DNA from: Eledone cirrhosa
Taxonomy: Eukaryota
Reading direction: 5' to 3'
Assembly: GCA_964016885.1 (NCBI GenBank)
Contig: OZ024745.1
Span: 34,596,001-34,660,000 of the forward strand
Length of the DNA stretch: 64,000 nt
Shown: positions 1-64,000 of the stretch, one piece after another
Numbering within the stretch: position 1 is the first letter of the stretch
Layout of the letters: every line of letters starts with the position of its first letter
Made by a program: the position numbers and the translations under genes
The notes under the pieces: model-generated
Told to the model about the DNA's origin: nothing
Seen by the model: the letters and a program-made list of their open reading frames with translations, nothing else
Databases searched by the model: none

Positions 1-18
1 AGGAAAAGTATGTATATG

Positions 19-77
<59 letters not shown>

Positions 78-87
78 CCAAAATGGG

Positions 88-310
88 TGACTGAATACGC
101 AAGTGGTTTGTCCCCCTTTTCTCGTTATTTTCTCCGTTCCTTCCTCTTCTCACTTTTTCGCTTTCTATTTTTATATCTTTTTCTAACTTTATCTTCTGAG
201 GAAGCATAGTGTTCGAAACTTTAAGACTCTTTTCCTGTTATTTCAAGCATTAAACTAATATATTTCTTCGATGTACTGTGTCGTTTGCTTTGTTACTTCT
301 GTACACGTTT
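88..310 (+). mobile_element. Penelope-like element end (pLTR-like) with degenerate minimal hammerhead
   Basis: Pyrimidine-rich run, then TCTT-CTGAGGA-AGCATAGTGTTC-GAAACTTT-AAGA (192-226) and tail TTTCAAGC...TGTACTGTGTCGTTTGCTTTG. Aligns by eye with the reverse complement of 57045-57248. Flanked by microsatellites. Confidence 0.7.
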
Positions 311-372
311 TGCAAACACACACGCACGCGCACCCGCACGCACACACACACGCGCGCACATACACACACACA

Positions 373-467
<95 letters not shown>

Positions 468-469
<2 letters not shown>

Positions 470-523
470 AAGGAATTGTGGCCAGGAACCAGATGGACCA
501 TAACGCACCAGAGTACTCAATAC
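468..523 (-). mobile_element. 3' tail fragment of the GGAACCAGATGGACCATAACGCACCAGAGTACTCAATAC family
   Basis: Near-identical to segments at 18093-18132, 30819-30857 and 31033-31071. Abuts (TA)n. Confidence 0.8.
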
Positions 524-835
524 GCCAGAACAAAGGAGAGACACACAAAAAAAAGAATCCCCAGTCACTGAAGAGGTCACAGAATGTGTGACGAAAGAAC
601 TTTGACAATATATGAACAACCGTCCGGTTGTGGAACCAACCAACCAACCAACAGGAAATTTATAAAAAAAATATTTTTAATTAAAAAAAAATTCTTTTTA
701 ATTTATAATAAATTGGAGTGAAAGCAACTGGTGCGTGTGTTTCTTATTGGTAACATGACCCTCCCAAAGTATAACAATATCGGTTTCAACACACGTTTTC
801 AGATAAAGAATCTTGCTAAACAAATTCAGAAACGA
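524..835 (+). mobile_element. Penelope-like 3' end, same family as 40289-41196
   Basis: Contains an HHR. 755-821 (ATGACCCTCCCAAAGTATAACAATAT...CTTGCTAAAC) matches the reverse complement of 40289-40356. 695-740 recurs at 38095-38139. Confidence 0.75.
564..606 (+). ncRNA. Minimal type I hammerhead ribozyme
   Basis: Stem I GTCA/TGAC, core CTGAAGA (568-574), stem II GTCACA/TGTGAC, GAAA (593-596), very short stem III (G-AA-C), predicted cleavage after CUU at 602. Confidence 0.75.
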
Positions 836-1026
836 TATATATATATATATAGTTAGGGAAGCAGAAAATTGCACTTACCAATGAAACGGTCGTAAATACC
901 TGGATAAAATCCTTCTTTTTATGCTTACCTGTGTTTTATACTATATATATATATATATACATTTACATATATATATATATGCACGCATACACTCAGGCGC
1001 AGACACACAAATATATATACATATGT

Positions 1027-1082
<56 letters not shown>

Positions 1083-1103
1083 GTGCGCGTGTGTGTGTGT
1101 GTG

Positions 1104-1204
<101 letters not shown>

Positions 1205-3398
1205 GCGCGCGTGCGTGTAAATACGCTACAAAATGTAAAATCCTGAGCCGCGTATTCTGCAATATGTCTTTTAACTCCAGTTTCAATTATTTCTCATTCT
1301 CTATCAGCCTCTATCAATACATTTCATAAAGATTAGGAGCGCCGTAGTTCTAATTAATCCTTATCTGAAATTTACAGAACTAATCTTCTAAAGTTACTAT
1401 CATTATATAGTTCTATAAAGTTGATGTGTTATAAGTTTATGAAGCTAATAACTTAATTTTGATGAGGTTATTAATTTGTAGTTTATTTGGCTAATGATCA
1501 GGCGTTTGGAATGCGGGGATTTAGCAGAGTCATTAGTGGAATACTATGTATTGATAGTGTGCTTTATAAATTTACAAAATATTATTGCTTTCTTATTTAT
1601 TTGATCCACTAAGGGCTCAAGAGATTTTGTGGAATTCTGCAAAATTTGTGAATTGTATAATTTAAATCGATACATATAAAATTTGACGAATAGAAGAGCG
1701 AATAGAAGATGTTGAATTAATTCTAAGAAATTACGAATAATCGGCAATTTTTCAGATTTAAGGGTAAAGACATTGAGTTATTTTTTCTTTTCTGTAATCT
1801 CAGGAAATACAACCTTAATAAGGGCAGTTTTCTCAGGAAATACAACCTTAATGGAGGCAGTTTTCCAACTCCACCCTCAACGTAAACACTATTAAATAAC
1901 ATCGTTATAGAAATCATATTAAATATTCCCATATAATTGAACCACCCTCCATCCACATTAGATAATATTATGAAGAACATTAGCATTCGTTTGTTCAACA
2001 TTCTTTATTATGACCCTTATTTCAACAATATTGCAAACTATCGCAATAATGTCAGAAGAAATGGTGGTTATAGGCAGAATATTTATTAAGAAATAACCTA
2101 AAAAAAACTCAATAAAGACAGGATTCAGAACGAATAGGATAATGAGTGACAAAGCTGGTCCTATCAATTACACATACAGAACCATCCGGCCAGCTTCCAA
2201 ACAGTTTTCCTCTATCACACAAACAGCTGACACTTTCCTAGGATGCTAAGCAGTGGAATCAAACCTGAGACCTTATGATTGTGAACCGAACTTCTTCAAT
2301 TTAACATTAATCTTGATTGAAAGATATTTAAAATACCAACATAATAATCGTTAAGGTGTGATGTATAAAATATGTATATATTTGTCACTAATTGGAAAGG
2401 ATTCTTGTTATATTAACTGGCAAATGATTTAACTATTCCTCTCTGAGCAACTGTCACAATTAACGAAAGGTTTCCTGTCTTCACTAAGGTACAATTTATA
2501 AACTATTTGCTGTTATCTACGGCACAAATGACATAGTTAAAGTTTTTGAAGTCTGTGATTATGCACATACCAACGTTAGTGCGCGTCTATTTGTTAGTGT
2601 GTAGCTGTGTGTATGACTGAATGGATATATGTGTATGTGTGCGTCTGTATATGTGCAATACGAGAGTGTCTGGGAGTGGTGTGTGTTTGAGTGTGTGTGT
2701 TTGTGTGTTGGTTTGTTTCTTTATGTGTCTGTATATCCCTGTGTATATTGAAGAGATGGAGAATCTTGTCTTCATAAATGGCTGCTGCGCTATTTTCATC
2801 AAATGGCATGCTGTTTATATTTTTGCCGTTGCTATTGTTGATGTTTAGCCCCAGTCTCTTAGTACTGAGGTAGATTATTCCACTATATCTCTTTATCACT
2901 TCCATTCTCTCGCTTTCTATCCTCCTCTGGTAGAAATCTGCTGTATTCAGACCTGGAGAGGAGATGGACTCTGCCAGGTTTTAAAATGCTCTAGAAACGC
3001 CGCATGTGAATGCGGTGCCCCTACGACTCAAGCAAGAGATATGGGGAAACCATACACATAATGAGGTAGTGGTATCCTATAGGTGCCATAGTACAGCTTT
3101 ACAGAATAATGCTTCTAATATTGTAGTACAGTGATCTACTATTGTAGAGTACTATACTCTGATTCCATTGAGGTAATATGATATAATGTAATGATATAGA
3201 GGTAAACTAAAACGTTACATTGAAAAGCGAATCCGTTAAAGGTAGGTAAATGAAAATATTTTTATAAAAACATTAATGATAGAGAAAATGTCTTCATTCA
3301 GCCATTGACCTAATGTTTCACATATCGAACGGTGGGCGTGTGTGTATATATGGGGTTTATTTATGCACACTCACACACACAAGCCACATACATGCACA

Positions 3399-3442
<44 letters not shown>

Positions 3443-3494
3443 TTTAGCATTGACGCTCACAAGAATGAATACTTAGTAACATAGTGATGAATAG

Positions 3495-3540
<46 letters not shown>

Positions 3541-4153
3541 ATATATACACACACACAACAGTAAGTGTATATTTGTGAGCATGTCTATAAGTACATAGCC
3601 AGAAAGTAAAGAAAGCAAAAGCAGAAAGGAAAGAGATGATTTCAAAAGAAGTCTTTTTATTTGCACACATCCATTAACTGCTTCATACATTAATGCTCAT
3701 ATGAAGTCTTTTTGTTCTGTTTTTCTTTTTTATTCATTTTCTGTATTAAAAGAAATAGACGTTACATATATATTTATATCATCGATGTTACTGGAAATCT
3801 TCAATTGTAAAATGACTACCTTGTTAACATTTGGTATTGAATGCTTTCAATGTATTCAACACAACACATATATCACGACTATACGACTATATGGAGAAAA
3901 GATGCATAGCAACAAGTGTATGTTACATTGCATGTAATGTCTCAATATGTAAGTGTATATATATGTGCGCATATATGTATGTGTGTATGCATGCATACAT
4001 ATATATACATATATACATATATATATATATGTATATATATATGTATGTGTATATGCATGTGTGAGTATGTGTGCGTGCGTGTTTATGTATATGTACTTAT
4101 ATCCTTGTGCATATATTATATGGATATTTATAAATATAAATATATAAATGCAT

Positions 4154-4237
<84 letters not shown>

Positions 4238-4254
4238 TATGTATATATATATGT

Positions 4255-4895
4255 ATGTATGTGTGTATATATGTAGTTGTATAGGTACGAATGTATATAT
4301 GTACGTACATAAGTGCGGGTGGATATAGATATGTATATATCATGTATGTATGTACGTATGTATGTACGTATATATATGTGTGTGCATATATGTATGCATG
4401 TACGTATGTATGTATGTGCATACATTGCAACGAAAACATCTCACGATCAGACCGGAGGCATTTAGCATAATCATTTCTTAGAATGATACAGCAGTCGTAT
4501 GATGATAGCGCATGTCATTTATAACAGATTCAGTATTCTTTAGTTAACATGCATACCATATGTGAAAATTATTCACATGTTTAGATTTTAGTAGAGGGAA
4601 ACGGACGTTAAAGCATAACACATACATATATACATATATGCATATTTACATATATATAAGTACGTACATACGTACTTACATACGTCCATAAATACATACA
4701 TACATACATACATACATACATACATACATACATACATACATACATACATACATACATACATACATACATACGTACATACATGATATATACATGTCTATAT
4801 CCACCCGTACTTATGTACGTACATATATACATTCGTACCTATACAACTAAATATATACATTCGTACCTATACAACTACATATATACACACATACA
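4255..4895. repeat. Inverted repeat with ~100-bp arms inside TATG/CATA microsatellite
   Basis: 4255-4360 (GTAGTTGTATAGGTACGAATG...GCGGGTGGATATAGA) is the reverse complement of ~4770-4895. The right arm has an internal tandem duplication. Confidence 0.8.
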
Positions 4896-6375
4896 TATAC
4901 ATATATACTTAATACAGGCATACATTCATTCATACACACACATACAGAGAACCATACGTACGTACGTACCTACATACATGCATGCATACATACATACATA
5001 CATACATACTTATTAGAGAAAAGAAGAATATTTATGCTGAACTAATGAGAAATCTGTAGACACTCCACCCTGACTATACTTTCAGATTTGTACCTGTTAT
5101 AATTGTGTCTCTGGGATATGTTAATAACTGCTTCAGTACAAATTTCGAGAGGATGGGCTTCTCAGAACCAGAAATGGTACAGCTAGTTAGAAATAACAAG
5201 TACAATCCATTAATGGAACTTATTGATAGACATATGTGCTACTGCTGTCACTTTTGCACATCTGGGCACCTCATAGCATAAATTGTTAAGTTTGCAACAA
5301 TGTATATCAATACCAACCATATAAATGAAATAGTTGCTGCTACAACTGAGCATATTTTTTGTATATACGTCACCGCATACATCTAGTTGTAAAGCCATGC
5401 ATAGCCACATTACAAGTAAAAGTGTTATTAAGAGGCAGTTGACAAAGCTTGGTTTAATTATTGTGCAAAATGGCTTCGAGAATGAAGTTGAAAAATAGAT
5501 AACGTAAGGAAGTTTACAAAAATAAGGCACGGCTACAATCCCGTAGAAAGAAATTTAAAAAATGTATTGCCACATCTTATAGGTGGCACTCTGGTGAGGC
5601 AGAAATGATTTGATAATAATCCAAAAATCCAAATGTATTTCCGGTAAAAAGTTGAAGAGTCGTTGGAGGTGTAGTAGTTAAAATAGTTGTAAATTAGCTC
5701 AGGCATAGATGCGTGGCTATGATGTCCGCTTCGAGATTTCAGGTTCAGTCCAGCTACAATGGCTTCACCACTGCTTTTTGAGAGAAAATTGGTAGAGGAA
5801 AATTACAGAAGTTCATCGGGTGTTAATTTATGTGTTTAGATTTGTGTCTTTATCTGAGTCTTTGTATCTGTCTCGTAATTTATACGGTTCAACTAAATAA
5901 TTACCAAACTTGCTGGGAACGATATATTCGATTAAGAGACTTTAAAGCAGCGACACAGGTTTGCTGCAATCTAATGACTAAGTCGAATTTAAAAAAATAT
6001 AATTGTAAAAACTGTGAAGAAAGGAAGGGAAAGTACTCCACGCTTCAGATGCTCTACTGTGGGAGATAAAACGTAGTTCTGTGTGAAGTAATTAAAATGG
6101 AATAGTGGGTGTAATGAGATTCATTATTCGTAATCTCTTGATGTATATATTAAACGCCACCACACCGAATAATAGTTTTACAAACATACAAGCAGAGCAG
6201 GCGTTTTGGTATTTAGAGCTCTTGACTAACTGAAACATGTGTGTTCCTTCTAATTAAGCGCCCCATTCTCCTAAATAAAATAATTTTCAACTTGTAGTTT
6301 GTAGTTTGGTAAGTCTAATTTTCCCCTTAGGCTCTCCACACTCACCCAAGCCAAATCCTGCAATAATTCAAATCA

Positions 6376-6448
<73 letters not shown>

Positions 6449-6449
<1 letters not shown>

Positions 6450-6518
6450 TCGTTTTATTAAGACTAAATAGTGAGTTTTGTTACTCTGGATTTTCGCCTG
6501 CTTGTCACAGGGTCATCA
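6449..6518 (-). mobile_element. 5'-truncated HHR-bearing PLE-like fragment in (TA)n
   Basis: Minus strand reads TGATGA-C-CCTG-TGACAAG-CAGG-C-GAAAATC. The core C and the 5' strand of stem I are lost at the TA junction. Confidence 0.5.
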
Positions 6519-6714
6519 TATATATGTATATGTGTGTATATATTTATATTTATATAACAAGACTACAATATTTCAGCAAAGAATGTATTCCTTTTAGTTT
6601 CATCTGAGAAGCTTACCAGATACACGGACTAAATTTAATTGTACAATATTTTGTTTTTAAAATTGAAATTTATTACAGTTTGCTACATTCCACAGATCCT
6701 AATTCTCCCCATCC

Positions 6715-7098
6715 GAGTTAGTGGTTAGAGCATTGGACTTGCAATCGAAAGGTTGTGAGTTCAATTCTCAGACCGGGTGATGTGCTGTTTCCTTGAGCAA
6801 GACACTTTATTTCACATTGCTCCAGTTTACTCAGCTGTAGAAATGAGATGATAGGGACTGGGGTCCCTATCATTCCACTGCAAAGTGGTCGTGGATGTGC
6901 CACGGCAAAAATGCACCCAGCCCACGCTGTAAAGTGGACGTGTAGGCGCCACGAAAAAAAAGCATCCAGCACTCACTGTAAATGAGGTTGGTGTTAGGAA
7001 GGGCATCCAGCTGTAGAAATCAAGCCAGAATCTGTTCCCGTCCCACCCTCGCAAGCACGGAAAAGCGGACGTAAAATGATGATGATGATGATGATGAT
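6715..7098 (+). mobile_element. tRNA-derived CORE-like SINE with LINE-like tail ending in (TGA)n
   Basis: A/B-box-like TAGTGGTTAGAGC...GAGTTCAATTC, central CCTTGAGCAAGACACTT...CTCCAGT, tail AGGAAGGGCATCCAGC...GGACGTAAAA(TGA)n. Confidence 0.7.
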
Positions 7099-7216
7099 AT
7101 ATATATATATATATATGTGCGCGTGTGTGTATATATACATTCATCTACTTAGATATATATATATATATTGTACATGAATGTATACACACACATACACACA
7201 CATATATATATATGTG

Positions 7217-7249
<33 letters not shown>

Positions 7250-9991
7250 ATGTATGCATGTATTTTCCTGAGTTATTGTAATTAATTGGGCTGATAAATA
7301 GATAAAATATCGGAAATAGTTAATTACAGTACTAAATACCTTGCACTAATTACTTCCGTTCCTTTACATACGCAGCTGTTTACTGAGGCACATTCAATCA
7401 ATTAATTTGTTCACCTTTACATTTCTGAACCTCTGTAGAAGTGAAGGATCGCTATTTGCAATTCCAATGTAAAACAGGGTTATCTGTCGTATCTTATCAA
7501 ACAACATATATAGATTTACATTGTTAGTACGTTCCTATATGTGTTACTGATAGAGAGTTTGAGATAGTGACAGGCTATATAACTATATATTTAGATGTAT
7601 GTGTTATGTATTTATGTATATATATGTATGTATATTTATATGTGTATGCATTTGTTTGCACGCGTATTTGTTTGTGTCTTTGTGAGTGCATGTGTGTTTG
7701 CATGTATGAAATATGTTAATGATTTTACACGAAGCTGACTTTGCAGATGACTACGTGCTTGGTAATGAAGTAAATAAATGAAGGCTCCCCTTTTTATATG
7801 ATCTATTAACGCCAGTCATCCCCTTGGTGTTTGACTCCAGGAATCATGATTTGTAGCTAATCGCTTACTTTGCAATATTTACCGAATATCATTAATATAA
7901 ACAACATCTTATTACTATATATGAACGAAATACTATGATTTTCTAGTTTTTGGCACGTTTAATGTACATCTTCTCAATTCACTCCTACCGGGGGCAGAGT
8001 TGGCTTCCCGCAGGTGCGTACCCAGCAAGGTGGATGGAGTTTCAACGCGACTCCCTCACAGTCCTCCGGTACGTTGTATTTTCCATCATGCGGGCCGTGG
8101 TCAAGAGTAAGTTAGTTGGAGGTGGAGGTTATTCGTTCGCACGTCACAGATATACACTCATACGCAACATTTTGAAAATAAACAAACATTAGATACGCCA
8201 ATAAATGAACGAATTTTAGAGTATGTAACTGAACATTAAACACTAATCGACCAAACCAGAAGCCTTGCTTTCGTAGCTGAATATTCAATACTCATATAAA
8301 ATGTGTAACAATTATTTTATGGAGAAAGTGTATACAAAACTGAAAAGTATAAGAAATATAGTAAACTGAGAAATCAAAGTAGTACACATATTTTTACCTT
8401 GACCAGATGATCACTTTTTACCAAGAAAAATTTAATTCAATTTATTAATTTGTATTATATTTTTCTATTTGTAGCAGTGTATTACCAGTGAGGTGATAAC
8501 TTACAAGTTGCTGATTTTTGGTTTATTTTTTCTGTTAATAATATCACTAACGCAAGTTATATGCTCTTTCGAAAGAAAAGCGTATATGAATACAATGTCA
8601 TTTCTTTTTAAGATTAGCTTCAATTAGATAAGGTTGCAAGGAGAGAAAATATAACCTTTAACCATTTTGTTGATAATGGAATTGGATAATGCAAAGTTAC
8701 CAATTTAATATTTCCCTTTAATTATACCCTGTTGCTGTTTTCCTGATTTCAGTTATTGGATGGAAGCCGTCCTTGGCAATGGGGCGCCGCCGTCAAGAAT
8801 TTGGTCGATCATAACGATCAGTCTGATGCAATTATCGACCTATATTTATCGAATTGTATATTATGAGACGTAAACACAACATAAACACTGACATGAGCAT
8901 ACACAAAGATATACACACAAACATACACTCACATACATACACACATACATCGGCATATACACACATATATTCCGAGTGTTCTTTCAATTATAAAAGAATA
9001 ATATACTTGAGCGGGCCACATCTCTCGATTCAGATACAACAGGTGGACTATTAGAGTGACAGAGTGGGCACAGAGAAGATCCTGAGGGCGGCCAAAGGCC
9101 ATGTATCGTCATGATCTGACCCGATACCTCGGCCCCACATAGATCAGTATGGCCAGAGTTAGGAAGTGGTGGGGGTCCTCCAGGGAAGGGTTCCTCCAAC
9201 AGAAGTAAGAAGGCCCTGTTTTTTTTATTTTCGAATATACTTGGGTGAAACATAGATTATCTCATAATCAATATTTTTAGGTGGTAGTTCAGCGGAGAAA
9301 TACCTGGCTGTATTTACCAATACTCCTTTACCCTCTTATTTCAAATCTTACTTGGGATCAACTATGAATTTCATCTTTCAATGGGCGATAAAATAAAGTG
9401 CCTAGCATGTATTGGAATCGGTGCAATCGACTATGAATGTACGGCTTTATATCTATGCTATAAATAGCTCAACATCTAATGATTAATATATTATTTCTGC
9501 CATTCATCAATGTCTATATATATCTACTTAGATATTTGAAAAATGATTAACCTGTACATTAGTTAATATAATGTGAATATATATGGAAACACATTAGTTC
9601 CTCATTATGTTGGTGAACTGAAGGATATTCGCAAGTAGACAAGTCTGTGAAATAAAGAGCAAATATAACAGCAGCTTAGCTGGATGACATCAATAGGTCA
9701 CCTTTAATCTAGATAGAGCAGATAGTAGTAGTATGGCTGAGGACAAATAGAATATATATTATCCTGAATAGTCAAAAGCATAATACATGAGCGTCAAACA
9801 AAGGATGTGATTTTGCTTTCTTATATACATGTAACCAACTAATGATATGAGTGTATGAGGCTTTATTCATGTCATGTGTGTTCGAGTGCGTGAGTGTGTT
9901 TGTCGTAGAATGAATGTCCTTTTGATTCTCTTTGTGAAATATAATTTTATTTAATTGTTTAGTTATTTGTTATTAATACTACTTCTACTAA

Positions 9992-10740
9992 AGGCGGTGG
10001 ACTGTCAGTATCGGGAGAAGGTCGGATGCCATGCTTTGCAGCATGGAGGTACGGCCCTTTACGGTTTGAATGAATTCAAATCCCACCGAGGTTAATTTTG
10101 CCTTCATCCTTACGGGGTCAATAACATTAAGCACCAGTAATTACCTGGAATCATTGCTGGCCTTGTGCCAAAAGTAGAAACAATTGCTACTGCTAGGGCG
10201 TTGAATTTGTAGTATTGATAGAGCGTCAGACATGTTTTGTGGCATATAGTTACGTCCCTTTACGTTTCGAATTCAAATCCCGCAGAGGTTAGTTTTGCTT
10301 TCATCCTTCCAGTGTCGATAAAATAAAGTACCAGTAACGTACTGGTGTCGATTTAATCGACTTTTCCCTCTCCACAAATTGTTGACTTTGTACCTAGATC
10401 AGAAACCATTATTTCCGAGGTTAACTTTGCCTTTCATCCTTACGGGGTCGATAAAATAAAATACCAGTAATGCACTGGGTAATTGCTGGCCTTGTGCCAT
10501 AAAGTAGAAACAATTATTATTCTAACTATTAGGGAGATGGAATGGCAGTACCGGTAGAGCGTCGGACAAAATGTTGTGCGGTATTTAGTACTTGCTGCTA
10601 TGTTCTGGTTTCAAATCCCACCGAGATGAACTTTGATTTTCATCCTTCCAGGATAAAGTACCAGTTAAGTAATGTGATCGATATCATCGATTCTCCTCCT
10701 CCTACCAAATTTCTGGCCTTGTGCCAATGTTAGAAATATT
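9992..10740 (+). mobile_element. Cluster of four tRNA-derived SINE copies (family A)
   Basis: Repeated TTCAAATCC B-box-like motif and central domain TTTGCCTTTCATCCTT.CGGGGTCGATAAAATAAAGTACCAG. Tail GGCCTTGTGCCAAAAGTAGAAAC. Confidence 0.85.
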
Positions 10741-11619
10741 AGTTATTGTATTTTATTTGTTTATTTTGTATTTTCAATTTTGCATCTGTTTTGCAAATAT
10801 AGAATCACAATTATATTCATTTAATACTGCACTACAATGTCTTCTTAGATGATCTGTGTTTAACTTTGATAGCTACTTCCTACTATAGATTGATTAGTTA
10901 TAATCAATCCTATATAGAGCTCGACAGTCGATAGTTGTACCAACTAGTTTCTATCATTAACTGACCTTGAGGTTGTTGATTGAGTGTCGCAGTTCTAATC
11001 ACGCCGAGATAAACTTTGCATTTTCTCCATTCGGGGTCAATAAAATAATGTAGTAGTAACGCACTCGGGTGGATATAATTTCACAATCATTAGCCTCCTT
11101 TAAGCGCATACATGTGTGTAGGATGCCAACCACTTTCACGTTAATTTTATGAAAAGTCTGTTTCGCTGATCGAACATTAAAACATTCAGTCTCAAAACCG
11201 ATGGAAATCCATTCCATTATAAGGCATTTGTATTCATATGTGTTATCGGTTACTTTATGTGAAGTTGAATTTCATATTTGAATAAATACAATCACTTGTA
11301 ATTTGGACTTCCTAAATATTTCTCTCGAGACAACAGAAACGTTAAAATACAAAAGCAAATGTAAAATCATATTGTTTAATGAAATGCAGTTTTAGGTCCT
11401 TTCCGTTATCTAAATTCGATACGACCCAAATCGATATGATAATGAACAGTAAAATATAGAGGTTGGTTCAATGGATTACAGGATTATATAACATTTTCCG
11501 TTACGATAGATTGTTTGCTAAAGAGAAAAATTATATATATATCACGGCAAAAGTTTCTTGAAACCACATCATATCTTCTCAAAAGGGATACTTGTAGTCC
11601 AACATATATACACATAAGG

Positions 11620-12140
11620 GGAGGGGGCCCCTTTGTATCATACGGCGTTTCTTGGGCATTTTAAAAACCTGGTGAAGCTCATCTTTTCTTCAGATCTGAA
11701 AGCCGATTCCTTCCAGAGAAGGGGAGAGAATGATAGGGAGAAGTGGGAAAGAGATATAGGGAGGAATCGACCACAGAACTGGGCTGTATCTGTATTTATC
11801 AGTCTCGAAAGGATGAAAGGCAAAGTTGATTTCGACGTGATTTGAACACAGAGCACATAATGCCGAAATGAAGACCACAAGACATTCCATCCAACGTTCT
11901 AACGATGCTGCCAACTCGCCACCACATTCTGATTTATACTGTTCATTAAAATAGAGATTTATAATTTAGGCACAAGGCTAGTAATTTGGGGGAGTTGGGG
12001 GGGGGGGCGATTTTATCGAGCCTAGTATTTTTCTGGTACCTTTTTTTATTGACCTCGGTGAGATATGAATCCACAGCGTAAAGAGCCAGAAAAAATAATA
12101 AGCATTTCTCTGACGCTCAAACGACTTTGCCAATCCACCG
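11620..12140 (-). mobile_element. Two family A SINEs, one with alternative tail module D
   Basis: Reverse complement of the family A central domain at 11800-11850 and 12030-12060. Module D at 11620-11740. Confidence 0.7.
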
Positions 12141-12711
12141 ATCTACTGTTCATAATAATAATAAAAATAATAACAATAATAATAATAGCAAAAACAATGA
12201 CAACAACAATATACGATGGAGTATATCTGCTCGGTGGGGACTGACAAGAAAGAGGCTAAACAACAAGAACAACAAGAACTAACATTCTTACTTCGATGTA
12301 TTCAATTATTTAGGTTATTTTGTTCTTTGTTTTGTGGGATTTTTCATTCTTTCATTTCTAATAAGGATTAATGTTTTATATGATAATATAAAGAAAGAAA
12401 AATATGTAAGATGAAAAATATTTTCTGGTCGAATGTGATATAATCCCACTGAGATAATAGGATTTAAGTCTGCTACCATTAGCCTTCCCTGAAGATGGGT
12501 CAGTAATTGCTGTTGAAAGATGCAAACACGTTGTAACTTGTCAGTGCTTGGTGCTATTGTTTTCTGAATAAGAAATAAATACAAAACAAAAGTACATGGT
12601 TGCTTATTTGCAAAGACAACCTTACAAGCTGCTGTTCTAACATCATGTATTCATAATAATAATTATATAATCATATATTTATCTACGTAATTAATGTTAT
12701 ATTCATAGCAA

Positions 12712-13000
12712 TACAGTCATAGTCATAGCAATGAAGTCGTAATAGTAATAGCTATGTAGCCAGTCATAATTATGTGAGTGTAGTCATAGCTATGTAACCA
12801 TAGTCATAGTTATGTAATCGTAGTCTTAACTATATAGTCGTAGTGATAGCAACGTAGTTGTTATAGCTAAATAGTTCTAGTCATAACTATGCAGGCGTAT
12901 TAATAGTCATATAGTCATATCCACGCTATATAGGCGTAGTGATAGCCATATAGTCGTAGTAATAGTTATATAATCGCAGTCATACCCGTATAATCGTAAG
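12712..13000. repeat. Degenerate ~20-bp minisatellite (TAGTCATAGCTATGTAGTCG-like)
   Basis: Recurrent TAGTCATAG/CTAT.TAG motifs at ~20-bp spacing. Confidence 0.65.
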
Positions 13001-13284
13001 ACATTGAAATTCCGTTTCACAATTTCCACATGGAATTAGAAATTATTTAAAATTTTAATTCGTTGTTCTTTTCACAAGAGCGATTTAAAAGCCAGAGCTG
13101 CAATGTATACTTTGATTATTAATGACAACCAAATTATTTCTCTCCTTTTAAATACATATAAACATTACAGCACTTAATGAGTGAGATCGTATGATTACAT
13201 TTGCATTCTGTCATTTACATTTCTATGTGTATATGTGTGTGTATGTGGAAGGGAAAGGAGAAAGAAAGAAAGAACAAAAGAAAG

Positions 13285-13530
13285 AAAGAAAGGAAGAGCG
13301 AAGAACATTTTCAAAGAATCAATTGTCCATTTTAAGGTCTCTCGTACTTATAATGTACATGACATCACATCACATTTCTCATATTACGCACGTATTCATA
13401 TAAGAAAGCACATTTCTTTTCATAAGTTTCATTGAATGAATGAAAGTGTACGTAATATGAGAATTTTAAGTACGGGATGCACTGAAATGGACAATCGATG
13501 CTCTCAAAACATTCTCCGTTTTTTCTTTAT
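13285..13530. repeat. Old imperfect fold-back (inverted repeat)
   Basis: ATTGTCCATTT...CGTACTTA...TTCTCATATTACG in the left arm versus CGTAATATGAGAA...TAAGTACG...AAATGGACAAT in the right arm. Confidence 0.75.
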
Positions 13531-14233
13531 ACTAGCGGTACGTTTAATGATTTTACTCTTAGTTAAAGTAATGATTTTATCCTTAGTTTAAACTCGATTT
13601 CCTAAACATAATCTGTCACTTAAATAAAAATAAATTATGAATTAATGATACACTCATACATGTTGATTTAATATATTCTTTCCCTTGCTCGACAAAGAAA
13701 AGGGGAAAGAAGATAAGAGGAATTAGGAGCAAACAACCAGCCAACCAGCGACCGGCATATAGGTCAATATAGATTCTCCCGCTCACCTTCTGGAAACGCA
13801 GACTTGAAAATGTATAGTATCAAGACAAAATAATGTCTTACTAAGGAATTCGACTACATTGAAATTTAAATAAAACTACATTGTTTTGCCTGAAATAAGG
13901 ATTATATATTTTTGGCAAATTAACTCAACTCTGTGACATTAATGCTAATCAGATAATTGTCATATTTATAGAATTCTAATTGCTTATTCTGTTCTGTGTT
14001 CCATTATTAATATATATTTAACATGCACATTAAACGACTTGTGTGAATAAAACGTGCTTACTTCGATAACATTTTCTGCTTCAATAATGTTGTGGAAAAA
14101 CATAACCACTATCATCGCTTAGCTTCAGTACCACCCCCTACTCGTTGCAGGTTCCTTAATTAATTGTGATCTCGTAGTCGATCGTTAACCCTGGCCATCA
14201 GGTCTCTTATATATACATTTCTCATCCATTCCA

Positions 14234-14580
14234 GGATGGCATCAAATTGGCAGCGTCCTTAGAAGGCCGAATAGAATACTATGCAGTATTCGTTTCGGCT
14301 CAATGTGGTCTGAGTTCAAATGTCACAGAACGAAAATATGCTTTTCGTTCTTTGGAGGTCGATAACAAAATACCAATCATGTACCGAGCTCGATTCCCTT
14401 CTCTCTCGATCTCTCACTCTCTCTTCTCTATATCTCTTTATTTCTTTTCCTCTTTCACTCTCTCTTCCTCACTCTCTCTTTCTCCCTCTTCCTCACCCCC
14501 CTCCCTCTCTTACTCTCTTGAAACAATCTCCTGCGTTCAAACCTGGAGAGGGATGGATTCCCCCACATTTAAAAAAAAAA
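14234..14580 (+). mobile_element. Family A SINE plus CT-rich linker plus tail module D
   Basis: SINE head and central domain 14234-14392. Module D TTCAAACCTGGAGAGGGATGGA at ~14535-14560. Confidence 0.65.
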
Positions 14581-14979
14581 GCTCAAATCATGACATCTCT
14601 ACGACTTTACTAGAAGTTACTGCTCCATACTTAAATGCCCTTCAAGGATTTGTGGGAAGGTAAATCAAAATGACCGAAATATCTACACAATTTTATTAAA
14701 CAATAAAAGTATTTCTTTTTTAATTGCTCAACGGTGGATTGATGAGAGATTGATTAGAGCAATTATCAGAATGAATAGTTGAGATAGTGATGTGTACAAT
14801 ACAAGACGTATATCAATTTAAATAAGTCTAAAGTTTACTAAGGTTTCTATTGGTATATACAGTAACACTGCAGAGTTATGTTTACGGGAGATTTTATCTC
14901 TCAACATTCTGTATGATGCAGCAGAAAATACTTAAAAGCAGGTTTATTAACTCAAATGTTTATAGTATATAAGTACATG

Positions 14980-15300
14980 TCTTAGTGGTTAGATCGTTGG
15001 ACTTACAATCGTGAAGATGTGAGTTCGATTCCCAGATAGTGCGATACGTTCTGCCCTTGAACAAGTCACTTTATTCCATTTTGCTCCAGTTTACACAGCT
15101 TTAGAAATGAGTTGCGACGTCACAGGTGTCAACCTGTATCGGCCATTGCTTTTCCTTTCGACAGCATCGGTGACGTGACGAGGATACATGGGCGACTGAT
15201 GGTCTTTCACAAAAAACACCTTGTGGGCGGGGAGGGGGGGGGGGGACTTCTAGGTGCAAATCCTATGATCATTCGTGACAGAATAGAGGTCTTTACCCTC
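14980..15300 (+). mobile_element. tRNA-derived CORE-like SINE
   Basis: TAGTGGTTAGATCGTTGGACTTACAATCG...GAGTTCGATTCC. Similar to 6715-6850 and 44060-44200. Confidence 0.7.
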
Positions 15301-15583
15301 TACTATTTGACAGCTCTTAGGGAAATTTACATTATAACAGTAAAGACTGTAAATAGTAATGCCATACAGCCATAGTGATGTTTTGCACTTCACAATAATG
15401 TAGTTTTTAAGGTTTTATAGAAAGGACAGCAGAGAGGAATTAATTGCTAAATCTCGTAGTGTCACATTCATTTCTATTATTTTATTACAAAATTATTTAC
15501 ATAAAATTATTACATTCTTCTCTTGATACCCGCTGAAATTGAAAAGACACATTTACAACTGTTCGTGTGTTTGGTTATGTATG

Positions 15584-15624
<41 letters not shown>

Positions 15625-15662
15625 GTGCGTGTGTGTGAATGCATGTATCTATATGTATATGA

Positions 15663-15777
<115 letters not shown>

Positions 15778-16564
15778 TTGTGTGTGTGTGTGTGTGTGTA
15801 AGTGTATGGTGGTATTTATTGAAAGCGAGTGAGAGGTCCAATAATGTCTTACCAGATTTTACAAACCCATTCAGCAATCCATTCTTATATGAGAAAGTTC
15901 CATGGCTGTATAAAATCCAGGAAACTAGAAAATTAATTTCCTGTCAATTCGACACACCATTATCAAGAACTGGGTTCTTAGCCTACAATGATGGCATGCT
16001 ACCTCATGACATTTCGGCTGAAAAAAAGCAACAAAAATAAACGATAAATTAAATGCCTGCATCTCGATTGCTAGGTGGAAATGGGTGGCTTATTACTTGA
16101 GTATTATGGGCAATCATAGATTCTGCTATCACTAAATACCATAGGTTATTTCTGATATATGTTGTCGCATCTTGATATTGTTTCATAATTCTATAATTAT
16201 TATGCTTGTGTGTACGTATATATATATTATTAAGGGAGATAAATACATCATATGGTTTTTATTGTATATCTTGCATCAGTACAGTTCCTTCAATTAGTGT
16301 ATACCTTTTCGTAACTTTCTCACGTTAACTTATGTATGTATGTGTATGTATATGTATGTATGTATGCATGTATTATGTATGTGTATGTATATGTTTGTAT
16401 GCATGTTTGTATGCATGTATTATGGATGTATATGTGCATGCTTGTATGTACGTACGTATGCATGTACGTACGTACGTATGTATGTATGTATGTATGCATG
16501 TATGTATGTATGTATGTATGTATGTATGTATGTATGTATGTATGTATGTATATATGTATGTATG

Positions 16565-16598
<34 letters not shown>

Positions 16599-17269
16599 TG
16601 TATGTATGTATGTATGTTCGGAGATGCACTTTCGGTATATTTACATCGTAGAATTGACAATTTATACATTTAAAAACACACAAATCCTGTTAAATTTACT
16701 TTATATTTATAATATTATTTCATGGTGTCAAAATCCTTCGTCACACTGCTTATAGAGAAAGTTTAATGATTAATAAGGTGAAGTTATTACGTCGTTTCCA
16801 TCTTAAACCAACATGTAATAGACTGGGTTTATCTGGGTTTTTATAACCTAACTGAAGTCTTTCGAAATTTCAGACTAAAACTGAGTGTTGGAACTAAACT
16901 AATTACATAGTGACAAATCCTTTTAGCCATTAAAAACGTACAAAATCTGTTAAATTCACTTTACATTGATTATTTATTCCCTGGTGTCAAACTTGTTGCT
17001 ACAGTAGAACTGTATCAATGACCTGGACTCAAAGAGTGCAATGGAATATTATCACCACGTGTATGTGTGTGTGTGTGTGTGTGATTCAGTATCTATATGG
17101 TCCTGTTTCTATGTTTCTATACATATATTTATGGATATCTGCAAACAGCTGTTTCATTCATCTATTGCGTTTTATGTACATACGTTTTTCTTTGATCTTT
17201 GGAGACTTTAAAGTAATCTTTATGTACCTGTAACTTTCATATATACAGTATATACACAAAATATACCTA

Positions 17270-18026
17270 CCCACCTATACTATATATACATGCAACCCTC
17301 CCAACATCTGATTACACAATCCGCGGAAAAACCCCAGCAACAGACCCACACACAAACACTTACACTATTTTCGCACCACGCCATCATACACCCACACCAC
17401 ATATAAACACACACACACAGAGACACGTGCGTATCCCCACATACACACACTCAGCCTCCGGACTCCACGCGCCCCCTCTCCCCCACCCCCTCCTACCCCT
17501 CTCCATCCACATGCATACACACACCGACTCACACCCCACCCATGTACACACCGGTTCCCCTATTACCCGAACATGGAATCTCGTTTTTTCCCCCAACTCT
17601 CACATTCACATCCACACACACACACACGTACACCTACACACATAGGCACACACCACCTTCAGCAGTCCCCGCTCGGACCCCCCCCCCTCGTCTCCCTCTC
17701 CATCCCTCCTCCACCCACCACCACCCCTACACGCCTCACACCCTTTCACCACTTGTTTCTTTTAATTTTAATTTTTTTTCTCTCCCAACACTTCCTTTTC
17801 CTCCCGTTTCTCTAACACCCCCTTTTTTTAAACTAATTTTTTTAATCTCTTTCCACTACTCCCCCACACACCTTCGGAACTCTCTTCCTACCCACTTTTC
17901 TCCTGATGAAGGACTTATGCCCGAAACGTCGTCCCCCACCCGCCACTCTCAAGCGTGAAACTAATAATAACTTTTGTACTGCCCCTTCGCTTCCACGTTT
18001 TTTTGTTTTCTGTTCACCGTCGCAAC

Positions 18027-18030
<4 letters not shown>
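17270..18030 (+). mobile_element. Penelope-like 3' region with minimal hammerhead
   Basis: C/A-rich UTR-like tract, then CTGATGA-A-GGACTTATGCCC-GAAACGTC (17903-17930) and tail CTCAAGCGTGAAACTAATA...TGTACTG, related to 243-280. Ends at (TA)n. Stem I pairing is poor. Confidence 0.6.
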
Positions 18031-18072
<42 letters not shown>

Positions 18073-18076
<4 letters not shown>

Positions 18077-18205
18077 CTAAGGAAGTGTGGTAAGGAACCA
18101 GATGGACCATAACGCACCAGAGTACTCAATACTTATGGTAGTAGAGTGGGTAATATGAAAATGTTTGCGTTATGGCCCATCTGGTTCCTTACCACACTTC
18201 CTTAG

Positions 18206-18210
<5 letters not shown>
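18073..18210. mobile_element. Short element with ~45-bp terminal inverted repeats in (TA)n
   Basis: AACTAAGGAAGTGTGGTAAGGAACCAGATGGACCATAACGCA ... TGCGTTATGGCCCATCTGGTTCCTTACCACACTTCCTTAGTT. Same family as 30800-31201. Confidence 0.85.
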
Positions 18211-18289
<79 letters not shown>

Positions 18290-18963
18290 GTACCATCTTG
18301 TATATGGTTTATATACAGAGCTAAATAGATTTATATACGAATACCAATTCAAGCCAATTTTTCCCTTATGTGTGACTCTCTCTCTTTCAAATCAATACTG
18401 CTTTCTCTATTATTTCACGAGCCATCATCCTAAACAAACCAAGCGAAGAATTCCCTTCTTTTCTTTATTTTCTCTTTCATATCATCTCTCCATATATATT
18501 CGCTGTAATTTTATTCTGTACCTTTCCAGTAAATCCTTCTCATTAATAAAACGCAAAGGAGACACAAACTTATGTATGTGCTTGCTTGCATACATATATA
18601 TATATATATTATTCAAAATATTAATAAATGAAGACATTCACCTAATCAAAATATATGTTTTATTATATATATTTCGAAGGTACTGTACTGTTTTTTCAGT
18701 ACGTCCTCGTCAGATAAAATATATGAATTGATGTATGACATACCTCAACTGTCTTGATGGTTCAATTCCAGTATTGGCAGTGATTTATTACAACAAATCT
18801 CAACATTTATATACCACAAATAATAACATGATAAACTTAAATATGATGAAGAAGAGGATGTGGAACGAGATATAGGTATAAGGGGGGGGGGGAGTATGAG
18901 AAAATGCAAGAAGAAATAAATAAACACATACATACATAAATATTTAAATGCGTAAATAAGCGT

Positions 18964-18973
18964 GTTAGGGAAG

Positions 18974-19052
<79 letters not shown>

Positions 19053-19144
19053 AAGAAGAAAGAAGAAAGAAGAAAGAAGAGAATAGAGAAGAAGGAGAGA
19101 TAGAGATAGAAGAGAGAAGAAGAAAGACGTAACTGCAAAAAGGA

Positions 19145-19180
<36 letters not shown>

Positions 19181-19600
19181 AGGGACATGATGCGTGACCG
19201 TTGTTTTCAAATATTAAGTCGAATAGAAGCGACCCATTAAATACCATGAAATTCTTTTAATATCTTTCGTATTTGGTTATGTTTAAGCTAATTATACTAA
19301 TATATTATATCAAAATTAAACAATATAAAAATATTTTCTATAATAATCAGAAGCATAGTTTAATTATTATATTTATTAAATATTTTGTTACAAAATTTTA
19401 AAACATTTTTATCTATAAAGCAAGTTTAAATACATATTAAATATGTATAAGGATATTTACTACAACTTATGCGCATATCACCATCAGTATATGCATTTTA
19501 TATAAGTTACGTCTTTCTTCTTCTCTCTTCTATCTCTCTCTCCCCTTCTCTCTTCTTTCTTCTCTTCTATCTCTCTCTCTCTCTCTGTTTCTTCCCTAAC
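18964..19600. repeat. Fold-back with GA/TC-rich arms
   Basis: TGTTAGGGAAGAAA(GA)n...AGAAGAAAGACGTAACT versus AGTTACGTCTTTCTTCT...(TC)n...TTCTTCCCTAACA, around an AT-rich spacer. Confidence 0.75.
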
Positions 19601-20899
19601 ATGGGTTTTCTATGACAACATCTAATTCCTGGCATATCTACAACAGTAGAGGTTCATTGTTATTATATGTTCTCATTCAATGACGACGTAAGCTGTTGTA
19701 TGTAGTAGAGTCACATTCCCCACAAGCATTCAAATAAACCAGCACTAGAAATTTGTAATCCTTAATAACATTTTTTAAGTCGATTAGAAGATCGCGTAAA
19801 ATTTATATATTTATAAAGATTAGGAGCGTACACAGTGGCCATAAAATGGATTAATATGAGCGGAAACCTATCATAATCCGATCCGAGATACCATACGGAA
19901 GCTCCGTCAGATGTAGCACCAGGGAGATTCTTAGAACAAAACCGACTCTGGCTTCACGAAGCTCTTCACGAAGTCTTCGCGAAGACTTTTCTAGAATATC
20001 GTGTATCTTGTGTCTGGCCATCTTCAGGTAACCATGTTTCAGACAAAGCAACAATATCTAGTTGATACCGATGGAACATTTTACCAATCGGAGCAGTTCG
20101 ACCTTTAGGGTGATTTGAGCTTGGTAAATCCAATAGCATGCGTACGTTCTAGGCCGCAATTTTCGAAGATATTGAAGTTGTATTCTGTTCGTTGTGTGTC
20201 TTATTATTCACTACTGCAAACCTCCCTGCTATTCTGAAGTAACTAATTTATATATCATTTCCAGTCAGGCTCACACAACACACCTGTCTTTCCTCATATA
20301 GTCACCCCTACTGTTTCTCACTAATCCCACGCTCTACATTAATCGTTATGCTTACCCTGTGTGATACCAAACCACATGGAGCAGCTCGTAATTTTATGAT
20401 AATGTGGCCATAGCTAATTTAAAACCTTCCAGCATAATTTCATGTAAGGACTTTTGATAAGTTATGTTCCAAACATAATGGAATCGTAATGCTATATTAT
20501 CAAATCACTCTAAATTCTTCATTATTTTCAAAATAATTTGTAACCTATAGCAAGTTTCTCTCATTAGAAATATGTTTTAAAAAGAGTTAATCGTTTTTCT
20601 TCTTCTGGAGTTAGCTTTCCTCACATGATTATTCAGTAGGCAGCAACTTACAGATGTTTAAGCGGAACTTTAAACGTATCGATCTTGATAGTCCACCTTT
20701 GCTAGGATTTACTCCTCAGACCATAAAAGTATTGTCATAGTCACAATTATCCTCGTCCTCTTTAAGTTTTCTTTCTGTCTTGTTAGCTTTCGGAAATGGT
20801 AATCCTAAACCATCAGAATCATTTGTTCTTTTTAGTTATTTGGCTTTAAAATTCGATGAAATATAATAATAGTAGGACACTGGCATTTAGATATAATTC

Positions 20900-21900
20900 C
20901 AGCTTTTATTTGTGATCTCATTCGTTATATCGATGTTAAATTATGTCTTGTATCCTTCTTATTCTGGTTACCTACTGTGCAGTATCCGGTCAAAAAGTTT
21001 TTCCGACACCATATTCATAGTATCAACCAAATTCTACCTCGGAATCAACGAAACAGTAGACATCTACAGGATGTCGTTTGTCTAGTCGAAAAAAAATATA
21101 ATAAATCTATACGAGAGTTTCCTCTATTTAATCCTTGTAACTCTTCTCTATTCCAGACTATGAAAAAGTGCCAAATATGTAAGTAGTGAAATCACCCTTG
21201 CCTTCATCCGAATCACGATATTTGAGCTGATTAGCTTAAACAGTAGGACTATCCATAACTCTTATAAGGTATTCTTTTCTCACTTTCAACCTCGTTCCTC
21301 CTTGTAGCTCTTGGTCTACTTTCAATATTCCAAGGTATTCTAACTGTCCAACTTTTAAGGAGCTCATTCGGCGTTTCTGCTTTTACTGATATAATCTAAC
21401 ACTGTTCTCTTTCATAATCCTTTTCGTTCTAAGGATAAGATTAAACCATATTTCTCTAATCCAAACACTAATTTCTCTTAGTTGATCCATCTTAATCTAC
21501 GATTAGAGATAACCTTACTTTTAATTTCTTTCCTCATTCTTTCCCTTGTTTCTATTTATCACTCTGGCAAACGATATCATATGCTCTTACTGAAACACTA
21601 ATAGATGCTTAAAGGCTCAACTCAAAATCTTTGAACAGACATTAATGAAATTCCCTGATAATATACAGAAATTTCTGGTTTGCGTGAAATATACCTTGCG
21701 AAATATTCTCATGTTACAATATTACATTGAAATCGTTTTGAAATAGGACAAGGTATCTCCTTGGAATATTATTTTCCAATACATACTTTAATCCTGCATG
21801 AAGGTAAATAGTATTTTTGTGACATCCTTTTTTTCTTTTTCAATAACTTTCTGAAATATTTATTGGTTGTTTACCCCTATTCTTTTAAACAATATCAGTT
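20900..21900 (-). pseudogene. Decayed non-LTR retrotransposon reverse transcriptase (R4/Dong-like)
   Basis: Minus-strand peptides NIFQGDTLS (~21745-21772, like RT motif GIFQGDSLS), FGLEK (~21452-21466) and GQLEYLGILKVDQ...KVRKEYL (~21265-21350, like YKYLGI...KEY). Broken by stops and frameshifts. Confidence 0.7.
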
Positions 21901-22519
21901 GAGGTATTTTATTATCTTTAATACATTCACTAACGGTTCTCTTAAATACAACTCAGCTCTGTGATTGGTAAGGATTTCTACTTATTTTATTTACATTCTT
22001 TATATATTTGGTTGATGGACAAAATTTAAAATGTTTCATAGTAATATTTCTGTGAAATTCATCATTCTGTTGGTCTGACTGAGGTCAAAAATAAATAGCT
22101 TTGTGTCTCATTGTTATTGTATTTTAGGGGTTGGGTGCATTGTTTTTATTTTCTTTTAAAATGTTCATAACTTATGGGTGTAATTATTCATTTCATGGAT
22201 CAATGCAAAATCTATTCTGCAGGAAATTACTTTACTAATGTTGCTGATAATTCTAAAATATACTCCACCATTGTTGCTGATACATCTCGCGTTGATTCAT
22301 TTGTTGATAGTTTTACTGTCATGATCACTTCAATGTTTTATTACAGCTAAATAATGTTATTATTTAATGGGATTACTCCCTATGTAGGAAAGTATACCAA
22401 TAACAACAACTGACTCTACAACCCTCAAGTAACACCCACAATTGGCACTTGCTTTGGTAGGCAGAGTAATTCAAGAGGTTTGTTGTTCCTTCATTGGATT
22501 AGATGGTTGCCTCAATAAT

Positions 22520-22558
<39 letters not shown>

Positions 22559-22914
22559 TGTGTGTGTGTAAGCGCGAACATGTGTTGGAAGTGTATGTGT
22601 GTGTACACATATGTGGGGAATGTATGTGTGTGACTTTGTCCCTCGCCTTTCTAATGCCTCACATGTAGTGAGATAATCATTTTTTTTTCTTTTCCTTTTT
22701 CTTGTTTTTCTTCTTTTTAATACATATACTACCACATAGCTCATACTAAATATATGAAATAAACCTTTAGTTCGGAGGTACAAATGGCAGACTTGCTAGA
22801 GCGTCAGAAAAGATACTTTATGGTATTTGTTCCAGCTTATACATTCTGATTTCAATTTCCGCTTAGGTTAATTTTGACATTCGTCCTTCCAGGATTGGTA
22901 AGTATAGTACCGTA

Positions 22915-23440
22915 TATAGTCGTAGAGGGGCCATTGTCACATACGGCGAGTCTTGGACACATTAAACCTGGCGGGACCCATCTCCTCTCCAGGTTGGAAC
23001 AAAGCCGATATCTTTCAAAGAAGGAGAGATAGATTGGGAGATAGGAAGTGAGAAAGGGATAAAGAAAAAAAAAGAAACCCAAGTAGCGAACTGCTATTTT
23101 TTATCCACCGCTTAATGATGAAAGACAAAGTTAACCTCAGCGGGATTTGAAGTCAGAGGGCTCAGAGAGCAGATATAAAACAGCAAAGCAATCTAGCCGG
23201 CGTTCTAACGTCTTTGCCAATTTGCCACCTAGCTCAATAAAATATTTAAAATAATTGTTTCTACTTTTGGCACAAGGCCAGCGAATAACCAGTGCATTAC
23301 TGGTACTTTATTTTATCGACCCCGTAAGGATGAAAGGTAAAGTTAACCTCGACGGGATTTAAACTCAGATCGTAAAGGGACGTAACTATGGTGGAAAGCA
23401 TGGTGTCCGACCCTCTACCAATACTGCCAATTCACCTACG
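22915..23440 (-). mobile_element. Family A SINE with module D (22915-23230) and a young family A copy (23252-23440)
   Basis: Reverse complement of the family A central domain occurs twice. Module D at 22915-23040. Confidence 0.8.
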
Positions 23441-23551
23441 CCATTGCCAATTCACCTTTTAAAATAATAACAGTTAAGCACTGGTGTTGATTGAACCGAT
23501 TAAACCTTCCCCCAGTCACCAACATGTAGTTCTATGCCAATGTTGATTCAA

Positions 23552-24902
23552 TATTACTATAACCATCACTATTACTATAACCATCACTATTACTATAACC
23601 ATCACTATTGCTATAGACATCACTATTACTATAACCATCACTATTACTATAACCATCACTATTGCTATAGACATCACTATTACTATAACCATCACTATTA
23701 CTATAACCATCACTATTGCTATAGACATCACTATTGCTATAACCATCACTATTACTATAACCATCACTATTACTATAACCATCACTATTACTATAACCAT
23801 CACTATTACTATAACCATCACTATTACGATAACCATCACTATTGCTATAGACATCACTATTACTATAACCATCACTATTACGATAACCATCACTATTGCT
23901 ATAGACATCACTATTACTATAACCATCACTATTACTATAACCATCACTATTACTATAACCATCACTATTACTATAACCATCACTATTACTATAACCATCA
24001 CTATTGCTATAGACATCACTATTACTATAACCATCACTATTACTATAACCATCACTATTACTATAACCATCACTATTGCTATAGACATCACTATTACTAT
24101 AACCATATTACTATAACCATCACTATTACTATAACCATCACTATTACTATAACCATCACTATTGCTATAGACATCACTATTACTATAACCATCACTATTA
24201 CTATAACCATCACTATTACTATAACCATCACTATTACTATAACCATCACTATTACTATAGACATCACTATTACTATAACCATCACTATTACTATAACCAT
24301 CACTATTTCTATAACCATCACTATTACTATAACCATCACTATTACTATAACCATCACTATTACTATAGACATCACTATTACTATAACCATCACTATTACT
24401 ATAACCATCACTATTACTATAGACATCACTATTACTATAACCATCACTATTACTATAACCATCACTATTGCTATAGACATCACTATTACTATAACCATCA
24501 CTATTACTATAACCATCACTATTACTATAGACATCACTATTACTATAACCATCACTATTACTATAACCATCACTATTACTATAACCATCACTATTACTAT
24601 AGACATCACTATTACTATAACCATCACTATTACTATAACCATCACTATTACTATAACCATCACTATTGCTATAGACATCACTATTACTATAACCATCACT
24701 ATTACTATAACCATCACTATTACTATAGACATCACTATTACTATAGACATCACTATTACTATAACCATCACTATTACTATAACCATCACTATTACTATAA
24801 CCATCACTATTACTATAACCATCACTATTACTATAACCATCACTATTACTATAACCATCACTATTACTATAACCATCACTATTACTATAGACATCACTAT
24901 TG
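23552..24902. repeat. 18-bp minisatellite, ~75 units (TATTACTATAACCATCAC and variants)
   Basis: Direct tandem array with variants TATTGCTATAGACATCAC and TATTACTATAGACATCAC. One 4-nt deletion near 24106. Confidence 0.97.
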
Positions 24903-25009
24903 CCGCAGCTTTACTTATTTATCATACGGCTTTAAAGAATTAAATCCTGCCTGTTTGCTGTATAAGCAAATTGGAAATATTTCATTTTATTTTTTTCTGC
25001 CTTTTCAAT

Positions 25010-25063
25010 ATCTCTCTCCCATCTCTCTCTCTCTCTATATATATATATATTTTTTTTTTTTTC

Positions 25064-25095
<32 letters not shown>

Positions 25096-25137
25096 ATCTC
25101 TGTCTGTCTGTCTCTCTCTCCCTCTCTCTCTCTCTCA

Positions 25138-25171
<34 letters not shown>

Positions 25172-25226
25172 ATTTTTCTCTCTCTGTCTGTCTCTCTCCC
25201 TCTCTTTCTCATCTCTCTCAGTCTGG

Positions 25227-25285
<59 letters not shown>

Positions 25286-25397
25286 TCTCTCTCTCTGTCT
25301 CTCTCTCCCTCTCTTTCTCATCACTCATCTCTCTCTGTATGTCTGTCTCTCTCTCTCTGTCTCTCTCTCCCTCTCTTTCTCATCACTCTCATCTCTC

Positions 25398-25477
<80 letters not shown>

Positions 25478-25520
25478 TCTCTCTGTCTGTCTGTCTCTCT
25501 TCCTCTCTCTCTTCTTTTCT
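25010..25520. repeat. Compound (CT)n/(CTGT)n microsatellite with ~60-bp higher-order repeats
   Basis: Repeated CATCTCTCTCTGTCTGTCTCTCTC...CCCTCTCTTTCTCATC blocks. Confidence 0.9.
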
Positions 25521-25973
25521 TTTTCTGTTTTCTTTTAATTTTATATTTCATTTACTTTTCCCTTTTTTCTTGAGAGCTGTTCTGTCTACTGTGCAAATAT
25601 GTACACAGTACCTGTGCACGTGCGAGAAATGTCTGCTATGGTGTGTGTGTGGTCTGTGTGTGTATGTGTTTAAGTGGCTTATATCTATCTGCTAGCGGTA
25701 TATGCCATGGTGTGTGATATGTGTTTGTGTGTGTGGATGTTTATGTGTATTTCGTTGGTTGCATGTGTCTGTATGTCCTGTACTTGTTATCAATATAGGT
25801 TATATTGTGTGATGAGCTTGTTTGATGAGTGAGCACTTTTTTGTATGTTTGTATGTTTGTGGGTATGTATCTGTGCGGGTGTTTGTATATGACTACTTCT
25901 GTCTTTATGTGCGTGTGTATGTATGTGTTATCCCTTACCTCTGTCTCTGTGTGTCTGTATGTATATGTGTGCA

Positions 25974-26058
<85 letters not shown>

Positions 26059-26428
26059 AATAACTATTGATTCAATACTATCGTTTGTTATTCTTGCTAT
26101 CCTTTTCTTTTACAACTCTTTGTTTTCCTCTATTGTAGAAAGAATCTTCTTATATGTGTGCTGCTTAAAGTTCAAACGTTCAGCTAGCACCAAAGTAAAA
26201 TAATTCTTCATTGCGTTTTTATCCCTATCGTTGTTTACTAGTCTAAGTATTCCTATTATTACAGCAGTATACCTACATATATATACTTCTTCCCTATCTA
26301 AACGCACGTTCAGAACTCATCCGTTTTCTTTAACGATATATTTACTGTATATTTATAATACATTTACACGTGAAGAGCATCATAATGTTTTAGTCATTGT
26401 ATATAATTTCTTTCTTTAACACATTGCT

Positions 26429-26512
<84 letters not shown>

Positions 26513-26629
26513 GTATATTTATTTCACCAGCGCTCTTTTGTCTCCATTCAAAGTTATCTTTCGCAGATATTCGCCGCAGTCTATATTTTGTGTAATTGCC
26601 TCAGGTTTAAGAGTTGTTTAAGTCCTGTA

Positions 26630-26970
26630 GTGAAATAGAATCGATCTAAGTTGATGAACAGAACAGCCTGCTCGTGAAATGAACATACAACTTATACGCA
26701 TTCGTCAGACACGTGTATCCTTAACGTAATTCTCGCGAGAGGGATTCAGCGAGACGGTGTGACAAGGCTGACCTTTTCAATTATAGTTACAGTTAAAGTA
26801 ATTCCGGTCGATTTCCAAGCAGTTTCTTTCTACTCAATTTAACTCAAAATGCTTCGCATGATGTGAGGCTATGGTAAATGAAACGTTCCCACCATGCCAC
26901 GCAGTAGAATCGAATCCAGGATATTATGTTTGCAAAGCTAACTTCTGACCCATTCAGGCATGACGTGTTC
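26630..26970 (+). mobile_element. Interspersed repeat (family C)
   Basis: GAACAGCCTGCTCGTGAAAT...CAGACACGTGTA...GATTCAGC...GTGACAAGG recurs at 35410-35700, 46340-46560 (-) and 49470-49620. Confidence 0.6.
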
Positions 26971-27069
26971 AGAACTTGTTTTATGAAGTAATTAGGTCAA
27001 TCAATGACGTTTATGATCGACTGTTTCGGCAAATAACACACTTACTTAAGGTGATCATGTCACATCCTT

Positions 27070-27290
27070 CTTAATCCTTTCGTTACAATATTTCTTAGGA
27101 AACAATTTCCAAACAATTTCGTAAATAATCAAGAATTTTGTGGAATTTAGTATTATAACTACATTGGTCATTAGTAAAAAAAAAATGGTTCTTACCTAAA
27201 TTTGTCAAGGAAGGGTTTTAGATGTATATAAACAGCTTAAAATAAGCATCTGTATCGTAGAATCTAGATGTTTCAGGCGGTTTGGTATTT
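27070..27290. mobile_element. piggyBac-like MITE (TTAACCC-type ends)
   Basis: Related copies at 20350-20585, 43478-43714 and 63068-63326, with TTAACCCTTT..TTACC and GGTATCAAAA.GGTAAA ends. Confidence 0.5.
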
Positions 27291-27901
27291 TAGTTAATTG
27301 ATTGCCCGCTTCCCCTTTGCACCCGTGTGGCGAATTACTGATTTGGGGTTCATGGTCAGAGGCCATACACCAACAGCAAGAGAACTACTGACTAAGAAAG
27401 TGTTCTTTTAAGACTTATACGGAGCTAGACAACGACGACGACGAGTAAATATTAATAAGGATACAAAGAACTAGAATACGAAAAAAAAATAACGCTGATA
27501 CCTGCAAATGTGACAAAATAGGCGACAACTATTACAACAAAAACTGCAGCAATATACCGACATAAACGATTTTTCTAATGGTGAAGTGAAGATGAATAAG
27601 AAGATATGAATTCTATAGAATTGTTCCAATAGTTTCTTACTCCAGGGATTATCAAGCTATCACAAAGACATGCGATTATAGACTATTTCCTTCTTTATCT
27701 CTCAGCTAAATAAACTATACAGTGAATAACATCTCAATGAATATATAACTTTATACATAGAAATAACTATATCAATTATTAAATGTAGATATACATATAT
27801 GTGCGTGTGTGTTTGTGTGTGAGTATGCGCATGTATGTATACTCTCAAGCGTGAACCTAATACCAACAATCTTTGTACATGCCTATAGGAATATTCATTA
27901 T

Positions 27902-28110
27902 TTTTATATGGAAAAGACGCTTACAGGGCGAAAAGTATTTCATTCATATGAAATCATCAGGAATGTCCTAGAGCGTCCTGATGATTTCATACGAACGAAA
28001 CAGATTTAGTCCTGTAAAAGTATTTTCTATATAAAATATGCTTTCGTCTCAACTAACGTATTAAGTACATTATATAACTGGTTTCCTTTCGACCCCCTTT
28101 GGTAAACCAT
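27902..28110. mobile_element. Older imperfect twin-hammerhead palindrome (arms 27902-28036) with tail
   Basis: Plus strand CTGATGA-TTTCATACGAAC-GAAA-CAG-ATTTAGTC-CTG-TA (27978-28016), with a mirror core on the minus strand. Homologous to 29213-29344. Stem I is degraded. Confidence 0.8.
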
Positions 28111-28117
28111 CATTAAG

Positions 28118-28184
<67 letters not shown>

Positions 28185-28805
28185 ATGTGCATATGTTTCT
28201 ATGTGTGTATGTATGTGTGTGAAGAAAAGATTTGAAACTATTAGGGCTTGTAAGAAAGGATTAGTTAAGTAGGGTTTTTAAGTAATCGGCCCACTCAATC
28301 ACTGACAATGTTATTAATACACTTATAAACCTTAAAGATTTGTTGGAATTCGAAGAAATATTTATTGCATAAAAAAATGTTTCTTCAGATTTCAACAAAA
28401 TTTGCCAAGAGTTTCCAAGAACCCTGTTCATATTAAATTACTCCGTAGAATAATACTTGGAACCTATGTACTATACTGGGTTACACATCTCTTTAATTTT
28501 AACACAAAAGAGCTTAAAATAAATAAATATTAAAACCACTTCCGGCCAGCATGGTATAGCAAGCCACATCGGACACTTAAATAGTTCCTTTATTTTCCTT
28601 AGTCGAAGAGATACTAATCTTGAAATATCAGGTCATATGAATAAATTAAGGTGAAAAAGAACAAACCCTACTTTTTGTCCTTTTTGCGTTTGAATTTTTC
28701 TCTGACCAAAACCTGCAGTCGTGGCTTTCCAACTTCGAATTCTCTATATATAATATATATATATATAATATATAAGAACAAAAGATGGTTAAAAGAGTTC
28801 CATGT

Positions 28806-28874
28806 ATTTTATTATGCGCATTTCAAAAACAAATATCATCATGCAATAATATTTGTGTTTTCATCAGATAAAAC
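28806..28874 (-). ncRNA. Type I hammerhead ribozyme (mirror of 28995-29063)
   Basis: Reverse complement of the plus-strand HHR. The single difference lies in the stem II loop region. Confidence 0.82.
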
Positions 28875-28994
28875 AGGAAGACATGATATGAAGGTTAAAA
28901 AACACTTGTGGATAGTTCAGTTTTAAATCAACATATGTTGATTTAAAACTGAACTATCCACAAGTGTTTTTTAACCTTCATATCATGTCTTCCT

Positions 28995-29063
28995 GTTTTA
29001 TCTGATGAAAACACAAATATTATTGCATGATTATATTTGTTTTTGAAATGCGCATAATAAAAT
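28995..29063 (+). ncRNA. Type I hammerhead ribozyme with palindromic stem III
   Basis: Stem I GTTTTAT/ATAAAAT, CTGATGA (29002-29008), stem II AAACACAAATAT/ATATTTGTTTTT (11 of 12 pairs), GAAA (29045-29048), palindromic TGCGCA, predicted cleavage after AUA at 29056. Confidence 0.85.
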
Positions 29064-29225
29064 ACATGGAACTCTTTTAACCATCTTTTGTTCTTATATA
29101 TTATGTATACTCCAGTCCTACAAACTGTAGAGTGCTTCTTATCCGATATCTGCATTGCTTTATTGTACTACAATAAAACTCACCTCCTACATATATATAT
29201 ATATATATATAGTTTTAATATAGAA

Positions 29226-29278
29226 GAGATTCTACAGGACTAGAACTGTTTCATTCATTAGAAATCATCAGGAATCTC
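29226..29278 (-). ncRNA. Type I hammerhead ribozyme (mirror of 29279-29331)
   Basis: Exact reverse complement of the plus-strand HHR. Confidence 0.85.
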
Positions 29279-29331
29279 GAGATTCCTGATGATTTCTAAT
29301 GAATGAAACAGTTCTAGTCCTGTAGAATCTC
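29279..29331 (+). ncRNA. Type I hammerhead ribozyme
   Basis: Stem I GAGATTC/GAATCTC (7 bp), CTGATGA (29286-29292), stem II TTC/GAA with a U-U at the base and TAAT loop, GAAA (29305-29308), stem III CAG/CTG, predicted cleavage after GUA at 29324. Confidence 0.87.
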
Positions 29332-29412
29332 TTCTATATTAAAATTGTTATACTCTGCTATGTATTGAGTACCTTACTTACTGTGGTTACCTCCGATTCA
29401 ACCCGGAATAAC

Positions 29413-29440
<28 letters not shown>

Positions 29441-29444
<4 letters not shown>

Positions 29445-29552
29445 CAGATTAAAGTTTAAGCAAAGAAACAGGATCTTCTGAAACTCAGAAGTTTCAGAAG
29501 ATCCTGTTAAGAGTGAAAGCAGCGATTCTTTGCTTAAACTTTAATCTGTTAT
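29441..29552. repeat. Short asymmetric fold-back next to (TA)n
   Basis: Outer arms ATAACAGATTAAAGTTTAAGCAAAGAA/TTCTTTGCTTAAACTTTAATCTGTTAT. Inner hairpin ACAGGATCTTCTGAAACT/AGTTTCAGAAGATCCTGT. About 18 extra nt in the right arm. Confidence 0.88.
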
Positions 29553-29671
29553 TTTCATAAATATTTGCTCTAGGGTTCTTATATATTTGATATATATTTA
29601 TCCTTATCGAGCCCCCTTTGGATTTTTGTTTTCACATTTATTATTATTAATACATATATATATATATATAC

Positions 29672-29775
<104 letters not shown>

Positions 29776-30065
29776 TTATATACACATCTGTGTGAGTTTG
29801 TGTGTGAATAATACAAAACGCATCAGTGAACTTATACAACATAAATATATTATGAACGAATGAGATAAGATAAACACAAACAAAATGTATGTGTGTGTCT
29901 GTGTGTATGTTTCTGTGTGTGTGTTTCTGTGATAAATAAATGAATTACTGATCTGGTGAACAAATGCAATGCGAACGCCAGGCGGAAAAGAAACACTAAT
30001 TCAAGTAGTGTAAAGTGCTTAGAAACACACACATAAGTATACCTCTGTGTCTGTATATATGTATG

Positions 30066-30158
<93 letters not shown>

Positions 30159-30159
<1 letters not shown>

Positions 30160-30721
30160 TGGTGGCTGCCAACTCGTTTTCGAGTACGGCCACTACTTTA
30201 TATCCATGTAGGAAAACCCCTACCGATGCGCTGAACGAGTGTGACTTTTTAGTCCAGCCAGCGACTTGAAAACTCTGGTACACACACTACACTTGTGACA
30301 ATTATTGACACATAGAGCTGGGCCCATGGTACCATGTGACGACAAGTGCAGAGAGATCTCCAGATATAAAGCAATGCCTGTGCCGTGAAGATTTTATAGT
30401 GAGCAAAGGCACTGCACAAAGCCAGTCCCACTCTCTTAACCAAGATTATATTTACCAAAAAAAAGAACAAGTCAACATCATTGGATACCAACAGGGTTGC
30501 AGGTGTTATATCAGAGTTTTCCTTGTCCTAGAATTCTGCCTTGACAAAGGCTAAGGGGTCAGCTCTCCCGGTGATTTTGGATGGCCATTGACTCTTAAGA
30601 GCTCCTTTGCCCTTTGATAGGTTTTGTTTTTAGTCCTGCAGGATGTCCAAAGTCACCCTCCTCACCAAGAAACCTTCGTGGCGTTGCCAGTTTAGTCGCC
30701 AACGACCCGACCATGAGACAG
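30159..30721 (-). mobile_element. ~570-bp non-autonomous retroelement, copy 1
   Basis: Highly similar to 41783-42352 and 42385-42994. Shared left end, variable right end. Sits in (TA)n. Confidence 0.88.
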
Positions 30722-30799
30722 ATATATATATACAGACACATGTTTACAGACACACATATGTGTTAATGTATGTGTATAAATATATATATATATATATAT

Positions 30800-30995
30800 A
30801 ACGAAGGAGGTATGGTAAGGAACCAGATGGACCATAACGCACCAGAGTACTCAATACTTAGGGTAGTAGAGTGGGTAATAGGAAATAGTTTAACCCCTAC
30901 GGCAGAGCTCAAGCCGTTTCGACAGCTATTTCTGAATCCAGAAATAGCCGTCGAAACGGCTTGAGCTCTGCCGTCGGGGTTAAACATTTTCCTAT
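30800..30995. mobile_element. Half-hammerhead palindrome folded at stem II (arms ~30878-30995) with tail
   Basis: Central hairpin GAC(A/G)GCTATTTCTG-AATC-CAGAAATAGCCGTC, then GAAA-CGGC-TTGAGCTCT-GCCG-TC-GGGG. No CTGANGA at the expected position. Confidence 0.85.
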
Positions 30996-31011
30996 ATATA
31001 TATATTTATAT

Positions 31012-31196
31012 ATAACGAAGGAAATGTGGTAAAGAACCAAATGGACCATAACGCACCAAAGTACTCAATACTTAGGGTAGTAGAGTGGGTAATAGGAACA
31101 AGTAGGACCCCGACGGCTGAGCTCAAGCCGTTTCGACGGCTATTCAGAATTAGCCGTGGAAACGGCTTGAGCTCAGCCGTCGGGGTCCTACTTGTT

Positions 31197-31201
<5 letters not shown>
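31012..31201. mobile_element. Second half-hammerhead palindrome folded at stem II (arms 31092-31201) with tail
   Basis: ACGGCTA-TTCAGAAT-TAGCCGT, then GAAA-CGGCT-TGAGCTC-AGCCG-TC-GGGG. Same tail as 30800 but a different loop and flank. Confidence 0.85.
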
Positions 31202-31238
<37 letters not shown>

Positions 31239-31239
31239 T

Positions 31240-31590
31240 AAGTTTGATGAACAGGCAGACACAATTCATCTAATTTTTCTTCTTAGTCCGGAGAAATTAA
31301 CTAAACAAATAATCAATTAAACGGAGCTAAGTTTAAAATGTAAGTTTGAATAAATAGAGGAATGTTGGTAAATATTGGTAAACATATATCTATTATTTCT
31401 TCAAACTTACATTTTAAACTTAGCTCCGTTTAATTGATTATTTATTTAGTTAATTTCTCCGGCCTAAGAAGAACAATTGGGTAAATTTGATGTGCCTGCT
31501 CTTCAAACATATACTTTTATATTGGTCTGATTAATGATTATTTATTTAATTCATTTATTGAGCCACATCGTTGAAGGTGGGCTACACTCC
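31240..31590. repeat. Imperfect fold-back with ~115-bp arms (31240-31510) between TA tracts
   Basis: CCGGAGAAATTAACTAAA...ACGGAGCTAAGTTTAAAATGTAAGTTTGAA versus TTCAAACTTACATTTTAAACTTAGCTCCGT...TTAATTTCTCCGG. Confidence 0.85.
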
Positions 31591-32079
31591 TATATGTATC
31601 TATGCTTATGTTTAAATATATATATGTTCTTTCTGACTATATATATATATATATAATATACAAATGGAAGTACAGCATATACGAAGCTCGAGCCGCATCT
31701 AAGCCAACGAATGCATTCAGTAGTGCAGCCAAGCACTCGACAAGGTATAAAACCTCAGAGTAATAACATACAGTTTAAAGGGCCTTGCAAATTGAAGATA
31801 GCGACCGGTAATTCAGCCACGGGGTCCGTAGCAACGAAAGAACTGACTCACGAGAAAAAATACATATTTATATATATATATATATATTCATTAAATTTAG
31901 TCTTCAAATTTATTATTATTACTATTATTATTACTATATATATATATATATATGGGATTCATTGGGATTTGTCTAATCGTTTTAACACCAGGAGGGGGGA
32001 CTGGAGAAAAAACTATTTTTCACTTCGTTGTTTTATAATCTAACTATTAACAGAAACTTTAACTGTAGAATTGTATTTG

Positions 32080-33385
32080 TACAATTTTGTATATTTTTTG
32101 CAATGAAGATGATAAAAATCGTAGGATTTCTATCACATATACGTATGTCTATCTATAGTGGATCTTCACTTTATGATGATAAATGTTAAACTATATATGA
32201 AACTAAAGAAAGAGGGGGAGAGGAGAGAGAGAAATAGGGGTCTACTTACAGATATTTTGTTTGTTTGTTGTTGTTTTTAAAATCAAAATGAGAGAGGGTT
32301 AAAAATAAATGTATTTACTATAAAATCTGTTTTATTCTGATTGGTCCATTCGTTTTATCTTTGTCAGAGAAAGCATTAACAGTAAAATTCAATACTGTGT
32401 GTGAGAAAGATAGTGTGAGAGTGTGTGTGAGGGAGATAGTGAGAGAGGGAGAGTGTGAGGGAGATAGTGAGAGAGTGTGTGTGAGAGAGATAGCGAAAGA
32501 GTGTGTGAGAGAGATAGTGAGAGAGTGTGTGTGAGGGTGATAGTGAGAGAGGGAGAGTGTGTGTGAGAGAGATAGTGAGGGAGTGTGTGTGTGAGAGAGA
32601 TAGAGAGAGAGTGTGTGTGAGAGAGAATGTGTGTGAGAGAGATAGAGAGAGAGAGTGTGTGTGAGAGAGATTGTGTGAGAGAGATAGTGAGAGAGTGTGA
32701 GAGAGTGTGTGTGAGAGAGTGTAAACATATGTGTTTGAGAGAACGGTAGAATGTTAGGGTTAAAGGGTTATTTGTTTTCACACATTAGTTACTAATGGCA
32801 TTTCAAGTTCAAATTTAAGAATTTAAATTTTAACCGAAAATTCTTCTCCGTTCAAGTCGTTTCCTCTTTGTAGTAGCCATATTCCTGTGTGTGTACGTAT
32901 ATCTAAAGATGAGTGTGTCATACAGTAGGTTCCTTTGCATTCTTTATCTGCCTAACTTTTTAACCAACCTCATCAACTAAAGTAGGAAACACTTTATGAT
33001 CTGTATCAGATAGTTAGGAATATTCAAGTTTCATTCAGCCTTAGAATTCTATTTGTTTCATTTCAAATTTATTTTGTAGTTGTGAAGATAATAAAAACTC
33101 TATAATTTCAATCAGAAAAACGTATTCAACAGTGTAACGCCAAACTCTAGATCATTTATGATAATAAAGACAGTTTTTTCATTCAGTGATCCGGAGAGCG
33201 AGTGTAGGAAAGACAAAGAGCGACAGAGAGACTAACAGGATGAGAGAGAAATTATTAAACGTATCTACTATAAAATCTGTATATAATAGCTTGAAATCTT
33301 ATTTCCACAAGTTTAAATCTGACTTGTCCGTTCGTTTTATTTTTGTCGGGGAAGGCATTAACAGTAACATTCAACTGTACAGTTG
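32080..33385. repeat. Diverged direct duplication around a GAGT/GTGT microsatellite
   Basis: TACTATAAAATCTGT...TCGTTTTAT.TTTGTC...GCATTAACAGTAA at 32317-32395 and 33267-33378. TGAAGAT.ATAAAAA...TTTATGAT.ATAAA at ~32104 and ~33083. Confidence 0.65.
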
Positions 33386-34389
33386 TATATATTTTCCTTT
33401 CGTATTTATTGTTTAATAATGAATTTAATAAGTCATGGAATTTCAATCACAAATACATATTTCTATCTAAACTGGATCTCATCAATATAATACCAAACTC
33501 TAAGTTATTTATGAACTATAAGAGCATCTTTATTCTCCGCAGAGAATTGGCAATTGTTGGAAAGGCCAATAGAAATGTGGTTTTCTTCGTCCGATCTGAT
33601 GATCAGCTTGTTTCCTTTTATATTTTCAGCACACTGACACTGATTGTATTATCCCATGTATAAGTTCAGAACAGCACACTTAACAAGCTAATACATTCCC
33701 ATACAATCCATGCTAATCTTAAACGCAAAATAGGGGAACACCAAAATAGAAACATAAGAGTCAATTTTTATCGAATATAATTTGTGAATAAAAAGACAAT
33801 TTCGAATAAGGAAGAAACTTCAAAAAAATTTACACATACAGTTAATTTAATTTAATTGCATATCGAATAAGTGTATAACGTCTGAAAGAAATCATGCCAG
33901 AGAATTACAAGTTAAGCCTAATATTTCAAAATTTGTATAGAAGATACTCGAAGGTATAAAACTTGTAACAAACATCATTAAAATCACGTCTATATGACGT
34001 CTAAATAATTCGTTATCAACAGGTTTCTATTTGGTATATATTCGTGGAATATTAACGGATGTAACAAAGAGGATTCAATATCGAAATAGAGTTAAATAGT
34101 CTTGTCTGATGATCCTGTAAGTGCATAGGAAAAATTGCAGAATAATAAGACTCACCACTTAGCTGTAATAAAGTATACATATATATATGTGTGTGTGTGT
34201 GTGAGAGAGAGGGGGAGAGAGGGAGAGGGAGGGGGAGAGAGAGAGAGAGGATATCATTTTTCAAATTCTCATTGAAAATACAACTGTGTTTGAGTTACAT
34301 CTTTTATATTTGTTGTTTCTTTCTTTGAAACAATACTGTTCCTAAATCCAATATATGTATATATGAATGAATATATGTATGTATATATG

Positions 34390-34429
<40 letters not shown>

Positions 34430-34466
34430 TTGTGTGTATGTATGGATGTACGTATGTATGTATGTA

Positions 34467-34538
<72 letters not shown>

Positions 34539-34605
34539 TGTATGAGTGCGTGAGAGTGTATGTATATGTGTGTGTCTGTGTTTATATATATATATATATA
34601 TATAT

Positions 34606-34654
<49 letters not shown>

Positions 34655-34657
<3 letters not shown>

Positions 34658-34760
34658 AAGTTGAAAATGCAATTGGTGTCTTTAGGAACATTTATTTACA
34701 ATAACTTATAACTTTACCGGTTTCACAGGTCATGATTTTCAAAGGTTTGGAGAGATGTGT
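34655..34760 (-). mobile_element. PLE-like end with decayed hammerhead
   Basis: Minus strand ...TGTGAAACCGGTAAAGT (GAAA, palindromic CCGG, UA). Homologous to 58297-58380. Core mutated. Confidence 0.5.
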
Positions 34761-34920
34761 GGCTATGCAGACTGGGCATATTTCTTGTTATTTTTAACCC
34801 ATGTGAGATATATTAAAAATATGTGTGAGTACCTGTGTATGTAGATTCAAACAGATAACAAATTTGATTATCGGAAGGATTAATACAAGTATATATACAT
34901 ATATATATATAAATATACAA

Positions 34921-34993
<73 letters not shown>

Positions 34994-34998
34994 AATAC

Positions 34999-35037
<39 letters not shown>

Positions 35038-35708
35038 AATACATATATATATATATACATACAAATACATGTATATATCGGTGTGTGAGTGTGCATGTGT
35101 GTATTCACACACACACTATTGTTTACACACATGAATATACATATGTGCATACATGTGTGTGTACCTGTGTAAAATAAAGCAAAAAAAAAATAAAGGCAGA
35201 ACAAAAAGGATGTTAATGAAAACTATACAAATTTATAAATAAATACATGAACGAAGTAAAGCTGAAATCAAAGAACTGAGAAATAGTTTCAAAGCAGAAA
35301 ATACATTAGCATCTCATAAATCAATTAGATAGAACATCGTTTACTAAACTAATCAATTCCCTGTATGAATACTAGTCTTCTCGTAAAGCTCTTATGAAGC
35401 CGTCGAATGGGATGAAACTCCGTCGGTTACGATAACGAATGCCTCAGTTGTTCGAACAACGGAACAGACTGCTCAGGAAAATATCGTGAATGTGGCTTTT
35501 ATGTCATTTCACAGACAAGGTTCTCGGGGAGATTCAACATGATACATTGAATGTGACAAAACTGTTCCTTTCAATTACAAGTATATCTCATTATGCTAAC
35601 TCTGTGGACTATAGTAGCAACATGAAATACATTGTCTTGCCCAAGGACAGAACGCGCCACCGAGAAATGATCTCACAACTTTACTATCATCAACTGAATA
35701 CTCTAAAC

Positions 35709-35993
35709 CAGCATTTCTCAACCGTTGTTCCCCTAGGGTTCCACAAGAGGTCGCAGGGGGTACAGCGAGAAAGAATGGTAAATAAACTAATGCATTTTTG
35801 AATTTTATTGTTTATTTTATATTTGTAATTTTACTATACACGTACGGAATATTGTTGGAAAACCTTGGTTATCAACTGCTTATATTAAGAAATAGATATT
35901 AATAACGGTATATAATAATTTTTATGTAGGGATTCCCTGAGACATGAAAATTATTTCAAAAGTTCCTCACGGTAAAAATGTACAGAAACATTA
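35709..35993. mobile_element. hAT (Charlie-like) MITE
   Basis: Left end CAGCATTTCTCAACC, degenerate right end AGAAACATTA. Imperfect 8-bp flanks CTCTAAAC/CTTTAACC. Interrupts another repeat. Confidence 0.55.
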
Positions 35994-36179
35994 CTTTAAC
36001 CACTAAACGACATAACTTCACACATCGTTTACTAAACTAATCACTTCTCACTATGACAACTGATGATCTCACAAAACTATTATGAAACCGAGAAATATAA
36101 CATTACATATAGCTAATCAGTTAGTGGCATGACAATTACACCCCTCACTTTCACTGTCAAGACTAATAGTTTTACAAAT

Positions 36180-36299
36180 ACTACTACCAGCCGCGGCCAC
36201 TACCACTACAACTACTACCACTAACACTAACATTACTACTACTAATACTACTACTACTACGACAACGAAGACTATTATTGTTGCTGCTGTTCCTGCTAA

Positions 36300-36352
<53 letters not shown>

Positions 36353-36530
36353 GTACAACTACAACTACTACTACCACCACCATTTTCGAGCCTTTTCTTC
36401 TTCATCATCATCACCGCTGTCATGAACATACTATCAACAGCATACGACACAAACAGCCTACAAACCTTCAGCACTGCCTTCACCGACACAACCTTTCACC
36501 ACGAACACCACCACCACCACCTTACTACCT
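36180..36530. repeat. (CTA)n/(CAC)n trinucleotide low-complexity tract
   Basis: Direct observation. Confidence 0.9.
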
Positions 36531-37920
36531 CCTTAGTAAGTACGGAATGTTTGACTATTTTTTTAATCTAAAAGCAAAATCAAACATAATAAATCTTATG
36601 TTTCATCCAATGCATTTCCTATCTCAGTCACGTGGCTACGACATACAATTCGCCTTCCAAGATCCTTGGTTCTAGCCCTACATTTATCTGTAAATAGTTG
36701 ATTTTCTACATGTATGCTGAACATTTATATAACTATATCCTAGGAATACTTATCAAAATATTATTCTTTATCTTTAATCACTTCCACCTATGAGTGATCA
36801 AAATATTATAGAGTTTCTCTTATGCAAACCATCGATTTATCAATTCGCATTTTTCTAAATTCATAAGTTTCATATATTCTAATTTCTAAGTTTCATATAT
36901 TCGCTAATTCTGGTATATATGGCCGATCACTTCGTGACTTCAAAAATATATCTAACGCTATTGCTATCGTTATTGGCGGTCCACTAGTTCGATAATATTG
37001 AGCACATTGGTGATTACGTAAAAAACAACTGACTAATTTAGGAAACAGGTATTAAAGATAGGTACAATAATTACTATAGCCGTCACTCGTAATTGATTAC
37101 GACATGGTAGCATGTACCTAGCTTTCTCTGGGAGTTTTAGATGTTCATGATGTCCTCTTGACCTTTCTCCTTTGATCCAGTGGAAAATCCAGAATGTGAC
37201 AACTGGAAGGAAAGAGAGAATCACCAACACTGAACTAGCACTTCCTTTATTCACATCGAAAGAAGGAAAAGCAAAGTGATATTCGGCAGTATTTGAGCTC
37301 AGAACTCAGAGATGCGGAACAGATATTCAACGCTCTAATTATTCAGCTAAGCCGAACGACTGCTGTCTAAGAAATAACTACTTTGGCCGCCGACAACAAG
37401 GTTACTTCCACAACCGGTGTCCAAAACTATGTAAAAAATAGACGTATCTGTGGGGAAATAATTAACCACATGCACATTAATTTCACCAGCTGGCATTTCC
37501 GTTGACCTTATCAACTGGAACAGTTGTTGTCGCCTAACTGACGGAGCTCCAACAACAACAATTCCTTCATTAGATTAATTCCTTTTATAGAGTTTTTCAA
37601 TAAATACTATTGTCACGCGCTGTCACATTCATGTCACATTTCAACCATTTAATTTTTTATTTGAGTTTACATTTCTTTGCTATAGATTTCCAATAGTTGT
37701 CATCTCAAATATTCTCAACCAAAACGTCAGAGGTGGTCGTCATGATAGGAGGATTGAGGAGAAAGATAACGAGGTTGAGGAAGGGTGGAAGAGACATGAT
37801 GGAGGATGAAACGAGATGTAGAAGGAAAGGGTAGCGGATTATATTTACGATTATTTCTATCTTTTTTTTAAGGTGTTTTAAGACGATGCTTATGTTCCAT
37901 TTCACATGCACACACATGCT

Positions 37921-37963
<43 letters not shown>

Positions 37964-37973
37964 ATGTGTGTGT

Positions 37974-38022
<49 letters not shown>

Positions 38023-38151
38023 TGTGAGTGTGTGTGTGTGTGAGGATTGAGAGGGACGAGGCAGTATGGTTACTGATATATATATAATTTATAATTTTTA
38101 ATTTATAATAAATTGGAGTGAAAACACTGCTGCGTGTGTATCTACACATAT

Positions 38152-38185
<34 letters not shown>

Positions 38186-38241
38186 ATTTATATATATATA
38201 TACTCATATATATATATATTCTCATATATATATATAATGTA

Positions 38242-38357
<116 letters not shown>

Positions 38358-38487
38358 TATATATGTCTATATTTATTAATATTTTGAATTAATATTAATA
38401 ATTCCACAAGACGGGTTTGTTGAGTGCTTCTAATCTATTGTAAAACTATATTCATTGATTAATCAATAAACCTTGTTTAACTTTTGG

Positions 38488-38548
<61 letters not shown>

Positions 38549-38601
38549 CATATATACATATATATATATATATACATATGTACATATATATATATACATA
38601 T

Positions 38602-38692
<91 letters not shown>

Positions 38693-38695
<3 letters not shown>

Positions 38696-39439
38696 TAGCG
38701 AAACTACCCGTCCTTTGGACCGTTCAAGTTGCTTTCGATGTAGCTCATTAAACTAAACAAAGTAAATTTGAATACATAGAAGAAAAACGTACTTTATGTA
38801 AACATGAAAACCTTAGGCACTATTCCAGCGAAATAATTAATATGTGAGCTCGGTGTCATCCGTTATACCATGTAACAACAGAAATCCAGTCTAGGTATAA
38901 ATATTTCTGACAACAGTAAAAGCGCATCATGAAATAGAGAAGTGAAGTGAATAATAGACACTATTATGTACAAAGCATAATATTGTAAAAGTTATGACAT
39001 CACTTAATGTATGAACATCAAGCTTGAAACGATAAATTATACAATGTCAAATCTATAACTTAACTTAGCTTAGTAATCTGTTAGAAATTGCTGGTTGTGA
39101 AATATACAAAATGATATTGTTAGTCTCAAGGAAGCGTACCTTTTGTTTCAAGTGCAAAGAGTAAATTAAAATCGGAATTACGAAAGATAACTCTTGTTTT
39201 ACTTAAAGATAACTCTTGTGTTACTTAATCACGAAAATTGACACAAATAACCGAAATGTTTTAATGTCTCCAAAGGCTCCAATGTCGATTTTTGAAGGCC
39301 TTTGTAGATCATGTACAGGTTTTGTGCAAGGAGAAGCTCTGTAAAAAGTTTCAAAGAAATCGCATGAATGGTTTAGAATATATGAGCGCTATTTAAAAAT
39401 TGTCCACACACACATACACACACATACAGAAAACTTCGT

Positions 39440-39445
<6 letters not shown>
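38693..39445 (+). mobile_element. Non-autonomous Helitron/Helentron-like element
   Basis: Starts TACTAGCGAAACTACCCGTCCTTTGGACCG after (TA)n. Ends AAAGTTTCAAAGAAATCG...GGTTTAG...(CA)n...CTTTATATAT, the layout of HINE/DINE-type elements. Confidence 0.55.
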
Positions 39446-39479
<34 letters not shown>

Positions 39480-39714
39480 GCGTATATAAATGTATATGAA
39501 TAAATGAAAATAAAGATTATTGTTTAACGATGACAATAAGCTGTCACGTTATGTCAAGTCCATTTCCGATGTTGAAAGCTGCCAAAAAGATTGATAACAT
39601 ATCAGTTAATCATTTCGATTTAGACGTCAATGTTAATTTATGTATACATCTGTATAGAAATATTTCTATATATATGTTTAAATATATATATATATATATA
39701 TGTGTGTATATGTA

Positions 39715-39801
<87 letters not shown>

Positions 39802-39889
39802 GTATGTATGTATGTATGTATGTGTATATATATATATATATAAGCAAGTTTGCACAGGGAAAAACGAATCTGGAAGACAAGAGAACAGA

Positions 39890-39946
<57 letters not shown>

Positions 39947-40253
39947 TCAGTGAGGCTGCATGTATGTATCTTAATGTGTGTGTGTGTCTGTGTGTGTGTG
40001 TAGCTTTGATTAAGTGATCATTTCAGTAAAGATATATGTCAAGTTAAGAAAGATTACGAATAAGTTAGAGTTTTTATTTGGCTTTGACTGACACTTTTCA
40101 TTAATAACTGAGTCAATATATAATGATACTTCTGAACGTTACCAAACCAATATTGTTGGCATTTTTAAATTAAAAGTCTAACACACACATACATACAAAT
40201 ACACACATACATGCATACGTACACACATACATGCATACATAGATGTATATATG

Positions 40254-40289
<36 letters not shown>

Positions 40290-40480
40290 GTTTTGCAAGG
40301 TTTTTGATATGAAATCGTGTGTCGAAACAAATATTGTTATACTTGGGGAGGGTCATATTTGTGTAATATTGCCAGAATTAATAACAGAACACACTCACTG
40401 TTTGGTTGGTTTTCGCTTTTCGCTTCTGTGTCTTTTATATCGGTAATCTAATTTATTCGGTCCTCAATGTTCGTATAGTA

Positions 40481-40684
40481 CTATACGAACATGCCAGACA
40501 ACAACACGACGGTAACATAGACAACATAGAAATTAGAATAATATCTAAACATAGAAATGACCCAGCAGATAGGCAAATCAGAGAGGCCAGTGAAATAGAA
40601 CTTAGAAGCCCAAGGCTAAACAGAAAGAATGAATGGAATAACAACAACACCCAAACAAACAACACTGACCTAAGAGAAGTATAA
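40481..40684 (+). pseudogene. C-terminal fragment of PLE GIY-YIG endonuclease
   Basis: LYEHARQQH...IEIRIISKHRNDPADRQIREASEIELRSPRLNRKNEW fits the H...H / R.I.EA..I....P.LN pattern of Penelope endonucleases. Confidence 0.8.
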
Positions 40685-40945
40685 ATAAATAAATAGATAA
40701 ATAAATAAATAAATACATACACAAGCACAATAACAACAAACACATATAAACACACACTAGTAAAGATAGAATACATTAACCAATACACAGTCACCCAATC
40801 ACGAACACACATCAAACAAAACACTTTACACACACGCAAACGCATGCGCAAAGAAGACAAAATAAAATAAACAAATAAATAAATATATAAACAGACTAAA
40901 TAAAGATGGCGTAGAAAATACAATGCAACGGGAGGAAACAATAGC

Positions 40946-40987
40946 ACCACTGACGATGTTGCAGATGTGCAACGAAAGAACTTTGAT
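40946..40987 (+). ncRNA. Minimal type I hammerhead ribozyme
   Basis: CTGACGA (40950-40956), stem II GTTGCA/TGCAAC, GAAA-GAAC-TT, stem I ACCA/TGAT (one mismatch). Stem II covaries with the 564-606 copy. Confidence 0.75.
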
Positions 40988-41569
40988 AAACTATATATAT
41001 GTGTTTGTGTCTATATTGTATCTGTATTATTTTTTACCGTTGGTCAGTCAATGGCAACATTGAGGACCGAATAAATTAGATTACCGATATAAAAGACACA
41101 GAAGCGAAAAGCGAAAACCAACCAAACAGTGAGTGTGTTCTGTTATTAATTCTGGCAATATTACACAAATATCACCCTCCCCAAGTATAACAATATATAT
41201 ATATACATCTTTGAAACAATACGTTACAAAGCCGGGTATTTGAATTACAGGTACAATACACCCAACAGGATTCCACAGAGTTTCTGTCTACTCAATTTCA
41301 CACAAAAGTGTCGACCGCAGACAATAGTAAATTGAATTGACCAAGAGGCCACGCAGCAAGATCGATCCCAAGGTATCATGTTTACGAAAGAACATCTTAA
41401 CCACCCAGACAGGCTTGCATCTACAATATTCTCGTATGAGAGATTTTTTTATGGTGGCAGAAATAGTAATAGAAAATGTTAGTGACAAACCATTAGTATA
41501 TCTAAAAAGTATAAAGTCTGTCTCGCGCCCGGAAGTTTAGCAGGCCGTACATGCGTACATAAAGAAGAA

Positions 41570-41759
41570 GTTCTGCTGAAAAGTTCATAGGCTTACCAAG
41601 ATATTTTCATGGAATGACCAAACGAGGTTTTTCAACATAGACTCTGGGAAGAAGCAGTGCATATTGATAAGAAGAATTGAAATTAATGCATGCAAGATTT
41701 CACATCTCTAGCAACACTCTTTCATAGTCAGCCTATGAACTTTTCAGCCTTCTCTCGTA
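41570..41759. mobile_element. mariner-like MITE
   Basis: TIRs GCTGAAAAGTTCATAGGCT/AGCCTATGAACTTTTCAGC, ending CTCGTA. Second copy at 50305-50451 and a fragment at ~43300-43365. Confidence 0.75.
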
Positions 41760-41782
41760 CATACATGCCTACACATACATAC

Positions 41783-42352
41783 ATGGTGGCTGCCAACTCG
41801 TTTTCGAGTACGGCCACTACTTTATATCCATGTAGGAAAACCCCTACCGATGCGCTGAACGAGTGTGACTTTTTAGTCCAGCCAGCGACTTGAAAACTCT
41901 GGTACAAACACTACACTTGTGACAATTATTGACACACAGTGCTGGGCCCATGGTACCATGTGACGACAAGTGCAGAGAGATCTCCAGATATAAAGCAATG
42001 CCTGTGCCGTGAAGCTTTTATAGTGAGCAAAGGCACTGCACAAAGCCAGTCCCACTCTCTTAACCAAGATGATATTTACCAAAAAGAAGAACAAGTCAAC
42101 ATCATTGGATACCATCAGGCTTGCAGGTGTTATATCAGAGTTTTCCTTGTCCTAGAATTCTGCCTTGACAAAGGCTAAGGAGTCATCTCTCCCGGTGATT
42201 TTGGATGGCCATTGACTCTTAAGAGCTCCTTTGCCCTTTGACAGGTTTTGTTTTTAGTCCTGCAGGATGTCCAAAGTCACCCTCCTCACCAAGAAACCTT
42301 GGTGGGGTTGCCAGTTTAGTCGCCAACGACCCGACCACGAGACAGGTTGTAC
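41783..42352 (-). mobile_element. ~570-bp non-autonomous retroelement, copy 2
   Basis: Near-identical to copies 1 and 3. Flanked by (ACAT)n-like sequence. Confidence 0.88.
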
Positions 42353-42384
42353 ATACATACATACATACATACATACATACATAC

Positions 42385-42994
42385 ATGGTGGCTGCCAACT
42401 CGTTTTCGAGTACGGCCACTACTTTATATCCATGTAGGAAAACCCCTACCGATGCGCTGAACGAGTGTGATTTTTTAGTCCAGCCAGCGACCTGAAAACT
42501 CTGGTACAAACACTACACCTGTGACAATTATTGACACATAGTGCTGGGCCCTTGGTACGATGTGACGACAAGTGCAGAGAGATCTCCAGATATAAAGCAA
42601 TGCCTGTGCCGTGAAGCTTTTATAGTGAGCAAAGGCACTGCACAAAGCCAGTCCCACTCTCTTAACCAAGATGATATTTACCAAAAAGAAGTACAAGTCA
42701 ACATCATTGGATACCATCAAAGTTGCAGGTGTTATATCAGAGTTTTCCTTCTCCTAGAATTCTGCCTTGACAAAGGCTAAGGGGTCATCTCTCCCGGTGA
42801 TTTTGGATGGCCATTGACTCTTAAGAGCTCCTTTGCCCTTTGACAGGTTTTGTTTTTAATCCTTCAGGATGTCCAAAGTCACCCTCCTCACCAAGAAACC
42901 TTGGTGGGTTTGCCAGTTTAGTCGCCAACGACCCGACCATGAGACAGGTTGTACTGGGATACATGTTACCAGTAGCACCAACTGGTGACCTGAC
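42385..42994 (-). mobile_element. ~610-bp non-autonomous retroelement, copy 3 (longest)
   Basis: Head-to-tail with copy 2 across (ACAT)n. Extends ~42 nt further at the right end. Confidence 0.88.
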
Positions 42995-44059
42995 ATACAT
43001 ACATACATACATACATACATACATACATACATACATACATACATACATACATACATACATACATACATACGCATATACATATATACATATATGCATACAT
43101 ACGTACATACATATATTCTTTCTCTTCCTCTCTCTCTCCCTCTCTCTCGCTCACTCTCACCATATATTTCTTTTTCTTTCTCTGTGTGATATCGACTGTG
43201 ATCAAACCTGGAGAGGAATAAATACCATGAACTGGTTTAAATGACCCTAAGACACTATTAAATTTTAAGGTTTCATGGATAGACACATGCATATGTGAGG
43301 TTTTCTTCCCGGGGTCTATTTTGAAAAATAAACCTCATTTAGTCATTCCATGAAAGTATCTTAGTAGAATTTGAAACACAGCAATTCGAAATTTGGGGGC
43401 CTGCCGATTATGGAATTCTAGGTATAAAACTAACAAGTTCTTCGAGTGTTTCGTGAGTAAATGTGTTTTGAAGTTGATTTACCCTTTTGATACCAAACTG
43501 CCTAAAGCCATCTCTGGTTCTATGATACAAAGCTATTTATATTAAAGATCCCATATTTATCTAAAAACTTACCATCCTAATTTATATAAACTTGTTTATG
43601 TTCCAAACACCCGCGCAATATTTACAATGACAATTATGTTATTAAATCCTTCCAACTTCGTGATTCAATTTTGAAGGATTTGAAAATCTTAGAAATATGG
43701 TAACTAAAAGGTTAAGATTCTTTGACAAAGAACTAAAATACACGACTGATATTGTGCAAGCGATGAGGTCCTACTGGGCGTGAGTGCTCGGAAACACCAT
43801 TTTCTCTCTTAATTGTCGCCTTGTAAATGATTTGCTTCAACACTTGAAATACCTTCCGACTTTTAACAGTGGGTGATTTCTATGTATTTAACGATTGCCT
43901 CTCAGCTTTTGATATACCACTGTGTATGTTGATGTTGATGTTGTTTTTTTTTGTTTTTTTTTATTTTTGTAATGTGTACTATGAAGAGAAATATGTACAA
44001 GCTAATATAACGACCTTATTCTTTCCTTGGCTTTCACAGTAGTTAACATACTACCGGGA

Positions 44060-44335
44060 AGGCGCAGTGGTAAAGGTGTTGGACTTACGATCATAATGTC
44101 GTGAGTTCGGTTCCTGGCCCGCGTTGTGTGTTGTGTTCTTGAGCAAAATACTTCATTTTAGGTTGCTCCAGTATACTCAGTTAAAAATGAATACCAGCTT
44201 AGCTAGAGGTTTAACCCTGCGATGGACTAGCATCTTGTCAAGAGTGCGGGGTAGAGTCTTATACTCAGTCACTTCACACCACAGAAAACGGGATAGGTAC
44301 GGCCTGCTAAACTTCCGGGCTCGAGACAGATATAC
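44060..44335 (+). mobile_element. tRNA-derived CORE-like SINE
   Basis: GGCGCAGTGGTAAAGGTGTTGGACTTACGATC...GAGTTCGGTTCC...CTTGAGCAAAATACTT. Confidence 0.7.
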
Positions 44336-47300
44336 TACTGGTTTGTGAGATAGAGGTCACTAACATTTTCTATTACTATGTCTGCCACCATAAAAAAAAT
44401 CTTTCATACGAGAATATTGTAGAAGCATGTCTGGGTGGTTAAGATGTTCTTTAGTAAACATGATACCTTGGGATCGATCTTGTTGCGTGGCCTCTTGGTC
44501 AAGTCAATTTACTATTGTCTGCGGTCGACACTTTTGTGTGAAATTGAGTAGACAGAAACTCTGTGGAATCCTGTTGGGTGTATTGTACCTGTAATTCAAA
44601 TACCCGGCTTTGTCACGTAGTGTTTCAAACTAATTCTGACTGAGAATATTACATTAAGAGTACACGTGACTGTGGAATGACTATTCAATCACCTACATGT
44701 TAATTCCTGAGCCAAGCCTTCAGCTGTTCGAAAGATTATCTGATCATTTTCGCAACCGACGGAGCAGTCATCATCATATGACAATTACCACTATCATGGC
44801 TGCTTCTGTCGTTACTACTATTGCTGCCACTAATATAACTACAACAGATGCTCAAGCTTCTCTTCATCTTGTACTGCTTACCTCTTCTAATTACTACATC
44901 TACCACTAATATGGTATAGATAAATTTCTGCTCTTGGTTTCTTGCTTCCTTCTTCTCTTTCCCCCCATCGCTAACGAGATATTTAGGAATATATATATAT
45001 GTGTGTGTGTGTGTGTATGCGTGTGTGTGGGTGTGTGTGTGTATGTATATATATAAATTATTTATATTAAGTCCATGCTGTCTCTGACAGAAAGCTGACT
45101 ATTCATGTGGTTTTATATTCTCTCTACATTCGGGTTATTTCACAACTTCTCAGACAGTTTCTTCTTCTTCTTAATTACCAAATATAAGTTTCATACCATT
45201 TACACAGCGACTTCCATTCGTGGTGTTGAAGTAATTGAGTGTAATGTTAGACAATTGTCTTTGCTATTCGATAACTGTTCAACTGTTCATAGGTGCTTTT
45301 AATTTTTATCATCATCACAAGTTGTAAGTTAATGAAGAGAGTAAATATGTATTAACTATGTACTTTATCTTATATTGTCTGCATTCCAGGTTCATTAGTT
45401 CGAATCCCGCCAGCGGCATCTTTAAACGATAATATAATAAACCAGTAATGCTTCGTTTCTTGTCCATCCATTATAATGTCTAACTCTGGTGTTATCTACT
45501 AAGATAATTACTGCTTTAATGGTTTTAAAACTTAAACTGTTTCACATCTCATTACACGTCAGTAACTTCATCACACCTCCTCACACATCATTACACTTTA
45601 GTAGCTCCATCACACCTCATTACACTTCAGTAACCTACCCCAACAATTGCAGTAAATCACATGGCAGTAGTACATGCCACAACTATAAAACAGAGTTACA
45701 CCACAAAATTCAATGACACAACTACATGGCATAATAGAAACAATTTAATGACACAACAACACTACATGACATAAATCCACTATATATCTCAACTATATGT
45801 CACAACTACATATGTTCTACATAACACACAAATACACTACATCACACAGCTAAACTATATCACCCAACTACTTGACACTTATACGAACAAAATTCTATCT
45901 TTCTTGTGATTCAAGGCCCCAGGTGTATCATATATTTCTTTATCAATATATATTTACAACATGAATCAGCTTGGAGTCATGTGTGCTAAATATAATTACT
46001 TCTACTCGCGTATATATATTGTTTTATATAAAAATATTTAAAATCAAAATTTTAAAATGCATCAAAAAGTACATCAGATGAAATATCTATTAATAAAACA
46101 TTATTATATATCATTTCTTTCTTTTTGTGGTGATAAACCGTATGTTAATGTCTAACAGGAAGATTGTGAATACATTTCTAGTAAAATCAGTGGAGATACT
46201 ACATGATATCTGGTTAGTAAACGTATGTAACTGAGTGGACTCAAGTATGACTTCGCAGCAATGGGGTCTTGGGTTCGATTCTAATGCGTGATATTACAAC
46301 CTCAGAACGGCACAAGTCGTATGAGCGAAGATTTCTAGACAAAAGTTGGTTGGAAGCCCTTTGGATGGGCTGTAGCTGTAATATAAAGGACGGACATTGT
46401 TAAAAACTGTCGTGTTAAATCTTTCTGAGAACTGCGTTAAGGTTAGTGTACACATATCCGTAGAATGCTTAGCCACTTCCATGTTAATGTCAGAAGCAGA
46501 TTATTCCGTTGATCAAACAACAACACGCATCGTCGAAGACAAAAGAGTTCCATCCAAACCCATATGCGTGTCCGGGCAAGTGTATCAATATGGCTGGTCT
46601 ACGCCGCTGTCTGCTTGGTTAAGCAGATAAATGTAACTACTTGTCAATACCATGCCTCTGTTTTTATTCCAGTAATTTTACTTTCTTATTCACATCATGC
46701 ATTGTATCATAAATGTCCAAACGTTGCTTGCATAATTTATCCGAATCAAATATAATTAAGAAAAGGAAGAGACTCATCAATACTATCTAATCTTAAACCT
46801 CTTAGAATCTGAAACCTAATATATAAAGGTTTCATAATTTACATTCTGTTTATTGAATCTTCATAAATTAGATCAATTTCTGATAATAATATTAAAGTTT
46901 CGGTAGGAGTTTGGTTATATCATGTACTTCTACTTCACGAATAACGTGAGGGTAATTTTGAGGGCTATTACAGATAAATATATTTGTATAAGTAATTTGC
47001 CTTATATTATCGGAATTTTTTCAAAATATAATTACTAAATAGTAATGGAAAATGTTATTCCATTATTGACCAGACTTGTATAAACACATAAAAGGTCAAT
47101 ACACTATGATATACAAAAATAACGATGGTAGTGACAATGAAGACAATGATGGCAATAATAATGATGATGGTTTTAAGAAAGACGTGAAAGATGTCTTAGA
47201 ATTTCAATATATATATATGTTCAATACTTCCTACTATTACCGATATTTTCCAGATAAGAAAACTGAATACATTGTCAGTTTTAACTTGTTGATTCACTGC

Positions 47301-49634
47301 ATCCTTGCTGAGAGTATGATACAGTGACATTTCTTTTGTTATAACAAAGTTATGCAGTAAACATCAGTAATATATTTGATAAACTAGCTCGTCTGTTTTC
47401 CAGTTTCACCATTGTCAAGGGAAATTCTTGAACTTCTTGGAATAACAACGAAACCTTCCTCAAATTACATCTTATCGCTTTAGTAAAAGAGATGCCACAT
47501 TGGATATGCAGTGCTTGGTATATTCTCAAATGCCGTGATAATCACACATGAAATAACTTTCAACACAGATCTACTGAAACAGAGTTGATCTGGTCTATAT
47601 TTAAAGAAGAGAACAACAAGATTACCCCAACTGAAAATTAATTATTAAATCCATCTATGTTGGATTAAAGTTTAAAATTAGTCAATAATACTACATATAT
47701 GTCATAATGGAGGTGGTAAAATGGCAGAGGTTTTAGAGCGTCCGCTCGAATACTTTGCGGTATTCTTTTTGTCAACTTTACCTTTCATCCTTTCGAGGTC
47801 GATAGGTACTAGGATAGATTCGTCCACTACACCTCTTTCTCTGAAAGAAACTGGAAAGGGGTGGGCTCCGATGGGTTTATATTCCCAACATACATCTCTA
47901 TCACTCCGTCGTACATAACATATGAACATAACATATTGTAATGGTCTAAGAATTACACTGAATAATACAGCGGATACACCCATATATTTTGCTTTGAAAT
48001 GTATTCAAATCAATCTCAACAAAATCGGTTGCAGTTTGGGTGGCGGAAGGTCATGCTGTTTGTGCGATGCAGAGAGGTATTTTCAAGGTTTGAATGATAC
48101 TCTTACTGAAAAACCGATGCTATGTAACTGGCGTCCAGTTTGCAGGAGTGGGTAATGTTCTCCAAACGTTGTTTGTGGCTATGGTTCTTGGCTAAACTGC
48201 TTTAGCGCAACTATGAGGTAAATCTTTGGAAAACAGAGATATGAGATTTTGTTGTGATTGGTATTGGGGGAAGCCAGGCTAAGAGAACAGTTTCTGTAAC
48301 TTGCTGTTTCTAATAAATTAGTCGTGAAGCAGATATGCGTGTGTGGGTGTGCATGTTTTGGGGAGGGGGATAATTGGCAGAGTCGTTTGTAAGTGTTATT
48401 AAAGGCTGGCCGCGGTTTTTTTTCCGGCACTCTGCACGCTATGAGATCAAATCCCACTGAGGTCTCTTTTGCCTTTCATTTCATTTTTTCAGGGTTGATA
48501 CCTAAAGCACCAATCCATGGACGGTGGATTACTGGAATCGTTAAATGAATCAGATATGCGACAATTCTGCCAGGATTTTCGACTGACAGATAGCATCAGC
48601 AATGGAATGACTAATGGAAACATTGTTTCCTTGGTCCGATCTGACGATCCTTGCTTTTCTTTCTTTTCGTATTTTTATATAGGGAAAGAGGAGGAGCGTG
48701 TAAAAAGTGGTCTTACTCTATAGCGAGTCGATAGACATTATGTATAGATGAATGTGTGTGTGCTCTTCTACTATAATATTTCTAAGTAGTAATTAAGAGA
48801 AACATAAACATTTGTGTCAGCAGTTCTAATAGTGTTGTCATCAAAAGCTTATCTGATTACTATATCGATACATTCGCTTGAAAGAATTTACAACATCAGA
48901 TAAGACTTAAAGATAATGTGACTAGAAAGAGGATTCGATACAAACATAATATCATAAATATCCTACTTCGATTTCATAACAATTTAGTATAAATCCTACG
49001 TTGAATGAAAACTGTCTAATAATACAGACCTAGTTCTGCTATTCTGCTATTATAGAAAATGTATTTTAAACCATAATGAATTTCATCTACTTAAGGATCT
49101 TTTGCTGGAATATCTACAGTTTTCTGCTCACTGTGTTGTTTAGATGGTGGGGTTATCTGTCGATGACAGATAAATTACTTTCAATTAACGATTTCTAATC
49201 TAGGCAAAATACGGGCAATTTTGGAAGGGATATGGGGATGAAATCTACTCCAGTACTAGATTGGTATTTTATCGATCCCTGAAGGATGAAAGGCAAACTC
49301 GACCTCAGCGGGAATGAATGTAGTTCTAATTAACAAAACCAATGTTTGCTATCAACTCTTGCAAGACGGAGCACTTTCATGGGTTTGGTGTATGTCATAC
49401 AACTAGTTATTTCTATAGTTTAATGCAGTCTAAGTATACAGGGTAAATGTAAATGGACATCAGTCAGTTTTGATGACGGATGTTCCAACTGTTCGACCAA
49501 AAGAACGGTCTGCATATGAAATCATCCAGCAAATGTTTGATCATTCCACAGACACGTGTATTCTAGATTCAGTGTAGCATAATGACAAGGTGAATTACAG
49601 ATACAGTTCATCCAATGGACTTCCAAATAGTGTC

Positions 49635-49718
49635 CAAACAACATAGATAATTGTTTCTACTTTAGGCACAAGGCCAGCAATTACCCAGTGCATTACTGGT
49701 ACAAACAACATAGATAAT
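49635..49718 (-). mobile_element. 50-bp 5'-truncated family A SINE tail with 17-bp target-site duplication
   Basis: CAAACAACATAGATAAT at 49635-49651 and 49702-49718 flanks the SINE 3' end. Confidence 0.88.
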
Positions 49719-50304
49719 GAAAGGAAGAGAGGCTGGTGAAACGTATATGCCACAGTGACATGGTTTCAGCAAGCTTCAAGAATTTGTGTCATTGTAGTAA
49801 CCGTAGAAGACAGGTGTAGTTGGAGTCTATAAATCTATATAATAAACAACAGTGATATACTGAGGGTTTCAATCGATGATGTTTATCCTCTGTGAAATTA
49901 ATCGCATACAAACAAACAAAAATTGTTAATTCTCGTAAATCTTGTGTGAGCTCTGTATATTTTCTGAATTAATATTTAGAAGGAGACAGAAATCCTTCTC
50001 AGCGATGATAATGGAGTATTTTCAGCACTGACAATTCTTTCTGTAGATCTAAAATATTGATAGGCAAATCTATTGATTTCTTTCCACGTACTTTCTATAG
50101 TGTCGCCAAGATTGATCAGTTTAATAGGCAAATCTAAAGTAAGTAGCTGGTATTTTCATTTGGGTAAAAATAAATAATTGGCATAGATGGTAGAGAGCCA
50201 GACAAAAGAATTGATTCGTTTTCGTCTCTCTACTTCCCTAGTTTAAATACCGCCCTGATCAAAATTTAAATTTAACAACTAAAGTCAATACAATATGAGA
50301 GTTG

Positions 50305-50451
50305 ATTGATATTTTCATGACATGACCAAATTAGGTTTATTTTTCGACATAGTCCCTGGAAAGAAGAGTTGAAATTAATGCATGCAAGATTTCACAAATC
50401 TAGCATTACTTCTTCAGAGTCGGCCTATGAACTTTTCAGCCGACCCTCGTA
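50305..50451. mobile_element. mariner-like MITE, partial copy
   Basis: Matches 41600-41759. Ends CCTATGAACTTTTCAGCCGACCCTCGTA. Confidence 0.7.
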
Positions 50452-50698
50452 ATTAACTATAGTATTTTGAGTTTGTTCTTATAAGACACCGACCATTTTC
50501 TGAGTGGTTTATCCCATAGGGGTGGAAACATCTAGCGTCTTGGGAAACACCTTCCTAATTACTGCGGGTCGGATAGAAATGACCAATCGCAAAAACGAGG
50601 GCGGCGAGTTGGACTGAAATGTGTATCTGTGCTAGTGTGTGTGAGAGAGGGAGTGTGAGTGTATGTGTACGTGAGTGTGAGAGTGTGTATGTGTCCAT

Positions 50699-50766
<68 letters not shown>

Positions 50767-51524
50767 ATGTGTGCGTGATTGAGTGCGAGCGAGTGAGTAA
50801 GTGTGCGAGTGAGCGAGTTTGCTGGCCTCGGGCTAAACAACAGTCAGGAAGGCCACATACGATATTGTAATCTTTGATACACCAAAAACGGAAACGGAAA
50901 TTAGCTGATCGTTTTATCTGATCAAGAAATGTATGGTTGCATTAATCTTTCCATTGATGATACTATCTGCCCGTCCTAAGTCGTGACAGAAGGACTTGGG
51001 GTTTGAAACAAGAACCCACAACAGCAGATCAGATACAGCGATGCATTTCATCTCATGCTTCATTAAGTCCGCCAATCCACCCAGTCATACGTGGGTGGGT
51101 ACTTTGACGAGGAAAGGATGAAAGGCAAAATTGACCTTTTGCGAGATTCGATCTCAGAGTGCAGAGAGCCAGAGAATGTCGAAATATTTAATACGATACT
51201 CTATCTCTGTCTCGATTCTCACCTCACACTCTTTGATTAAAAGATGCAGTAGTCACGGCTATAATGCTCGATTAGAGCTGACCAAGGGCTAAATAATAAC
51301 AAAGAGAAAAATATATTTATTGCTTATTTCCTCTGTTGTTGAGACAAGGTGTTTATGGTTATATAATGTTCTGTAGACTCTGTAGAAATGGTTTTATTGA
51401 TTCCAATAATTACAAAACAAACGAAAATGAAACTAGAGAAATGTCTTAGACTTTAGATATTGCTGATTTCACTCAATCTAATTATACATTCATACGCTCG
51501 GGTGTGAATGTAGACGAGAGAGTA

Positions 51525-51565
<41 letters not shown>

Positions 51566-52059
51566 GCATGTAAACAAATACATACATGCACAGAAACACA
51601 ACGTGTGAAACAGACACATGTTTTCACCATATTGCATAGACGGCTGCACCGATAATGTTATTCCAGTACAACATAACACCTTGATAAGAAAATATAGAAA
51701 AAGTAAAAAGGTATGAGATTCATTGAATATATTCAAATGGTGTGGAGGTAGGAGTGGGGGCTACCTATGGATGATATAATATTTTTTGGAACGCTTTTAA
51801 TATCACATAGCTTAATTGTCTATCAACTAACAATGCTATTAATACTAATCGATTAATATGTTAACTAATTTTTTATTGATTATTTATCATTAAGTCTTTC
51901 TTGGCCTCGTCAGTACAAAACATTTCCTGGTAGATATATATTAGATACTAAAGTACACGCACGTGCAGTAAGCATACACAAACGCGCAGGAACATAATTA
52001 TACTCAGCTTCATTTTTTTATTAAAATATGTTCTTGTATTTCCTTTTCATGCTTACGGC

Positions 52060-52851
52060 TCTTCACGTTCAGAGTTCCAATCTCACGGATGTCAATTTTG
52101 CATTTCAACCTTACAGTGTCGAGAAATTAATGTACCACTGGTGTCAATTTAATCGACTGAGCTCTTCCCTTCAAATTGCTGGCCTTGTACCAAAACGTAG
52201 ATACAATCATTTTGAGGGCTTTGGGTAGGCAGGGTCATTAAAACGCCAGATAGAATGATTTGCAGTATTCATTCTTGTTGCTTGCGCTCTGAGTCCAAAT
52301 CCCGCCAATTTCATCCTTGCGAGGTTGATTAAAAGTTTCAGTAAAATACTTACGTCGATATATTCGACATTCTCCTCATCATGAATTGCTGGCCATGTAA
52401 TAATTCTAGAAAAAAAGTATTATTAGTAGTTATACTACTAATAATTGTTTCTTCTTTTGGCACAAGGCCAGCAATTACCCAGTGTATTATTGGTACTTTA
52501 TTTTATCGACCCCGTAAGGATGAAAGGCAAAGTTAACTTCGGCGGGATTTGAACTCAGATCATAAAAAGCCGTAACTCTATGCGTCAAAGCATGGCGTCC
52601 GAACTCTCTACCGATACTGCCAATCCACCACTAATAATACTTTCTATCTTTCACTAAGGGGGGTGGACGCTATGCTTTGCAGCAAAGAGTTACGCTATGC
52701 TTTGCAGCAAAGAGTTACGGCCCTTTATAGTCTGAGTTCAAAAATCACCGAGGTTAACTTTGCCTTTCATCCTTACGCGGTTGATAAAATAAAGTACCAG
52801 TAATACACTAGGATAATTGCTGGCCTTGTGCCAAAAGTATAAACAATTATT
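52060..52851. mobile_element. Family A SINE cluster including an inverted pair (52441-52631 minus, 52661-52851 plus)
   Basis: Near-identical family A sequences in opposite orientation, ~30 bp apart. Confidence 0.88.
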
Positions 52852-53944
52852 AGTAGTTGTACTGATGTCGTTTTTTAAAGTCAGACGCGTTTTGTCACAC
52901 TCTTACATATCGCTGATTTCTCAGGTGAAAAACTATCTAAGTAAAAACATTTTTTAAAGCAGAATCTTTAAATAAAGAAGTAGGAATTTAATTATTTGCA
53001 TAAATACTTCCCAGTTTGGAGTTAAAACACTTAGGTTAACGGAGACTTTTTCTTTTACTTTCCTACCACTCGTAAACATCAGCACTTAAAAACGCACTCA
53101 CCCTTCTTGCTAAAAAAAAAGGAAAAGAAAAGACTAATCAAAATAGAATGAACAAAAACAAATACGTTTTTACAAATAGGAGATATAGAAAAAGCCAACA
53201 AATTCAATTCCATTTCTCTGCAGAATACATTTATTTGGCAAGAACCATGTGATTTACTGAAAGAAAATAATTTTCAACAAGTTAAATTACTCCAGTAATG
53301 ATAACAATAAGTACAACAACACACAGACTCAAGTTCTATCAAGCGAGGGATGACATACATGAAGAGTGCTTTATAATTTTCTGTTTTGAAATATTCCTCA
53401 TATTAACTTTTATTTATATTTTTGTTTGTGTTGTTCTCGTTCGGATTTTGTTCAAATTTCTGTAGAACACAATTTGTCTTTTTTTTTTGTCAGTCACATT
53501 TAAAACATAAGTAGAATTTATATATTTTGAAATTATGTTAACTTAGTCTAAGCGGCTACAACGCAGATTTGGGTTTGAAATAGTCGAACAAGTTGGACAT
53601 ATGAACCCACAGAAACGGAATAAAGTCCATTTTTGTTTTCTAGGGGTTTATCAGTCCAACGTTTTTCGACTAGCAGCTTCAATAATCTAACATACTTTAG
53701 AAAATTCAAATTCGCCCAAAGCTTCAGAAAACGAATGTTCCTTTGTTTACAATTTATATAACATATATAATTTACAAACTAAACAAATCAATAAAGATTT
53801 CATGGGGTCCTGAACTGGCTGTCATATATAGGATGTGTATATGTCGTGTCTGGGACATTTAAACCAAGCAGAGCCCATACGCCTCCTGATCTGAACATAT
53901 CCAAAGTCAGAACAAGTGAGAAAGAGATAGAGAAAAGATCAACC

Positions 53945-56262
53945 TTAGTGCTATATTGGTACTTTATTCATCGACTTCTAAAGGATGAAAGCCAAAATTG
54001 ACCTCAGTGGAATTTGACCTCAGAGCGTAGACAACCACAATATCCAGTAATATTGGAGTGAGGGTAAAATCGATTAAGTCGACCCAATACTCAACAGGTA
54101 TTTTAGCGGCCCCGAAGAATGAAACAAATATCGCCTCGGGCGGGATTTCAACACAGAGTGTAAAGGATTATAAATAAATAATTATTTCTTTGTTAGCCAC
54201 TATATATAAATAATTGTTTCTACTTTTGGCACAAGGTCACAAGGCCAGCAATTATCCCAGTACATTACTGGTACTTTATTTTATCGACCCCGTAAGGATG
54301 AAAGGCAAAGTTAACCTCAGCGGGATTTGAACTCAGACCGTAAAGTGGCGTAACTATGCTAGCGTAACTCTTTGCTGCAAAGCATGGCGTCCGACCCTCT
54401 ACCGATACTGCCAATCTACTGCCAATCCAAAAATAATGCAAGGTATTTTATCCGACGCTCAAACGATTTTGTCAATCCGCAGTCTGTTATGTTATATATG
54501 TCCACACATATGCACACAGACACCTATTCATATCACATGTGTATATATATATAGAGAGAGAGGGGGAAGAAAGCGTAAAGATGTTGACATGTTTGTATAT
54601 ATTTATACACATATATATACACAGATGTGTGTGTGATGGAAACAAATAAACACACTTACTTATGTGTGTATGACTACTTGATTATAGTTGCATTTGTATG
54701 TGCCAGTGTAGTTTTTAGCCATTACTCAATAGTTTATAAACTAATTTAAATTATAAAGTTAATTAATTATTTAAACTCTTATTTCATGTAATACCAAATT
54801 ATAATTTTCTTTTCCTTTAATGTTTATAAAGATAATAATTGTTTCTACTTTAGGCACAAGGCCAGCAATTACCCAGTGCATTACTGGTACTTTATTTTAT
54901 CGACCCCGTAAGGATGAAAGGCGAAGTCAACCTCGGCGGGATTTGAACTCAGATCGTAAAGTGACGTAACTATGCTGGAAAGCATGGCGTCCGACCCGCT
55001 ACCGATACTGCCAATCCACCATAACGATAATAATAATTAATAATAATATTAAGTAGTCTTATTTTTATTGTGTACTGTCGTTATATTACCAGGCGTCACT
55101 CTGTGTGACTTGGGATAGGTGTTATTATTGTTTGTGGTATTATTGAGTGCCGAAGGACGATCCATTGGTACAATCGTTACATCGTGGCGAAAAAGTGCTG
55201 GTATTTGTTCTGGCTCTCTGCATTGAAATTCTGCTGAGTTCCACTTTGTCTTTAATCCTTCCGTAGCTGATAAAATAAAGTGCATGAATTATAAAACATT
55301 ATTATTGGAAGTATCGGTAGAGGGTCGGACGCCATGCTTTCTAGCATAGTTACGTCCCTTTACGGTCTGAGTTCAAATCCCACCGAGGTTGACTTCGCCT
55401 TTCATCCTTACGGGGTCGATAAAATAAAGTACCAGTAATACACTGGGTAATTGCTGGCCTTGTGCCAAAAGTAGAAACAATTATTAAGTGTTCTGGAACG
55501 AGAGAGTGAAGCATATAATGTCTTGCAGTATTTAGTTCTGTCCCTTTACGTTCACACTTCAAATCTTGTCGATTTTGACTTTTCAGCCTTCCTAGATTGA
55601 TAAAAGCACAAGTCGGGTATAGGTGTCGATTTCATCAACTAACCCTTCTCGAAATGTGATCTTATTCCTATGTTGAATATACTAATTCTAGCATAAGGAT
55701 GGTAATTTGGTGGAAGGTGAAAGTTGATAGTATCGACCTCAATACTTTAGTACTCTATCGACTCCAGAAGGATGAATAGCAAATTTGACATCGGTGGGAT
55801 TTGAATTCAGAACACAACCATTTCCACCGCCTTCGTGTTTGATACAATAAGTATTGTTATTAAATGCGTTTATTAGTTAAGGGACATAATGCTTTGATGT
55901 ATTTAGTCACACCTTTTTACATTTTAATTTGAGATTATGTCTTCTTCAAGTTCCCGATGAAATAAAATATCAGTCAAGTACTAGAGTCGTTTTAATTGAC
56001 TTTTCCCTCCAAACATTGCTTGTCTTTTACCTAAATTAGAAATCATTATGATGGATGTTGAATGGTAGTATCGGTAGAGCGTCAGACGTTTTGTCGCAAA
56101 TAGTTATGGCCTTTTACGTTATGAGTTCATATACCGCCGAGGTTTGCCTTTCATCCTTATGAGGTCGACAAAATAAAGTACCAGTAACACACTGGAGTCG
56201 ATTTAATCGCCTATCCTTTCCCCAAAAATTGTTGGCCTTGTGACTAAATCAGAAAGCATTAT
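53945..56262. mobile_element. Dense family A SINE cluster (young copies 54209-54420 minus, 54836-55021 minus, 55310-55485 plus, and older copies)
   Basis: Repeated central domain and tail in both orientations. Confidence 0.85.
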
Positions 56263-57044
56263 TATGAAGGGTGTTAGTGACTAGAATTGTTGGAGTGCCA
56301 CAAAAAATGCTCAAAAAGTTATGCCTCTTTAAGTTCAGAGTTCGATTTGTGTCAAATCAACTTTACCTTTTATTCACCTGTTGTCAAATATTGAAGTAGC
56401 GTAACTATACCTCTGCCCAACCGCTACTGTATCATGGCCATCGCCACAAATCATATTTCCAGTCACTGTTTAGAAATGTTTTATTAGTAAACATCTTTCT
56501 TTTTGTTTTATTTGATTTTTAATCTTTTTTAACCTCATTAGAAACAAAGCAAAACTAAACAATAAAATGCCTTAATCAATTTTCCAAATTTTAAGTCAAA
56601 CTTATCTAATTGAACATGGAGCATCAAAACAAGAGAAAGAGAAACAAACATAAATTTATTGAATATAAATGAATCAAATTAAATAATTATCTGCCGATTA
56701 TATCATCTCGCTCCCTCCGAACAACAATTTTGATTAAGTTTTATTAAATCAATATATTCTGTATCATTTTAGATTACAGTAAAATATATTTCTTTTGGGT
56801 ATTGCTTAATTACAAATAAATTGGCATTAGATACTACATTCTGCACATAGTATATATACAACACAAAATCTGACTATTGGTAAAGACTTGGGTGAATTTC
56901 ATCAGCTATAGGTAAAATGTAGGAATTGTATGAACAGGAAGTATATTCACCGGATACTATGTAGCTGCGGATGTATATTGAACACGATGTACTTTTATAT
57001 TAAAATACAAACAAATAAATTATGTATGTCTGTGAGAGTGTGTA

Positions 57045-57248
57045 TGTAAAAGGTAAACAGAAATATCAAAGCAAACGACACAGTACAATAAACAAATACG
57101 CTTGAAATAATAGGATAAGTATTGTAACGTTTCGGATACTAGTCCTTCATCAGAAGATAGAAATAAAAGAGAATATAGAAAGATAAAGCGTGAGAAGAGG
57201 AAGGAACCGAAACAAATTGAGAAAAGAACATACGTGGGTATTCAGTCA
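57045..57248 (-). mobile_element. Penelope-like element end with minimal hammerhead
   Basis: Minus strand CTGATGA-A-GGA-CTAGTA-TCC-GAAACGTT (57153-57126) with palindromic AACGTT. Homologous to 88-310. Stem I is imperfect. Confidence 0.72.
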
Positions 57249-57469
57249 TATATACATACCTACATACATACACCATTCACCCTTTCAAGTTCGATCAATT
57301 GCTGGGGCTGTTTTATTTTATACGACTTTCCCCTTGTCCCAAATTTGATCGGTTGTGGAAATAGCCAAACAGCTACTGCGTCTACAGCAGTTGTTTTTCA
57401 TATTGGAATCAATAAATATGCTAAAGAACGAAACCAAAATTTTAAACTATGTAAATATTCCTTTATATG

Positions 57470-57960
57470 ATACAACGAATGTACGGATGCTTTATCATTC
57501 TGGAAAAGTACAGCAGATAACTCATAAGATAGAAATATGCTTGCAAAATTATAGGATTTTCTGAAACAAGATGGTCAAAAGAAAATGGAGAATGTATGAC
57601 AAATGATTGGCATATGTTGTGATTTAACCGGGCGAAAAGAAAACTTGAAAAGATTGCAGATTTCATGGTGCATAAAATACGCTAAATCAGTAATGTATTG
57701 CACACAGATTTCTAGCAAATAATGTAAAACAAAAGTAGTAGCTACGCAATACGAAATCATATTCATTCAAATGTATGCTCCAGCTAGTTGTTACGATGAG
57801 GAAGATACATATGGCCAACCAAAGCAAATGAAATAACTGATTGCGAAAATAATACTGTGCGGTATATTACAACTGCAAAGTAGATAGTAGCGTGCTTAAA
57901 CTATTAAAAAGGGAACTTCTCTATCGCTTAAGAATTTACGCCAGCAATTAGGAAACTAAT
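57470..57960 (+). pseudogene. Decayed RTE-clade LINE AP-endonuclease domain
   Basis: Peptides TTNVRMLYHSGKVQQI (like TWNVRTL...GK), IIGFSETRW and IIFIQMYAPASCYDEE (like IIQVYAPT) in order, across frameshifts. Confidence 0.8.
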
Positions 57961-57991
57961 ACCAACTAAATCTTCTGGAACATATTTCTAA

Positions 57992-58064
57992 GAAAAGACA
58001 ATGCATATGATATCAAAGTACTTTCGAAAAGACAATGCATATGATATCAAAGTACTTTCGAAAA
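57992..58064. repeat. 34-bp perfect tandem duplication
   Basis: GAAAAGACAATGCATATGATATCAAAGTACTTTC occurs twice. Confidence 0.92.
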
Positions 58065-58235
58065 TAAGAATTTGGAATGATTTGAACTTTCTCGTTAATA
58101 AGATGAAGTTTAGAACAAAATTTCTGATATAGAAAATGAAACTATTACTATAACAAAAATATTGTTCTAATAATAGTAATTTCACTTGCAATTTGTAAAT
58201 GCATATTGCATATATATTATTTGTTTACTTTTCGA

Positions 58236-58289
<54 letters not shown>

Positions 58290-58296
58290 AAAAGGG

Positions 58297-58380
58297 ATGT
58301 TTGAAAATGCAACTGGAATCTTTTAAGAATATTTAATGACTTTACCGGTTTCACAGTTCTTTATGGTTATCAAAAGTAAA
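58297..58380 (-). mobile_element. PLE-like end with decayed hammerhead
   Basis: Minus strand ACTT-TTGATAA-CCATAAAGAACTGT-GAAA-CCGG-TA-AAGT. Stem I ACTT/AAGT is intact and the core is two substitutions from CTGATGA. Confidence 0.55.
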
Positions 58381-59442
58381 ATTGAGATGGGGGGTCAGAA
58401 AATGAGAGAAGAAAACGTTTTGCGGTGAGGTTACAGTTGATTACATCGTCACACTCTTTTAATTTCCTTAATTTCCCTGGTTCTTTTATTGATTCCGGTG
58501 TCATTTAGACTCATAACATAATATGACTCAAATACCATCATCGTCCTTGCTACCAACCCATCGCTGTTCTGCAACTCCACACCCTTTTCGCCAACACTTC
58601 GCCCTCACAAACCCTTAACATTGTTAACTAAGAAACATGATTAATGTTAATAATCTCCCCTTCCCTCCCCAGGCATAACTGTGATTCACCTGCCTAAAGC
58701 TGTCGATAATTATCTCTCTTGTTAGAAACAATCTCTCTTATCTATTTTCTGTCTATCTGAAATATATATTCCTATTGCAAATTCCAACTTATTGTTGTTT
58801 TCTCTTCAGTCTTTATCGGCCCAAAAGTAAAATACTCTGTATCAATCACATTTCTACATTTTCTCATGTCTTATTTAACCCGATGATATTCAGATTCGTT
58901 TGCATCTGGGGTTAAAAGGCTTCATTAGATTTATTCTGGTTCTCTATGCTCTGAATTTAAATCTCGCCGAAGTTACCTTTGTCTTTCATCCTTTCGATGT
59001 CGATAAATAATATGCTAGTCCAATGGATGAGTGGAATTGTTAAAGATTCGGACAAGATGCTTTGCAATATCTTATCTGAATCTGTATTCTGATTTCAAAT
59101 CTAGCCTCATTCTGCCGGAAGTTGCAACCGGTAGATAGAATTGAAAATGGAAAATCCGATGAAACCATTCTTTCTTTGATCCAATCTAAAAGTTGGCTGC
59201 TTTCCTAATTTTATTTCACATTTACTTCATTATGAAATTTCTATTTTATATTTTCTAGACTTACATTAATCAAATCATTAATTTGTTCATTACTATTAAC
59301 ATCATTTTCGTTGCTGTGTAATAGCAATTATCTTTGAAGTTATGTGTATGTCTGTGTGTGTATGAATTTTAAATATATTTTTTTTATTGTGGAATTGATG
59401 ATAAAATATGTATAACATCAACACTAGTATTATGTAAAGTGA

Positions 59443-59646
59443 GGGGAGTGGATTGGCTGACTCGTTAAAGCGTCGCATATATGCTCAGCAGCATTTGTTC
59501 TGGCTCTTTACTTACTGAGTTCAAATTCCGCTGACGTCAACTTTCCCTTTCGTCCTTCCGAGATTGATAAAATAAAATACTAGGTTTGACATAATCGACA
59601 TCCTCTTTCCCACAAAATTGCTGGCATTGAGCCAAAATTAGAAACC
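59443..59646 (+). mobile_element. Family A SINE (older)
   Basis: GAGTTCAAATTCC B-box, diverged central domain, tail AAATTGCTGGC...AAAATTAGAAAC. Confidence 0.75.
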
Positions 59647-60271
59647 AGTGTATATGAGAGAATAGTGTGTTAGTGACTGTAGTGATGAGGAGAAAGGTGA
59701 TACAATTGTAAATATAGACATATTTGACTGATTCTTAGTTTCGTTCGAGAACATGTACGAACCAAATAGAGAGATTTACAACAACAGTACACACATGCAC
59801 ATGTGTGTTTGTGTGGGGTCTTGTAATGTGAAAAAATGTCCATCTTTTAAATGTAAAATGTTACCATAAAACCCTAAACGTGCGAGCCTGGATGGAATAG
59901 AGAAAACAACTGGTGGTTCCTAATCCCTACAGCGTACATGAGTGATTTCTGCAGACACACAAGAATAATTGAACCAAGAAATTATAATACCAAGATAATA
60001 AATAAAACTATCGATCTACAATGCTGCTACTGCTTACACAAGTTGATCTGACACTAGAGTAGGTATTTCTTTATATGTATAACTTTCGCCGTCTTGAGAG
60101 CCCATAATATGAAGGCACTGCCTCTGTAAAGGGAAAAGGAAGAAGCGGTAAAGGTGGTCATGCTCGACAGCTTATGTATTGTGTAAAAAGAAATCAAAAG
60201 TTAGAACATTAAAGTATTCTGTACAAATCACATTATATAGGGAAATAATAAAGATTTGAAGATGTCCTTGT

Positions 60272-60312
<41 letters not shown>

Positions 60313-61504
60313 CATTTACAGTACACTACGTAAAAAAACCTAGTTCATGCAAAATAAACTATAGTCCTTTTGTTCTCTGATCTAAATATAGGTGGGTTTT
60401 CAGAAATAGTCATGATTAACTAATTACTTTACGCTCCAACTAAAGAAAAAATGGTTGTGTATGTGAGAATACATGTATTATGTATGGACGTATATATGTA
60501 TGTGTTTATTTTTCTACGAGGTATATCGGAGAAAGATGTCTACAAGGTTTACGACCTTCTGCTCATCGAAAAAAATTCTATCTGTTAATATTCGTTTTTG
60601 CTGCCAACACACACACACTGCTTTGTCGTTCACACTGTCATAAATAGATACATAGGCATAGGTAGGTAGATATGTTAGATAGGTAGATAGATAGACGTAT
60701 GTAGATACATATAGAGTGATACGTCAAAACCATAAAAAGAAAAAAAAAGACTACCCAAGGACAACACAATACAATAATAGTGTATTAGTATATAGTTATA
60801 TAAGCAGTTAAAAATCAGTTTCTTTTTATGTTTTGATCACTAATCCTTCGCCAGAATATAGATACAGACACAAAAGGGGGGTGTTTTAGAGGGAGAAGAA
60901 AACAAAACGAAGAATATAGAGATGAAAACATGTAATTGGAAAAACAGACGAATGACGAGTAGATAGAAAAATAGATATTGTATTAACCGTTTCGTTACCA
61001 TGTTTCTAATGAAAGACTACAATTTTTGAATAATATCAAGAATTTGGATACTCTTCTCATTGAGCTGGTTTCAGAATATAAAGCAGACCTACTAACCTCT
61101 AAAAGCCCAAACGGGGAGTACCATGAACAAAAGTGTCCCAAAATGGGGAGATTTTATATAATGAAATCTATACCTATTTTCACAAGAGAAAACATCGCTC
61201 ACCCACCCCAAGAGGGTGGAAGATCTCCCCGTCGTACGGGTATGCATAAAGCTTCTTACATAAAATTATAATGGTAGTTTTTAGATAAATATAAACATTT
61301 TAAAATTACAATTTTGTTTTATCACATTGTTAGTGAGATTATTTGGAGTAAGAACCACAGAACTTACTCTACATTAATTAAGCCATTGTAATGTAATGTA
61401 ACTGTGTAATTTCTCCCTATGAATGAGATATTTAATACTCTATAAATGACTATATCTATCTGATACATTCCATTATCGCAAGATTCCTATAGCTGAATGC
61501 TCTT

Positions 61505-61586
<82 letters not shown>

Positions 61587-63067
61587 TTAGGCATACATAC
61601 TTACTTATCTCTATCTGTCTAGATAAATAGATATGTAGGTGTAGGAACATAGATTGTCATATTGATAGATTATGCAAGTAGATAGATAGATAGGCCTATA
61701 CAGAAGCACTTTAAGAATGCTTTAGAACCTTAATGTTTGAGATTTTATGAAGAGAATAACTTTATATTGTATTTTTATTCTGTTCTTTTGTTTTTCCTGT
61801 ACTTTAAATTAAATGGTTTTCTAGACAAGCTTTCTTTGCTTCGATTTCATAAATATAAAGATAGGATATAGTAGTAGAATGCATATACAATATTTGGTAT
61901 CCTTTCTCTCTCCTGAGACTTTACTGATTCTGGATTTGATGATGCTACTAAGATATCAGCTATTCTTTTATTCCTGTGGCATTGTTGCATTGAGCAAAAT
62001 GCATTTGTGTATTTTCAGCTTTTCCATATTTACATTTTTTTGGTTAGTGCCCAGAGGATAAAGTAGGATCTGGAAAGGCTTCTTACATGAGCTATTTATA
62101 ATGGGATTATTATCTTTATTATAAGAATTTTCTCAACTCCTTTCCTGCTTTTATTGTTTTTACTTTGTATTTATGGTTTTCTTCATTTTTCATATGTAAG
62201 TGATTAAGGATGTATATTCCCAGATCCTATAGCAATTCTCTTTGTTCAATATGATTACCTGCTAGGTCTTTATAATTATCTATACTTTGGGGCTTAGTGA
62301 AGCTTACTGTCATACATTACAATTTCCTTCTGAATTTCAATATATTCCATTTGACCATGTGATTAGAAAGAATATTGTTCTCTAAAATATAGAATTATAT
62401 ATGAAATTGCTGTTTATACATTTTACACTGTTTACTGCAATTTTCTTGAAAACAAATATCCCTCATCACTGGTTTATTTTTCTTTCTGGTTTTTACTTCA
62501 TTGTATTAAGAACATGGTGGCTTTATAAAGATTCTTCATTTTATAAACACTTCTCAGCAAAAGATCTAGGATCAAACCTATTTTGTTTTTGCATTAAGTT
62601 CACCACAAGAGGTGGCTAATTGGCAGAATTACAGGGAAAATGAAAATTAAAATTATAGCATCCCCCTACGTAGGTTTCATCTTGTAGGTGATTTAATGAT
62701 AGTAGCCCAGCATTTGATGAAAAGCAATGTGAAATGAAGTGTCTTTCTGAAGAACTCAATGCACCAACTGGTCCAGGTACAGAACCCACAACTTTATGAT
62801 TGTGAGTGCATTCTTAATTCAGATCCCACCTTCTGTCATCAGAAAAAGAGGATGCTTCTGCCAGGAAGTGCAACTGGAAGATAGTATTACCAATGGCCAC
62901 ATAGTTTCCTTAGTCTAATATGACAATTGATTTCTGCCCTTGCATTTCCCTCCATTGCAATAATCTTTGTTATTTGGTTTTTACACCGATTTATGATAAT
63001 AAAAAAAATGAATGTCAAAGTGAAAATTCTTAATATAATGTCATTTGCTATTTACAATTTAAATTCA

Positions 63068-63326
63068 TTAACCCTTTCATTACCATATTTATAATGAAAG
63101 ACATTTCTTGTGATTTTGAAATAATTGTGAAAATATTAAAGGATTTGAGAGGTTTTAGTAATATAACTAATTTTCTCATTATTAAGCTGATGTGTGGAAC
63201 ACATCAAATATTCTTAAATACAATTATAATGGGAGGCATTTAGATAAATATAAACACTTTAAAGCAAACAGTTTCATATCTTGAAACCAAGTTCAGTTTG
63301 GGGTAGGTTGGTATCAAAATGGTAAA
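63068..63326. mobile_element. piggyBac-like MITE
   Basis: TTAACCCTTTCATTACC ... GGTATCAAAATGGTAAA. Inverted relative to 43478-43714. Confidence 0.55.
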
Positions 63327-64000
63327 TTTTCACGCTCACCATTTACAAAGAATTATATCAATAGCCAAACTAGAATAGAACCTATATATACAGAGACAGA
63401 GATTAAACAGCTACATATACATGAATTACAAATATTACAATATTGGCTGTCACATAGTCGTTAGTACACATAGAAGGGAAGCAAAGCATGACATAACTTA
63501 CTCTTTTTCACCACTTCTATTGACACTAGATGCAGTATGAAGGAGTGATTAACAAGTTTGCTTCACAATTATGAGGTTCTTGGTTTTATCTCATTCCATG
63601 ACATCTTGGGCATGTGTCGTTTACAAAAGCCTCAAGTTGACCCTCAACCTTGTGAGTAAAATTGGGTAGGTAAACATTGAATGAAAGCCAGTTGGATGAA
63701 CTATATCTGTAACACAAGAAGACCAGTCCTGTTGCATAATGTGTTTGACTGCAGCACCATAATCATCATCATTTAATGTCTATTTTCTCTGCCTACTTAG
63801 GTTAGACAGGCTGTCATGTTATGAGGCTAGATAAGTCAGGTGACCACATTTTGATCATACAGTCCATTATTGGCATGGTTTTCTATAGTTATATGTCTTT
63901 CCTAATGTCAACCACATTACAGCATGCACTGGAGGCTTTTCTGTTGCACCAATACAACCACCTTGCAGAGTTGATCTGAGAATTATGTTAAAAGTCCACA

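Follow-up and report, generated by a model that had tools for sequence, protein, structure and literature searches.

Head-to-head hammerhead stubs of a Penelope-like retroelement in Eledone cirrhosa and what their joints suggest about the copied RNA

Introduction

How do two complete hammerhead ribozymes come to stand head to head, with no nucleotide between them, in the genome of Eledone cirrhosa, and does the pair act as a unit or record some other event? The locus lies in a 64,000-nt stretch of contig OZ024745.1 (positions 34,596,001 to 34,660,000), which we call the window and to which all coordinates refer unless stated otherwise. Comparisons with published elements concern parts of the papers cited.

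Results

The locus is a perfect palindrome of unequal outer length

In the assembly, the palindrome is as perfect as the preliminary description of this DNA had stated (132 bp, no spacer): its arms, 29213-29278 and 29279-29344, measure 66 nt each and are 100% complementary. In shuffled versions of the window (n = 20), the longest perfect arm was only 7 to 11 nt. Two complete hammerheads had been described as well, and indeed GAGATTC-CTGATGA-TTTCTAATGAAT-GAAA-CAGTTCTAGTCCTG-TA-GAATCTC was found on either strand. The symmetry stops at 29344 solely through one substitution at 29345 (T, where the family has C). Past 29344 only the right arm continues, with a tail that reaches 29413; on either side, the outer end merges into (TA)n. 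Below, the family to which the palindrome belongs is called family A and that of its left neighbor family B. The features are the following.

29188..29210, no strand: left (TA)n target tract, at the tail end of the neighboring family B stub
29211..29277, minus strand: short arm without a tail, covering element +1 to about +67 (the hammerhead and CTATATTAAAAC); the 3' end enters the left (TA)n
29227..29277, minus strand: mirror hammerhead; the predicted cut gives a 5' end at 29232
29278..29279, no strand: central CG, one non-native G before each arm; the native base is C; likely the copied RNA cap
29280..29330, plus strand: type I hammerhead; predicted cut after GUA 29324
29280..29413, plus strand: long arm, element +1 to +134, hammerhead and one-sided tail ending GGAATAACG, then (TA)n
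29414..29443, no strand: right (TA)15 target tract

The symmetry axis had been placed at the 5' base of stem I. It is tied to stem I but was set off by one, since the first G assigned to the stem (29279, mirrored at 29278) does not belong to the element: intact copies have C there, and the native stem I comprises 6 bp from 29280.

The arms carry a type I hammerhead

The hammerhead at 29280..29330 consists of a 6-bp stem I, the CUGAUGA core, a stem II of 3 bp above a U-U pair, GAAA, and a 4-bp stem III whose loop holds a centered palindromic CUAG. As read from the sequence, the first base pair of stem II is thus a U-U mismatch. With its CUGANGA and GAAA core, three stems, and NUH site, the motif is a type I hammerhead, and the cut positions predicted earlier (29325 on the plus strand and 29232 on the minus strand; GUA at 29322-29324) are correct. 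Rfam gave no match in the window at the gathering threshold. Across 18 aligned rows, 93% of the stem cells were paired, and stem I contains one compensatory change between subfamilies, a single event.

Folded alone, the single motif is predicted to adopt the hammerhead (-8.5 kcal/mol), with no advantage over shuffled sequences (z -0.27). For the native monomer, an alternative fold is predicted to be preferred (-7.9 versus -5.4), and prediction with two molecules gave a double hammerhead through loop III (-21.4 kcal/mol). The 132-nt RNA, by comparison, is predicted to form a single hairpin of -104.4 kcal/mol. In published tests, isolated hammerheads of Penelope-like elements (PLEs) were inactive or weak as monomers or depended on the element's protein (parts of PMC4209133 and PMC11167929), so a lack of cleavage by an isolated arm would not refute the motif. 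Opposite-strand hammerhead pairs are known in PLEs, where they lie 100 to 700 bp apart in the terminal repeats (pLTRs) and are likely dimer dependent (PMC4209133, in part). The motif described here shares with these the type I fold and the palindromic loop III, but its stem III keeps 4 bp, so that it is not a strict minimal hammerhead, and the pair distance is zero.

Because both arms hold the whole ribozyme, the RNA that was copied was uncleaved. None of 190 matches had an arm starting at the ribozyme cut, in a sample biased by the retrieval of most loci through the upstream core. At three other loci (L084, L410, and L413), the partner arm extends no further than the 3' strand of stem I; the fusion runs through stem I itself and leaves one hammerhead in the loop. 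These joints could stem from a cleaved RNA template.

The palindrome is a terminal repeat stub of a Hydra-type element

A word-based DNA search of the species' own genome came back empty, as it skips very common words, while pattern searches returned thousands of copies. In the 3.0 Gb scanned, a 29-nt core pattern matched at 20,396 sites with at most 2 mismatches (control, 0). These matches are skewed between strands genome-wide (12,209 versus 8,187), which large arrays might explain. At one locus (L040; G000:C1:83679791-83691710), at least 12 pLTR copies with same-strand hammerheads lie about 1.08 kb apart, a spacing that could allow dimeric folding.

Direct pLTR copies flank an open frame of 758 codons at one locus, L032. 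From its Met, the protein has 711 amino acids and contains RWR at 37, DKT at 115, CNCLNKEAC at 565, CDLC at 665, and CMH at 693, together with YRDD and a C-terminal endonuclease motif, VY..YIG. A single frame that encodes reverse transcriptase (RT) plus a C-terminal GIY-YIG domain, pLTRs in direct (partly tandem) and inverted arrangement, and a one-ended tail are the hallmarks of endonuclease-bearing (EN+) PLEs. Pfam returned nothing for this protein at 0.001, GIY-YIG appearing below the cut-off with an E value of 0.012. At an E value of at most 1e-20, the protein has 632 relatives; the best 120 are 39 to 54% identical to it and nearly all unnamed.

The element resembles the Hydra clade, which includes Hydra-1_Obim (PMC8557442, in part), in the C-terminal GIY-YIG, the motif set (an RWK-like RWR, DKT, a CxCX5C linker, CxxC, and CxH), the canonical hammerhead, and insertion into (TA)n. 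The Hydra clade is further described as lacking a CCHH finger within the GIY-YIG core; between VY and YIG, a count on the unaligned sequences gave two Cys in family A and one in family B. The hammerhead of Hydra-1_Obim, compared by eye only, is unlike the present one and thus belongs to a different family. Furthermore, the Hydra clade tends to lengths below 3 kb, a tendency rather than a strict criterion in the part of PMC8557442 compared, whereas the L032 unit spans about 6 kb between two hammerheads, mostly simple repeats, with a long microsatellite-rich 3' region. An assignment to the Naiad clade was rejected, since in Naiad the endonuclease motif is N-terminal and the canonical hammerhead is missing. 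Likewise rejected was a non-LTR retrozyme: the locus holds two inverted copies only and no tandem repeat.

The long arm in the window differs from another copy (L004) at 1 position over 134 nt, which indicates that the insertion is young. Copies running from the tail into the side of the open frame were found at only 115 places. We conclude that the palindrome is a pLTR stub of a young Hydra-type PLE with RT and GIY-YIG, and that the locus is real, young, and of textbook layout, a new family member with known PLE anatomy. Elsewhere in the genome, a different open frame with RT and GIY-YIG is inserted between two inverted arms of the family (L034:1826-4732, minus strand).

Head-to-head stubs are abundant and share one layout

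Head-to-head cores within 14 nt of each other occur at 4,498 loci at least (control, 1), as counted with a short pattern that also takes in a sister subfamily. At 1,113 loci both arms reach +2 with 1 to 13 nt between them, and the exact join seen in the window occurs at 5. We retrieved 120 head-to-head loci: 78 were assigned to this subfamily and 16 to its sister, and the other 26, mixed or decayed, were left out; the junction samples come almost all from one contig (C1). Exactly one tail arm and one short arm were present at 76 of the 78 scored loci. The short arms at these 76 end near +60 (19), +67 (37), and +73 (9); the tail arms end near +137 to +141, the last few bases being common to the TA target.

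An inverted, 5'-truncated copy and a one-sided tail are known PLE anatomy (PMC8557442, PMC3846280; both in part). In the parts compared, EN+ PLE insertions share with the present stubs the head-to-head inverted copy, the junction palindrome, the one-ended tail, the (TA)n target, and TATA- and Inr-like motifs in the pLTR. In the present stubs, by contrast, each half is reduced to the hammerhead, the tail measures about 70 nt instead of 30 to 40 nt, and the joints cluster at a single base, where a non-native G is found. This last feature favors a sense, capped template over self-priming on antisense RNA (PMC3846280, in part).

Raw reads of a second study contain head-to-head joints of family A (17 and 10 reads at one joint) as well as the native upstream flank, so the stub class is no assembly artefact. 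Across the axis in the window, 3 and 5 raw reads cross at 95% likeness; as the family is highly repetitive, these may derive from other copies.

The two arms at a locus agree with each other. At one inherited variant, 45 loci had T in both arms, 33 had A in both, and none was mixed, where about 38 mixed loci would be expected under free mixing, and at a second site we counted 69 AA, 8 TT, and 1 AG. The two arms of a locus therefore share a single RNA or a single source copy as their origin; bursts of separate subfamilies could make the concordance look higher than it is. Fold-back of a single cDNA would give equal concordance, which counts against our preferred explanation, two cDNAs. Among the long inverted copies (11 scorable of 13), the tail arm exceeded the short arm in 7; in 3 the short arm was the longer one, and in 1 they were equal. 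That either arm may be the longer one is as expected for two separate cDNAs.

The axis coincides with the 5' boundary of the element

Intact copies read TATAAATA, then 22 nt ending in CCC, then AGATTCC. Counting from the TATA box, the first A of AGATTCC (29280), which we number +1, comes 30 nt downstream; it conforms to the initiator consensus YYANWYY. In the sister subfamily, whose spacer has diverged, 18 of 30 loci keep a TATA-like box at -29 to -31; the remaining 12 include several truncated stubs and several with a degenerate box.

We examined 93 arms from loci drawn from the first list of core matches, a set in which a tandem duplication in L040 is counted several times. Of these arms, 34 start at +1 to +3, 5 at -1 to -10, and 54 further upstream. 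Family A thus has a sharp boundary at +1/+2. Many of its arms halt at +2 and are preceded by T (25 of 42), which counts against our preferred explanation. The promoter-like motifs of the intact copies are absent at the stub in the window.

Family B, whose open frame is 37% identical and which matches at 15,994 sites, including the window's neighbor at 28760-29109, has a sharp boundary of its own about 70 nt above its hammerhead. Since family B turns around so far upstream of the ribozyme, the axis tracks the 5' boundary of the element and not the ribozyme. A TATA box at -30 was not found in family B, which counts against a general promoter reading.

A non-native G often precedes the boundary

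Where the native base is C, exact copies genome-wide carry G before +1 in 598 cases and A or T in 104. In the first 50 of the 1,113 loci, 38 arms extend to +1 and have two or more letters beyond it; G was found in 28 of them, 10 further arms being left out for want of room for an extra base. After removal of four loci in which the G might be the partner's, the figure was 24 of 30. Internally truncated arm ends had an adjacent G in 3 of 24 cases (Fisher p about 1e-6 against the +1 ends). Counted by hand, 100 family B arms had G in 53, the native C in 21, T in 20, and A in 6 (15 of 30 with G by script), while its internal ends had G in 2 of 14, some of them possibly alignment breaks. Fourteen of 100 arm readings begin with CC.

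For LINE-1, a cap-derived extra G is described at complete 5' ends only (PMC11702581, in part). The likeness lies in a single extra G confined to ends that reach the start of the RNA; the difference is that the LINE-1 end is joined to target DNA and the end described here to a second cDNA end. As the source of the G, we favor the cap, judging by the base patterns at the joints, with snap-back of the cDNA and slippage as probable contributors. A literature search that reached few subscription journals turned up no PLE paper describing a cap-derived G or transcription starting at stem I.

Neighboring repeats

The stub to the left of the palindrome (28760-29187) belongs to family B. It is a 350-bp palindrome with arms of 175 nt (99%) and a one-sided tail, one of about 16,000 copies. 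Its hammerhead is of a second type, with a long stem II and GCGC in loop III; its perfect axis falls on CATATG, a self-complementary sequence located at the 5' boundary of the family. The family B open frame (L333, 821 codons) has the same Hydra-type motifs. On the other side, a third hairpin-forming repeat, very deep in reads, follows right after the TA tract (29444-29564); a motif scan found no hammerhead in it. The three stubs form a chain in one TA microsatellite.

An older, decayed head-to-head pair related to the palindrome's own family lies at about 27901-28060; at its joint, one side again carries CC and the opposite arm is preceded by G. At 30780-31478 there are two 214-bp tandem copies of a palindromic stub whose hammerhead is reduced to its back half (GAAA-stem III-GUC); 31272-31478 contains a further imperfect inverted repeat. 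Solo hammerhead-like motifs adjoin TA tracts at 18658-18719 (minus strand) and about 17900-17935 (plus strand). An 18-bp tandem repeat occupies 23548-24901 (75 copies, 92% matches).

Discussion

The explanation we prefer, at a probability of roughly 0.6, is that both cut ends of the (TA)n target primed reverse transcription on a sense, likely capped RNA predicted to start at the first base of stem I, and that the 3' ends of the two cDNAs were then joined. Transcription would start at +1 (29280), directed by the TATA box at -30 and the initiator-like motif. Judging by the arm ends and by in vitro work on another PLE, reverse transcription would begin at about +60/67 for the short arm and at about +137 for the tail arm. 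Each cDNA would run off the 5' end of the RNA after 67 or 137 nt and gain a C opposite the cap; the two 3' ends would be joined blunt, through microhomology, or after slippage. At the window locus, both cDNAs would have been complete and their clean join would have produced C|G. Should the enzyme require sequence that lies downstream of the tail, as it does in the in vitro work (PMC11167929, in part), RNA started at +1 would yield just such a stub, and full copies would need tandem transcripts.

That in vitro work concerns PAc, a Poseidon element (PMC11167929, in part): cutting and extension take place on both target strands, the tail is delimited by two RT start sites, and the substrate is the uncleaved RNA. 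In all three respects PAc is like the reading given here, but it belongs to another clade, and the parts of the paper that were compared do not treat the 5' joint, the start site, or a cap-derived base. The fixed ends of the short and tail arms match the two-start picture of PAc, and self-priming on antisense RNA (PMC3846280) fits less well.

The nearest competitor keeps the double priming but makes boundary and extra G structural: the cDNA would snap back on its own terminal stem and add one or a few templated bases, with no cap involved. As this requires, C comes next after the 3' strand of the terminal stem in both families (after stem I in family A and after CATAT in family B), and longer additions that look templated do occur, at junctions with a snap-back-type match of 3 to 5 nt (L153, L173, and L174) and at CATG joints of family B. 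Snap-back leaves the CC additions unexplained and does not account for a TATA box that keeps its distance from +1 where the spacer has diverged. Under snap-back, the stem of 13 sister-subfamily copies predicts A before +1; 11 of these have G there. This test is weak, given that only 2 of the 11 Gs are free of partner-arm ambiguity by our reading; these two clear Gs speak against snap-back. On balance we regard snap-back as an unlikely full account, and it can coexist with capped double priming. Less probable still is single priming, in which one cDNA or an antisense RNA folds back, primes itself, and copies the second arm (PMC3846280, in part). It accommodates the concordance of the arms at all inherited variants tested and the tail arm being the longer in 7 of 11 long copies, but not the cases in which the other arm is longer. 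Loops of zero or one base with a non-native G on both arms would also be hard for a hairpin primer, and the fixed ends of the short arm agree better with two start sites (PMC11167929, in part).

The preliminary description had viewed the pair as a duplicated minimal ribozyme serving as a conditional cleavage or double-stranded RNA switch at this locus. One element of that view stands as a predicted fold: in a read-through RNA, the antisense arm would trap the ribozyme, given the single hairpin of -104.4 against -8.5 kcal/mol for the hammerhead, and such trapping is plausible as a side effect of the hairpin. The rest did not hold. The pair is an insertion by-product seen thousands of times in equivalent stubs with ragged joints, the exact axis occurring at 5 loci, so neither the duplication of a self-cleaving unit as such nor a switch is supported. 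The palindrome is nearly identical to a mobile family and sits in a chain of unrelated stubs within one TA tract. Moreover, there is no promoter near its center, the stub lacking the promoter-like motifs that intact copies have upstream; a stub that has no promoter of its own is likely inert, which makes a cleavage switch improbable. We consider the switch very improbable overall. Perfect zero-spacer palindromes can be artefacts, and the axis-crossing reads at 95% likeness may belong to other copies, so that a fold-back chimera of library or assembly deserves mention; of all readings we give it the least credence. The arms differ in their family-typical outer ends and in one private substitution, the non-native central bases recur at other loci, the raw reads of the second study contain the family's joints, and 1.3 kb upstream there is an old, decayed pair built in the same way.

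The locus itself is ordinary, one stub among thousands; its interest lies in what the joints have in common. Somewhat better than even, in our estimate, are the odds that the stubs preserve, like fossils, a reaction in which one capped sense RNA started exactly at stem I, was copied twice, once from each cut strand of the target, and left two cDNA ends with a cap-derived C joined to each other. The joints bear on a point left open in the parts of PMC8557442 and PMC3846280 compared, namely, the origin of the inverted ends of PLEs and which RNA strand is copied. If true, capped double priming would settle whether PLEs copy sense RNA by double priming or antisense RNA by self-priming. It would further account for the mainly 135-nt stubs that RNAs from the pLTR promoter give and for full copies needing tandem transcripts, as the only 115 tail-to-frame copies would reflect. 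A non-native G confined to ends at the TATA-linked position would be a cheap genome-scale marker of the template's 5' end. Finally, the thousands of perfect hairpins, if transcribed, could be a source of double-stranded RNA.

Follow-up and report, generated by a model that had tools for sequence, protein, structure and literature searches.

The window analysed here, i.e., a stretch of 64,000 nucleotides of the Eledone cirrhosa genome (assembly GCA_964016885.1, contig OZ024745.1), contains two near-perfect palindromes, at 30878-30995 and 31092-31201, whose arms carry one half of a hammerhead ribozyme. This raises the question of how inverted copies of half a ribozyme come to be joined head to head. 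The first-pass annotation of the locus proposed that a cDNA stalled after copying stem II, folded back on the ribozyme's own hairpin and self-primed second-strand synthesis. The comparison with other copies disclosed that the two palindromes are neighbouring insertions of the same Hydra-clade Penelope-like element (PLE), and both are ordinary members of its family.

The palindromes are real, their folding z-scores being -17.9 and -20.2, with none of 200 shuffles equally stable. Since their centres and subfamily tags differ, they represent separate events, in agreement with their description as independent. In each insertion, read on the minus strand, an inverted arm is followed by GAAA, stem III, GTC, GGGG and a tail (Table 1); positions within the element are counted from the G of GAAA, the proximal (S) end lying about 43 nt and the tailed distal (L) end about 120 nt downstream of it. 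The parts previously recognised in the arms (GAAA, CGGC/GCCG around a GAGCTC-containing loop, GTC and GGGG) were all found, except for a GTA instead of GTC in the left arm of copy 1 and a G instead of C11.1 in the right arm of copy 2. The flanks, said to differ, do not: the palindromes are copies of one dispersed repeat, with the same 77-nt one-sided extension (identity 74/80), and both are inserted in (TA)n. In full-length elements, the tail sequence continues towards an ORF, and a second hairpin of the ACTC..GAGT type follows the L end.

Table 1. Features of the two adjacent insertions (window coordinates).
Feature	Position	Strand	Basis
Copy 1, stub inserted in (TA)n, arms head to head, subfamily tag TTAAACATTTT	30801..30995	.	
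Copy 1, one-sided 77-nt tail, ending at the distal (L) end	30801..30877	-	
Copy 1, small hairpin (ACTC..GAGT) located a few nt past the proximal (S) end	30847..30872	-	fold of L330
Copy 1, tailed (L) arm, extending to 14 nt upstream of GAAA	30878..30934	-	
Copy 1, junction and tail-less (S) arm, extending to 16-18 nt upstream of GAAA	30935..30995	+	
Copy 1, S arm: GAAA; GGGG; predicted cleavage	30953-30956; 30976-30979; between 30975 and 30976	+	type I topology
(TA)n target run separating copies 1 and 2	30996..31014	.	
Copy 2, head-to-head stub insertion, subfamily tag TCCTACTTGTT	31015..31201	.	
Copy 2, 77-nt tail, L end at 31015; same small hairpin at ~31061-31086	31015..31091	-	
Copy 2, tailed (L) arm, extending to 10-12 nt upstream of GAAA	31092..31145	-	
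Copy 2, tail-less (S) arm, extending to 14 nt upstream of GAAA	31145..31201	+	
Copy 2, S arm: GAAA; predicted cleavage	31159-31162; between 31181 and 31182	+	

The family is very large. Its 29-nt core has 37,446 exact matches in this 3.0-Gb genome (none for the reversed control), and more than 14,000 exact short palindromes were retrieved, 9,745 with a centre of up to 30 nt and 4,624 with both arms reaching position -18; their centres vary between loci. Long copies carry upstream the sequence ACCCC-(T/C)TGAN(A/G)A-G(C/T)TCGGCTA (3,579 exact matches) and, beyond the tail, the ORF. The parent unit, about 3.57 kb in length and found in tandem, consists of a pLTR, the tail and a single ORF (a 710-aa open piece with YRDD and, downstream, AYIG) encoding an RT with a C-terminal GIY-YIG. 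A search by G/C content for the continuation after the tail gave 231 matches, with nothing in common among the 30 inspected; the continuation was found via the ORF instead.

On sequence grounds, the window palindromes are almost certainly stubs of a PLE of the Hydra clade, an assignment based on motifs and on a by-eye match to the Hydra alignment. The copy L192 contains LRWR (a conservative variant of RWK) and DKT in place of DKG, and the linker motif CNCPDRSIC (CxCX5C) is present, as are CNLC (CxxC) and CKH (CxH) near the end. No CCHH pattern was retrieved from the parent ORF by motif search, and three pieces of this ORF gave no Pfam match at E 0.1. The copies are inserted in (TA)n and exhibit a pLTR, partial tandems, an inverted copy and a one-sided tail. 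As far as the description of the Hydra clade by Craig et al. 2021 (PMC8557442) extends, its members, including Hydra-1_Obim, share the RT with C-terminal GIY-YIG, RW(K/R), DKT, CxCX5C, CxxC and CxH without CCHH, as well as (TA)n targets, the inverted 5'-truncated copy, the one-sided tail and a hammerhead in the pLTR. Judged by eye against the same description, the family is not Hydra-1_Obim; its unit measures 3.57 kb, whereas Hydra elements are generally shorter than 3 kb, and its tail 77 nt against the 30-40 reported. Moreover, its ribozyme combines U3-A8 with a stem II of roughly 50 nt, unlike the canonical Hydra motif, and tens of thousands of stubs dominate, unlike in the Hydra clade as described there.

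Two other identities were rejected. Non-LTR retrozymes are defined, in the part of the preprint considered here, as non-coding monomers that are arranged in tandem and all contain a complete type I hammerhead (bioRxiv 10.64898/2026.07.22.740005); the window copies occur singly, each a stub carrying one half of the ribozyme, and their parent is protein-coding. A MITE or another non-autonomous DNA transposon is contradicted by the 77-nt unpaired tail at one end, by centres that differ from copy to copy and by a sequence that is that of a retroelement pLTR.

As for the ribozyme, the arms do contain the 3' half of a hammerhead, and it is of type I. Long copies possess three helices around the core, G10.1-C11.1, GAAA and NUH; both window copies are devoid of the stem I 5' strand and, as originally noticed, of the first core half. 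The motif CCCC-CTGANGA had been predicted upstream of the CGGCTA stem of longer copies: CCCC, a core half and the CGGCTA strand are indeed there, the core half about 50 nt upstream, but it is never CTGANGA (0/89 distinct long copies). Its type is U3-A8 in 68 of these copies, C3.A8 in 18, U3.G8 in two and different in one, with no C3-G8; the mismatched C3.A8 core (18/89) belongs to an abundant subfamily, whose tag was also found in 5 of the 20 cut-site loci (see below), which counts against the reading preferred below. A strict search for CTGANGA 8-38 nt before TCGAAAC, a range that the native spacer exceeds, yielded 53 matches, and the 30 inspected were unrelated junction sequence or the reverse strand of another family. 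Rfam returned no hammerhead among the best 150 rows for the window, only low-complexity microRNA matches below the gathering score. In most subfamilies, long copies adopt at little cost a type I hammerhead fold whose stem II is long, the constrained fold lying 0.8-3.6 kcal/mol above the minimum in six of nine representatives; in two others, it was 7.0 and 8.6 worse, and the last one, with a mutated GAAA, rejected the constraint. Cleavage by this ribozyme at GUC/GGGG is likely, the indirect indication being the arms that start exactly at GGGG (see below). Similar traits (a 5-bp stem I, an enlarged stem II, G10.1-C11.1 and U3-A8 covariation) are reported, in the portion of the paper covered here, for Cercyon of Schistosoma and for minimal PLE type I hammerheads (Cervera and de la Pena 2014, PMC4209133), where motif pairs on opposite strands are also recorded; the ribozyme described here differs from those in its stable stem III of 5-6 bp, in an insert of roughly 30 nt in stem II and in the C3.A8 core of one subfamily. 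The stem II insert appears to hold a putative transcription start, as discussed below.

The claim that the palindromes turn exactly at stem II is right insofar as the turn falls within the long stem II of the native ribozyme, but their central hairpin is not this stem. It is made of two inverted copies of the stem II 3' strand; the native 5' strand, located ~45-55 nt upstream of GAAA, is absent from both palindromes.

The organization of the insertions follows a simple rule, one arm being tailed (L) and the other tail-less (S). Among 172 distinct short palindromes, 162 are L+S, eight have an unclassified end, two are S+S and none is L+L. The same holds for 25/25 long head-to-head pairs (27 rows, minus an unrelated pair and one with an arm running on into an ORF) and for 19/20 palindromes starting at the cut site, the last being L plus an unclassified end. 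An exception to the rule, an L+L stub, is located at 18076-18206 of the window.

The relative extent of the two arms was compared in 120 of the 162 short L+S palindromes, the other 42 coming from loci picked by likeness to the window copies or by CTGANGA. The L arm reaches further in 47, the S arm in 33 (30 even if all microhomology is credited to L), and the two are equal in 40; in the 25 long pairs, the L arm and the S arm are each the longer one in 11 cases, S exceeding L by up to 3.3 kb, and three are equal or unresolved. The length distribution of the short palindromes is not derivable from these counts, because the samples were partly picked by patterns bounding the centre. A fold-back would nest one arm within the other, yet the tail-less S arm often reaches further; neither arm can therefore be a copy of the other. 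The junctions show microhomology in 70 cases, are blunt in 15 and contain insertions in 35, and no arm reaches -50.

These data bear on the idea that a single cDNA folds back, on stem II or on chance microhomology, self-primes its second strand and joins the target at the S site. Self-priming of this kind is already published for Penelope palindromes, on an antisense template in the account given in PMC3846280. It would fit the microhomology at 70/120 junctions, and 31/120 palindromes are compatible with a simple fold-back from the tailed arm. The two arms belong to the same subfamily in 65/72 palindromes (23% expected at random), which fold-back predicts as well, so that this figure does not discriminate it from two cDNAs. 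On the other hand, 0/120 arms reach the native 5' strand of stem II, required for a fold-back on the ribozyme hairpin, and S exceeds L in 30/120 short and 11/25 long insertions; many centres of 0-1 nt are too short for a loop; and arms of discordant subfamilies, or even of different families, exist. In L143 and L278, the arms come from different subfamilies, differing at several diagnostic sites, and head-to-head joins to a different family were detected at 5/30 inspected loci and at 470-600 of the window. Fold-back on stem II itself is thus largely refuted, and fold-back in general is quite improbable; that each palindrome arose from two separate cDNAs is, conversely, strongly favored. At 470-660 of the window, the tail of the family is found head to head with an arm of family D, i.e., a cross-family chimera, the family D arm containing a complete hammerhead at about 564-600.

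A technical origin was also considered, as fold-back chimeras arise in long-read and amplified libraries. The two arms differ from each other by about 6% on average over 49 nt, the insertions end at the fixed sites S and L and are flanked by (TA)n, and the contigs of two public runs exhibit an approximately tenfold depth step around -18 as well as loose (TA)n ends at L, even though these are contig sets of unrecorded kind that may be the assembly's own source. A sequencing or assembly artefact is hence to be regarded as a negligible explanation.

The palindromes might also have been amplified as a unit from a short MITE- or SINE-like master, with centres varying by later deletions in the hairpin. 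Palindromes are prone to deletion, and some junctions do recur identically at many loci (most of L002-L030 have one centre). However, the same recurrent centre is found in several subfamilies with tags matching on both arms, centres often contain insertions and an extra G rather than losses, and the kilobase-long and cut-site insertions follow the same L+S rule; such a master is very improbable. Central deletions after insertion could still have reshaped short palindromes.

The suggestion that inversion points are not random turned out to be correct, with junctions arising anew at each insertion. In a sample of 53 tailed arms whose selection did not depend on the 5' end, 27 begin in the range from -22 to -7, and the range from -23 to -50 contains no start; the others start further upstream (nine) or downstream of GAAA (17). 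The 161 core-bearing arms peak at -12, -14, -17/-18 and -22, giving a pile-up 12-22 nt before GAAA. Same-strand tandem units restart at -17 to -21 as well (L154, L358 and L359), so that the position of the stop is independent of the inversion. The stop lies in the context TTTTCA(-22)TT(T/C)A(-18)GTC, and in one subfamily TATTTAAA precedes A-18 by 29 nt; we take these sequences to resemble initiator and TATA elements. In Drosophila Penelope, a promoter within the pLTR is known. A splice acceptor (TTTAG/TTCAG) as the cause of the pile-up was rejected, because the arms retain the native AG, often with TTT, and have no common upstream exon.

Two further ribozyme-bearing families do not support the ribozyme hairpin as a turning point, since they turn far upstream of their ribozymes. 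In family B (285 palindromes), most turn at one CATATG located ~120 nt upstream of a complete ribozyme; family C turns ~70 nt upstream of its own, including the member at 28760-29109 of the window. Both have TCA(+1)T at the turn. The family C palindrome in the window is 350 bp long and, with its one-sided tail, occupies 28760-29190, each arm containing a complete minimal hammerhead (CTGATGA at ~29002).

A base not encoded by the element is often found at the -18 end. The native base at -19 is T or C in 104/107 long copies; where both arms reach -18, a non-native G occupies -19 in 1,123 arms and an A in 304. In the first 100 rows of this set, counted by hand, G is on both arms in 33/67 loci, 19 of them with a centre of 0-1 nt. 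The excess is modest in a smaller sample (8/14 at -18), some of the junction C's may come from locally templated insertions, and in family B the added base is ambiguous, the junction itself being palindromic. For L1, an extra 5' G at insertions is a known trace of the cap, according to the section of PMC11702581 taken into account. Carry-over of a cap-derived G into long continuous copies by strand transfer was unsupported (1/107).

A second class of junctions, amounting to ~1% of arms, corresponds to the predicted cut site of the ribozyme and serves as an internal control. A search pattern designed for very short palindromes returned 635 rows, of which the first 100 were scored by hand. There, 55 arms begin precisely at GGGG and are preceded by a non-native base; another 24 (CCCCGGGG) are ambiguous, and 21 extend past GGGG, 10 by one base (mostly the partner's sequence), two by two and nine by three or more. 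At 20 loci picked as unambiguous cut-site junctions, the first added base is A in 19 cases, T in 15 and C in 6, in contrast with the excess of C at -19 (Fisher p 1.5e-6). L360 is a unit-length element running from GGGG to the S end, and both segments of one arm of L361 start at GGGG. No start at this exact site was found among the 53 tailed arms of the unselected sample.

These observations have to be weighed against the possibility that two cDNAs are joined, the stop at -12 to -22 being a stall of the polymerase on a read-through RNA, within the upper helix of its long stem II. The pile-up does fall on the 3' strand of the predicted helix, the arm ends are heterogeneous, and the ORF-bearing copies derive mostly from RNA with the whole ribozyme. 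Nevertheless, a stall would account neither for the specific extra G at -19, which is not added at the cut site, nor for the similar TCA(+1)T at which families B and C stop far from stem II; the tandem jumps start at the same place, and almost no arms end in the loop or in the 5' strand beyond -23. A stall is thus considered unlikely, and the arms probably mark a capped transcript start inside stem II, its position being deduced from DNA junctions and the initiator consensus.

On the whole, the preferred reading, to which a probability of about 70% may be assigned, is that the palindromes are abortive insertions of a Hydra-clade PLE, in which two target-primed cDNAs ran off the 5' end of the RNA and were joined head to head. 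The endonuclease would cut (TA)n, and reverse transcription would begin at S and L, two internal sites separated by 77 nt, each serving one target end. Most short cDNAs would stop 12-22 nt upstream of GAAA, at the capped start of the transcript; the main start would be A-18 and a second one near A-22, inside the stem II insert. The polymerase would copy the cap as an extra C, and host end-joining would trim the cDNAs and join them through microhomology of 1-4 nt or short insertions. Trimming must be assumed, because the ends spread over at least 10 positions, many of them short of -18. In the remaining ~1% of arms, the stop at GUC/GGGG is likely due to a read-through RNA, containing the whole U3-A8 ribozyme, that would have cleaved itself. 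The first core half would be missing from the stubs because RNAs starting inside stem II never contained it. Among 24 distinct copies continuing into the ORF (L274 and L325, picked as palindromes, were left out), no start at -18 to -22 was seen; 19 extend across the first ribozyme half, two begin at GGGG and three within the tail, which implies that long copies derive mostly from read-through RNA or template jumps.

Many single aspects of this system are already published, at least in the parts of the literature taken into account: inverted pLTRs, tails, (TA)n targeting, the Hydra clade, U3-A8 and the idea of self-priming. The origin of inverted pLTRs and one-sided tails and the role of the PLE hammerhead are stated as open questions in PMC8557442 and PMC11167929. 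In PAc (Poseidon of Anolis, Frangieh et al. 2024, PMC11167929), as far as reported there, two adjacent internal RT starts define the tail, and in vitro both strands of an AT-rich target are cut and extended, as would be the case here. In the available portion of that paper, no RNA ends were located at the cleavage site, cleavage was dispensable, and head-to-head junctions were left unexplained, whereas the genomic junctions described here mark both a cap-like end and the cleavage site. The Penelopes of Adineta vaga (Arkhipova et al. 2013, PMC3846280, from the part considered) share head-to-head pLTRs, an optional tail on one arm and a palindrome at the junction; these were explained by self-priming on an antisense template, whereas the present data favor two sense-templated cDNAs. 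Twin priming of L1, in what PMC11702581 offers on this point, shares priming by both target ends, joins with microhomology or insertions and an extra G at full-length 5' ends; however, the second L1 cDNA copies upstream, non-overlapping RNA, while here both copy the same stretch from two fixed starts. In the literature searched, which left subscription papers and bioRxiv supplements outside its scope, no paper was found on cap-marked or cut-site junctions in PLEs and, likewise, none on a cap-marked start inside stem II or on the contrast in added bases. The family supplies thousands of independent junctions that favor two cDNAs and point to a capped start inside stem II. There might be an even chance that the full combination holds, i.e., a promoter inside the element's own hammerhead (only read-through RNA self-cleaving), integration by two starts and two cDNAs at a break, and more than ten thousand "strong-stop" stubs. 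If so, the stubs would map the capped start and, at population scale, would be evidence for in vivo cleavage by a PLE ribozyme and for the use of the cleaved RNA as a template.

Some minor observations can be added. The same-strand tandem units lie at L358:514-1176, L359:3833-4937, L361:3786-4717 and L154:4740-5230, with restarts at -17 to -21 or at GGGG; the breaks of L359 and L361 nearly coincide within the ORF (reference 1113-1120) and may correspond to a common RNA 3' end. Just upstream of AGTCC, some junctions (L081, L105, L109 and further rows) contain stretches of T or A, 10-20 nt in length, perhaps reflecting polymerase stutter on a U-run at the RNA 5' end. In L070, L076, L078 and L086 (from about 1525), the L end of the family is fused directly to 5'-truncated Penelope-like ORFs, belonging to the family itself in L070 and to other families in L076, L078 and L086, which suggests that template jumps occur, some of them between families. 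Next to some insertions lie long ORFs from other Penelope-like families (L125:956-3097, L198:402-2210 and L200:2310-2975), consistent with shared (TA)n targets. L326:783-8106 and L327:913-8237, ~300 kb apart on contig C14, are near-identical tandem dimers of the full element with frameshifts in common, representing either a segmental duplication or an assembly duplicate. Lastly, an AT-rich MITE-like inverted repeat with ~70-nt arms lies right behind copy 2 (window about 31270-31480), and long inverted repeats, 96% complementary, are located at 54833-55486 (183-nt arms) and 40320-41207 (152-nt arms).

Follow-up and report, generated by a model that had tools for sequence, protein, structure and literature searches.

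Insertions of Penelope-like elements (PLEs) have been described as truncated at the 5' end, where an inverted truncated copy is often present, with a tail of 30-40 bp at one end, with hammerheads in the pseudo-LTR (pLTR) and with microsatellites as targets, and the formation of their tandem and inverted structures was named as still to be explained (PMC8557442). For rotifer Penelope elements, junctions with a 15-bp overlap or with palindromes of 18 and 38 bp were read as the result of self-priming, and template jumps were also invoked (PMC3846280). A purified PLE protein was shown to cut both target strands and to extend them, with reverse transcription starting at two adjacent sites which delimit the tail; a dimer was predicted, and the steps after initiation were left unvalidated (PMC11167929). 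Tandem hammerhead repeats have been tied to PLE pLTRs in a preprint (10.64898/2026.07.22.740005). In Octopus vulgaris, recently active Penelope families were listed without mention of palindromes or hammerheads (PMC13282606).

Small-hairpin inverted duplications are known from the ends of L1 insertions (10.1101/2024.12.14.628481, PMC10191854). In snap-back SD-MMEJ, the junction is composed of a tiny primer repeat on one side, a short templated inverted insert and a microhomology across the join, and its junctions gave repeated hints of snap-back priming between neighbouring nucleotides (PMC2943611). A literature search, covering sources other than subscription journals and Repbase, found no title on the joining of two cDNAs or of two families in PLEs.

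The insertion at 40289-41196

In the window, meaning the whole stretch of 64 kb that was analysed, the insertion at 40289-41196 is almost certainly a young and non-coding copy, truncated at the 5' end, of a PLE that bears a C-terminal GIY-YIG endonuclease; the copy lies in (TA)n as two unequal head-to-head arms (Table 1). The features of EN+ PLEs found here are a C-terminal GIY-YIG endonuclease, a pLTR with the 3' UTR and the ORF start, a type I hammerhead motif in the pLTR, an inverted 5'-truncated copy adjoining the 5' end, a tail at one end (41 nt, left arm) and a microsatellite or AT-rich target. For PLEs, an inverted truncated copy, a palindrome at the junction, a tail on one side, a hammerhead and a microsatellite target have all been published before.

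Table 1. Coordinates of the insertion and of the other head-to-head insertions in the window
Feature	Position	Strand	Remark
Left (TA)n target tract	40254-40289	.	
41-nt tail, inverted arm only; element sequence covering roughly codons 10-22 at the start of the ORF	40290-40330	-	homologous to related copy at 755-834
ORF start, 22 codons from MTLPKY, at pLTR 3' end	40291-40356	-	codon comparison with copy at 755
Short inverted arm, 182 nt, 5'-truncated, without hammerhead	40290-40471	-	
5-nt junction microhomology, AACAT on the minus strand	40467-40471	-	
26-bp palindrome at the 5' truncation point	40467-40492	.	central GTAC probably native (Val-Leu codons); left half otherwise mirrored
PLE-type GIY-YIG endonuclease, C-terminal 67 codons plus stop	40481-40684	+	
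3' untranslated region, A/C-rich	40685-40945	+	presumed from its place after the stop codon and before the hammerhead
Minimal type I hammerhead motif	40946-40987	+	core motifs; change on both sides in 3/12 pairs versus copy at 568 (two sequences)
Direct arm 3' part, duplicated in the inverted arm; begins with second AACAT; ends without tail	41056-41196	+	
Right (TA)n target tract	41193-41205	.	first 4 bases (ATAT) common to element
Near-perfect 350-bp mirror, no spacer, in (TA)n	28760-29109		hammerhead per arm (long helix II); 81-nt one-sided tail; region to 29190
Perfect 132-bp mirror, no spacer	29213-29344		hammerhead; 69-nt tail; region to 29413
Older mirror related to 29213-29344	27902-28036		flanks decayed; one-sided extension of at least 34 nt; region to 28110
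Mirror with 4-nt loop	29444-29553		18-nt one-arm deletion at 2-nt (TT) microhomology; 27-nt tail; region to 29582
Adjacent mirrors of one family	30801-30995, 31015-31201		77-nt tails each
Head-to-head, arms of about 90 and 41 nt	18076-18206		full tail at both ends; about 1-nt microhomology; no central palindrome
Possible two-family join between two TA tracts	468-834		left 54 nt, inverted 3' end of the 18076/30801/31015 hammerhead family; right, direct 3' end, relative of the 40289-41196 family

The first-pass annotation had described a perfect palindrome at the truncation point, a switch via AACAT to an inverted copy starting at 41056 and an extension of this copy by about 40 nt at its 3' side, and on all three points it was found to be correct. 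The palindrome is its own reverse complement with the centre between 40479 and 40480; when the 907-nt element was simulated 3000 times with a Markov model, an arm of at least 13 bp arose once. In minus-strand reading, the left arm comprises 13 nt of the ORF and thereafter the sequence from 41056 onward, and the word common to both sides of the junction is exactly AACAT (40488-40492 and 41056-41060). Since 1.3% of simulated junction pairs in element sequence reach a microhomology of at least 5 nt, and the direct arm contains AACAT five times, this microhomology is suggestive as junction evidence, not overwhelming. The inverted arm is identical to the direct arm at 140 of 141 bases (40331-40471 versus 41056-41196) and continues for 41 nt past the match, to 40290, where (TA)n begins, so that it measures 182 nt in total against 717 nt for the direct arm. 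A target site duplication (TSD), which in EN+ PLEs is often not discernible, is unreadable within the (TA)n tracts which flank the insertion on the left and on the right, and the last four common bases, ATAT, are assignable to either the element or the target. Directly after the right tract, a 340-bp repeat was identified (41210-41550) with a 91% identical inverted partner at 44297-44629.

L1 twin priming gives two segments that derive from one RNA without overlapping and are accompanied by poly(A) and a TSD. This type of event was rejected for the locus, since both arms contain the same 141 nt and the insertion has no poly(A).

It had also been claimed that the truncation lies in a GIY-YIG ORF. 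The ORF is indeed the C-terminal end of such an endonuclease, but only its last 67 codons are left (40481-40681), and the GIY-YIG motif itself was lost by the truncation. Of the C-terminal half, the remnant retains two His together with the conserved Arg, Glu and Asn; in an alignment of 22 rows, His, Arg, Glu and Asn are invariant. A full HMMER scan among 1.84 billion proteins gave 11 matches with E values from 2e-7 to 7e-4, all of them at the C-terminus of the target protein, and two of the 11 matched Pfam GIY-YIG below the cut-off. One relative, P0008, has YVDD, a linker of the CxxC type and the endonuclease on one chain; longer relatives (771-1444 aa) have the same domain order and further reverse transcriptase (RT) motifs. 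Upstream of the endonuclease in these proteins, DKSG, DVKALYPS, GAIG and YVDD were identified, which we take to be PLE-type RT motifs. Over 54 residues, identity between P0015 and the window peptide is 43%. That the peptide is part of an endonuclease-coding PLE, as had been proposed, is supported.

Other searches remained negative. No significant Pfam match was obtained for the remnant peptide, for which a weak match to Int_N (E 0.04-0.07, below the cut-off) was judged to be due to chance, and none of 10 long relatives matched any Pfam family. A PDB sequence search with a 14-row alignment gave no match, and a word-index protein search with the 54-aa peptide gave two candidates, neither of which scored. 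No RT ORF was seen among the 94 ORFs of the window, the RT having been lost from this copy, and no second copy of the endonuclease region was found in the 64 kb.

The relatives retain the CxxC linker and the Cys/His set, of which the window copy has only the two His. By their sequence, the linker and this set point tentatively to the Neptune/Nematis type rather than to Hydra or Naiad. The Hydra clade, defined by the absence of CCHH and by a CxCX5C linker (PMC8557442), was rejected on the basis of these retained residues. Naiad/Chlamys, with an N-terminal endonuclease and without a canonical hammerhead, was rejected because here the endonuclease is followed by the stop codon, the 3' UTR and the hammerhead.

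The homologs were also informative for the palindrome, whose nativeness was judged indirectly, from proteins. Two residues before the first Leu, Ser is present in 20 of the 20 alignable homologs (21 were compared, one of which does not reach the region), and the mirrored DNA encodes Ile here. The left half of the palindrome therefore appears to be foreign to the intact ORF, in agreement with the first-pass annotation. Val immediately precedes the Leu equivalent in six of the 11 closest homologs and in eight of the 20 alignable ones, as it does in the window, so that the central GTAC may be native to the element.

The 41-nt extension is element sequence, since the same stretch is present in the related insertion at 524-834, and it corresponds to the published PLE tail. 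From the ATG at 40356 (minus strand), 22 similar residues are encoded in this element and in the copy at 755, with seven synonymous and three non-synonymous differences (binomial P 0.0007); for the other frames, synonymous to non-synonymous ratios of 1:8 and 0:9 were obtained. These 22 codons appear to be under purifying selection, and on account of this codon conservation the 3' end of the element probably carries the ORF start, with nine codons on the direct arm and 22 with the tail. The lone difference between the arms lies in the ATG of this ORF, which reads ATC on the direct arm (41171-41173). Codon conservation and position suggest that the ORF-start peptide belongs to the same ORF as the endonuclease; with one long relative, P0019, the peptide gave no alignment.

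The hammerhead consists of helix I (4 bp, with one C-A mismatch), CUGACGA, a 6-bp helix II, GAAA and a 2-bp helix III, with a predicted cut after 40983. In comparison to the copy at 568, both sides are changed in three of the 12 pairs, a value reached in 55 of 500 shuffles and based on only two sequences. Rfam gave no match in the whole window at the gathering threshold, nor in the element at E values up to 10; the global fold was no better than shuffles (z 0.70), and neither were single-sequence folds of the hammerheads and tails in six of six cases, and a strict hammerhead scan of the window missed the motif owing to the mismatch in helix I. By its core motifs, which are intact, the hammerhead-like motif is real, and it is a candidate ribozyme. 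It belongs to an endonuclease-coding PLE, as had been noted before, and this link was already stated in PMC8557442 and PMC11167929. A non-LTR retrozyme, made of non-coding tandem repeats with a hammerhead each (10.64898/2026.07.22.740005), was rejected, because a single hammerhead is present here together with a coding remnant.

Further hammerhead-core motifs of other families are located at 196, 18713 (-), 20027 (-) and 57153 (-); of these, 196 and 57153 are mutually related and have (CA)n-rich repeats next to them. Downstream of the hammerhead at 40946-40987, a run at 40992-41000 is TATA-like and a TCAGTC near 41044 is initiator-like. An ending of the short arm near a transcription start was considered but is not supported, since this arrangement is missing from the related copy at 524-834.

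Head-to-head insertions elsewhere in the window

Self-comparison of the window revealed seven further head-to-head insertions, so that about eight are present in 64 kb. Both arms are truncated at the same point in the mirrors at 28760-29109 and 29213-29344, and the latter, like the one at 27902-28036, is truncated just upstream of the hammerhead core. The mirror at 29444-29582 is a small analogue of the insertion at 40289-41196. In the two adjacent mirrors at 30801-30995 and 31015-31201, the centre falls at the expected loop of hammerhead helix II, which suggests that a native hairpin may have set the inversion point. A one-sided extension was found in six of the seven and in the insertion at 40289-41196, with lengths of 27, 41, 69, 77, 77, 81 and at least 34 nt.

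At the tail-less end, three or four alternating T/A bases are shared with the target in five of seven mirror insertions (P 0.0006 with a background of 0.127 per junction), the cases being chosen by eye and 28760 being aligned through a mismatch. With related families merged, the sharing was found in four of five (P about 0.001).

The insertion at 468-834 is, by sequence, a possible head-to-head join of two families. Its left 54 nt are identical to the 18076/30801/31015 family at 51 of 54 positions (18079-18132), 49 of 54 and 48 of 54, and its right part contains the hammerhead at 568 and the ORF start at 755. The two halves are no more similar than shuffles (32 and 200 of 300 scored as high), nor does any TA separate them. 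Two neighbouring insertions followed by a deletion could also have produced this structure, and insertions cluster in TA tracts in the window. A short UTR fragment of the 524-834 family is present at 38087-38147 between TA tracts and ends just before the ORF start.

The first-pass annotation had ascribed the short palindromes to the same mechanism as the main insertion. The other palindromes of the window are mirror insertions, in (TA)n, of 3' ends with hammerheads and look like products of the same integration process, so that a shared process is plausible and partly supported.

Perfect palindromes can arise from amplification or from read chimeras. An artefact of sequencing or assembly by fold-back is nevertheless very improbable for the insertion at 40289-41196, since the one-sided tail encodes the ORF start, the arms differ by one substitution, the (TA)n flanks are different on the two sides, and the same layout recurs in several unrelated families of the window; the tandem and inverted structures of PLEs have been described as a source of trouble for assemblers (PMC8557442).

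Other repeats were identified in the window. A repeat of about 560-600 bp is present in three copies (30161-30721, 41758-42349, 42358-42951) with 96-98% identity, two of them in tandem with (TACA)n between, and represents a young element. A SINE-like family is abundant in both orientations (9993-10736, 23095-23436, 52434-52857, 53947-56263, 58942-59583); its inverted head-to-head pair at 52434-52857, with a small palindrome (52419-52445), is not of the mirror-PLE type. A minisatellite array occupies 23548-24903; its period is about 18 bp, with multiples thereof.

Formation of the head-to-head arms

From the layout of the sequence, which is what was observed directly, we infer an order of events and an enzyme for the snap-back. 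In the main reading, to which a probability of roughly 0.45 is given, two target-primed cDNAs were joined by snap-back synthesis and a 5-nt microhomology. The element protein would nick both target strands, and each nick would prime its own cDNA. The first cDNA would begin at the distal start site, include the tail and stop after about 182 nt; the second would start 41 nt further in, helped by pairing of ATAT with the TA target, and would extend into the endonuclease gene, over about 717 nt. The two would be antisense and thus unable to pair with each other. The long cDNA would then snap back on the native GTAC and be extended by a few bases, by the RT of the element or by a host polymerase such as Pol theta, to give an end reading AACAT, which would anneal to the ATGTT end of the short cDNA, and fill-in and ligation would complete the insertion. 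The anatomy of the junction resembles that of snap-back SD-MMEJ: the insert and the microhomology are seen here, and the native primer repeat is deduced from protein homologs only. The main reading also agrees with the behaviour of the purified PLE protein, for which cutting and extension of both strands, two adjacent initiation sites and a predicted dimer were described (PMC11167929). The recurrence of junction palindromes in rotifer PLEs suggests, by analogy, that they may form during integration (PMC3846280).

Because the tail is present on the inverted arm only, this arm was not copied from the present right arm. The first-pass annotation had proposed that one cDNA folded back and then jumped along its own template. 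In detail, a single cDNA primed at the right end and truncated in the endonuclease gene would fold back, copy 13 nt of itself, use AACAT to jump to 41056 of its own template and run on out through the tail, and the tail of the right arm would subsequently be removed by endonuclease cleavage; in a variant, self-priming would occur on antisense RNA. The observed junction follows directly from such a course; for rotifer Penelopes, template jumps and self-priming with an antisense template had both been put forward (PMC3846280), and an earlier account attributes the tail to the resolution of an intermediate by the endonuclease (PMC8557442). However, the retained template arm has no tail and its end is joined to the target, so that copying would yield (TA)n and not 41 bases of the element. 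In vitro, the tail was explained by two initiation sites and not by trimming (PMC11167929), and a two-family join cannot be made in this way. As the supposed template arm has no tail, an extra step of tail removal or an antisense template would be needed, and this course, the weakest of the mechanisms, is improbable.

A doubtful but serious possibility is a full mirror centred on the native GTAC, with a tail-bearing left arm of about 758 nt and a right arm of 717 nt, formed by fold-back of the first cDNA or by pairing of cDNA ends, from which 568 nt of the left arm were later lost between two AACAT; the 13-bp half would be what survived this deletion. The tail is then explained with no extra step. 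Long perfect palindromes are unstable, which counts for such a loss, and palindrome repair usually removes the centre, which counts against it, as the exact centre of symmetry is kept here with 13 bp on each side. Only one in 141 bases differs between the arms, which leaves little time. Perfect mirrors with one-sided tails are present in the window, and 29444-29553 is a one-arm deletion with microhomology; together with the full mirrors at 28760-29109 and 29213-29344, it demonstrates that both forms occur, which weighs against a join of two cDNAs. Many of the copies of Penelope in rotifers were inactivated by deletions mediated by microhomology (PMC3846280). The two-family join at 468-834 and the short junction palindromes recurring in other species are left unaccounted for by a full mirror.

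Energetics also bear on the snap-back. A terminal hairpin with the 4-6-nt core is unstable, as no structure was predicted and a forced 1-bp hairpin had +3.1 kcal/mol. Two core ends paired with each other gave -4.0 to -5.6 kcal/mol, which is easier and thus fits a full mirror at least as well. A further point against the joining of two cDNAs is that it concerns a single locus whose final sequence is identical to that from a later deletion, and one locus cannot decide between the two.

The join at 468-834 matches a prediction of the two-template process. The TA microhomology at the tail-less ends counts in favour of the joining of two cDNAs; it also fits a fold-back arm whose end anneals to the target, and two of the seven ends are without it. 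Initiation in vitro was found without target homology, unlike the ATAT pairing proposed here (PMC11167929). In an extension of the main reading, less probable than that reading itself, PLE inverted repeats in general would arise when a dimer primes a pair of cDNAs simultaneously, one per target strand and initiation site, and these cDNAs of the same sense would be joined by self-complementary ends or by microhomology made by snap-back, their RNAs possibly coming from different families, as the join at 468-834 suggests.

Comparison with known systems

The locus is an ordinary dead retrotransposon copy of a known class, and every structural feature of it is in print. None of the following is new, all being contained in PMC3846280: the reading of junction palindromes as self-priming, jumps between templates, deletions at microhomologies and a tail on one side. 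The insertion offers a modest mechanistic lead as a clean specimen for how the inverted structures of PLEs form, and a tail on one side only speaks against simple self-copying. Should joins of two families and pairing with TA at tail-less ends prove general across the genome, they would be evidence, at the genome level, for priming from two templates and on two strands. With some eight insertions of this kind in the window of 64 kb, the genome would hold enough junctions to test dimer priming with two RNAs by counting.

Snap-back SD-MMEJ was described for the repair of chromosomal breaks in Drosophila, not for the joining of retroelement cDNA (PMC2943611). L1 twin priming and fold-back duplications are similar in having two primed ends at one site, an inverted 5' segment and joins by microhomology or small hairpins (PMC10191854, 10.1101/2024.12.14.628481).

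Among the PLEs, PAc or Poseidon_Ac of Anolis carolinensis shares with the locus a pLTR hammerhead, an ORF start at the 3' end of the element, a tail between two initiation sites and an AT-rich target; in PAc the ORF starts inside the hammerhead, whereas at this locus about 190 nt separate the predicted cut from the ORF start downstream (PMC11167929). Neptune/Nematis-type EN+ PLEs with C-terminal endonuclease resemble the relatives identified here in the RT, the CX2-5CxxC linker, the GIY-YIG domain with Cys-Cys/His-His followed by the stop, and also in the microsatellite target, with DKS or DKT in the relatives in place of the DKG named there (PMC8557442).

Similar junctions are known from Penelope elements of Adineta vaga. 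Pen2a_Av, Pen2_Av and Pen3a_Av have an inverted truncated pLTR beside the direct copy, with a junction overlap (15 bp) or palindrome (18 and 38 bp), and a one-sided tail, there of 31 bp, and microhomology deletions were also described for this species (PMC3846280). The pLTR of Pen2a contains 12 codons of the ORF start, and 22 with the tail, compared to 9 and 22 here (PMC3846280). In contrast to A. vaga, the target is (TA)n with no discernible TSD, and the family is a different one, with a zinc finger in the linker of its relatives. Since the truncation lies inside the coding region of the endonuclease, the short mirror and the microhomology join are separately readable here as two steps.
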